DNA from: Octopus vulgaris
Lineage: Eukaryota
Direction of reading: 5' to 3'
DNA length: 64,000 nt
NCBI GenBank assembly: GCA_951406725.2
Contig: OX597824.1
Coordinates: 50,220,001 to 50,284,000, forward strand
Both the position numbers and the translations under genes were made by a program. The notes under the pieces are model-generated. The model searched no databases. It saw only the letters and a list, made by a program, of their open reading frames with translations, and was not told the DNA's origin. Within the stretch, counting starts at the first letter, position 1. Every line of letters starts with the position of its first letter. Shown here in pieces: positions 1 through 64,000 of this stretch.

Positions 1-682
1 TTTAGTCTTCCTCAAATCACTCTGTCGCTAATTTACTCTCTTCCAAGAACATTTTCACTCACTGTTATCTGTTAGCTTCCCATACATTTTACTCATGTAT
101 CTATCAGCGTGATAGACAGAAACAAATATTACATTTACTTTCATTTTATTCGTCGCACACTGTGTGTGTGCGTTTGCGTGTGGTGTAAACCAGACTAAGA
201 AAAGCATTTGACACACACACCAGAATGTGAGTTTTCTGTAAATTTTGCTTAATTGGAGTTTAAATTTTAAAAACTGGACCTGGCAGACGCGATGCATTGT
301 ACTCTTAAAAATGGTAGGTAAATTGTAATTGAAGAAATCCTATATTGTAGATTTCTATAACTCCCAAAGGGAGGCAGATAAAATCTGCCTTTTATAATAA
401 GAGATATAGGCACAGGCATGGCAGTGTGATTTGGTGCCGCTGGAATGTTGATCTCACTTCTAATAACACCATGTGAGCTGACTTGAGCAATAGCAGCCCA
501 GACTCCAGTAGCCATCTTGGACCCCATTCGTCTAACGGAGGCTGATAAGCTAGGGTTCTGTAAGAAGCCAACAACATTTTGCATGGAGTCACATCAAACT
601 GTTTTAAATAATAATATATGCAACTTTTACTAGATGTATTGAGTGCCTCTTTCATTTGTCAACTCAACCTCGTACATACATC

Positions 683-3600
683 ATACATACATATGTCTAC
701 TCCTTATGCAGAGTTCGACCGCCTCCTGTACCTACACCTTAGCACCATAATGGCATCAAATGTGGCTTTTTAAACAAATGTTCTGAAAAGACATCCACAC
801 AGATTGCGCATCCGATTTGGACCACCAAGAGCTGCAGATAAATTCTGATCTGTGTGGATCTTAAAATGTCTTTCGAGGCATCCGTTGGATTTGCAAACCT
901 TCTGGCATACACTACATTTAAAGGTGTGCACAGACATATAGTCACAATAGTTGGTTGAGGTTCGTTTTCCATGCGCTCGTAGATGAGATTTGAGGCCAGA
1001 TAAATGGTCTATCACAGATTGTGCACACAAAAAGTTCATTGTCATTCAGCTTCTCTATCGTTACATTGTTCCTTAGATCTCTTTTGAGTCTTACATGCGT
1101 TATCCTGGCCTCTTCAAATGCTTCCACTCCACTCCACATTTTTGTTCGCCATCCGACTCGATCCGAAGCAAGGGTTCCTATGTCTACTGGATCTATTCCA
1201 AGTGACTTCATAATGGTCCTTATGCCGTCCTTAAACCTTTTTTGTTAGGATTACGCCGATAGCGTTTCCCGTCTGTAAGCTCACCATAAAACAGCTGTTT
1301 CGGCATGCGTTCATCTCATTCGATTCCTTAAAATCATAGATTTAATTGTCGCGATGCTTGCAGATGAAAAGAGATCTGTGTGTGAAGTTTAAGAAATCCA
1401 TTTAATTTTTAAAATGCGATGAAGGCATTTTTGGTGGAATTCTTCTAACAATTTGAAATACCTTTCATAACATGTACAAGTTTCACAGGAATACGATAGA
1501 GATGGAAAGACAAATGATTTGTAAAGAGTCAGCTTTGTATTCTTATTTATATGTCGCTGGCACCAAACGCGTGACTCCAAGCTACCAAATGCTTTTGCTG
1601 CCCTTTGAATTCGCACCTGTCTTTCTGTATCAAAATTTCCATAATTTTGAACAGAGCTTCAAAGGTAGATGAATGAATCGACAATCTCAAGTAACTTTCC
1701 CTTCACAAAAATTTTAGTGTGGTTACAAACAGCACCACACGCAGGTTGATGCATTACAACTGTTTTTTTTTTCAAGTTGATGGTCAAGCCAAAATGAACA
1801 CAAGCCGATTCAAATGCAGATACAAAAAACTGCAGACCTGTTTCAGAATGACTAACAAGATCGCAATCCTCAGCGAACAAAAGTTCCCTGAGTGAAGTAA
1901 AAACCTTCGTTTTAGATTTCAGTCTGGTCAGATTAAAAACATTCCCTGTTGTTCGATATTTTATGTAAATAACCCCCTCAGAGATTTTAAAAGCATGTGA
2001 CAACACAACAACAAAGTATATTGCAGAGAGGGTGGGTGTCTCAAGGTCTCGTGGCTTTACTCCATTTTCCACAGCAAAAGATTCAGAGAGCCTACCACTA
2101 AAATTAACTCTAGCTTTTATATCTTGATGCAAAGCCCTGACCATGTTTACAAATTTTTCTGGGAAACCTATTTTCCTTAGAATTAGCTACAGAGCATTTC
2201 GATTAATAGTATCGAATGCTTTTCTCAAATAAACAAATTAACAAAGCAATGATATAGGGAAAGATTCTGTTCAATACAATCAACTGTGACCCTGGAGGAA
2301 CGAAAACCACACTGAAACTCAGACACTATATTGGAATTATAAAGGTATTTAAACGTCTTAACAAAATGCGGGCATGTACTTTTCCCACCACAGACAAAAG
2401 CGAAATCCCACGAAAATTACCACACAGATCTTATGGCCCCGATTTATACGAGGAGACTAAAATGGCATCAATCCAGTCTTGAGGTACTTTCTCAGTTCTC
2501 CAACAGTGACAAATAAATATATTTAAGTGTTCAAACATTTTGTCACCCCCATATTTGAAGACTTTTGCACAGATTCCATCAGACCCCGGAGACTTATTGT
2601 TATTCAGCGTATTCATAGCTAAATAAATGTTATTTAGAGTTGGTTCAAGTGCCATATCTTCTATAAGTGGAAGGTGTCCGATTTTTTCTATAGTCCTCAC
2701 GTCAGCGAATGATGGTCTATTCAAAAGTGCAGAAAAATTAGAAGCGGTGTCAGTCAGAAGCAAACGTTCATTTGTTGTTGTGACTGAAGAAGAGTTTGGG
2801 CCATATACCTCATTAACATAAGAATACAAACCCTTGGCATCATTTCTATCAGCTGCTTCTTGTGCCCCTTTTGCTCTATCATTCCACCATTCCTGTTTAA
2901 TTTTCCTCAGAGCAGTCTGCACTTTCCTTTTCAGGTTTCTGAAAGTAGTGTATTGCCTAAGTTTTGTTTTTCTAAAAGTAGATCATAAATTTCTGCTGAT
3001 CTATCTGAGAACCAACCACTGAACTTATGTGATTTAAACCCCACTAACGAACTTGCAACCTGAAATACCTTTGCTTTGAAATCTTCCCATAGATTGTTTG
3101 GGTCAAGATTGATACTTTCTGTAGCATCGTGGAATCTTTGCAAGTTGCTTGATAATTTAAAGTTTGCAATATTAAACTTTTTTGGGTACCTTAGGACCAG
3201 TTTGTCGATTTTTAGGCATTATCAAAAAATCTATTTTCCCACGCATTAGATGATGGTCAGTCCACCTTTCTGCCCCTCTCATAGCCCGAACACTAGAACG
3301 TCTTTCACATCACGTTCCCTGATCAGAATATAATCTATGAGATGCCAGTGCTTATATCTCGGGTGCATCCAGGTTGTTTGATATTTATTTTTCTGCTTAA
3401 ACAGAGTGTTGGTGACAATCAGATTATTCTCAGTACAAAACATCAAAAGATCTACTCCATTTTTATTACATTTTCCAACACCATTTCGACCTAAAGCAGG
3501 CCATGAAACATAGTCCTTTCCAACTCTTGCATTGAAATCTACCAGTATGACCAGCTTGTCAGAAATTGATACTTTTCTCAATAATAGTGCTAGATCATCA

Positions 3601-4480
3601 TAAAACTGTCCTACAGTTTCATTAGAATGGGTCATTGTTGGTGCATGAATACTGACAACGATAAGAAACCTACCATTTGTCAGTTTAATACGGCATGACA
3701 TGGTTCATTCAGATATACACTTGCTCTGCAATGGAGGATACTAATGTTTTCTTGAGAGCAAACCTAACGCCAGATTCTCTACGCCGACCCTTAGGTAGGC
3801 CTCTCCAAAAGGTAGTATGTCCATTAGTAGGTTCATTTACTTGACCTTCACTAGAGATACGAGTTTCAGAGAGCACAATTATATCAAGGCAATATTTCTT
3901 AAGTTCACATGCAATAAGTGTAGTATGCCTTTCTGGCCTCTTGTTGAAATTATCATCTAAAAGTGTGCGTACATTTCAACAGCCAAAATTCAAAGGATGT
4001 TTATTTTTACTTTTTCTTGAAGATTGTTTGACCACAGTGGCAGGATGACGGCCGGTTCCAGCCTGTGATACACTGGGACACATGCCGAGCCAGACTTGTT
4101 CCTCTGACGTTGCCAAGCCTTTTTTGCCATTTAATGAATCTGAGACATTATAGAGCAAGTTACAAGTGCATTTTTAGGTTTCTGCCAGCCAGCCAATTCA
4201 ATGATTTTACTAAGATTCAGAGTACAGGAAGCACCTGTGCAGATGAATAATTTTCAGTGGGTGTAGCTAGCACTGCACTACCCCCACCTATTGGCCCAAA
4301 AGACTTTCGTCGGTGTGACTTGAAAATTGACAAAACCAGGAACTTCCAAGGCCTCGGGTTTTATTTCGGAGATTTCCTTCTCCTAGGTAAATTACCAACC
4401 AAGGTTAAAAAGCTTCTATCTGCCCATGTGGTAAGCTATCCCACTCCGGACACCAAACCGACACTCAGACACTCTATAAA
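683..4480 (-). mobile_element. Decayed near-full-length RTE-clade (BovB-like) non-LTR retrotransposon: 5' UTR, APE endonuclease, RT, C-terminal C2H2 fingers
   Basis: Minus-strand frameshifted pieces: NVRTLL..RPERHTTLIACELKKYCLDIIVLSETR (~3970-3860); SIHAPT..LVDFNARVG..TTWMHPRYKHWHLIDYIL (3279-3701); KSPGSDGI (2431-2922); ELLFAEDCDL, FGLTINLKK (1659-2144); CSVCQKVCKSNGCLERHFKIH (770-1045). Many stops and frameshifts. Confidence 0.9.
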
Positions 4481-4679
4481 ATGATCAAATATCACTCCAG
4501 TGACCGACGCGAAGTAGCTCATTCATACATAAAAAAAGAAGAAAAATACGATATGGGATTTGCAAATGTAAATAAGAATTATATATAAATATATAAAAGT
4601 AAAAGATATGCAATATATATATATATATAAGTAAATATATATATACATATACATACAAAAAAGATATATACATATTTAC

Positions 4680-4880
4680 AGACATTTTTGTTGGATGGCC
4701 GTTGGCTGTTCAGGAGTTCCTTCACCCTTTGACGGATCTTATTTTTATCCCGCAGGGTGTCCAACAACACCCCCTCACCAAGCAAGCATGGTGGGGTTGC
4801 CAGCTTAGTCGCCGATGACCCGACTATGTGACAGGTTGACCTGGATTACATGTTACCAGTAGTACTCAAGAGCGACCTGA
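4680..4880. repeat. GC-richer structured repeat fragment abutting (CATA)n, possibly a LINE UTR end
   Basis: Abrupt composition change, internal hairpins (agtcg..cgact at ~4806-4826), ends directly at the (CATA)n tract. Family not identified. Confidence 0.4.
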
Positions 4881-5036
4881 CATACATACATACATACACA
4901 TACATACATACATACATACATACATACATACATACATACATACATACATACATACATACATACATACATGCATACATACATACATACATACATGTATGCA
5001 TACATACATACATACATACATACATACATACATACA

Positions 5037-5066
<30 letters not shown>
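4881..5066. repeat. (CATA)n microsatellite
   Basis: Direct sequence. Confidence 0.98.
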
Positions 5067-5067
<1 letters not shown>

Positions 5068-5073
5068 GTATGT

Positions 5074-5859
5074 CTATCATGGACCAACAACTGGATTACT
5101 TACTTCCATTTTGAACGGTATGTGTTTGCAGTACAGGAACAAGAAATATCAACCAAATACCGGATGCACAAAAGGGATAGAGATGCAGGAAAAGTAGCAA
5201 AATGTGATAACTGATGCAGACTTTGTGGAGTTAAAACCGAAGATGTTACCCATCTCGTAAAAATGTCATAACAGTATTATCTACCGATGAGACATGATGT
5301 AGCTGAGACACTATATAATGAGATCCATTGGAAGGATAACCCCGATGCCAAAGAAATAAGAACCTACAATATGGTAGAGACCATAGCCACTCATAATAAA
5401 AAGGAGTACAGATGGAATGTTCCATTCAAAAACCTCAGTAAAATGTAAACATATTAGACTTAACATAGTGATTTAAGATAAAGATGAGAAATTGTGAACA
5501 GTTGTGGAAATCAACTGCCCAGCAGATGTTAACATAAAGCTAAAGATCAGCAAAAAAGAAAATACCTGAGCTGAACTAATGAGAAATCTACAGTTACTCT
5601 ATCCAGATTATAAGTTTAACTTTGTATCTGTAATTATCGGGGCACTGGAATATGCAACACACTACCTAAGTACCAATCTTGAGGAATTAGGCTTCTCAAA
5701 ACAAGAAAGGGGAAAGTTGATACGAAGACTACAGATCCAATTCATCACTGGAGCTGTAAAAATCTGTAAAACTTTCCAGAAGTTTATCATTTAAGTATAT
5801 ATTAGCATGTATAGACATTCAACTATATGCATGTAAAACAAAACATACAATCTGCACAT

Positions 5860-5860
<1 letters not shown>
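5074..5860 (+). mobile_element. Degenerate 3' fragment of a restriction-like-endonuclease (R2/R4/NeSL-group) LINE embedded in (CATA)n
   Basis: CRLCGVKTEDVTHLV (~5215-5260), RHD (~5290), VVEINCPADV (~5500) and MRNLQLLYPDYKFNFVSVIIGALEY (5579-5794) match the CCHC + PD-D/E endonuclease C-terminus. Flanked on both sides by (CATA)n. Confidence 0.75.
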
Positions 5861-6388
<528 letters not shown>

Positions 6389-6754
6389 TGCCGGTGCTTC
6401 AGCTTGGCTACAGCCTCAAGGCTGAAACACATAAAAGAATATATAGGTGTGTGTGTCTATGTATATACGGGTAGAGAAAGAAATAGATACAGAAGAACGA
6501 GAGAGAGAAAGCAGCTGAGGAATGAGAACACTGTGAAAATCAAGCGCAGACAGTTACTGACTTGTAGTGTTTCCCTCATTGTGAAGTTTTTACAGTCTGT
6601 AATCATTGGGTTTATTTGTGAAAGGATAAAAGAGAATACGTCGTACTCGATCAATTAATGGTGTGGCAAGGTCCATTGAACACCATCTCCTCCTCTCTCC
6701 CTCTCTCCGACCTCTCTCCCTCTCTCCGACCTCTCTCTAACTCTCTCTCATTTA

Positions 6755-6813
<59 letters not shown>

Positions 6814-7136
6814 ATTTTACTGCTGCTACTACTTTTACTGCTTCTGCAGTGATCGCTACGAATGTTGCTTGTCCTTGTAATGGACACTTTTATGTTTTTG
6901 CCCAAAAGTCCATAACATAACATGTGCGCTTGTGTATGTCAGTATATGTTGGAGAGAATATGTAAGTTTATGCGTGTGCATATATACATACATATACATA
7001 CATACATACATACATATGTATATATACATACATACATACATTCATACATACATACATACATACATACATACATACATACATACATACATACATACATACA
7101 TACATACATGCATACATACATATATATATAGATATA

Positions 7137-7678
7137 TTTAATGTAGGCTAAAATTTTTTCGAAAGAAAAAATTTTTTATCAATGGCCAGCATATTAAAAA
7201 ATACCTTTAAAGGTTAAAATTATAAACAACTTATAAATAAGAGCAAACGAAAAAATTTCTAATGCCAAATATGCCGAAATTGGACATATTGTCCATAACC
7301 ATGTAATTTTTCATAATACGCACGTTACTCGAAAAAAGGTCGACAGAAATGTCTATAAAATTCCATTATTACCATATCGGACCGATTTGAGGGTTAGTTC
7401 ATAAGAAATAAATGAGATACTTACTCATATCCATGGGTATGAGTAAGTATCTCATTTATTTCTTTGCCACATTTATTACTGACGAAGGGAGGGTTCTTAT
7501 GAACTAACCCTCAAATCGGTCCGATATGGTAATAATGAAATTTTTTAGAAATTTCTGTCGACCTTTTTTCGAGTAGCGTGCGTATTATGAAAAAGTATAT
7601 GGTTATGGACAATATGTCCAATTTCGGCATATTTGGCATTAGAAATTTTTTCGTTTGCCCTTATTTATAAGTTGTTTG
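7137..7678. repeat. Fold-back element: ~180-bp inverted arms with an internal ~60-bp near-perfect hairpin and a degenerate hammerhead-like motif
   Basis: 7224-7405 is the reverse complement of ~7494-7678. Hairpin at 7403-7464. CTGACGA-AGGG..CCCT-cAAATCGGTC at 7479-7521. Confidence 0.85.
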
Positions 7679-7727
7679 ATACTCCTTGTTGTTCCTACAC
7701 CTATCTTCATCTTTTGTTTTCCGTAAA

Positions 7728-9300
7728 GTGGTAACGAGGATTTAAGCAATTCATGAGGACAACGATTTAAACAACTCACGATGGATTAATAAAATCGACG
7801 AAGATAAGCCAATTCACGTGGAGTTAATAGAAACTCGAAGAGGAGTTAATAAACTTACAAAGTTAGTGTACGAATTTTGCGAAAAATCGTAAAAGTATGG
7901 AAAATTTGTTGGCAGGTTTGCTCAAGTTGCAAAAACTGCAACTGCAGCAGATACAATAGAGCAACGACAACAAATGCTGCAATTAATGAAGTCGTCAGGA
8001 AATTCAGAAAAAATATTCTCGCCAGACTATGTTGCGAACTCCATTTCAGTGTTCAAATATGAACCAGACGAAGGAGCTGCCTAGGTGGCATACTACAGAA
8101 GATATGAGCAAATATTCGATAAAGAATGTAAAGATTGGGACGACGAGATGAAAACGCGCTTAATCTTGAGAAAACTGGTGGCAACAGAACATGACAGATA
8201 CAGTAATTACGTACTTCCAAGAAAACTTTCTGACAAATTTTAATGACACAATAGATATATTCTGTAAAGTTTTCAGTGGAAAAAGCTCTATTGCTTAACA
8301 CGTTGGAAGTGTCTGAACATAGAGAAAAACAACGACGAGAACTACATCACATTTACTGGTAGAGTCAACAGGGAATGCAAGAGGTGTAAGCTGAATGAAT
8401 TAACGCCAGATATGTTCAAATGCTTGATTTTTATACAAGGACTTATTGCTGAAAAGGACGCAGAAGTTAGAACTAGAATTCTCGCAAAGCTGGAACAAAA
8501 CCATGATGTAACCCTACAGCAAGTGTCAGAAGAATGTGAAAGGATAGTCAAATTAAGACATCACACAGAGGAAATCGAGTGGAAAGATTGTTTTCAAGTA
8601 AAACACGTGCGAAATAGTCAGAATAGGGATAAATGTTTCCTAAAACACGCGACAAAAAATCAAGAAATAAACCCATATTTTGCATGTGGAGGTATACACG
8701 TGAAAAAAAATGACCATTTAAGAAAGTGGATTGCTTTCATTGTGGTAATATCGGACATATAAAGAAGTACTGTAGAACGAAAATGATAAAATGTCAGAAT
8801 AAAGGAGAAAGAATAAATACTATATCATCGGAAGAAATTGGCAACATAACGACGAGGAAATTCGTGAAGGTGAAAATCAGAAATGCAAGTGTTAAAATGC
8901 AGTTGGACATTGGTAGTGATATCACCATTATAAAAAGAAGAAAAAAATCTTGGAAATATGTCAGTAAGCCGAAATTAATTAAATCTAAAAAGGTAGCACA
9001 TGGTTTTACGAGAAAAAAAATTATTTTTTCGGTGAATTCGTATGTAGTGTAACATATCGCGGTCAAACGTAATGTGTTAAAAAAGTTCATTTGATTTATT
9101 CGGCACAGAGTGGATGGAAGTATTCAAGGTAGGAAATACGCCCATAAGTGTTTTGTGTGGAAATATAGTCGGTTCAGTGGAAGGTTCGAATGCAGCAGAG
9201 TGACTGAAATAAAAAAATTGCAGTAAAACAGAGTTTACGATAAAAAGTAAACATTGTTCAAAAGTAGATGTTTCGTGATCCAGACTACACATCGACTACA
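7728..9300 (+). mobile_element. Degenerate, internally deleted Ty3/Gypsy (Mag-like) LTR retrotransposon: PBS-like site, gag, zinc knuckle, protease, start of integrase
   Basis: tggtaacgagg PBS-like site at ~7728. Gag PDMFKCLIFIQGL..VRTRILAKLEQ (8412-8762); CFHCGNIGHIKKYC; protease MQLDIGSDITII (8726-9052); SRLHIDY integrase-like motif at ~9278-9299. RT/RNase H not seen; LTR pair not resolved. Confidence 0.8.
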
Positions 9301-10332
9301 TTGATAAAGGTATACGCAACACACGTGCATAACATACTCGCATACATACCTTGTTCGCACATATATACCTTGTCCTATCCTTCAAGATTTACTCTGATAA
9401 AAGTCGCATTCTATCTTCATCTACTCTAGCAATTTTCTGCTCGTCTGCGGGTTCTGTCCTGTCGAGACATTACATTCTTTTACGTGGACCTGTATTACTA
9501 TGAATATGTTTATCAGTATACAGTTTATACGAACTGTACATTGGTCACGCATATTGTATATAATCATTTGTGTAATGTATGCAAAACAATACTGCACATA
9601 TATGTCCGAGCAGTATGCATATTTACAAGACATGCAGGCATAGTTTATTATATTACAGCACAAATACAGACGATAAGCTAACTAACGGAAAAGGTTTATG
9701 GAGTAAAGCACATGACAGTAGAGTATAGGATCTGATTATGATGTGGTATTTATTAAGAGCACGCTAAAAGAGATTTCTAATTGAAGATAACGCGTTGTTC
9801 CAGATGTTTAAGGGTTTCATTAAAGTCAGTGTTAGAGGACGCGGTATATTGAGATATGATGACGAGAAGGGCAAGACCAGAGTTATAGTATCAGGTTACG
9901 AGTTTAAGAACACCTAAGGTGTTATGAGCGCCCAGCGAGTGTTCACAAAACCTCTCGTTGAAAAGGTACCAGAATGGTGTATATGAGATTAGAGAAGGTA
10001 CGGTGATTGACCACGTTGACCCTAATCTTTGGAACTAACCAAGTTGTGATGAGCGGACAATTAAGGAAAGGAGTTCGGAAACATCTGGGAGTGCCAGATT
10101 AGGTACCTTTCAGCGTTATAAAATCCAATAGGTAATAGAAGAATACAATCCGTTTGCAGTACATATAATAAAACTGTCGTTCAGAAAGGAGCAATGACTT
10201 GATATATACATATACACCCATCACCTATCTTTTTCATCGACTGAAATCTTTACGAAAGGTCGTAATTTGCAGTGCTGGCTCGGAAAGCTGTAGAGATAAA
10301 CTTAAAAGCAAAATGTGTGTGTGTGTGTATTT

Positions 10333-10411
<79 letters not shown>

Positions 10412-10912
10412 TGCGTGCGTCCGGTTTGTTGCTAATAACAGTTATATTAATCGGTCACATAGGTTTTTAACGGTCGAAGCTCTTATTGAAACCTTGGTGT
10501 CAATGTGTGTGTATATATATTTATGTGTGTGTGTACATATATATATACACATATGAATGCATACACAAGCATACACATACACACACACACACACACACTC
10601 ACATATATATATATATATATATGGCTCAATATATTTATACATGCGCTACTTATCCACATGTATTATATTTATGTGTATGCATATATATGCGTGTATGTTT
10701 CGATACTGTCATACACACGCTTAATACGTGAATCTCTATTCTCACAAGCATGAACATTCATTCACGTTTAGATAAATCGACACACCCTAACAAATAAATA
10801 CAACACATACACCTTTCCACAAAGACTCACACAAACATGCACAGAGCCACACACATAGGCCGCATATGCACATATAAACACACAAAAATCTATAACGAGA
10901 TATAATAACACA

Positions 10913-12170
10913 ATGACATCTCATTTTTCCTTTTTCATCCATCACTGCACTCAATTTTTACCACATAAGCTGTTATATTCATTGATTTCCTTTTATTCTT
11001 TCAGCCTTTCATTCTTCATTCATTTATTGCTCCTTTCCTTCATTCCTCCCCTTCATTTATTCTCGTCTTCATTTATTTTTTGTTTAATTCATTTATTCCT
11101 CTTCGATTCATTCCTTAATTTCTCACTCCCTTTATTTAACTCTTTGTTTCTTTCGTCACTCAGTTTTCTTTACTTCCTTCTTTCATTCATTCTTGTATTC
11201 TTTTCTTAGTTCCTTCATCTCCTTCCTTCCTTTATATATTCCTTCCTTCCTTCATATATTTCTTCCTTTCTTCATATATTTCTCCCTTTATTCCGTCATT
11301 CACTTTTCCTTACATCCTTCTTTCATTCATTCTTGTCTTCCTTCCTTAGTTCCTTTATCTCTTCCTTCCTTCCTTCCTGCTTTCTCTCCATCTCTCCTCT
11401 CCTTCTTACTTCTTCCAATTCTACATTACTTTCTTCATTAACTTATTCCTTCGTTTATACATTTATTCATTTTGTCTTTCCTGTACTATTTTCTTCATTC
11501 CTTCATTGTTCTTTTACCATTCCTTCTTTCCTCCTTTCTTCATTCATTTATTCTTTACTTCTCTCCTTAACGTTTCCGCCATTCATTTATTTATTCCTAC
11601 ATTCATTATTCATTTCTTCATTCATTTATTCCTTTTTCTTTCATATATTATTTTGTTTAATGCATTTGTTCTTTATTCGTTCAATCATTTCTTTCTTTAA
11701 TTACCAATTTCTTTTTTATTCATTCATTCGTTTATTCTTTCCGTTCTTCATTTTCTTTCTTACTCCATTTGTTCCTCCTTACTTTTTTTGTTTTATTCCT
11801 TCATCCATCTATCCCTTCTTTCTTTCCTTCCTTATTTCGTTCATTCATTTCCCTTTTAGGTTCACCATTAATTTATTCCTTCTTTTATGCATTTATTTAT
11901 TTTCTTCTTAATTTTTCTATTCCCTCATTTTCCTTTCACCATTATTTAATTCTTTCCTTCTTTACTTTCTCTTTATTCATTTATGTTTTCTGTCATTCAT
12001 CTATTTATTCCTACCATCATTATTCTGTCTTTCAGTCCGTTATTTCTTCCTTTATGCATTCAATCACTCATTCATTCCTTCCTTCCTTCCTTCCTCCAGT
12101 CATTTAACTGAGCCTTAATTTCCTTTTTCATTTATTGCTTCTGTCATTCACTCATTCATTTATTCCCTGT
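10913..12170. repeat. ~1.25-kb degenerate pyrimidine-rich low-complexity tract (TTCC/TTCA/TTTA)
   Basis: Strong strand asymmetry; the F/S/L-rich ORFs are compositional artefacts. Confidence 0.9.
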
Positions 12171-12452
12171 TTCATCAAAATCAGGTTTTTGTCGAACAAT
12201 TTAAGATGGTTAGTTGGCAGAGACGGTAGAGCAATAGATAGAATATTTGCAGTATTTGTTCCGACTCTGCGCTTTAAGTTCAAATCTAGCCCGGATCAAC
12301 ACACACGCACACACACGCACACGTATTGTGAGGATGCATACATAGTTGTTCGAGTGTTGCCCTCAAGATCTCTTTATAAATGTCCTAGAAGTTTCACACT
12401 GCCTTGGCTTTGTTGACACATTTTATTTAACACACACATACACACAAACACA

Positions 12453-13730
12453 TCAGGTTCAGTAAAAAGTAAGCAACGTTTTGAACCATAAAGAATTTGT
12501 ACCGGATTTTGTGTTAGAGTTTTGAATCCTTTTTAAACATTTTTTGCAATTGTCTGATAATGCAGACATAGACTTGCCCAAATGCATCAATAAATTAACA
12601 TTGATGTTTTTCACCATTGTTACAATCATCTGAAATGGAACTGTCAAAGCGCGATATTCGAGCAATTTTGTTATTCAGCTTCAAAAGAAAAGCAGCTGAA
12701 ACTGCTCGTGATATCAATGAAACCTTTTGTGAAGAAATGACCAGTGAGCGGTCAACTTGAAAATGGTTTAAACAATTTCGCAGTGGAGACCTGAGCCTTG
12801 AAGATCGTGAGCGTAGTGGGCACCCATCTGTTATCGATGACGGTCAATTAAAGACCGCCATTGAAAAAGATTCACGTAAAGCCACTAGAGAACTGGTAAA
12901 AGAACTTAGAAGTTAGCTAGAAACCTTCCTGCAACCATTTATATACGATTGGAAAATCAAAAAAGCTCGACAAGTGGGCACCATACGATTTGAATGAAAA
13001 TCAGAAAATGTGCAGATATGAAATTTACTCGTCGCTTCTTCTCCATAACTAGACCGATGCATTTCTCGACCGTATTGTAACTTGCGATGAAAAGTGGATT
13101 CTGTACAATAAAAAAAGATGTTCTACGCAGTGGTTGGACCAAAATGAACCATCGAAAACATTCTCAAAACCCGAGCTCTTCGAAAAGAAGGTTATGGTGA
13201 CTGTTTGGTGGTGTGCTGCTGGACACATCTACTATAACTTCTTAAAACCCCCGAAAAACCATTACTGCATAAACATATTGCCATGAAATTGCCGAAATAA
13301 ACGAAAAATTGCCACGCCTCCATCCCAGACTGGTCAACAAAAGAGGTCCAATCATTCTGCATGACAATTCTCAACCATACGTTTCACGAATGACGCTCCA
13401 GAAGTTAAGGGAACTTGGCTACAAAGTTCTTCCCCGCTCAGCTTATTCCCCAGACCTTTCTCCAGCCGACTACCACTTTTTTAAGCAGCGTGATTGTTTC
13501 CTACGAGAGGAGTTCAAAAATCAAACGGATGCTTGAAGTGCGTTCAAAGAGTTTATCAGCACCAGAACTCCAGATTCTTATGTTACCGGAATAAACAAAC
13601 TTGTAATTCGTTGGCAAAACTGTGTTGATTCTAATGGTACTTACTTTGATGAATAAAATTCCCGCATTGTTGAAATATATTGTAATGAATTTCATGTTTC
13701 AAAACGTTGCTTACTTTTTACTCAGCTAGA
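12453..13730 (+). mobile_element. Mariner (DD34D) DNA transposon with a dead transposase
   Basis: TIR core agtaaaaagtaagcaacgttttgaa at ~12461 with its reverse complement ending ~13722; TA on the right flank. ORF from ATG 12635 (MELSKRDIRAIL) with TCDEKW, ILHDNSQP, YSPDLSPADYHFF; stops and frameshifts. Confidence 0.93.
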
Positions 13731-13767
13731 TATATAATATATACACGGTGCGTTTCTTTCAGTTTCA

Positions 13768-13856
13768 GAGAAGGCACTTGCGCAAGGTGGCACGCATGGG
13801 ACTGAACCCGGAACCATGTGGTAGGAAGTAAAATTTCCTACAAAACAACCACATGC
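13768..13856 (-). mobile_element. 5' head fragment of tRNA-derived SINE family A
   Basis: Matches the head of the copies at 18765-19145 and 63339-63720 (ggttccgggttcagtccc B-box-like motif). Confidence 0.75.
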
Positions 13857-15632
13857 ACGCGCGCGCGCGCGCACACACACACACACACATACATACTCAT
13901 ACAATCGCACATACTCATACGACTCATTAAGCAAAGTCGTTATAGTTTGGTATAGAATGTCATCCGTTATCTGTTTCACCACTTTGCGCTCTGCGTTCAA
14001 ATCCCGCCGAGATGAACATTGCACTTCATCGTTACATTGTCGATAAATCGAGGGTGGTGGATTTGCTGTCGTGTAACAATGTTGAATCGGGTGTGTTGCG
14101 TTATTTGTTCTATTTGTTCTGGTTCTTATGAATTCAAATCCCTCCACCCCTACTTGTGTTTTAGACTTCGTCTGCCGCTCTGCTTGGCACCTTGTTTAAC
14201 TCTCTTAGAAGCATTCGGACCAAGTTGCCGGCTTTAGAGCACCTTCTTATTTTCTTCTATCTCCCATCACTCTGGTCCTTTAAAGATAATGTAATCACGT
14301 ATACTCTTAACCTGACAAGATGATCACGGCAGTTGGAGGTCTTTATTAACACATCTGCTCGATCAGTATTGAAACGGAGTAGAATATCATCTTCAACAAC
14401 AGCAGCAGCAACAACCATAGCGAAATACCTCACCCTACAGGTTATCCATATTTATGTACCAGTTTCCAGGAATGTGTTTAATACATAAAATTGGTATATC
14501 CAATAACATTATACCGCTGTATATGGTGGCTATTTAAGCAATGTGCTCGCGGATGATTAAGGGGTTAGATGGATGCTGATGAAGGAGCAAAAACTCCCGA
14601 AATATGGCATATATGCTCATTACCCTTTTTTCCTCATCGGTCTCATTTGTTTACATCTAACGTCTCAGATACGAAAAGTCGTAAGAAAAATCAGTGCCGG
14701 CTATAATTTCAATAGAGTATCTGTAGAGACAACCTTTGTAAATAACAGCAGCGTAAACTTGTTTGAACGTTTCAAGCTTAAGATGCTACTGGGTCATGAC
14801 ACCAACAAATTTTGACAACAACAGTTGAACTATTTGCTGTGCTAAACAGACTTAGGTGATAGTATTATACTGGACGACGGATGAAATATAATACTGTTTA
14901 CAGAGGCAGTGGAAGTTGAGTTGTTTAAATACTGATAAATGGTAAGAGAGCTGAACAGCAGGTTAAAAAACTCCTCTCAGGCAAGTGTTTCAGCCCTTAA
15001 CTTTTTACACTCTAACAGGGCCAGGCTGCTTTCAGGTCATGTTGCCTGAGTGCTCTTCTGCTGACACTTTTTAGCCATTTGGATATTGGAGACTTGTGCA
15101 TTTAAACCACTTGGAGATTTCATCTAGTTGTAAATCTCCCCTGTTGACTCAGCTTTCGAACTTATACTTAAAGAAGAAATACATCATTTGTCATGGTAAT
15201 GGTGAAATATTAGACAGACAGATCGTAATTTATGTATTGGCGTTTCCTTGCATTTGTCATTGGAAAAAATGTTTGGTTCTAAGTGGTATGCTTCTGTTAT
15301 ATATAGGGTCGACGTCTTTAACTGTAGTTAACTTGGCGATTACCATTTACAAGACATAAATAAACCAAACACAATTCTAAAACACGTTTTAACGACGAAG
15401 GCCTCCGATTTCTACCCGGGTAACTGGTTTAAATCGAGTATCGTACACGCTCATCAATCTTGGGAAACCAAGATAGCTCCTGTTTATTTATAGCATTCGT
15501 TCTTTGCAATTATTGTCTCAAAATTCGAGAGATTTTCTTTCACTTTCGTGAGATGCATGTCAATATTTGCCTTTTTAGTAACAGAATAAATTGGATATAT
15601 GAATATGAATATCAATATTAAGAATATGAATA

Positions 15633-16406
15633 AGGCGGTGAGCTGACAGAATTGTAAGCACAGTGGGCGAAATACTTAGCGTCTTTCTTTACGTTCTGAG
15701 TTCAAATTCCGCCGAGGTCGACTTTACCTTTCGTCCTTTCGGGGTCAATAAATTAAGTACCTATTGAGCACTGGGGTCGATTTAATCTTACCCGAAATTG
15801 CTGGCCTTGTGATAAAATTTGAAACCAATATCAATAATATGAATAAGGTGGCGAGCTGGCAGAATTGTTAGCACGCCGGGCAAAATGCTTCAGAGTTCAA
15901 ATTCCGCCGAGGCCGACTTTGCCTCTCATTCTTCGACGTAACATCTCCCTGGAAATTGCTGGCCTTGTGCCAGAATTCGAAATCAATATTAATACTACGA
16001 ATATTACTATGAGTAAGACGGCGAGCTGGCAGAATCGTTAGCACGCCGGGCGAAATGCGTAGCCGTATTTCATCTGCCGTTACGTTCTGAGTTCAAATTC
16101 CGCCGAGGTCGACTTTGCCTTCCATCCTTTCGGGGTCGATTAAATAAGTACCAGTTACGCACTGGGGTCGATATAATCGACTTGATCCGTTTGTCTGTCC
16201 TTGTTTGTCCTCTTTGTGTTTAGCCCCTTGTGGGTAGTAAAGAAATAGGTACTTCGTCTGCCGCTACGTTCTGAGTTCAAATTCCGCCGAGGTCGACTTT
16301 GCCTTTCATAATTTCGGAGTCGATAAATTAAGTTCCAGTTGCGTACTGGGGTCGATCTAATCGACTAGCTCCCTCCCCCAAAATTTCGGGCCTTGTGTCA
16401 AGAGTA
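15633..16406 (+). mobile_element. Cluster of tandem tRNA-derived SINE family B copies; the last is a dimeric insertion with a 17-bp TSD
   Basis: Repeated ggcgagctggcagaa..gagttcaaattccgccgaggtcgactttgcctt..cggggtcgat at ~15633, 15846 and 16016, plus a headless monomer at ~16250. TSD gaatattactatgagta at 15999-16015 and 16407-16423. Confidence 0.9.
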
Positions 16407-17346
16407 GAATATTACTATGAGTATAAATAATATATTTTTAAGGTGAAAACTCCGTTAAATAACTGCAAGTATTCGGCAGAAGCCTTTTACAAATGGTTTC
16501 CATTGTCGCATTGAGATCACTATATTTACGTCCTTAGGACCATTAGGGAAGATTTGAACATCAAAACTTCTTAAATACCCTGCCTTAATTTTTAGATGTT
16601 ATGTTTTACTCTTTATGTAAGAGAATCATTAGGTAGAATTTATTAAATAAAGATTGAATCCTGAAGCACTAAATAGTGATTTCTGTAATTATCTCTCTGT
16701 TAGGCACACGGTCTCTTTTATGGAGCAGCATTCATAGTTGATTATTATGGAACACATAGTTCTGCTGTTGGCTAAAGCCTACGTAGCTTCCTCTGTGTGT
16801 GTGTTTATGCCTGTGAGTTTTATGTGTATAACTGTGTGCGTCCTGATGACTCTGTATGTGTGACTTTCAATGTATATGTGTCTGCATGATTGAGTGTGTG
16901 TGTGTGTGTGTTGAACATAACATGATATAACAACCACAAACATATTCTGCTTAATGGTTTAATTCCAAAGGGATCATTTACAACAGTGATTAGAAGGAAA
17001 AGGAAAGAATATTTCACAGGGACAGTGTTAAAGTTAGGATTAGGGTAAGGGCTTGGTGCAGAGAGAGAGAGGGGGAGAGAAAGAAAGATAGATAGATAGA
17101 CAAAGAAAGAGAGAGAGAGAGTAAGATATATAGAAAGGTAGATAGAGATAGAGAGACAGGGAGAAATCCAAAGGAAAAAAAGTACGAGAAGATTGTAATG
17201 ATTACGTCGGTGAGTGAGGAAGGAGCAAAGTTAAACAAAACAAAAAGAAAAAGCGAAGATGAGGAACAAAAAGGAACAAAAAGCGAAGGTAAAGCTAGAT
17301 CGAGAGAGGGAGAGAATGGGTGAGAGATGGATAGATAGATAGATAG

Positions 17347-17403
<57 letters not shown>

Positions 17404-17898
17404 ACGAAAGAGTGAATGAGAAGGGAGAGAGAGTACACGTCGGAGGCAAGAGTGTGATGTGAGGCAGGCAGATGCCTGAAGGGTAAACTTTCTTGAGTGT
17501 TAACGTTTCATATGTATTTCCTTAAGTTTCTCACCAAGTGAACGAATTCAAGTCGTTATCCAATTACCAATATATACATGTGTGTGTGTGTGTGCGTGTG
17601 CGTGTGTGTGTGTGTGCGTATGTGTGAGTTATAGATGTATGCGTATATATGAATAAGTGTGTATGTGCATGCATGTATGCGTTTGTATGTACGTATATAC
17701 AGCATACACACACACACAAACATATATATATATATATATATCTTAACACACACTTGTATAAGCACAGATTTTATGATAATAGGATAACAACTTGAATATG
17801 TACATGTATGAGTGCGTGCGTGGTGTGTGTGTGTATATACATACACACATACACACACACGCGCACACACACACACACACATACATATATATATATAC

Positions 17899-17972
<74 letters not shown>

Positions 17973-17984
17973 CTCTCTCCCTCT

Positions 17985-18066
<82 letters not shown>

Positions 18067-18178
18067 TGAGCGAAAATAAGGCAGAGAGAAGGAAAAAGAG
18101 GGAGGGCGAGCGATATATATATATATATATATATATCAATATGAATGTATACATACATATTCATATATATATATATTC

Positions 18179-18209
<31 letters not shown>

Positions 18210-18764
18210 TGTATGCATGTGTATGTAAGTATGTATGTAAATTTGTATGCGTGTATGTATGCGCGTGTAACAAGCGACAGAGATACTCTGGTAAATACAT
18301 GGCGGCGATTGGCGAGTTGTGAAGAGGCGAAGGCAAAGAGAGAGAAGACAAAACAAAGAGGATGAGGAGGAGAAGACAGTGTGACATACTACAAGGCTGA
18401 TCTCTGAGAGGAGTGGAAAATTAATAACCAATCCACATAAAGCGTCAACAGCAACAACAACACCAGTAGCAGCAGCAAGAAAAATAATAACAATGAGGAG
18501 ATTAAAAGACAAAAGGGAACCATGATAAATAGCAATTAATAAAGGAAAGAAATGAGAAAAGAACAGTGGAGGTGGTTTTTTGAGCCAAACAACGACAGCA
18601 ATGTCAATGGAAGATGGCGACAACAATAACAAGAATAAAGCCGATGACTATGATGACGACCACGATGACGATGACTATGAGCATTAGAATATATTCTTCA
18701 TTACTCTACACGATTAAAGAGCGTGGTGTAAAGCTGCAAGCATAAATAGCTGTATGACTATACT

Positions 18765-19145
18765 CTTTCTCTTTTACTTGTTTCAGTCATTTGACTGCGG
18801 CCATGCTGGAGCACCGCCTTTAGTCGAGCAAATCGACCCCGGGACTTATTCTTTGTAAGCCCAGTACTTATTCTATCGGTCTCTATTGCCGAACCGCTAA
18901 GTGACGGGGACGTAAACACACCAGCATCGGTTGTCAAACAATGCTAGGGAGACAAACACAGACACACAAACACATACACACACACTTATATATATATACA
19001 TATATACGACAGGCTTCTTTCAGTTTCCGTCTACCAAATCCACTCACAAGGCATTGGTCGGCTCGGGGCTATAGCAGAAGACACTTGCCCAAGATGCCAC
19101 GCAGTGGGACTGAACCCGGAACCATGTGGTTTGTTAGCAAAATGC
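18765..19145 (-). mobile_element. Near full-length tRNA-derived SINE family A (CORE-like central motif)
   Basis: Reverse complement matches 63339-63720: B-box, cttgggcaagtgtcttct, internal (TG)n, tail ..catggccgcagtcaaatgactgaaacaagtaaaaga. Confidence 0.88.
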
Positions 19146-19199
19146 TACGTACACATATATACAGCGTATATATACAGATATACAGCATATATACAAACA

Positions 19200-19995
19200 T
19201 AATTAGAGGATAAAATTACTCAAACTAATGAATTTCATCCGTGGCCAGCATATAAAAAAAACTTTTTAGGTAAAATGGATATAGAGAGAGATATAATTGT
19301 ATAAAGGGCACAGAAACTATCATGTCTATATGCTAAAAGTAGATGCCACGCACGTCCAACCACTTCAGATATTCACTCCACATGTATACACAGGTTGAAA
19401 GTGGGAAAGCAGACTGACTAAAAATTCATAAAATAATTAAGATAATTTTGGATTGATCAATTTTTGGATTAGTTTGATAACTTTTCCTTTATCAGCGAAA
19501 TAAATGCAAATATTTGTACATACCCACAGGAAAGTACGTGCAAAATGCAAGTACATATTCATAAATATATACACATCGAATTTCGCAGTCCACCTCAACA
19601 CGTGTATATTTGCTCAGAATAGTATAGAGGTAAATAAACTGACCCGAAGTGAATGGGTTATATTTAAACATAATTAAAAGATAAAATCATTAAAACTAAT
19701 GAATTTTATCAGTGCCCAGCATATAAAAAATCATTTTCGGTAAAATACATATATAGAGATATAGAATTGTATAGGGTACAATTATACTTAAGAGCACAGA
19801 AGCTACCATGCTTATTTGCTGAAAGTAGACGCCGAATACGTCAATCCAAATTGTTTTAATTATTTTATGAATTTTTAGTCAGTCTGCTTTCCCGTTTTCA
19901 ACCTGTGTATATATGTGGAGTGAATATCTGCAGTGGTTAGACGTATTTGGTGTCTACTTTCAGTATATAGGCATGGTATCTTCTGTGCCCTGAAG
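19200..19995. repeat. Rearranged inverted/direct copies of a non-coding terminal element; another copy at 21338-21480
   Basis: ~19300-19440 is the reverse complement of ~19858-19995. 19350-19490 is the reverse complement of 21338-21480. 19205-19350 is similar to 19680-19840. Confidence 0.8.
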
Positions 19996-20068
19996 CATGA
20001 TTGTACCCTATACAATCTCTCTCTCTACATCCATCCATCCATCCATCCATCCATACACACACACACAC

Positions 20069-20125
<57 letters not shown>

Positions 20126-20134
20126 CATATATAT

Positions 20135-20374
20135 TATTTTGCTTTGCGGGAGCAACTGTTTCTCGAAGACACATCTTGTAATTGCTCAAAATGTGGATTA
20201 GATAAAACAGCCGACAACTGATGAAGGGTTATTCTTTATGTTACTTGTCGTTTTCCCTTTGCTTCTTTCGTTGTTCGCAAAAAGTTCGTATTTCGTATTT
20301 CATGTTGTTTACATTTTATGATGTCCTGTACCCATATATGCATATGTATATACATATATAAGTATATATGTATG

Positions 20375-20459
<85 letters not shown>

Positions 20460-20683
20460 ACTTTATTATATGATTGAACGCCACGCGTCCATTTCCAAGT
20501 AAGTTTATCTTAATGATTTTGATTCGACTCTCTATACTGTTCTCTCTCTTACTTCGTTTCTTCTCTCTTCCTTTCTCTAATTCTCTTTATAATTTTTTCT
20601 GAAACTTCAGATTTTTAAATATGCTAGACCACTGGTTTTAAATTGATATTAATCAAATTAATATTTCACCCTTATTATTTTAA

Positions 20684-20686
<3 letters not shown>
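20135..20686 (+). repeat. Dispersed non-coding repeat family, also at 54085-54420 and partly 23770-23880, with a permuted hammerhead-like motif
   Basis: Shared blocks tagataaaacag..CTGA(T/A)GA..ttctttatgtt, gatgtcctgtac and tatatgat(t/c)gaacgcca. Confidence 0.75.
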
Positions 20687-20777
<91 letters not shown>

Positions 20778-20795
20778 TATTGTATTTAGGAATGG

Positions 20796-20876
<81 letters not shown>

Positions 20877-21048
20877 TACGTTTATATATTTGTTTTGCAA
20901 GATTTTTATGTGAAATCGTGTGTTGAAACATATATTGTTGTATTTAGGAATGGTCATTTTGCCAGTTTAGCCAATAAAAACACACGCACTATATATTTGG
21001 TGCTCCTTTGCTTCAGCGTTATTTACATTAATCTTAATCTTATATCGG

Positions 21049-21088
21049 CCAGAGTTCTTTCGTCACACTCCTGTGACCTCATCAGTGG
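21049..21088 (-). ncRNA. Minimal type I hammerhead ribozyme motif
   Basis: Minus strand reads CCA CUGAUGA G GUCACA GGAG UGUGAC GAAA G AA C UC UGG. Intact core, 6-bp stem II, 3-bp stem I, minimal stem III, CUC triplet; one extra G after A9. Confidence 0.75.
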
Positions 21089-21502
21089 TACTTTGCTTTC
21101 TTCTTTCTTATTCGTGTGTCTCTCCCTACTAAAGATCAGCCATTTTGTATTTTGTATTCCTATTGTATGTGTCTTCATTTGCGCATGCGTATACCTCTAT
21201 GTGTGTCTATGTTTAGTTAGTGTGTGTGTGTGGGGGGGAGTGCCTGTAATATTTGTATCTCCTGTTTATATACGTTTGTGTAATTTGTTTTTGTTTTTGT
21301 TTTTTTCTATTTTGTTCGTGTGTTTACACCTACTCATTAAAGGAAAAGTTATCAAACTAATCCAAAAATTGATCAATCCAAAATTATCTTAATTATTTTA
21401 TGAATTTTTAGTCAGTCTGCTTTCCCACTTTCAACCTGTGTATACATGTGGAGTGAATATCTGAAGTGGTTGGACGTGCATATATATATATATATATATA
21501 CA

Positions 21503-22065
21503 CAATAAAAGCAGCTTTAGTGTAATAAATATTATTAACTAAATATGCTTAATGTGTATGCTTTGTGTATATTCCGGTGGCTGCAATAGCATGGAGGAGT
21601 ATATATACTCTCAAACTGCTGGGTGTAGAGCACCTCAGTCATGGACAGGTAAGATAACCAGAAAATACACAAAGCATATACATTAAGTATATGCAGTAAT
21701 AATATTTATTATACTAGAGCTGCTTTTATTTGATACATAAATGTTCTCTTAGATATGCAGTTTCTGAGCATTCCAGCTCATGATTTAACAAGCCATGAAC
21801 ATGATTTTACAAGCCATGAGCATGATTTTACAAGCCGTGGATTAGCTGGGTCACATGCCTTCAATCCAGGCGGGTAGGTGATGTTGACAAGCCACAAAAA
21901 TGGCGAAACACCCGGTGTCCATTACCCTCAACTAGGATTGAAGGTGGGTTATCTTGCCTCCCCATGTCCGAGGTGTTTTACACTCGTCGGTTTAAAAGTA
22001 TATATACTACACCACGCTATTTCAACCACAGGAAAATTCACAAAGCGTATACATTAAGTATACGT

Positions 22066-22075
<10 letters not shown>
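21503..22075. repeat. Nested fold-back element containing a hammerhead and a 3x21-bp tandem repeat
   Basis: 21503-21575 is inverted at 21657-21731, and 21530-21660 is inverted at ~21946-22075. catgattttacaagccatga(a/g)-type unit x3 at 21779-21841. Confidence 0.85.
21857..21945 (+). ncRNA. Extended type I hammerhead ribozyme with a U3-A8 variant core
   Basis: GCCUUCAAUCC..GGUGAUG UUGACAA GCCA CAAAAA UGGC GAAA CAC CCG GUG UC CAUUACC..GGAUUGAAGGU. All three stems pair; GUC triplet at 21917-21919. Confidence 0.8.
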
Positions 22076-22152
<77 letters not shown>

Positions 22153-22701
22153 TAATATTAATAATAATAATGATAATAAAATATAATATATAATATAAGC
22201 TTTAGTCCACTCAACTAGACTCAACAACATTCTTTAGTACGCTCTCAGATTTTCATAAAGATAAAATATGTATATCCGAATATGGTATCTGCTATTTCTT
22301 TCATGAAGTCTTCTGTAATAATAATAGTTTTGTTGTACACTTCTCGCACTGAGGAGAACAGCGTTATATAATTGATTTAATTTAATCAAATTCTATTCAT
22401 TCTCCCATGTTTTTTACATGTTAATATCGCTGTTTGAAACGATCGTATGCATGTATTAAAATTCTTTCAAATTTTAACATCTCTTCTCCATTTTTAACAT
22501 ATTTGTTGTGTTTCTATGGGATATCTTTCCTTAAATTCTCACAACACCCCATATACATGGAATAATTTCATATTCGCAAAAATCTTACGCCATTAAGGTA
22601 CCAGCAAAATATGAAGAATCTTTGTTAGAAATTGCCCTTTGGAACCCCACAAAATAAAGGATGAAATATAATGTAACCTTTTCACGCACACACACACACA
22701 T

Positions 22702-22738
<37 letters not shown>

Positions 22739-23113
22739 TACATACACACACGCATGCACATACATGTATATGAAGTCTACAGTTATCATGTTGCTTTAAA
22801 ACTTGTAAATTACATCAGTCGTTTGAAGGCCAGTTGCATCATTTGCTTTGCCGTTGATGAGGCTTATTATGACATTTTTCGTAATGCTTTTCCTAATATA
22901 TTATTTATGCTAATTGATGGTTGAGAGGGATGTATACTTTGTTTGATGGGATATTTCTTTATATATTCTTTAGTCAGAGTTCATATGGTTTGTTTGATAT
23001 AATATTAATATAAGGTTCGTGTGTAAATAATTATTAGGTTTTACTTGAGTTACATTAGAGTTGAATTACTTTTTCGATTCTCCTATAAGAAATGTTTTCA
23101 ATAAAACCTGAAC

Positions 23114-23155
<42 letters not shown>

Positions 23156-23559
23156 CTAGTTTCAGCTCAGAGCTGCGGCCATGCTGATGCACCGCCGTTG
23201 GTGCATATATATATATATATATATATATCAACAACTAAAATATTCAGCAAAAATATTTGGAAAGCAGGCACGTCATTGTTTTCCATAATCCTCGGCTAAA
23301 GTAAAAACGGCAACAATCATCGACACAAAACTATTTTCTGAGGGGTTAACACTGAGAAAGTCAGGAAACGTAAATCGATTTATGGGACATATTTTTTGTC
23401 TCAAAACATATATAACTACGAAGGATACATGATGGCTTCCTGAATATAACAAAATGTTTAATACAGAATCGTAGTCTTGTTCGATATTAGATGTATAAAA
23501 AACGTCAGTTTCAATATAAACAAGAGCATATCTGAATATGCCATCAGTGTGTGTATGTT

Positions 23560-23596
<37 letters not shown>

Positions 23597-23665
23597 GCAT
23601 ACATACGTATATGTACAAACTTACATCTATACATGCATACATACATACACACACACATACACACG

Positions 23666-23751
<86 letters not shown>

Positions 23752-25104
23752 TATATATATATATATACTTGTCCTGTTTTCCAATTTTCTCTCACCTTGT
23801 TTGCGTATTTAACTCATTTCTTTTCGTAGTTCATGTTGTTTACGCAGTTGGTGATGTCCTGTACTCATATGCATATATATGTATGAGTATATGCATATAT
23901 ACACACACACACACACATACACACATATATATATATACATATATATACACATACTTATATACATACATGCACACACTTGTGTATGTGTATACATATATAA
24001 TGTTTTGTATATATGTATATACGTGTGTCTGTATATAATTATTTATTTAGGATTATAATTATTTGTGGATACATATTCGGTATATTTATATAAAATAATA
24101 AAATATTAAATTATGCATACACCCCCTCCACACATATATATTTGTTTATATAGACATAGTCACTTTCATACGCATACACATACTCAGGCGGGTGCATACA
24201 CCCCCCCTTATGTAAGTTTATAGACACGTGTGTATGTATGTATGTATGTATGTATGTTGGTATGTGTGCATATATATGTAGGTTTGTGCCTGTATATGTA
24301 TGTATATGTAGGTAGATTTGTGTGAGTGTATGTGTGTGTGTACATGCACATCAACATATGTACGTGCGCGTGTGTATGTGCAGGTGACAAGAATTTAGTG
24401 GGCGTTGATGGTTGTGTTTGCTTAGTTAATTGTTTTAGCAGTTGTTGTTGTAGTCACTGTCACCGCCATTGGTGATGGTGGTAGCGGTGGCGGCGGTGGC
24501 GGTGGTGCCTGTCGCGATAATGGTGGTGGTGGTGGAGATAGTGTTGATAGTGTTTGCCAAAGTAAATAGGGTGTGCGTGATGGTGCTGGTAGCTGATAAA
24601 AGGGAGTGGCAGCAGAGGAAGGAGAAGTAGAACTGTAGAGAGTGGCAGGAGGAGGGTTTACGGAAAGAACACAAGACACCTATTGATGTCTTTTGATTCA
24701 GCTAAGCCTTTCCTCCACACACACATGCACATAGACGCACACAGGAACGCATACACACAAAAACATTTTATTTCCTTCTTCCATCAAACGCTGTATTTTT
24801 TCTCTCGCTTTCCGGTCGTCAACACACCACACCGCCCTCTTCCTCTTAGAATTCAGTCGTTATTTAATCTTCTAGCCAATTACCATTGTTACGGCTTTGT
24901 AATATATTCTTCGCACAAGAAATCGCCCATTCTTTCTTGTAATCATTTAATTGTTTGGTTGTGATGTTTCACACCTTTCTTAACTCCCTTGCTCAGTGAC
25001 TTCTTCATATACAAGGGTAGTTTGTGTTTGTTTGACACCGTGCGTATAAGTGTGTATGACTGTGCGAATGTGTGTGTGTGTGTGAATATATATCTATGTG
25101 AATG

Positions 25105-25155
<51 letters not shown>

Positions 25156-25551
25156 ACATACATACATACATACATACATACATACATACATTCATGCGTA
25201 CATATGTACATACAAGCATACATACATGCATACATATATACATACATGCATACGTACGTATATATATATATATATACGTTTTTTTCTTTTACTCGTTTTT
25301 TTTCTTCTTTTACTCGCGGCCATGATGGGGCACCACGCTGCAGGGCTTTTAGTCGAACAAATCGTATTTCGGACTTTTTTTTTTTGGGAAGCCTAGTACT
25401 AATTCTATCAGTCTTTTTCGCAGATTCTCAGGCTTACGGGAACGTAAAGACACCAATATCGGTTATGAAGCGCTGGAAGGAGACAGACACAAACATAGAC
25501 ACACACACACACATAGACACAATGGCACACACTCTCTCACACACACGCTCA

Positions 25552-25595
<44 letters not shown>

Positions 25596-25919
25596 TATAT
25601 ATATATACACATATATATTTATACACACACACATATATATATTTATAAATACACAAATACACATACATATATATAAACGCAGTCACACACATACATATTA
25701 TTCACCTTTAGAAGAGGACAGTGATCTCGAAATTTCAGCCTGATAGGTTTTAGCGGACTGTCAGCGCTCTTCTTGCAAATGCATAACACATATATACTCA
25801 ATAAAAGTATAAAATAATCCTTTAGTTTAATGGAAATTGGTTTTATGATAGCTCGGGAGAAACACAGAAAACCTTTATGTATACATATCTATATGTATGT
25901 GTATATAAGCATTTATCTA

Positions 25920-25954
<35 letters not shown>

Positions 25955-25956
<2 letters not shown>

Positions 25957-26257
25957 CTGTAAATATAATATGTGACAATTATTCGGTAACCATGATAACA
26001 CTCAGAGTTTCGGATGTCGGGGCGGAAACCCACGCCGCTGTCTCTTCAGTTATCCGGCCATCGGAAAAAATGCTATCTAGATAGCAGCATTTTTTCGATG
26101 GCCGGATAACTGAAGAGATAGCGGCGTGGGTCTTCGCCCCGACATCCGAAACTCGGAGTTTTATCATGGCTACCGAATAAATGTCATATATTTACAGATA
26201 AATTCGTCTATTTACATAATATCGAGATCTCTTTCTTTTGTTGTCTTACCATTTTTA
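25955..26257. repeat. ~245-bp near-perfect palindrome of a hammerhead-bearing element; the right arm extends further
   Basis: 25955-26075 is inverted at ~26085-26200; the centre tgctatctagatagca (26071-26086) is itself palindromic. Confidence 0.92.
26100..26171 (+). ncRNA. Type I hammerhead-like motif; mirror copy on the minus strand at ~25989-26059
   Basis: GGCCGGAUAA CUGAAGA GAU..AUC C GAAA CUC G GAG UU UUAUC A UGGCU with a GUU triplet; the mirror copy has GUG. Stem II register is imperfect (one extra C). Confidence 0.6.
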
Positions 26258-26588
26258 TCAATATATATATAACAATTTGGTGATGCAAACAGGAAATTAG
26301 AACTCAAAACATAAGTGTATATACATATATATATATATTTTATTAATAACTGGCAGAAGTCACAGAGTGACTCAATAGCCGAGAGGGAGATATGCATATG
26401 TACGCCTGTGTAAACATATGCACGCATGTACGTGATAAAACGGACTAAGACTGTTCTATACGCGTGTACATTAATAATTTATATATTGTAGATTGAAGAG
26501 AAAGTGAGAAGGTAGATAAGATAAACCTGTATTGCATGCATACACATATTTATAGATGCATACAACATACACATTTATTCATATATAC

Positions 26589-26682
<94 letters not shown>

Positions 26683-27231
26683 ATGTACACATTACACACA
26701 CACACACACATACACGCTATCGACAATAATCTACACTTCCAACAGAACCAATCAGAATGCTGGCTGTGAGCGACCTAATTGTTTATTTGATTGCGTAAGC
26801 AATGTAGCTTACGAAATGGGCGAGAAAATAGACCCCTTTAGGGCGATAGTTGAGAATTCCTGTTTATCATTTTAATTAATCGCTTGCCTACTTATTACAT
26901 AGCAACAACAACAACAACAACATCAACATTAACAACAAAGCAAGGCTAAGAACAATGGCAGCTACACCAAGAAGGTAATAGAAATACAATGATTACAATA
27001 TATATAACAACGATGAAATTTTTACAATGACGACGTCGACAATGACAACAATAACAACAACAATAGCAATAACTATAGCAACAACAATTACAGATATCGT
27101 AACATTCCAAACCAGTTCAATCGCTACACTAGACAATCTGTCAGTCAGCAGTCAGTACTTGATTGGTACTTTATTTGATTGATTCTGGTAATATGTAAGG
27201 CAAAAGAAACATTAGTGGGATTTGAACTTAG

Positions 27232-28384
27232 TATGAAGGTCGGCTGAATATTTTATAGGCTGACCAACATACTCATGTAACCAAATGAGGCTTACTTTTC
27301 AACATAGTCCTCACTCCCACTGCTGTGTTGCAGTGTATGGATCTCATTGATGAACAAGCTCTCATTCTGTTCGACAAAAAAGTAAACAGCAGATATGACC
27401 TCATAATCACTGCAATACTGGCTCCCAGGCGAGTGTTTTTGTTTTTTCATGTTGGGGAACAAATGATAATCAGGAGAAGAGGGAGGCTGATCAACCAGAT
27501 CAAAGTTGCAGACACTTACAACAGCCATTGAAATCAAGGACTTGTGTGCTGGAGCATTGTCCTCAAGAAACAACCCCTTTCGTCAGTTTTCTTGGGCGTT
27601 TGGTCTTGATAGCTTTTCGTAACTGCCTCGGCAAGTTGACAAAGTACTCTCCATTAATGGTGTGACTCTTTTGAAGATAGTCAATAAATACAATGCTTTT
27701 GTATCACAAAAATTGAGGCCATCCCCTTCCCTGCAGATGAAATGATAAGCCCAACACTCGTCCTGGCTTAGGAAACGTTCACGAAAACCTGCTGGATCTG
27801 CCTCAAACAATGTCAGATTTTCTCTTGATGTGATCAGCTTGGTGCGTTTTTAATCAGGTGTTAGGAGACATGACACCTACTGAGCACAAACGTTTGTCAT
27901 GTCAAGTTTATTGTGCAAGATATTCTCAACTCTCTCACGAGATATATTAATAGTATTGGCTATTTGATTCATAGTCAAATACGTCATCCATTTCAGTGTG
28001 GTGAACACGATCAGTATTTTCCTCGGTGATGGCAATTTTAGAATGCCCAGACCTTGGGTCATCTTCAAGACTCTCCCTTCTCCTCTTAAATTCAGCTGCT
28101 TACTTCTGTACTGTTGATAAAGCTGGAGCGTTATTGCTTAATGTAGCAACCATGTCAGCATGAATGTCAGCATGAATGTCCTGGAGATACTTGATGAAAC
28201 CACGATGTCAAATTTTGTCCATTTTCAAGAGAATTCGCTACTAGTTACTTTTGAAGTTTTCTTTGAACAATCATGTACCAGTTTACCTGGAAAGAGATAA
28301 TGCAGTTATTAATAAGAGTTGAAATTAATGCGTGCAAGATTTCACAGCTTAAGCAGCCTATTACCTTTCCAGTCCACCCTCGTA
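27232..28384 (-). mobile_element. Old mariner DNA transposon, heavily degenerate
   Basis: Imperfect TIRs TA-tgaaggtcggctgaa..ataggct / agcctatta..ccaccctcg-TA. Fragments ISRERVENILHNKLDMTNVCA, FLSQDECWAYHF, DNAPAHKS..PSSPDYHLFPNMKK..DYVEK. Confidence 0.88.
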
Positions 28385-29042
28385 TTTAAGACACCTAAAT
28401 ATAACCGTCAGCTCTGGAAACGTGGGTGTCTTGGGTGTGGCATTCCTGCAAGTGTTTTGTACTTGGGGAGGAAGTATCGGCAAAGAGGTATTCTTTAACG
28501 CGGATGTGCACCTGTTCTAACTGACCAGTACAAAATAATGCCAAATGCACGTGGCTCATCTACCCGATCAACAATGAGACCACGTCTGCAGACTTACGTG
28601 ATGTATAAAATCATATTTAGTAAATGCCATGGACTCTGAATCGAAAGTACAATAAAACAAGTGTATATCCGGGTTAAAGCTCCTGGTTCGATCCCAGTGG
28701 AAGTGGCAAGATGAGTTAAAGCGAATTAAATATATAATTACTAGGAATGTAAAGTAAGCCAGGCAGATTAAACATGGCAATAGTTTTAGGAAAAAAATTC
28801 AGGCGCTATAAGAAATGTAGACACTATGCCTAGAACATATTTCTCGATTAAATGCATATGTATGGACATATATGTATATATATTTATAAATATATCTATA
28901 TATATATATACATGCATATATATATGTATGTATATATATATAGTGTACATACAAGTACAAGCATATATGCTTCTATATATGTGCGTATATGTATACATAA
29001 GTATATATGTGTATGTGAGTATATGTATATGTATATATATAT

Positions 29043-29153
<111 letters not shown>

Positions 29154-29429
29154 TATATGTGTGTGTATGTATGTATGTATGTATGTATCTATCTATCTAT
29201 CTCAAAATGTATTTGAATAATACCCGCATATAATATTGCCTCTTCAGCAACGGGTTATAGATAGTTATAAATGTGTATGTAAATTCGTAGGTTCGTATTT
29301 ACATGTGTGTATAAACACATATATACATACTTATTTTTGCACAAATAAACTTCATTAAGTATATAAAAATATAATCATGTATACATGTGTGTATATATGT
29401 AAGTATGTATATATGTTTGTATGTAAGAA

Positions 29430-29497
<68 letters not shown>

Positions 29498-30499
29498 CAT
29501 TTGTAGATACATGCAAATGTATGTATATATGTATGTATGTATGTGTATGTATGTATGTATGTATGTATGTATGTATGTATGTATGTATGTATGTATGTAT
29601 GTATGTATGTATGTATGTGTGTGTGTGTGTGTGCGTGTGTGTGTATTTGTATGAATTTTTGACTATTTTTTAAATGAAATATATAACCCTCTTGAATACA
29701 TAAATAATTCTATTAAAATCATGTGTGTATGTCATTGTATGTGCTTATTTCTGTATCTGTATCTGTGTGTGTATTTGAGTGTGTTTCCGTTTGCGGGATC
29801 GTAGTCGGTCGGTCGGTTGGCTGGCTGGCTTCTTGGTTATGTCTATGTGCATGTTTGAGAATACTGAAGAAAAAACAATGTGCTTGGAATGGAATGATAT
29901 GTATGGAAATGGATTAAGGTATGGGGAGAAAAAATAATCAATTATAGCAATACAAAACAAATTTGGCTATGTGAGAAGTTGAAGGTAGAGAGGGTGGAGA
30001 TAATCTAGCAAATAAGAAGAAAAATGATACAAAGAGAAAGAAAAGAAATTCCGAGTTTGGATAAAAAATATATATTTCTAAAGAAGTAAATAGGAAGAAG
30101 AAAGACATTTATTATGTCAAAAGTTAAGACCTGATGATGGCAACACAGAGACAAAAAAAAATATTGAAGAAAAAAATGTGAGCAAAAAACATGAAAGAAA
30201 AAGAAGGAAAGAAATGAAGACTGAAGACTGAAGAACTTTGGTTTTGCCGTCAATGTCAATCTCCCCACTATCACCAACTAACCCTTCCCTATTCTCAAAG
30301 CATCATCATCATCATCTGCAGCAGCAGCAACAGCAGCAACATCACGATTTAGGAAGGATAAAAAATACTGTGAGGAGAACAAAACAGTTTAGGTTGATAA
30401 ACATTCTGTGTAAAATAATCTTATGGAAATTGGCAGAAATACACAGCATATATATATAAGTGTGTGTGTGTGTAAATTTATATATATGTATATACGTAT

Positions 30500-30575
<76 letters not shown>

Positions 30576-30798
30576 TATATATATATATATATATGTATAT
30601 ATATTTATATATATTGGTATAGAATATAATATATAATGTTACTGTTCTTCAACTATAATAAGTATGATTTGCAGACAATTATACATTTATGTGCTCTGTT
30701 GTGATGTCTGTGTGTGTGTGAGTGTATATGTATATGTTAGCGTATTTCAGAAAGAGTCTGGGTATGTACATGTGTATGTTTGTGTGTGTATAGGAGCG

Positions 30799-30875
<77 letters not shown>

Positions 30876-31035
30876 GAGAGCGTGTGTATATGTGTGCATG
30901 ATTGAGAAGAATTTGTGTGTGACTTGTTTTCGTATCTCATTGCTTTTTCTTTGCCTCTCTCTGGATTTCTATGTCTGTCTGTCTGTCTGGATGTATGTAT
31001 GCATGCATGTATATATGCATCACTATATATATATT

Positions 31036-31081
<46 letters not shown>

Positions 31082-31167
31082 TATATACGTATACATATGT
31101 ATATATGTATATATATATATATATGTATGTATTTACATATATACATATATTTATATACATTTATTTG

Positions 31168-31200
<33 letters not shown>

Positions 31201-32340
31201 TCACATACATACATACATAAATACATACATACATATATACATATATATATATATGTGCACATACACTAGCAAACAAACAAACAAACAAACAAATACACAC
31301 ACATATCATGGTGCTGAAATCTTCAGCATTTCAACTTCCTATTGTTTCATTTCAGTATTCATTATATTGTAATGAGGAATCCCTGATAAAAACTAGCGTT
31401 ATATCCAGTTAGTTGGGAGTTGAGTAACAGCAGGATATACAGGGACATTGATGGAGCAGAGTGAATATTGGGAAGGAGTGAATAAATAGGAAGAGAGGAG
31501 AAAAAGTAGTAGAGTTGTTATTAACGATGAATCTGTTATGTCGATTTAAACGATCAGAATTAATATATTTTAGAGTAACGCAAAGTGTTTAACTATCATG
31601 ACAACGGTTGGAATGAGACAAATCAATTGACTAGATCGCTGTTTTTGTTTGATGAAACGTGTCATATTGGTTAAATATTATTTATTTCAAAAATACCTCT
31701 CCGAGAAGAGGAAATCACCTTTATTGATTATTTAAAATTATTTGTTCGGATAAACAGTTTAAAATATTTAGGTGTTCAAATCAATTATGCTCACAACACT
31801 GTACCTATTCTGAATGTCTGATGATAAGATTGGAGGTTGGAAAGAATGCACGGCTCGTTCAAATTGTTCTAAGGTTTGTAAAACAGTTTTCATTCGATAT
31901 CAAAATGTGCGTTTTTCGAGTGAAAATTTCTGATAGACAAGCTTCAGTCTATGCTTCTACGTTGGAGGCGGAACGTGTAGAATAATTAATTGTAACAATA
32001 TTTGAAAACACAAAGTTAAAACTTATATATAATTTAGGGATTCTGCATGATTTGTGATTGGAGAAGTTTCTTCTTATTGTATTTACTACACTATAGAATT
32101 GTCCTAAATCCAAGCTCAAACTTTGACTGTTCTAAATCACTATACACAACAGCAATGACAACAACAACAATAATCGTTTCTACTAAAGGCACAAGGCTTG
32201 AAATTTTGAGGGAAGGGATAGTTGATTACATCGACCCCAGTACTTGAAATAATGAAAGGCAAAGCTGACCTCGGAGGAATTTCAACTCAGAACACAAAGA
32301 CAGGTAAAATGCTGCTAAGTATTTTGTCCGGTATGCTAAC

Positions 32341-32720
<380 letters not shown>

Positions 32721-32734
32721 TAATAATGATAACA

Positions 32735-32960
32735 ATAGTAATTGATGCACTTGAAAGTATCCGCACTCAACTACCAACATGGCTCAAAAAGATTGGTGCA
32801 AATATAAAGATAGAACACCTACAAAAATCAGCATTGCGTGGCACTGCAAGATTTCTTTGCAGGGTTTTTGAAGCATGACCAGTTAACAAGTGTCACCTTA
32901 TTCTGCTGGCTGTGGAAAGCTGACACTTTCCAATATACCCAACAAAATAAACTTCATCAA
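32735..32960 (+). mobile_element. Extreme 3' fragment of a Dong/R4-type LINE
   Basis: VIDALESI..IKIEHLQKSALRGTARFLCRVFEA* followed by a short UTR, between TAA-type repeats. Confidence 0.75.
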
Positions 32961-33018
32961 ATAACAACTACAAGAATAACACAGCAGCAGCAGCAGCAAC
33001 AACACCACCATACTAATA

Positions 33019-34048
<1,030 letters not shown>

Positions 34049-34062
34049 GTAATAATAATAAT

Positions 34063-34620
34063 AAATGCCCTGATGCAGTATCAGGCAGTGGCTCTCATGG
34101 CTTCTGATCTTAACTGACTGGAGGTGTTATCATGTACATTGTTTTGTCTTGGTATAAAAGATGGGCTACAGCAAATATTCTGCTCAATACCACAGATTTG
34201 CTTGTCAGTTGTTTGACCTTAACCAGTTGAGCATGTCCCTTAGTGGCTGACGATATGTGCATCTCTGGTCACGAGCAGAAGTAGTGTGGGAGGCATCATA
34301 GCCATGTGTTGAGAGGGATTCTTTGGGGTTTGAATAATTCACCTCTGGAAACACGGGTGTTTCGTTCAACATCCTTAAACAACCCTTATTCAGGGACCTT
34401 TTGAGCGGGATGGGTTACTCGATCAAAAGAAAATTCTAACTGGGCCCCATCTGCAATGTCATGTGCTGTTTATCTTGATATGAAATCACCATGTCGCGCA
34501 CATATGGTTGTGATGCATGCGCCTGGTGTACCCTTATCAGACGGGTACTCATGATGAGTATACTGGGCTTCGTATATTTTACCCCAGTGTCACTTTGATG
34601 GCATGCACTGCTCTCTGACA
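34063..34620. mobile_element. ~560-bp non-coding element in (TAA)n; copies at 36871-37437 and 37517-37998, partial copies at 38975-39210 and 59545-59715
   Basis: Matching ends aaatgcc(c/t)tgatg(c/t)agta..ggcagtggctct ... catgcactgctctct; the full copies are bounded by (TAA)n. Confidence 0.85.
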
Positions 34621-34633
34621 TAATAATAATAAC

Positions 34634-35997
34634 GTTACAAGGAAAGCTTGTCAGGGCAGAAGGCAAGTGGTGAAATGATGACGGCAACTGAATCTGAATC
34701 TGGATATAAATACCTGGGAATACTCGAGGTAGATGGAGTTAAGCACAGCAATATGAAAGAAAAGACAAAGAAAGAGTATCTGCGTACCCGAGAAAAAAAA
34801 CTGGATTCAAAGCTGATTGCCAGAAACATAACTTCGGCAATAAACTCGCACGTAATCGTAATAGTTTGGGTGTGGCACGGAAATTCTGAAGTGGACAGAG
34901 GTGAAGCTAAAAGAGATGGAGAAGAAGATAAGAAAACTCTTAACGATGCAAGGAGCCCATCATCCACGTGCTATCACTGCTCGCCTATACATGGAGAGAA
35001 TAAATGGAGGAGGGGAATTGATAAGTATGGAAGACCGAGTACGCATCGGACTCGGGAGCTTACTGAGATACCTAGCCCAATGTAAGGAAACCTTGCAAGT
35101 GTCGGTTAGGAAGGAGGGCGTATTAAGAATAGAGAAACAGGGAAAAACAAAGCAAGAAGTACAAAAAGGAGATCGAGAAGCATTACGAAACAAGGAAGTA
35201 CGCGATCGATTCCATGTAGTCACAACTGGAGTTGTTAGAAAAGAGGTGGGACCGGCTGAAGGAAGAAACACTAAAAAGAGACTGAGTGCACAAGACCAAG
35301 CTTTGGCCACGAACTGGATGGTCAACTTTGCAATGAGCAAGTGTCTCTACTATTCCACATCTGTATTAGAGTGGACGAAACCATTGCCCATATCGTGATC
35401 GAATGCCTTAGACTTGCCCAAAACCATTGCTGCTTGTGGCAACACGATGAGTCAGTGAGTGTGTTGCACTGGAAACTGCGAAAAGTGGGTTGAAGAGAGA
35501 GGCAAGACGTTGTATGAGCACAAGCCGCAGAGAGTGGCGGAGTCGGAGACCTGCAAAATCCCGTGGGATATCCCAATCCAAACAGATCAGATGCTGAAGC
35601 ACAACAAACCGGACATAGTGGTGGTGGACAGTGTGCATCACATATGCTATATAGATGATGTTGCTTGCCCATTTGCCCCACGAATAGAAAAGAAGGAAGG
35701 TGAAAAAATAGATACATAGAATCCTCTTAAGTACGAAATACCCTGGATATGAAAAATGAAGAAGGTGAATATATGCCATTTATTATTGGGTCCTTGGGGA
35801 CAGTATTAGAGGAATATAAAAGAAATCCGAATAGAGTGCCCAGTAGAACTGTTACAAAAGGTTTGCTTTCTTGTCACAGCCAGAATAGTCAGGAAAGTAA
35901 TCGAAAGTTGAAAAGAACAGATAGCATGGTAACGTAGGCTGCAGGCTGCGAGCCCGCTACACATGCAAGACCCCAGGAGTTCCAACAAAACCTCAGT

Positions 35998-35998
<1 letters not shown>
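34634..35998 (+). mobile_element. Older degenerate Dong/R4 LINE fragment (end of RT through endonuclease)
   Basis: YKYLGILE, HHPRAITARLYMERINGGGELIS, AQDQALAT, WDIPIQTDQMLKHNKPDIVV, PFIIGSLG; frameshifted; bounded by TAA. Confidence 0.85.
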
Positions 35999-36071
<73 letters not shown>

Positions 36072-36097
36072 TAATAATAATAATAATAATAATAAAT

Positions 36098-36400
36098 AGA
36101 GGTAATAGAGGAAATAGAGGTAACCAGAATGTGGAATCTGAAAACAGAAACAATTCCTATCATAGTAGGTGCATTAGGCATGATAAAAAAATATTCAGAC
36201 AAATACATAACAAAAACACCAAGACTTACAAACACATATAACATACAGAAAATTGCACTACTAGGCACTGCACACATCCTACGCAGAACACTTTCCATAC
36301 AATAACCATCAGAGCATCACAACAAATCACAACACATACCCAAGGCACACAGAGCTGCGCTCGGTAGTGAAGTGAAAGCATGCTATAAAAATAAAACTAG

Positions 36401-36402
<2 letters not shown>
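36098..36402 (+). mobile_element. 3' fragment of a further Dong/R4 family in (TAA)n
   Basis: EIEVTRMWNLKTETIPIIVGALGMIKK..IQKIALLGTAHILRRTLSIQ* plus UTR. Confidence 0.85.
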
Positions 36403-36494
<92 letters not shown>

Positions 36495-36673
36495 TGATGA
36501 CGACGACGACGACGACGATGACGATGACGACGACGACGACGATGACGATGACGATGATGATGATAATGATGATGAAGATGATGATGATAATAATAATAAT
36601 AATAATAATAAATGCCTTGATGTAGTACTGCGCTCGGTAGTGAAGTGAAAGCATGCTATAAAAATAAAACTAG

Positions 36674-36755
<82 letters not shown>

Positions 36756-36870
36756 TGATGACGACGACGACGACGACGATGACGATGACGACGACGACGA
36801 CGATGACGATGACGATGATGATGATAATGATGATGAAGATGATGATGATAATAATAATAATAATAATAAT

Positions 36871-37437
36871 AAATGCCTTGATGTAGTACCAGGCAGTGGC
36901 TCTGGTGGCTTCTGATCATAAATGATTGGAAGTGTTATCATGTACATTGTTTTATCTTGGTATGAAAGACGGGCTACAGCAAATATTCTGCTCAATACCA
37001 CAGATTTGCTTGTCAGTTGTTTGACCGTAACCACTTGAGGCACGTCCCTTAGTGGCTGACGATATGTGCATTTATGATCACGAGCAGAAGTAGTGGGGGT
37101 GGGGAGAATCATAGCCATGTGTTGAGAGGAATTCGTTGTGGTTTGGATAATTCACCTTCGGAAAAATGGGTGTTTTGTTCAACATCTTTAAACAACCCTT
37201 ATTCAGGGACCTTTTGAGCGAGATGGGCTACTCGACTTGAAGAAAATTCTAACTGGGCCCCACCTGCAAGGTCATGCACTGTTTATCTTGATATGAGATC
37301 ACCATGTCGCGCACATATGGTTGTGATGCATGTGCCTGGTGCACTCTCATCAGACTGGTAGCCATGGCATCAATACTGGGCTTCGTATATTTTATCCCAG
37401 TATCACTTTGATGACATGCACTGCTCTCTCACTCAAT
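36871..37437. mobile_element. Second full copy of the 560-bp TAA-associated non-coding element
   Basis: Aligns end to end with 34063-34620. Confidence 0.85.
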
Positions 37438-37458
37438 AGTAATAATAATAATAATAAC

Positions 37459-37519
<61 letters not shown>

Positions 37520-37997
37520 GCTCTGATGCAGCACCAGGCAGTGGCTCTCATGGCTTCTGATCTTAAATGATTGGAAGTGTTATCATGTACATTGTTTTGT
37601 CGTGATATAAAAGATGGGCTACATCAAATATTCTGCTCAATACCACAAATTTGTTTGTCAGCTGTTTGATCTTAACCAGTTGAGCATGACCCTTAGTGGC
37701 TGACAATATGTGCATCTCTGATCATGAGCAGAAGTAGTGGGGTGCATCATAGCCATGTGCTGAGAAGAATTCTTTGAGGTTTGGATAATTCAACTTTGGA
37801 AACACGGGTATTTCGTTTAACATCCTTAAACAACCCTTATTCAAGAACCGTTTGAGTGGGATGAGTTACTTAACCCGAAAAAAATTCTAACTGGGCCCCA
37901 CCTGCAAGGTCATGCACTATTTATCTTGATATGAGATCACCATGTCGTGCACATATGGTTGTGATGCATGTGCCTGGTGTACTCTTATCAGACGGGT

Positions 37998-38970
37998 AAG
38001 GTGCCCACTGGTTGAGCAGCGCAGGGTCGGGCGTAATCCAGAGACTGCTTATACACAGAGGCAAAAAAGAAGGTGGGATAAGGAGGCAAACCGAACGGTA
38101 ACTGCATGCTGGATCAGGAGTTAACCCAATAGAGGGGGATTTCGACAACGCATGAAAGCAAAATAGAATGAAATAGGTCTCTTTGAAATAAATGAGCAAC
38201 GGCTAGCCGACGAAACAAAAGCAATGAGCAAAAGGGTGGTTAAAAGACATGGAAATTGAAGAGATAAAATGGAAAGTAGAAAATAGAAATAATACTTCAC
38301 CAACAGATAACGTGCCCAGCGAGGACAGAGAAATGAGTGACGGCAATGAAGACATAGAACAAATTGCAAATGTAAATTCATTCTCAGCAAACGAAGCAGA
38401 AGTAATGAGTAGAGCTATATCACAAGAATATAATGATGAACGACAAAACATATTGTACCGTATATTAGAGAAGACCAGGATCAAGCACCCACCCAATCTA
38501 AAGTACATTGATCGACGCAAGCTCAAAGTTGAAACCGAAAAGATAGATTCGGTCCTTGGGCTATTCCAGACGAGAAATATAAATGAAACTAACTAGGTTA
38601 TTTGGGCTGCAGCTATGGTTGCTGCAGACAGAGTTGGATAGAAAAGAAAAACACAAACAGAACGTAAAGAACCATACTGGCAGAGACGAATTTGTGAGAA
38701 ACAAAGTTAAAATGACATGTAAGGCAAGTTGATAGATTGAGCAGAGGGGAATTGCTGAACGAAAGCATAAGAATAATGCTGGAAAGAACATATAGAATAA
38801 GAGATAAAGGGTATGGTGTGATATTGGAAGAATTGAAACTAAGAGTAGTAACAATCAAAGCAAAAGTGGAAAGATATGACAATAGAACAAAACAATCCAG
38901 GCAAAACAGATTGTTTGAAGTAACTGTGAAGAGACTGTTTCTGGAACTAGATGTAACCGTGCGAAAGTGG
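37998..38970 (+). mobile_element. Degenerate N-terminal ORF region of a Dong/R4 LINE
   Basis: RQKRRWDKEANRTVTACWIRS*PNRGGFRQRM..NEQRLAD, then KEPYWQRR and AKVERYDNRTKQSRQNRLF, the last homologous to AQRIRRFEKRNKFYKQNKLF in the 42065 ORF. Confidence 0.75.
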
Positions 38971-39778
38971 GGTCTAGAGAGAGGAATTCTTTGGGGTTTG
39001 GATAAATCACATCTGAAAACATGAGTGTTTCGTTCAAAATCCTTAAACAACCCTTATTCAGGGATATTTTGAGCGGAATGGGCTACTCAACCCGAAGAAA
39101 ATCCTAACTGGGCCCCCTCCTGCAAGGTCATGCACTGTTTATCTTTGTATGAGATCACCATGTCGTGCACATATGGTTGTGATGCATGTGCCTGCTGTAC
39201 CCTTATCAAATTATAATCTTCATCTTTTACATGTTCGTTCACATCAAGGATGCTTTAAAATAATATCAAATATTTCCGAGTAATGGACTTTATTTAACGA
39301 CTCCAGAAGGATAACTGGTAAAAATACTTTGTTAAATTTAATTCAGACCGTAATAACCTCATTGTAAATACCTCAGTTCTCTGATGTAGTAAATTCTACC
39401 AAACCATCATCTATAATATCACATTTTCAGCTACACATGCTTCCAACATACACCTGACTGCCCATATTCTATACATGACCTTCTATTCACTTCAAATGAT
39501 GCATGAATTTAATACAGATATACATACGTGCCGACCATTATTATTAGTTGAAGTGAAGGGTGTTACGATGATTTCAACGATGGTTGTTCCTGGGAGTTTA
39601 ATCAACTGAACCATCTGCTGAATGTATTAAAAGTGACTGAGTATTCCGTGGCTGCTATCACCCTTAGCATAATGCTCCAATTGTCTTCATAATTATTTGG
39701 GATCAAAAACGTTCATTAACATTTCAAAACCTTCTTGGTTCCATCTTCTGAATGAAGTGTTCATGCCACATTTTGTTG

Positions 39779-39828
<50 letters not shown>

Positions 39829-40296
39829 AATTATTGTATACATTTCTCAGGTGCACCACAACGGGTCACGAAAACTGATAAAATCATTATCGTCGGATTT
39901 TATATTGTTAAATTATTAAACTCCGTTAGTTTCATAATTTATTTTACATGTAGTTATTTGTATATATTATATGCAATGTATAATGCACACACACACTTAC
40001 ATATAGACATGCATATAAGTTATTCGTGTGCGTACGTAAAAATATTTATACGTGCATACAAGGACACACACACGCGCGAGCGCGTACGCACACAGACACA
40101 CACACACACACACACATACAGACACACACACACACACACACACACACGTATATGTATACTAAAACTGTCTATTTGTATACTGATAAGATAGAATGACAGT
40201 TATAGATTGTAAAAAATTCGGAATAGGAAGAAAAAAAAGGAAATTGGAAAGAAATTATTGAATGGAAATTATAGAATGAAAGAATGGTAGACGGAA

Positions 40297-40363
<67 letters not shown>

Positions 40364-40838
40364 TAAATTTATGAAGGAAAGGATGAGAAAAAGACATGGA
40401 GTGAGAGAGAGAAATGTTTTTAGTTGAAAAACGAACAAAAGAAAAAAAGATTAAAAAGTATCAAATAATTCGATAAAAACAAACCACGAAAAAGTATAGG
40501 AGTGTTTGGAGGAGAGCATCTATAGAAAACTATTTATGCTTTTTCGTATATAGTGAGATTAGCGAAGGAGATGGTAAAAAGAAAAAAAAACACTATAGAC
40601 ATATGTAGAGAGAAAATTACAGAGATAATTGTCATTTTGCGATGTTAGGAAGATGTAAACACAACGGAATACTGGCTTAGAGTTTCATGGTATTTTATTT
40701 CATACGATTTATTTTTGTGTGTTTACAAGGAGAAATATGGAAATAAAAATAAAATGAATGTAATGAGTGTTCACACACACCTACACATACATACATATAC
40801 ACATAGTATAATATACATATATATATGTATAAACACAC

Positions 40839-40897
<59 letters not shown>

Positions 40898-41252
40898 ACA
40901 CAGCGTATATATATTCATGTATGTAGGTAGTAGGTATGTGATGTAGGTGTAAGTATATAATTGAAGATTTTGAAAAAATACGATTTCTATAATTTCCTTG
41001 TTTGACGGAAAGAAATATATTTGTAAACATGGAAATAGGTTTTGGCATATACGTCTGTCCGTCTGTTTGTCAGTTTGTATGCATGTATGTATGTGTGTAT
41101 GTATGTACCTGTACACGGTGTTATACACACAAACACACACGTGATTTTATTTTGTGTGTGCGTGTGCGTGTGCGTGTGCGTGTGCGCGTGTGTATACATG
41201 CATATACAAACATACATACAAGCAACCACACGCACACACGGATACAGACACA

Positions 41253-41313
<61 letters not shown>

Positions 41314-41927
41314 CGTGTTGTGTCTGCAGAAATATATATCTGTGTGTTTACATAAAAATTGGAAATGAATCTCTGTCAATTACGACGATGATTATTTCAG
41401 TTGTTTAATCAATTGAATAGTTGAAATATTTAATATAAGTGGCTGAATATTCCGCAGAGAGTTATAACTGTAAAATCGTCGCCATGTAGAATAAGCATGT
41501 CATGGGTGTCACAAGGGTAGTCCTTTGAATTAGAAATACTCTGTACTAAACATGCTGGCACACTTCTTGCTTCTACGGAAGAGAGAAGTAAATAGACAAG
41601 TAGAGAAGGAGGGAGGGATCTTATTTATTGAACCGGAATCCTCCCAAGGGTGTAGACCGAATACGCTAATTACGATTTTATAAACTCGTACATATAACGG
41701 CGACTTCGGAAGTCAGAAGGTTGTTACAGTTGACTGAGGTGTGTTTCATCTGAGAACGTATAAGGGAAACCAGTATATACTAAAGGTTATTTTCTCTGAC
41801 TGTCTACTGATTGTGCCAGTCCATGTTGCAGGAGGGGGAAGGCGTCACGACTGAATTATATGTGTGTGTGGGTAATATATATATATATATATATATATAT
41901 GTACTAATAATAATAATAATAATAATA

Positions 41928-41997
<70 letters not shown>

Positions 41998-42001
<4 letters not shown>

Positions 42002-44889
42002 CCTGATTTTACTGAGTTAAATGAAATTATTTACGCTTCTGCTAGGGCAATTGAAACCAGCTGTATGCCCCCGAAAAAACAAAGAAAACAAAACCTGGGA
42101 AGAAATCAAACCTGGAGAAGTAAAATTGAAAAAGAGATTGAATTTATGAGAGGGGAAATATCAATATTAAATGAACTAATATGTGGAAATGATGTAAGAT
42201 CCAGAACAGGAAGAAAGATGAAGAGAAAATTTGGATCCTCACCAAGAGAAGAACTGATATCAATAAAAGAAACGCTGAAACAAAAAGTCCAAGCAAAAGC
42301 CCAAAGAATACGAAGATTTGAGAAGAGAAACAAGTTTTACAAGCAAAATAAGCTGTTCACATCCAATGCCAAAATATTCTACAGAGAAATAGGGAAGGAG
42401 AAAGTAACCGTTAAAGACCCCCCTCCCATGGAAGAAGTTCAAAACTTTTGGGAAAGGATTTGGAGTGACAAGAAGACGTACAACATAAATGCAGACTGGA
42501 TTATACAAACTGAAGGATCCTACCAAAATTTACAACAACAAGCATGGGAAGACATCACAATAGCAGACCTAAGAAAGGCACTCACGAAGGCCCATAATTG
42601 GAAATCCCCCGGTAAAGATAGGGTGCCGAATTTCTGGCTCGCATCGCTCCCGTGCGCACACGGTAAGCTAGTTCAGCTGCTCAATGGAATTTTGAGAGAC
42701 CCAAAGAAAACACCTGAATGGTTAGCAAGTGGCATTACTTACCTACTCCCAAAGAATAACGAAACCAACCTTCCAAAAAACTATCGGCCTATAACCTGTC
42801 TATCCACCACGTATAAAATCCTAACATCTATCCTGGCGGAGAAAACATATGCATTCATGGAGAAGAACGATATTTTCCCCATTGAACAAAAAGGGTGCCG
42901 CCGAGGCTCTTACGGATGCAAAGATCAACTGCTAATCAATCGTATGATCCTTGAGAACTGTCACAACAAGCGCAGAAATCTCAGCACCGCATGGATTGAC
43001 TATAAAAAGGCCTTCGACAGTATACCGCATCCATGGATCTTGAGATCGCTGGACATCTTTAAAATTTCCCCTGTGATTTCAAACTTCCTGTAGCACAATA
43101 TGTCGTTGTGGAATACGAATCTCCAATTATACCACTCTAATGGAGTACTTGCCTCAGAAAATATAAACATCAACTGTGGAATTTTTCAAGGTGACTCACT
43201 TTCACCTTTAATATTCTGCATAGCCCTAATACCCCTTACAAGTGAATTAAACAGAACAGGGTATGGGTATAAAATTGCCAATAAAAAAATAAGCCATCTA
43301 TTTTATATGGATGACTTAAAACTTTATGGTAAAGACAATAATGAACTTGAAGGCCTATTGCGCACCGTGAAAGCATTCAGCGATGACATCGGGATGGAGT
43401 TTGGACTTGAGAAATGTGCCAAGGCCACTTTCCAGAAAGGGAAAGTGAAGACCACAAATTCAGTCGTGTTAGATATTGACACAGTCATAAGAGAGCTTGA
43501 GCAAGAACAGACATACAAATATTTAGGGATAAATGAAGGCTCTGGTATTCAGCATGCAAGCATGAAAGAGAAAATCAGGAAGGAATGTTATAGGAGAGTT
43601 CGTGCAGTCCTGAAATCTGAACTAAATGCACGTAACAAGGTGTTAGCTATAAATTCCTTAGCAGTTCCAGTTGTTACTTATAGCTACAATGTGTTGAACT
43701 GGAATATGAGTGAAGTAAAGAATATAGATAGAAAAATACGCAAGCTGCTGAGTTGTAATAGGATGCACCACCCAAAGGCAGACGTAGATCGCCTTTACCT
43801 TCCCAGAGCCCAAGGAGGTCGAGGCCTGATCCAATTTGAACTAGCTTACAAAACAACCACAATTGGACTGGCCAAATATCTCGAAATATCGAATGACTGG
43901 ATGCTAAAGCTCGTGGAAAATCATGAGAGACGAAAGAAGCTTCATTCTATCATCAAGGAAAGCAAAAAATTTGCTATTGATCTCGTGCAGGATACCCAAA
44001 CTGAACAACCCGAGGGAAGTACGGCAACTATTGTTGCAAAGAAGGTGAAAATGATGGCAATGAAAAAAGCGCACGAGCAATTGGCTGATAGGTGGGAGGA
44101 GAAACCTCTGCACGGCAAATATGTGACCCGCAGCAAACAAGCTGATGTTGACCAGAAGCAAACCCATCAGTGGCTGCGGAGCTCAGGGCTAAAAGCAGAG
44201 AGCGAAGGTTTCATCCTGGCTGCTCAAGACCAAAGCCTATTAACCCGGAACTACCAGGCCAATGTGATGAAAAATGGAGCAGACCCAAAATGCCGATTCT
44301 GCAACGACATGATTGAAACAGTGGACCACTTAATCTCTGGATGTAAAGTCTTAGCACCAGTGGAGTATAAATTAAGACATGACAGAGTTGGCCAATATCT
44401 CCACTGGCTAATAAGTCGGCATTACAATATCAAAACTGCCGACAAGTGGTATAATCACCACCCTGATGCTGTAACTGAAGGAGAAAATGTAACCATTCTG
44501 TGGGACTTTCCAGTACATACAGACAGAACCATCAAGGCCAATAAACCAGATATTGTTGTGAAAGACCAAAACAATAAAGTTTGCTTATTGATCGACATGA
44601 GCATCCCCTGTGATCATAATATCTCAGCGAAAGAGTTTGACAAGCTCAGAAAATATAAAGACCTACTCATTGAAATTGAGAAAATGTGGCATCTCAAGGC
44701 GGTTACAATACCAGTGATCGTAGGAGCACTAGGAATGATCAAGAAGGGAACCGAAAATTATATGAGAATGATCCCTGGCTTACCATCCCTGCAAGAAGTG
44801 CAAAAGATTGTCTTAACTGGTACATCACACGTACTGAGAAGAGCATTGTCGATGTGAGAACTGTTGCTGCTCATGTATTTTAATTTAAC

Positions 44890-44920
<31 letters not shown>

Positions 44921-45038
44921 AACGAACTACTGAGTTTGGTTTAATGGCCTACCAATATACACTATGAGTTCTTTGCCCTAGGAGTCGGGAAGACACTCGG
45001 CAAGAAATGGAAGAAAATTTGAAAGAAGAAAAAAAAAG

Positions 45039-45040
<2 letters not shown>
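41998..45040 (+). mobile_element. Young 5'-truncated Dong/R4-clade LINE inserted in (TAA)n
   Basis: (TAA)n on both flanks; RT + CCHC + restriction-like endonuclease; ~180-bp 3' UTR. Confidence 0.95.
42002..44857 (+). pseudogene. Dong/R4 RT-endonuclease ORF interrupted by a single in-frame TAG (43091-43093)
   Basis: ORFs 42065-43093 and 43100-44857 share a frame. KSPGKD, NYRPITCL, WIDYKKAFDS, GIFQGDSLSP, FYMDDLKLY, CRFCNDMIETVDHLISGC, RHD, KPDIVV..LIDMS, KLRKY. Confidence 0.95.
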
Positions 45041-45121
<81 letters not shown>

Positions 45122-45395
45122 TTAGGGAATATTATTCCAAACTTACAGGGAAAAATTCAATTTAGTAATACTAAACCAAATTGCACAAAATATATGTATA
45201 TAAATTAGACACCCCCCACCTTTTATCAATTTAACAATGAAATAATTCAATTATACCATATAGATAAAAATTAAATATAATATGAAAACATATACCAATG
45301 ATTAAGTAATGTACAAAATAATAAATAAGAAGTATATAATTGGTAAAATGACTACACCTGTTTCGTGGCTATATTTAAATCTATATATTTACTTA

Positions 45396-45505
<110 letters not shown>

Positions 45506-45537
45506 TTGAGTTGTGGGGTATCGCACGAGTGGGATTA

Positions 45538-46290
45538 TATATGAAAAAAGGTTTGAAAATGCAATTTAAACGATGTTTATTTACTTAACCGGTTTCACTC
45601 TTTGGTAAAATATTGTCAAAAGTAACATTGAATATTATGGGTTCAAAAAAGTTTTTTACATAATTGTCACATTGAATATTATGAATTCAAAAATGTTTTT
45701 TTATACATAATTGTCACATTACATGTATAAATATAGTATAAAAAAGTTCAATAGTGTGATGAGAATATTTGGAAAAATTGGCAGAAAAGAATAAAACAAA
45801 TATATTATTGGAAATTTGGTTGCGTTAATTATTGGTTGTCGCAAATTGTCACATTACATGTATATATATACAGTCTTTGGTAGAAAGGACATGTTAAAGA
45901 CATAAGGAAGTGTAATAGTTTGGTGAGAAAGCTTGTAATATTGACAGAGAAAATTAAAATGGATATTTTAGACATCTCAGAATATTTTGAATCGAAGGCG
46001 AGAATTTGTTTTTTACTGACCTGTTTGTTTTAGCATTGTATGTATGTATATTGTGTGTATATGTGGTATATCTATGTATGTGTATGTAAACACTATTTAT
46101 ATGTATATATGTATATATGTATATGCATTGTCTATATATATATATATTATATGTATGTATTGCGTATGTATATTGCATGCATATATTGTGTATGTGTATT
46201 ATATACATGCTGTGTATGTGTATTGTATGTGTATATATATGCTAGGTGTATTTGTGTGATATTTATATTATGTATATATGTGTGCGTGTG

Positions 46291-46343
<53 letters not shown>

Positions 46344-47170
46344 GTGTGTGTATGTGTTATATGTGTGTATATTATATATAAATACATGTTATATTTGTGT
46401 GCTGTGTGTATATATTATATATGTGGGTGCGTTGTGTGTGTGTGTGTTCTGTGTGTGTGTTGTGTGTGTTTGTATACTATGTGTGTGTGTGTATTGTTGT
46501 TGTGTGTGTGTGTATATATGTGTGTGACAAACAGACGCTGTCTGACCAGCAGGCACACGGACACATCTATTCACACCCGCATACTCACCTCCCAATAACC
46601 CCAAAATCACTGATGCTTGAAGGGGAAGTATAAACCAAACTGGGTACATATCTTTTTTCTCTCAATTCAACTTTTCTGCTAAAACAAACAGGTCAGTAAA
46701 AAACAAATTCTCGCCTTCGACTCAAAATATTCTGAGATGTCTAAAATATCCATTTTAATTTTCTCTGTCAATATTACAAGCTTTCTCACCAAACTATTAC
46801 ACTTCCTTATGTCTTTAACATGTCCTTTCTACCAAAGACTGTATATATATACATGTAATGTGACAATTTGCGACAACCAATAATTAACGCAACCAAATTT
46901 CCAATAATATATTTGTTTTATTCTTTTCTGCCAATTTTTCCAAATATTCTCATCACACTATTGAACTTTTTTATACTATATTTATACATGTAATGTGACA
47001 ATTATGTATAAAAAAACATTTTTGAATTCATAATATTCAATGTGACAATTATGTAAAAAACTTTTTTTGAACCCATAATATTCAATGTTACTTTTGACAA
47101 TCTTTTACCAAAGTGTGAAACCGGTTAAGTAAATAAACATCGTTTAAATTGCATTTTCAAACCTTTTTTC

Positions 47171-47175
<5 letters not shown>
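45538..47175. repeat. Long inverted repeat: ~500-bp nearly identical arms (45538-46035 and 46677-47175) around a (TG/TA)-rich spacer
   Basis: The arms are reverse complements with few mismatches; each carries TTGACAA..GAAACCGGTT. Confidence 0.95.
47088..47132 (+). ncRNA. Hammerhead-like motif with U3-A8 core and GUU triplet; mirror copy at ~45581-45625 (-)
   Basis: UUACUU UUGACAA UCUUU UACC AAAG(U/A) GU GAAA CCGG UU AAGUAA. Perfect 6-bp stem I and palindromic stem III; irregular stem II junction. Confidence 0.5.
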
Positions 47176-47208
<33 letters not shown>

Positions 47209-47558
47209 ATATATATATACAAGATAAGGGCAGAAGAAAAATTCTTGTAATTTATCTTGTAAATTATGTATAAATTTTACCTTTAAAGGCTTTTTTTGAT
47301 ATGCTGGCCATTGATAAAAAATTTTTTTCCCGAAAAAATTTTTATCCTATATCAATTATATATATATATATTTACTTAATCATATATATATATGTGCGTG
47401 TGCGTGTGTGTGTGTATGTGTACGCGCACACGCTCACACATACGATGGCAGAAACCCCATATACAAAAGACCATGTTATAGCCTCTTCGCTGTCATAAGG
47501 TATGTAAATATACATACATGCATACACACACACACACACACACATACACACAGAGACG

Positions 47559-47622
<64 letters not shown>

Positions 47623-47900
47623 CATACAGCAGACAGACTGACAGTTATAGAGACAGACATAGGTTGAGATAGTGATAAGAGAGGTGTCCATTTTTCTGCA
47701 AGTAACCGAATATTTGTCAAATAAAGGCGGAATGACTGTCGGTTTTCTATTTTAAGGGCACCTGTACTTTTATCAATACATGTAGCGTAACAAAGGTTGA
47801 TAATACAAGAATGAGGGAGTGGGGTAAGATTGCCCGGAGATAGTCACACGGAAGTCGGGAATACAGGGTATGCTGCTATGATGTAACATTGTAATAACTA

Positions 47901-47932
<32 letters not shown>

Positions 47933-48567
47933 TAGGTGATTGTGGTGGTGGTGGATGTGGTGGTGGTTGTGGGAGTAGTGGTGGTGGCTGTAGTGGTGGT
48001 TGTGGCGGTGATGGTGGTGGTGGTGTTGCCGGTAGTGGTGATGATGGTTGTACTGGTTTGTAATAAATGATGATAGCTGTTAGTGATGATGATGATGATG
48101 ATGACGATGATGAGACGGATGATTACTATGATGAATATGATGATGACGATCATAACGATGTGTTCGTCATTATTATCATTGTCAACATCCAGTCCCTCTC
48201 AAAAATATGTCATCATTATCTTCATCATCACCACCAACACCAACACCACAACAACCACCTTCATCATCATCATCATCATCATCATCCTATTCGTCAGAAA
48301 TATTGATAGACAAAATGAAAGATTCCGTATGTATACCCGTGTTTCGAAGAAGATAGATGGATTGGTAGAAAGATAGACAAACAGGTAAATAGATAGATAC
48401 ATTGACAAATGGATAGACAGACAGACAGCCAGAGAGATAGGCAGACAGATAGACAGACAGACAGACAGACAGATAAATAGATAATTAAATAGATAGGTAG
48501 GTAAATAGATAGATACATAGATAGATAGATAGCTAGATAGATACATAGATACATAGAGAGATAGATA

Positions 48568-50569
48568 TGTTTCTTTATTAGCCACACAGGGCTGCACACA
48601 GATAGAACAAATTACAAGGTAGAGCTTTTCTTTTGAAGGTAAAAAAAAAAAAAGGAGGGGGAGTTTCGATCAAAAGGGATCATAAAAGGAGAGAAAGAGG
48701 ACAAAAAAAGGGGGGGTAAAAAAAGGGGGAGAGGAAAAAAAGATCAATAGGGATCGTTATCACAGAAATGTCAAGATGAAGTGTAAAGGGGAGGACAGGT
48801 GAGGTTTACCCGTGGAAAGAAAAGCCTACGGAAAAGACCACGGTAACGTCGGTCAATAATGTCACATGTTATATTTCTTTTTTTTTTTTTTTTGCAAATA
48901 AGCAACTCTCTGTATTAATTTTTATGGTTCATAGAATCATAGTCAAGGTGGCTTCATCATTCATACGTGCCATCCTTGCTACATTCACCCATCTTTTTTT
49001 AAACATTCACTAGACAAAACTTGCCTCTCTACTCTCACTTTCCTCTTCAAGTGATACTTGAAGAAGTTGATGAGAGATTGACCAGAGAGGAAAGTGTTTG
49101 TCTCTAATCCTTTCAGGCGCGTCCACCAGATACATTCTTTCGCCATAGCCACAAGTATGATAAAAATAGCTCTTCCTTCCCGTTTGAAAGAAGGAGGCGT
49201 GACGATATTAACGATAGACTCGGCTGATAAACCGACACGTCCCACACGTGACAGCAGTCGTTCGACATAAGTCCACAGGTCGGAAATTGCTGGACACTGC
49301 ACGATTGCGTGCAGAGCGGTTTCGTCGCTCTGCCCGCATCTCGGGCAGGTCGGCCCCGTGTTTCTCGAGCCATGCCTATAGAGCTTATCCCGAACGGGTA
49401 GCGCTTCTCGGTAGCACCGCCAGGCCAGGGATCTCTGGAAGTTGTCCATAGGTCCCGGGCCGAAAGTCGTTTGAAACAGGCGGGTCAGGTATTCCTCGTC
49501 GACGCCCAGGTTCGCCCCGAGCTCGTCGTCGTACCTCCCCTCCACTAATCCCCTATAGAATGCTTTGGTTGTGTTGAAGTCGCTCAAGGTCGACCCGGGA
49601 CGGCAGAGTTGCTTGAGAGCAACGCGACACTCGCGGTGCCATTCGCCCTTCCTCGGCCTCTTTTTGATCCACGACTGTAGTTCGGTCATGGAGACGAGTT
49701 GCGGGAATGCGTGCCTCACAAACGGCGACCACACCTGTTCACCGTCGTCTACATAGAGCCGGAGATGTCGCAGTCTCAGCGCGTGTCTGCGCATCATCAA
49801 CCACGGCATGCCCAGCCCTCCTTTTAACGGGTGTTGACAGCAAATGGATCGCCTGACCATCGGGACGCATCCTTTCCACAAGAAGCGGAAGAGGATGCGT
49901 TCTAGTTTGGTGATGGTAGGGTCGGGACAAGGTACGACGGTCAGGCGGTAGTAGATGATGGACACGATGTACGCGTTCACCACCTCCGCCCGACCTTTTA
50001 GGGACAGTTTCCTCTCGGCCCATTGCTGGGCGAGAGTGACCACCCTACTCGTTATCTCGTTCCAGTTCTTCTCCATTTGGAGGTCCGGACCGAACCAGAC
50101 CCCGAGCAACTCAACCGGGCCGTCTGTCCAGCGTCCCACGACGGAGGTACTGGTGGACGGCATGGGCTTGCTTCTCCAGGTGCCGAGCCGCAAGCCCACT
50201 GACTTTTCCCGGTTGATTTTTGCTCCTGTCACCGCTTCGTAGTCTTTCAGTGTCTCGCCGACCCGCTCGATGTGCTCGTGGCTTGACACTATGACGGTGA
50301 CGTCGTCCGCGTATGCAGACACGCTCGTCCCGCATCCCAATTCTCGCGGGATGCCCCTTAGAGTCGCCAGCTTCCGCAGTAGTGGCTCAAGAGTCAATAC
50401 GTATAGAAGCGCCGAGAGGGGGCATCCCTGACGGACCGAACGTGCAATGTCGAAAGGTCTCGATAGATGTCCATTTACGCGAATTACCGAACGGATGCCT
50501 CCGTACAAGGCAGCTATCCAGCCGCGGAAGACGGGACCGAAACCAGCCGCTCTCAGGACTGCCTCCAAG
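48568..50569 (-). mobile_element. 5'-truncated Tx1/L1-clade LINE inserted in (GATA)n
   Basis: Flanked by (GATA)n on both sides; ORF2 3' part plus ~370-bp 3' UTR ending gccctgtgtggctaataaagaaac. Confidence 0.93.
48985..50568 (-). CDS. Tx1-like ORF2 fragment (RT C-terminal half + CCHC), uninterrupted for 527 aa; no real start codon
   Basis: [61 protein letters not shown]. Confidence 0.88.
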
Positions 50570-50626
50570 TATAGAGAGATAGATAAATAGATAGATAGAT
50601 AGATAGATAGACAGACGGACAGATAT

Positions 50627-50755
<129 letters not shown>

Positions 50756-50809
50756 CAGACACACAGACAGACAGATAGTTAGATAGATAAATAAATAGGT
50801 AGATAGATT

Positions 50810-50889
<80 letters not shown>

Positions 50890-53012
50890 TGTTTCTTTAT
50901 TAGCCATACAGGACTGAGCACGGAGGGGACAAATTACAAAGTAGAGCTTTTCTTTTTGGGGAGAAAAAAAGGGCGGGGTAGGTCTTCGATCGAAAGGGTT
51001 CGTAAAAAAAAACGATTAATAGGGATCGTGTATCACAGAAATGTCATGATGTAAGGTGTAATGGGAGAAACAGATAAGGTTTATCCGTTGAAAGAAAAGC
51101 CTTCGGAAAAGACCACGCTAACCTCGGTCAATAATGTCACATGTTAACACATTTATTTGCAAGTAACTCACTGTTTTAAATTTTTCCGGGTTCATAGATT
51201 TATGCTCAAGGCGGCTTCGTCATTCATACGTGCCATCCTTGCTACATTCACCCATCATTTTTTTGAAACATTCACTAGACAAAACTTCCTTCTCTACTCT
51301 CACTTTCCTTTCCAAGTGATACTTGAAAACGTTGATGAGAGATTGACCAGAGAAAGTGTTTGTCTCTAATCCTTTCAGACGCGTCCACCAGATACATTCT
51401 TTCGCCATAGCTACAAGTATGATGAAAATAGCTCTTCCTTCCCGTTTGAAGGAAGGAGGCGTGACGATATTGACGATAAACCGACTCGTCCCACACGTGA
51501 CAGCAGTCGTTCGACATAAGCCCAGAGGTCGGAAATGGTTGGACACTGCCCGAGTGCGTGCAGAACAGTTTCGTCACTCTGGCCGCATCTCGGGCAGGTC
51601 GGCCCGGTGTTTCTCGAGCCGTGTCTGTAGAGAATATTCCGAACGGGTAACGCTTCTCGGTAGCACTGCCAGGCCAGGGATCGCTGGAAGTTGTCCATAG
51701 CTCCCAGCCCAAAAGTCCTCTTGAACAGGTGGGTCAGGTATTCCTCGTCGACGCCCAGGTTCGCCCCGAGATCGTCGTCATACCTCCCCTCCACTAATCC
51801 CCTATAAAATGCTTTGGTTGTGTTGAAGTCGCTCAAGGTCGACCCGGGACGGCATAGTTGCTTGAGAGCAACTCGACACTCGCGGTGCCATTCGCCCTTC
51901 CTCGGCCTCTTTTTGATCCACGACTGCAGTTCGGTCATGGAGACGAGCTGCGGGAATGCGTGCCTCACAAACGGTGACCACACCTGTTCACCGTCTACGT
52001 AGAGTCGGAGGTGTCGCAGTCCCAGCGCGTGCCTGCGCATCATCAACCACGGCATGCCCATCCCTCCTTTTAACGGGTGTTGACAGCAAATGGATGGCCT
52101 GACCATCGTGACGCATCCTTTCCACAAGAAGCGGAAAAGAATGCGTTCTAGTTTGGTGATGGTAGGGTCGGGACAAGGCACGACGGTCAGGCGGTAGTAG
52201 ATGACGGACGCGATGTACGTGTTCGCCACCTCCGCCCGACCTTTTAGGGACAGTTTCCTCTCGGCTTATTGCTGGGCGAGAGTGACCACCCTACTCGTTA
52301 TCTCATTCCAGTTCTCCAAACCAGACCCCGAGCAACTCGACCGGACCGTCGGTTCAGCGTCCCACGACGGAGTCACTGGTAGAGGGCATGGGCTTGCTTC
52401 TCCAGGTGCCGAGCCACAAGCCCACTGACTTTTCCCGGTTGATTTTCGCTCCTGTTACCGCTTCGTAGTCTTTCAGTGTCTCGCTGACCAGCTCGATTTG
52501 CTCGTGGCTAGACACTATGACGGTGACGTCGTTCGCGTATGCAGACACGCCCATCCCGCATCCTAATTCTCTCGATGCCCCTCAGAGTCGCCAGTTTCCG
52601 CAGTAGTGGCTCGAGAGTCAATACGTATAGAAGTGACGATAGGGGACATCCCTGACGGACCGAAAGTGCAATGTCGAAAGGTCTCGATAGTTGTCCATTT
52701 ACGCGAATTACCGAACGGATGCCTCTGTACAAAGCAGCTATCCAGCCGCGGAAGACGGGACCGAAACCAGCCGCTCTGAAGACAGCCTCCAAATATCGAT
52801 GGTCTACGTTATCGAAAGCTTTCGATTGATCCAAATTGATCAGGGCCCCACCCATGTCAGGTTCTTTAACTACCCTGTCTATGATGGAGCGCATCAAATG
52901 GAGGTTGTCAGGAATGCTCCTTGTCGACCAGTTTCTCGATGACAAGCGCCAACCTCTTGGCTAACACCATGGCAAAAATTTTCAAGTCTGCATTAAGCAG
53001 AATGATGGGCCT
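50890..53012 (-). mobile_element. Second, more decayed copy of the same Tx1 family in (GATA)n
   Basis: Begins at [15 protein letters not shown]; [21 protein letters not shown]; frameshifts; same 3' end motif; (GATA)n flanks. Confidence 0.93.
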
Positions 53013-53108
53013 ATAGATAGATAAATAGATAGATATATAAATAGATAGATAAATAGCTGGATAAATAGATAGATAGAATGATAGATAAATAGACAGACAC
53101 ACAGACAG

Positions 53109-53206
<98 letters not shown>

Positions 53207-53282
53207 AAGAAAGGCAGACAGATAGACAGACAAATAGACAGACAGATAGACAGACAGATAGATAGATAGAGAGAGAGATAAC

Positions 53283-53325
<43 letters not shown>

Positions 53326-53327
<2 letters not shown>

Positions 53328-53499
53328 TTCTTTACTACCCACAAGGGGCTAAACACAGAGGGGACAAACAAGGACAGACAAAGCGATTAAGTCGATTCCA
53401 TCGACCCCAGTGCGTAACTGGTACTTAATTTATCGACCCCAAAAGGATGAAAAGCAAAGTCGACCTCGGCGGAATTTGAACTCAGAACGTAACGGCAGA
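53326..53499 (-). mobile_element. 5'-truncated SINE family B monomer with a Tx1-like tail, in (GATA)n
   Basis: Reverse complement of 16072-16247; flanked by (GATA)n on both sides. Confidence 0.88.
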
Positions 53500-53500
53500 T

Positions 53501-53573
<73 letters not shown>

Positions 53574-53574
53574 A

Positions 53575-54045
53575 AAGAAATAACAGGGCAGTGAGAACAA
53601 AACAGTAAAAACAAACAGTGAGGGCTGTTAAGCCAAGACCATAGAAAAATTATTTTGAACGCGAGGAAGACGAGCTTATGAAGGAGACAGTATAAGCACA
53701 TTTTTTTCTTTTCGAAGGTTGTAGGCAGAAAGACATTATCTTTCGTCACATGTCAGCGACGAGAGAGTCGAAGAGGAGAAGTGAGAGAGAGGGAAAAGTG
53801 AAGAAGAGAGAAGAATAGAGAAGGGTGGGAGAGAAAATCAGAAAGGATGAAGAACAAGAGAGGGCGAGAGATAACTTGCTTATACTGTCTCCTTCATAAG
53901 CTCGTCTTCCTCTCGTTCAGATTAATCTTTCTGTGGTCTTGGCTTAACAGCCCTCATTGTTTGTTTTTACTGTTTTGTTCTCACTATACTATTCTCACAT
54001 TCCTGTTCTTTTTACTGTTTTGTTCTCACTGTCCTGTTCTTGTTA
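53575..54045. repeat. Fold-back element with ~125-bp diverged inverted arms
   Basis: 53580-53698 is inverted at 53877-~54040, with a local duplication in the right arm. Confidence 0.85.
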
Positions 54046-54422
54046 CCGCTTTCACCCTCGCAAAAATTCCAAATTTTATTTAATTTGCTTAGTGGGAAGG
54101 ACTGTTTCAACGAAGTCGCGTCTTGTCCCTGCCTTTGAACGTGGAATAGATAAAACAGGGACGACTGAAGAAAGGGAATATTCTTTATGTTGTATGTCTC
54201 GTTTCTCTGTTTCTTTTATTCGTTGATCGAAAAAAAGTTTGTTTCTATGTTTTTGTTTTTATGTTTTCGTTTCTCATTGTGTTCAACGTTTTTTTTTTGA
54301 TGTCCTGTACCCGTATATACATGTATATATACATATATATTTAGGTATGTATATATGCATATATTATATGTTATTTATATTATTATATGATCGAACGCCA
54401 TGCATCCTTTTCAAAGAAAGTT

Positions 54423-54502
<80 letters not shown>

Positions 54503-54526
54503 ATCTATCTATCTATCTATCTATCT

Positions 54527-54557
<31 letters not shown>

Positions 54558-54707
54558 AGTAATAGGGTTGGTATGTGAAAGTACGTGGTTGGATGTATAA
54601 AAGACAAAATAGAGTGAAAAACTTCAAACGACTTGAGTAATACAGTTAAAGTACATATTTAAGTCGTTATGTTAGAAAAATGTTCTAAAATTTTGTATAT
54701 AGTAACA

Positions 54708-56043
54708 TTGTTTTTGGAGAAATAACCGGTTTCGTATTTTCTTTTCAAATTTCTTTACCGATATTGTGTCATCTCTTCGCTATGATGTGATGCAATTTAA
54801 TATGATTTAGTTGAATCATAGTGAATCTTTCATTGGCTGAAAAATGTGGTCGACCAAATTGCACAACATACCCAAAACTTCTAGAAGGATCATAATTTCT
54901 TTTTAAAGAGGGACAAAAATTCAAAATCAAATCTGACTTTACTTTTGCCTCAGTAAACTTGATTTTTGCTATAAGATGCTCGGGCTGCCACCAAAATTAC
55001 AGATATTGTTATATTCCGAAGTCGTCAATAGAGTGGTTCTATCTGGCACTGCACGAACCCCAGTCGTACAGTGCTGTTATCCTCAAAAGATTGGATCGTT
55101 ATAATGTCCGCTGAGTATCGCAGTATGGTTATTATATCAACAGAGACACGACTATCAACACAGTCTACACGTACTCTCGACCCACTACCTGTCGACCGGC
55201 TACTGGTTCATTTATAACGGCTGGCTACTACCATTTTTTACCGGGAGAGGTGTACAGTTTCACTATACAACACTCTCTTTGGCCTTATATTTCCTCGATC
55301 AAAGCTAACTTGAAACAACAATAATGCAAACAAATAACCATCATATAGACACCTGTCATGTTTCTTCTTTACATGTATTTTATCTCTAAATAAACTGCTG
55401 CACTTTTCATTCTCTTTTAGATATATCGTATCTCTGACTTCAATCTGCATTGCTTCTGTTAATTCTTACAAGCCTTTAACTTACTCTTGCTTCATTTTAT
55501 ATCCCAAGTATACCTCAATTTTCTCTCAATTGTGGAGCTCACTGTGTCATCTGTACCTCATTTCTGACTACTCACGTTTATTCGTCTACAACTCATTCCT
55601 GTTTCCGCCCTCGAGTCTACCTCAATTCACTTTCAACCCTGCCTTTCACTTCGCATCATATGTACCTCAACTCTGATTACATCTGTTTCAAGCCATACTC
55701 GTCTCTCACCTACTCTTATTTTATTTCTAATACAGTTTTATTTTCGGTTCAACTTCACATTGATCCCTCTCTGGTTTGGCATTTCTTCGTTCTTCTTCGG
55801 TCGCGTTGCTTTTGTGGATTCTCATGACTCTTTGGCGCCATCCAATTCCATTTTTGTGAATTTGAATTAAGTGAATCTTTCATTGACTGATTACACACTT
55901 GTTTTTGGAGAATTAACCGGTTTCGTATTTTCTTTTCAAATTTATCAAATTCCTTTACCGATATTGTGTCATCTCTTCGCTATGGTGTGATGCAATTTAA
56001 TATGATTTAGTTGAATCATAGTGAATCTTTCATTGGCTGAAAA
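54708..56043. repeat. Pair of ~135-145-bp direct repeats (54708-54843 and 55899-56043) flanking ~1.05 kb
   Basis: ttgtttttggagaa..aaccggtttcg..gtgaatctttcattggctgaaaa occurs twice; the left copy lacks 9 nt. Confidence 0.9.
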
Positions 56044-56578
56044 AAAGGGGATGCACTGCAGTTACTCTCTCGATAGAGCTTGGTAATCCTGATTGTTGAT
56101 CTAGCATTCCTCCGTTCAGCATCAACATAAGAAGCACCGATGGCTCAGTTGAGCTCTTCCACTATCTCTTCAAAATCATTCACCATGCTAGAGTCCCATG
56201 GCTTCACCGTATCCCTGACTCTAGTTAACCTTTATTTCATTTTTAACCGAGTTGAGTTACTTTTCACTAACACCTACTCTGCATTAGATTTACTTCTTTT
56301 ATTCCTCACGTTTGATTTGCTTCCATCTTTCCCCTGGTTTACTTTTATCTTCTATGTCTCTCATGCTACTCACCCACACATCTTTTAACTTTACTTTTTC
56401 TCTGTCTCTTCTCTGGCCCACATTCCTCCCGCTTCAAATGTCATCACTTTCTTACGTCTCCTTAAATTTACTCTTCTGATTCTGTTTTGTTCCGCCACTG
56501 TTTTTTTTTAAATAATTTTTCGCATTATTTTCGATGGTTAAGAGATAGTGGTGGTGGTGGTGGTGGTGGTGATGGTGG

Positions 56579-56644
<66 letters not shown>

Positions 56645-57411
56645 CAAAGACGACGACGACTGAGAGAGAGAAGGAGAAAATAATGGTGATGGTTGCGATT
56701 ATCATCATTATCGTAGCATTATTGTTGTCGTCAGTAACGCCTATGTACATTATATACCCCACCTCCACTACAGTCCCCAAACTCACTAAACGCACACATT
56801 ATTCATTGTGTAGATTGTACGGGGGTAGGGTGGGGCGCTGTAGAATATATGGAGGTGAGATAAAAAATCGAAAAAAATCTACCCAACATCTCCCGACCAC
56901 TCTCTACACCTAGCCAGTTGTGATGGTCGCATGCTTGTGGCAGTTGAACGTTCTCTAGAAAGAGGACCTGACTGGCTTGCTGACTGTCTTTAACTCTTCA
57001 CCAAAGGAGAAAAGATATCATTGACACCAAAGCAGCCATGAATTACGCTTATTAAAACTGTAAAGATCTCATCAAAGACATGCTACGTGTATTTACATAT
57101 TTTTATGGATTTTTCACATGTATTTTTTGTAAATTATATTTTTTGTTGTTGTTGTTCTTCTTGCTGTTGTTGAGGTCATTATTAAGTTGCTTTTTATCTT
57201 GCGTTTCAGACAGAAAATTAAAAGTCTTCGACAAGCCCGTTGGTTATATTGTTTCACACAGATTCAGATACATTCATACACATACATACACGCATACGTA
57301 TATGAACACACATCAATATAATAACATATATACACACAGACACATATATAAGAACAAACAAACACACACACATGTTCATACACATATATGTATGTGTATG
57401 TATGCATGTAT

Positions 57412-57453
<42 letters not shown>

Positions 57454-57817
57454 TATATATATATTTATATATGTGTGTATTTGTATATATAAAGATTTAT
57501 ATATAGATTTATATATATACGTTTATTGATGCACATAAAATATGATATGCACGTGTTTAGATTGTTTGTGTATGTTTACATGGATTTGTACTCGCATACA
57601 TATATATATATATATGTGTGTGTATTATATTGTATATATACACAAATACATATGCTCATATATACATGTGTACATACATATGTGTATATGCCCATTGAAG
57701 CTCGCATACATCCGCGCCAAAATATACATAGAACGAAACATATGTATATATGCGTGTGAGTGTAAGTGTATGTATATATAGATATACACATATCTATCTA
57801 TATATATAGATATATAC

Positions 57818-57961
<144 letters not shown>

Positions 57962-58085
57962 AGTAATCATGGACGCGCATTTACGTACACACAGACAGAA
58001 ATATGAACACATAATTCTGATTACACTAAGGAACCGTTTATGTGTGCGTCGATCTGTCTGTCTGTGCTGCATGCATGTGTGTGTG

Positions 58086-58122
<37 letters not shown>

Positions 58123-58629
58123 GCACACACAGACATAGTCGCACACATGGCCATGAACACGAATGCAGACAGATGTTCATATAAATATTTTTGACGTTGA
58201 TATATAATATGTATATACACGCATATCATATGTGCACCAACGTGTGCCATAATGTACTGGTTGTGAGTTTGCATAAATGAAATATCCGTCCTTTCTCTTC
58301 CTCACACGCACTTATCCGCGCATAGAGGTACACACATATAAACTTGGACATATAAATGTATACACAACGCACATTTATGTATATAGATTCAGATCATTAT
58401 ATTTTAAGTGACAGAGGTTCAGTTCTCCGAATTGAACACAATTTCTATTGTGCGAAAGCTCAGTTTGCCTCTGAAAGTATAAGGAAACGCTATATAGTTT
58501 ACAGTGGTTTACTTGCTAGGATTGTTCACAATTAATCTTTAAAGTGTTTTAGCATTTAAGTATCATATTCTATATATAAAAGTCAGTGGTTTCTAAAATG
58601 TATGCCGTATTCACATATGGATGCATTAA

Positions 58630-58840
58630 ATTTCAAATTTTGGCACAAGGCCAGCAAGTTCAGGGGAGGGTTTAAATTGATTATTTCGACCCCAGTGTTC
58701 GACTGGTAATTATTTTATCGATCCCTGAAAGATGAGAGGCAACGTTGACCTTGGCAAAATTTGAACTCTAAACTTAAAGACGGACGGAATGCCGTTAAAT
58801 TTTTCTCGCCGTGGTGACGGTTCTGCAAGCTCATCGCCTA
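58630..58840 (-). mobile_element. Diverged SINE family B copy
   Basis: Reverse complement similar to 15633-15830. Confidence 0.75.
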
Positions 58841-59842
58841 ATGGATGCATTAAATTAGATGACTTCAGTTCATTGGACATTTCTCCCTTCTAGACTGGAA
58901 AATATGTTAATTTACTTTTAAACTTGAGCCTGTCTATTTCCAGCACTTCTACTTACTCAACTTTTGAGACGCATTCAATAACGTAGCCTGGGTATACTAT
59001 CCTCTAAAATTCGACGAGATGGCCATGGTTTGAATATATTTGATCATACGTAAGAGATGACTTGGAGCTATGCAACAACAACACCAGCAACAACAATACC
59101 AACATGTAATATATTCAAGCTATTTCACTCAGTAACAGGAACTCACCCTCATCTGCCTCTGTCTATCTCTAACACGTTTCTAGCGTTCGATTAAGCGTTA
59201 TTTTGTAAAGTGTTTTTTTTTTTCGAAATGAAGAACTTCCCTTACATAGAATCTTCTGCCTTAGTACTCATCTCTTTTATCTGGATATCAAAGGTAATGA
59301 GCTCTAGTTTGGATGAAAATTTCTTTTAGTTTTTAAGAACAATTTTTGTCTTAACCGCCTTTCGAACACATTCAGCCACGATCAGATTACACTGCACAAC
59401 AAAATTTTTATTTATTTATTTATTGCCTTTGGTCAGTAAATGTTATATTTCCTATTCGCTTCTATCTAGAAATGTAAGGAAATGACTATTACTCCCTTGA
59501 AACTTTTGTGACATGGACATCTATGCTTTGAAATTGACCTATCTTTAAGCAAATATTCTCCTCAATACCACAGATTTGCTTGCCATTTGCTTGACCTTAA
59601 CCACTTGAGCATGTCCTTTAGTAGCTGACAATATGTGCATCTTTGATCATGAGCAGGAGTAGTGAGGGAGCATCCAAGCCATGGGGTGAGAGGGATTGTT
59701 TGGGATTTGAATAAATGTAACAAAAGCAAAGTTTGAAGGCAATATTAACCATTTTTCATACTTTCCAGGGAAAAGCAAATTGGAAATAACAATTGCTACC
59801 CAAGGACAAAAATCATATTTATTAATATCTTTAGTCATTTGA

Positions 59843-60050
59843 GTTGGTGAGCTGGCAGCATCGTTAGCACGCCGGGAAAAATTCTTAGCGGTATTTTACC
59901 CGTCTTTACATTCTGAGTTCAAATTCCACCGAAGTCAAATTTGCCTTTAATCCCTTTTGGGGTCGTTAAAATAAATACCGACGAGCACTGGGGTCAACGT
60001 AATCAACTTACGCTCGAACTTGCTGGCCTTATGCCAAAATTTGAAATCAA
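59843..60050 (+). mobile_element. Diverged SINE family B copy
   Basis: ggtgagctggcagcatcgttagcacgccggg..gagttcaaattcc..gctggccttatgccaaaatttgaaa. Confidence 0.8.
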
Positions 60051-61229
60051 TATCTATAGTTCGACATGGACTAGGTCCATCTCAACTAATCGCTTCTAAA
60101 TTCATTATCCTTGGTGACTTCAGTGTTAACAACTCTTCGTGATTCCTTCTTTGATTTTATACCGACGCTTCTGGTATAAAGGCTGAAACAATTGCCTTTC
60201 CGAACTGTACGTAGCATTTTCCTCTTTCTTCATCTAATTATTCCTGACCGACCTATCAACTCTTCCGTTAAGCATTGAAAATGATGACCGTCCCCCAAAC
60301 CCGACGGATCAACTGCAAAGGTAAAAGTGCAGGAAACATATTCTTCACAAGGTTTTACAGCACAAGGCTAGTAAAGCCCAAGGTAAGAGATGTTACAATA
60401 GGAAAAACAAAGATGCTATTGTGATCAAACCAAACCTATCTTTCACAAAAAGGCTAAAACCACCAAAAGCACTTCGAGCTTGAAGGTGACAAAAAGAAGG
60501 GCCAGATGATTCAGTTTTGAATTGTTTCGTAAGAAGAAATGTGAAAGAGAAAAACAAAACCAAACGAAAACAAACTATCCCAAAAGTCTTCAAATATTTT
60601 AAACAAAGCTTTTCTTAGTTCCAAACTAAACTCTTTCACCTGAGATTACACCTGATCCACTGATGCAGCTCAGCTTGCACCGCTTATTAGTTAACTAGTT
60701 GGAGTCCTGACAATTACCTACTAACCACCTCTGACAGTACACGTCCTTCCAGACATACCCTTTCGCATTTCTTACAGCTCCAGTTATCAAGGTATTAAAA
60801 CACAGCTAACCTAACTGGCCACTACAGCAGAGAGAAATCAATTTTCTCTCTCACACTCTCCAAGTTTTCCTCTTGATCGATATGATCGCATCGATATTAA
60901 ATTCCTGCACGGATTATAGAAACTTTGTACTATTTTTCCTTCTTCGGATTAAAAAAGACAAAAAAAAGTAGCACAGAGAAAAAAGCAATACACTAAACTT
61001 CAATCGAACTAGTGGGGACGCCTCTATACGGTCAATCAGGCTTCTAGAAACAACAGGTAAAATATTGTTCAAATAACATTCTACAGTAATTTTTGAAAAG
61101 GCAATATTGGAAGATGTATTCTTAGATCTACCGTTTTTGAATAAACAATGGAACGGTCAGTTAGAGATATACGCGATCAGTATACTTCAATCTGGGCGCA
61201 GGTGTGACAGTATGGTAAGGAGCTTGCTT

Positions 61230-63338
61230 CTGCTTCTGGTTGTGTCAGTGATGTTCTTACACTGCAGAAGTCGCCATGCTGGTGTACAGCTGGCGAAATA
61301 TTGATTGAAAAAGCTCAGCTGTAAGGTAAGACTTTTGTTTTTTGGGTCCAGTGGGGTTTATTGCTTGCTGTATTATTTTTTGTACAAACAAGAAATCCTC
61401 ACTGGATTCTAGACTCTGGTCTGCCTACAGTTGGGCAAAATTTTTCACTTTTAAGTGAATTATTTTGCTGGTTGGATCCTCTGCCGCCATAAACTTGGAA
61501 TTTTTTTGCTGCTGTGAAAAAAGTTTCTTCGTTGTGTATTTACCATTTAATGGTAGATTATTTTTTTGTTCCTGCTACTGGAGTACCATTTTTGGAAACT
61601 ACAAGGGCTAGGAGTACCGGTTAGATGGAATTTAATTTTTTGAAAAAAACTGTTGCAGTGATTTGAACTATCACAGTGCAAAGAACTGTCGTCGTGCTGA
61701 AATGTTTTTTAAAAATTTCTTATCTTTTCTGTATTTATGTTTTTTCTCTTGTCTTCTTTCTGTTTTTTCTATATGGTTTTTAATTCTTTACTTTTCATAA
61801 TTTTTGTTGAACTATTAAGAGAACTTTTTTTAAAAAGCATGGCGAAAAGAATGTCTTGGAGTGGGAGATTATCCCGCCCAAAGAGTGGATTAAACAGCAA
61901 GAGAAGACGGTGGTGTTGAGAACATACTCGAAGGTTCTCGACGCCATCGCCGTGCTCTCCAAAGAAGTAATAGAAGAGTTGAAGGACTATCTACCAACTG
62001 TGAAGTTTATTGCCCGGGGTGTCGGATATGCAAAGATTTAGTTGCTATTTGACACCCCGAATGCGAGCCAGCCCCTGGAGGGCAATAAAATTTTGTTTCC
62101 TCCCACCTATTGATGGAGGAAACTGATGCGGGCTTGGGTTTGCAGGTTCCCACCGAATTTAAAACCAGGCTGGATAGAGGACACTATCCGCCGGGGTTTG
62201 GGTGGTAGCGGCGCCAAGCTCCTTAATGTTAAATTATTACCAGTGGCTGATTGGTTTGGGTCAAAAGTTACTTTGACCCTGTGGACCCAATCAGGAAAGG
62301 AGTTAGTCTTTCCGGACTTTTAAACTGTGGCTGGGAGTAGGTGCCCGGTGATTCTTAAGGGTCGCCCTCCAAGTGTCGCCGGTTTCTGGAACCTGGCCAT
62401 TTAAAAAAGAACTGCCCCAGAACCAAAGTTGGTTGAGACCTCTGTAGAAGAGGGAACGGAGGCAGTTGAGGAGGTGGAGGACTCCTCAAAGAAAGGCCGC
62501 AAGAGGAAGAAGGTGAGCAACAATGGGTGCTCAACGAAGGATCCGAGGGAGGAGAGGCGGATCTCCCAGTCACAGAGGAAACCCACCCTTCTTAGTTAAG
62601 AGAAAAAAGAGGAAGAAAAGTGAAACGGGACATTATCGGCAGTTGGTAACACAATACCGAAATGTCCCGGAACTTCGTCGGTGGGAATCGTGCAACCGAC
62701 AGGTGAAGAGCAATCGTCGGTGGGAATTGTGCCACCGACGGTGGAAGTGACTACCTCATCCTTTGAAGAAGAAGAATTACTTGTCTTCTTCTACAGGGGC
62801 AGAGAGGTGGAAGTGTTGGAGAAGCACCACGAGGGAGCAATTATGACCTGCACAGGGGGATCCCGAATGGCCTCCGTAGATAGCCGTGGAGGTCATAACG
62901 TTGCCCGTGTTGCAAAGGCTGAAGAAACTCAATGAAGAATATCGCTTGTAGCCGGGCGGCCCCAACACGTCACCCGCTTTGTGCTTGAGTGAGGCATGGG
63001 AAATGGCGGGGTATGGGGTCACAAGCGATACTGAAGACGACTATGGGTAAGCGGTTGGAAAGCCTCGATATTGTGAACTGATAAGAGGTTTGAAAACTCA
63101 TTCTGTTTTTAACCAAGGTACGGGCCATAGTGCCTCATTTTTGTGTTTTAATGAACAATTATGAACAATTGTAAGAGGTATGATAAATAAGAGAATAATG
63201 TTTTCGGGAAACAACAATCGGCTGGCGTTGTCTATCATTTTTCTCTTTTCATCTCATATAACATTATGTCTGTGTCCAGCTCGCAGCTTCCTTCTTTCTC
63301 TATGTAAGGCCATCATAGCCAATTTAATAAAATAAAAA
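61230..63338 (+). mobile_element. ORF1-only Tx1/L1-like (HAL1-like) element with A-rich tail and 9-bp TSD, inserted in a SINE head
   Basis: TSD AGCTTGCTT at 61221-61229 and 63339-63347. Decayed ORF from ~61839 (EKTVVLRTY.., RAWVCRFPP.., PVILKGRPP..EPGHLKKNCP degenerate knuckle); aataaaataaaaa end; no APE or RT. Confidence 0.75.
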
Positions 63339-63720
63339 AGCTTGCTTACTAATCACATGATTCCTGGTTCAGTCCCATTGTGTGGCACCTTGAGCAAGTG
63401 TCTTCTACTATAGCCTGAGGCTGACCAAAGCCTTGTGAGTGGATTTGGTAGACGGAAACTGAAAGAAGCCTGACGTGTATATATATATATATGTGTGTGT
63501 GTGTGTATGTGTGTCTATGGTTATCCCCTCCCACCTCCGCTTTGACAACTGCTGTTGGTGTGTTTATATCCCCGTAACCTAGCGGTTCTACAAAGAGATC
63601 GATAGAATAAATACCAGGCTCTAAAAAACAAAAAAAGAACTGGGGGCGATTCACTCGACTAAAATTCTTCAAGGCAGTGCCCCAACATGGCCGCAGTTTA
63701 ATGACTGAAGCAAATAAAAG
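63339..63720 (+). mobile_element. SINE family A body; its first ~35 nt lie at 61195-61229
   Basis: ggttcagtccc..ccttgagcaagtgtcttctactatagcc..catggccgcagtttaatgactgaagcaaataaaaga. Confidence 0.88.
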
Positions 63721-63894
63721 ATGATATAAATCATGATCGATATATTGGTTATTGATCCTTTGGTCTTCGTATAACATTGCTATACAGGGAACAAAATTTG
63801 GATTTAAAAAAAATAAAAAGGAATTAAAATGAGAATGGAAACCGCGTTGAAATCTCAGTTTGCCTGCGTAGCAATTGTGTGAGACAAACATAAA

Positions 63895-64000
63895 CATGGC
63901 TGTGTGGGTGAGAAGTTCGATTCGTAACCACTTGGTTCTAGGTTCGGTCCTACTGCGTGACATCTTGGGCAAGCATTGTCACTATAGCCACAAGCCGACC
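63895..64000 (+). mobile_element. SINE family A 5' part running off the window
   Basis: tggctgtgtgggtgagaag..ggttcggtcc..catcttgggcaag. Confidence 0.75.

Follow-up and report, generated by a model that had tools for sequence, protein, structure and literature searches.

The window, a stretch of 64,000 nucleotides of the Octopus vulgaris genome (G000:C11:50220001-50284000), contains a type I hammerhead motif at 21857-21945 on the plus strand. It possesses three helices, and stems II and III are closed. Its parts are as follows:

21857-21867 (+): 5' strand of the 11-bp distal helix extending stem I, partner of 21935-21945
21872-21883 (+): 5' strand of stem I including the loop segment (GGG, UAC loop and 6-bp helix in the family; UAG in the window copy)
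GGUGAUG 21877-21883 and CAUUACC 21920-21926 (+): stem I helix as read in the window copy, 7 bp with one G·U
21884-21890 (+): catalytic core UUGACAA with U3 at 21884 and A8 at 21889
21891-21894 and 21901-21904 (+): stem II, GCCA/UGGC, 4 bp with G10.1-C11.1; loop CAAAAA as in the Rfam HH9 consensus
21905-21907 (+): GAA between stem II and stem III
21908-21911 and 21915-21918 (+): stem III, ACAC/GUGU, 4 bp with a CCG loop
21919 (+): C17 of the GUC triplet; predicted cut after 21919, from established hammerhead numbering
21920-21929 (+): 3' strand of stem I, with C at position 1.7 (21926), while 70 of 79 family copies have U
21935-21945 (+): 3' strand of the distal helix, partner of 21857-21867

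The UUGACAA core, the 4-bp stem II with G10.1-C11.1, the 4-bp stem III, the GUC triplet and the 11-bp distal helix had all been named in a preliminary description of this DNA and were read in the same way here. The motif also displays the remaining bases of a type I core (U4, G5 and A6, A9, G12, A13 and A14, A15.1-U16.1, H17), and positions 3 and 8 of the window copy form a Watson-Crick pair, U3-A8. The same description had assigned seven pairs and an internal loop to stem I. The seven pairs do exist in the window copy, but in the family stem I has only 6 bp, after which come a UAC/U loop and a helix of 3 bp; where the family has this loop, the window copy has its seventh pair, C21926 with G21877. 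The window copy thus lacks the unpaired U1.7 of the loop I/loop II tertiary motif, a nucleotide that is reported to make a Hoogsteen contact with loop II and that was not essential in the minimal ribozyme of the paper reporting this contact (PMC11875169). Hence, the proposed affiliation with the fast natural hammerheads could not be upheld for a copy which carries C in place of the family U1.7 and lies approximately 20% from the family majority. The window copy is predicted to cleave still in vitro, though probably more slowly than its source, because U1.7 has been lost.

The folding energy of 21857-21945 (z -3.45) was not equalled by any of 200 shuffles. In the minimum-energy fold the core pairs with GUGUC and stem III is missing. 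The hammerhead fold lies 0.4 kcal/mol above this minimum and accounts for about 10% of the ensemble; it was less favourable in four copies whose stem III is palindromic. A local Rfam scan gave Hammerhead_HH9 as best match (26.8 bits, E 8.4e-05), which is under the Rfam gathering score of 52 bits. Among the 150 of 257 matches listed for the whole window there was no hammerhead, most being microRNA families on microsatellites, and six family loci, a young C3-G8 array among them, yielded no Rfam match at gathering score. With positions 3 and 8 left free, the family pattern had 92 exact matches in the genome (2.8 Gb, 227 contigs), the reversed control none. On account of the fold, the HH9 E value and these pattern counts we concluded that the motif has not arisen by chance.

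The hammerhead resides in a tandem element bounded by microsatellites, a host that the preliminary description had not recognized:

21480-21500: (TA)n microsatellite bordering the inverted arm on the outside
21504-21658 (-): inverted arm, a unit copy truncated at its 5' end and standing back to back with the direct array
21657-21716 (+): 3' part of the preceding unit in the head-to-tail array, direct repeat of 22032-22088 with an offset of 371
21717-22088 (+): one full, ORF-less retrozyme-like unit of 371 nt (family majority 345 nt)
21779-21839 (+): local 21-nt tandem repeat in about three copies, absent from the other aligned copies
22070-22170: (AAT)n microsatellite at the 3' end of the direct array

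A DNA search of the genome gave 251 candidates, 40 of which were scored, at 73-84% identity, and another query for the family gave 728. Head-to-tail offsets were 327-343 nt in five other loci, compared to 371 in the window and a majority unit of 345 nt. More than one unit was detected in 36 of 60 distinct loci, with a near-dimer in L126; the arrays are short, mostly below two units. There is no frame of at least 130 aa over the element, and the frame for reverse transcriptase (RT) and GIY-YIG endonuclease by which autonomous Penelope-like elements are recognized is absent from the unit. Its GC content is 40-42% (majority unit 42%), and the majority unit, folded as a circle, reached a z of -7.8 (60 shuffles). 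The focal unit therefore combines the traits of metazoan non-LTR retrozymes: a head-to-tail monomer of 345 nt, a canonical type I hammerhead, no ORF, a GC content below 50% and a self-paired circle. A single contig, possibly derived from RNA, covers 21642-21870 and ends short of the cut site. The copies are old, differing from the majority by a median of 15% and in the window by 20% (figures from the 80 of 96 aligned rows that passed the coverage and divergence filters). Taken singly, the window copy is an ordinary fossil of the 345-nt family. A more diverged branch of the family (L031, L035, L039, L045 and L050) has a different distal helix and AGG/CCU for GGG/CCC; read depth suggests that it is more numerous than the branch of the window.

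Of special interest were the nucleotides at positions 3 and 8. A tally by hand of the 92 exact matches yielded 74 U-A, 13 C-A, one U-G and four U3 with U or C at position 8, and no C-G; 79 distinct aligned copies comprised 56 U-A, 16 C-A, 3 U-G and 4 others. C3-G8 as consensus was rejected, as it occurred in none of the exact matches and in only one of 13 matches with one mismatch, a decayed copy. Judging from these alignments, the U3-A8 pair of the window motif is the inherited consensus of its family and not private to this copy. The question raised beforehand, whether the family consensus might be C3-G8 with independent mutations in this copy, is thereby answered in favour of U3-A8 (74 of 92 against 0). 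The accompanying statement that U3-A8 variants can be active and yet escape standard descriptors is borne out by PMC3088659 and PMC4209133.

In 20 family copies 90.6% of the paired cells were occupied by pairs, compared to 32-45% for slid registers, and covariation within these copies was not above that of shuffles (80 of 500 reached the score). Core retention was 0.96 against 0.90 elsewhere in the copies, which had been found with queries containing the core. The mismatch C3·A8 occurred in 16 of 79 copies and was clustered on a tree that is weakly resolved, with only one starred branch and one copy entered twice (8 changes versus 15.9 in shuffles, 0 of 500). The C3·A8 copies were more frequent than the background of T-to-C change (25% versus 5.5%). 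As C3·A8 is both above background change and clustered, a subfamily with the mismatch seems to have spread.

The same core sequence UUGAYAA had been noticed at 47094 and 55942, where it was taken as an argument against chance decay. Both sites belong to Penelope-like elements of the window:

45501-47175: young Neptune-type Penelope-like element, inserted as a 5'-truncated, back-to-back inverted pair; only its minus arm has a tail, of about 40 nt
45619 (-) and 47094 (+): minimal U3-A8 motifs of this element, located in the two arms of one inverted insertion
54700-55960 (-): two 3'-end pieces of an older Penelope-like family
54839-55000 (+): GIY-YIG remnant in the older element
55942-55948 (-): minimal U3-A8 motif of the older family

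The core is indeed present at both sites, but these are minimal motifs with a weak helix II and without G10.1-C11.1, and they belong to two other repeat families unrelated to the focal unit. The conclusion drawn from the recurrence nevertheless survives, because U3-A8 is common to several families in the octopus genome. The 47094 family is young (1,664 candidates, 40 of them scored, at 99-100%). In its longer members, frames of 745 aa (L108) and 847 aa (L111) combine RT with a Cx4CxxC linker and a GIY-YIG-type end. RVT_1 was matched with E 1.1e-07, while Pfam made no endonuclease call and GIY-YIG was read from the sequence. By its linker the family fits Neptune or Nematis. An apparently full-length young Neptune-type element lies at L111:2435-6146 (-) (G000:C13:52242000-52251900); in L111, a 469-aa frame further upstream begins right after the 5' hammerhead copy and overlaps the 847-aa RT/endonuclease frame. 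In the older family the U3-A8 motif is situated about 450-600 nt downstream of the GIY-YIG remnant, and the motif copy near 54748 carries a 9-nt deletion. A duplication artefact at 55948 was ruled out by the presence of the U3-A8 core in the family and of the deletion in the copy near 54748.

The window contains further repeats. At 41999-44854 (+) a non-LTR retrotransposon is represented by two long, adjacent RT-like frames, one of 364 and one of 587 aa, with a stop between them; related fragments lie at 32814-33629 and 34633-35395. Other non-LTR retrotransposon frame fragments, interrupted by microsatellites, were found at 48988-52960 (-) and 1662-3704 (-), and a 164-aa frame at 8268-8759 (+) is retrotransposon-gag-like by eye. 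Inverted repeats occur at 7224-7677 (184 nt, 96%, 86 nt apart) and at 16070-16246 and 53326-53502 (177 nt, 93%, 37 kb apart), and a direct repeat of about 260 nt, consisting of AAT/GAT/GAC triplet runs, at 36447-36893.

To describe the insertions of the focal family, the ends of the copies were compared. Back-to-back inverted pairs were seen at 29 of 60 loci and the opposite arrangement at none. At 20 of the 29 inverted loci one arm ended at +170-206 and the other at +214-240, typically at 198 and 230, which gives a one-sided tail of about 32 nt. Microsatellite-like 3' flanks were found in 42 of 97 cases, compared to a background of 11.5%. The window copy exhibits the same anatomy, consisting of (TA)n, the inverted arm 21504-21658, the direct array 21657-22088 and (AAT)n; here the inverted arm has its 3' end at about +218 from the core and the direct arm at about +204, a tail difference of only 14 nt. 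Partial tandems, an inverted 5'-truncated copy, a tail of 30-40 bp at one end and microsatellite targets have been reported for insertions of Penelope-like elements (PMC8557442), and each of these marks was recovered in the focal family. The 47094 family showed its one-arm tail of about 40 nt in all seven inverted insertions examined, loci that were partly chosen for visible inverted pairs. The 3' end of one young Neptune element disclosed no sequence similarity to the focal unit. By analogy with the published insertions, those of the focal family look likely to have been made by Penelope-like (Neptune-type) enzymes. Because truncation occurs on its 5' side, the hammerhead strand was probably the RNA template; as the copies read through the cut site, this template may have been a circle or an uncleaved multimer, and copies of more than one unit fit both.

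Genome-wide counts were obtained with a pattern consisting of the core, 10-22 nt and GAAACCGGTH. It matched 8,935 U-A, 282 C-A, 181 U-G and 179 C-G motifs (controls: 62, 42, 24 and 32, respectively). The pattern does not match the focal family and takes no account of stems, and its counts are of copies, among which a few large families dominate; the first 100 rows of the listing comprised six or more types of sequence. U3-A8 is the majority form in the octopus genome among such hammerhead-like motifs as this one pattern counts. We also noticed high-copy U3-A8 types with stem II GUC...GAC and A at position 17, many in inverted pairs, and another repeated motif, mostly C3·A8 and sometimes C3-G8, in which the helix II region is very short.

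A second retrozyme family (855 pattern matches) has stem II GAGG/CCUC and a unit of 359-360 nt; its loci are L147 (G000:C1:20002278-20004542) and L148-L202. It was compared with the focal unit, but homology was dropped as there was no blastn match and the best profile match had an E of 0.63. Among its loci are young C3-G8 arrays, which reach 5.6 units with 95-99.5% identity. At 13 of 16 loci, partly chosen for visible pairs, inverted pairs were present, mostly in (TA)n, and in all 13 the arms ended near +211 and +257. U-A, U·G, C-G and C·A subfamilies all occur. Of the 31 loci with A8, 30 had U3 and one had C3, while nine G8 loci picked blind to position 3 comprised eight U3 and one C3. On a midpoint-rooted tree, 16 C3-G8 loci and the C-A locus formed a starred clade nested among U-A lineages. 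In this family the 3-8 pairing is mostly kept while the bases change, a pattern which favours function in this class of ribozymes.

Our reading of the locus, to which we assign a probability of roughly three in four, is that it contains a type I hammerhead with an inherited U3-A8 pair, located in an old, decaying copy of a 345-nt non-coding tandem of retrozyme type that was likely inserted by Penelope-like (Neptune-type) enzymes. The motif, the family consensus, the tandem unit, the absence of a coding frame and the insertion anatomy can be seen directly in the DNA; the course of events would have been as follows. Source copies would have been transcribed as multimers, which would have cut themselves after GUC, as dimers in the subfamilies with palindromic stem III and possibly as monomers in the subfamily of the window with its 4-bp stem III. 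The cut RNA would then have been closed into circles. A Penelope-like GIY-YIG endonuclease may have nicked a TA-rich microsatellite, and its reverse transcriptase would have begun some 160-200 nt beyond the cut site, within the AT-rich segment, and run over more than one unit. Such a course would have produced partial tandems together with an inverted second arm and a tail on one side.

An alternative that we regard as unlikely is that the ribozyme was weak or dead already in the source, U3 and A8 having resulted from AT-biased change, and that the element was propagated by uncleaved tandem transcripts in which the motif was carried along. G8 sits in a CpG when position 7 is C, the clustered C3·A8 subfamily (13 of 92) and the non-significant covariation within the family would suit such a course, and so would the minimal U3-A8 motifs of the two Neptune-like families with their poor helix II lacking G10.1-C11.1, as well as the tandem C3·A8 arrays that exist in the second family too. 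However, the other core bases, the three helices, the UAC/U loop and the loop CAAAAA are all intact in the majority sequence. Moreover, U3 accompanies A8 at 30 of 31 loci of the second family, G8 being found with U3 or C3, so that all pairing states are represented, and in the ACCGGT pattern the mismatch C-A (282) is rare beside U-A (8,935).

Considerably less probable is that the unit, instead of being an independent retrozyme, represents an orphan terminal repeat (pLTR) that once belonged to an autonomous Penelope-like element. The full Penelope-like insertion anatomy agrees with it, and hammerheads, including a U3-A8 variant, are known in pLTRs (PMC4209133). Upstream of the units, however, there is another unit or an inverted arm; a Neptune-like RT remnant was located near only one of 80 focal loci, beyond another repeat and a (TA)n run; and the published animal pLTR hammerheads are mostly minimal (PMC4209133), while the window motif is canonical. 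Very improbable, finally, is a recruitment of the window copy by the host in the manner of the conserved intronic HH9 of amniotes: although HH9 is its best Rfam match, although it is among the 10 of 79 copies with intact core and stems, and although it is covered by contigs from runs labelled as two other organisms, in which few positions differ (in X3, 5 substitutions and 11 gap bases within 21563-21922; in X6, 4 within 21737-21922), it lies about 20% from the family majority and has lost U1.7, the search itself picked well-formed motifs, no host gene was established, and a match so far under the gathering score reflects shared metazoan architecture.

The preferred reading, a retrozyme copy inserted by Penelope-like enzymes, was compared with known systems. 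Like the focal unit, the metazoan non-LTR retrozymes of coral, mussel and axolotl are non-coding tandems of 170-400 nt with a GC content below 50%, strongly self-paired and with one canonical type I hammerhead per unit (PMC7229834). The focal unit differs from them by its U3-A8 core and its short arrays, some published retrozymes occurring in long ones; furthermore, linear and circular RNA is described for the published retrozymes, whereas the focal unit is known here from genomic DNA. The inverted arm, the one-sided tail and the microsatellite flanks are apparently not described in PMC7229834, the main text of which mentions neither octopus nor cephalopods. Target-site duplications of metazoan retrozymes, when present, exceed 4 bp, whereas the flanks of the focal family are microsatellites. 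Rfam Hammerhead_HH9 (RF02275) shares the 6-bp stem I, the UAC-type internal loop, the 4-bp stem II and the loop CAAAAA; the focal motif departs from it by its score (26.8 bits versus gathering 52), by U3-A8 and by its location in a dispersed repeat. Neptune-type and non-autonomous Chlamys elements (PMC8557442) have the partial tandems, the inverted 5'-truncated copy, the 30-40 bp tail and the microsatellite targets in common with the focal family. Non-autonomous head-to-tail passengers are known from Chlamys and generally share the 3' ends of their partners, but the focal unit has no RT or endonuclease frame and no 3'-end similarity to the one autonomous element tested.

Natural covariation to U3-A8 was reported by Perreault et al. 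2011 (PMC3088659) in several examples, as was its activity in vitro, while here it is the consensus of several repeat families. Likewise, minimal U3-A8 hammerheads are tied to the Cercyon Penelope-like elements of Schistosoma, where a change of the descriptor gave about 1,300 matches and the standard descriptor about 2,000 hammerheads, more than the U3-A8 set (PMC4209133). The focal motif is canonical, with tertiary loops in an ORF-less unit, and the sites at 47094 and 55948 match the minimal Cercyon motifs more closely. Two of the three supplement files of PMC4209133 held no octopus, cephalopod, squid or U3-A8 match. For the giant squid genome, 235 hammerhead matches were published. A search of the literature on hammerheads and retrozymes with the terms octopus, cephalopods, Penelope, U3-A8 and C3U + G8A disclosed no description of the 345-nt family, although an earlier one is possible. 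The mobilizer of animal retrozymes was left open between LINEs and Penelope-like elements, a role of the latter being proposed, not shown (PMC7229834, PMC11722881).

The U3-A8 core alone is not new, having been published for Penelope-like elements and others. New here are its occurrence in a canonical retrozyme ribozyme, its dominance in this genome and the insertion marks of Penelope-like type, although part of this claim may already be covered by Lünse et al. 2017, who reportedly treated hammerhead variants of Penelope-like elements. Beyond the single locus we tentatively suggest, at slightly less than even odds, that the 3-8 pair flipped to U-A across the retrozymes and Penelope-like elements of this lineage, so that CUGANGA searches would miss most of their ribozymes; that within active retrozyme families the pair continues to change among U-A, U·G and C-G, the youngest canonical clade descending from U-A ancestors; and that the insertions are direct genomic evidence for the mobilization of animal retrozymes by Penelope-like enzymes without shared 3' ends. 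The counts of 8,935 and 179 indicate that standard descriptors can badly undercount hammerheads in some genomes. As a natural series, U-A, U·G, C-G and C·A members with nearly the same background offer a direct gauge of the cleavage needed for retrozyme spread. With two retrozyme families that bear Penelope-like marks beside an intact young Neptune-type element, the question of the mobilizer becomes testable by trans-mobilization.
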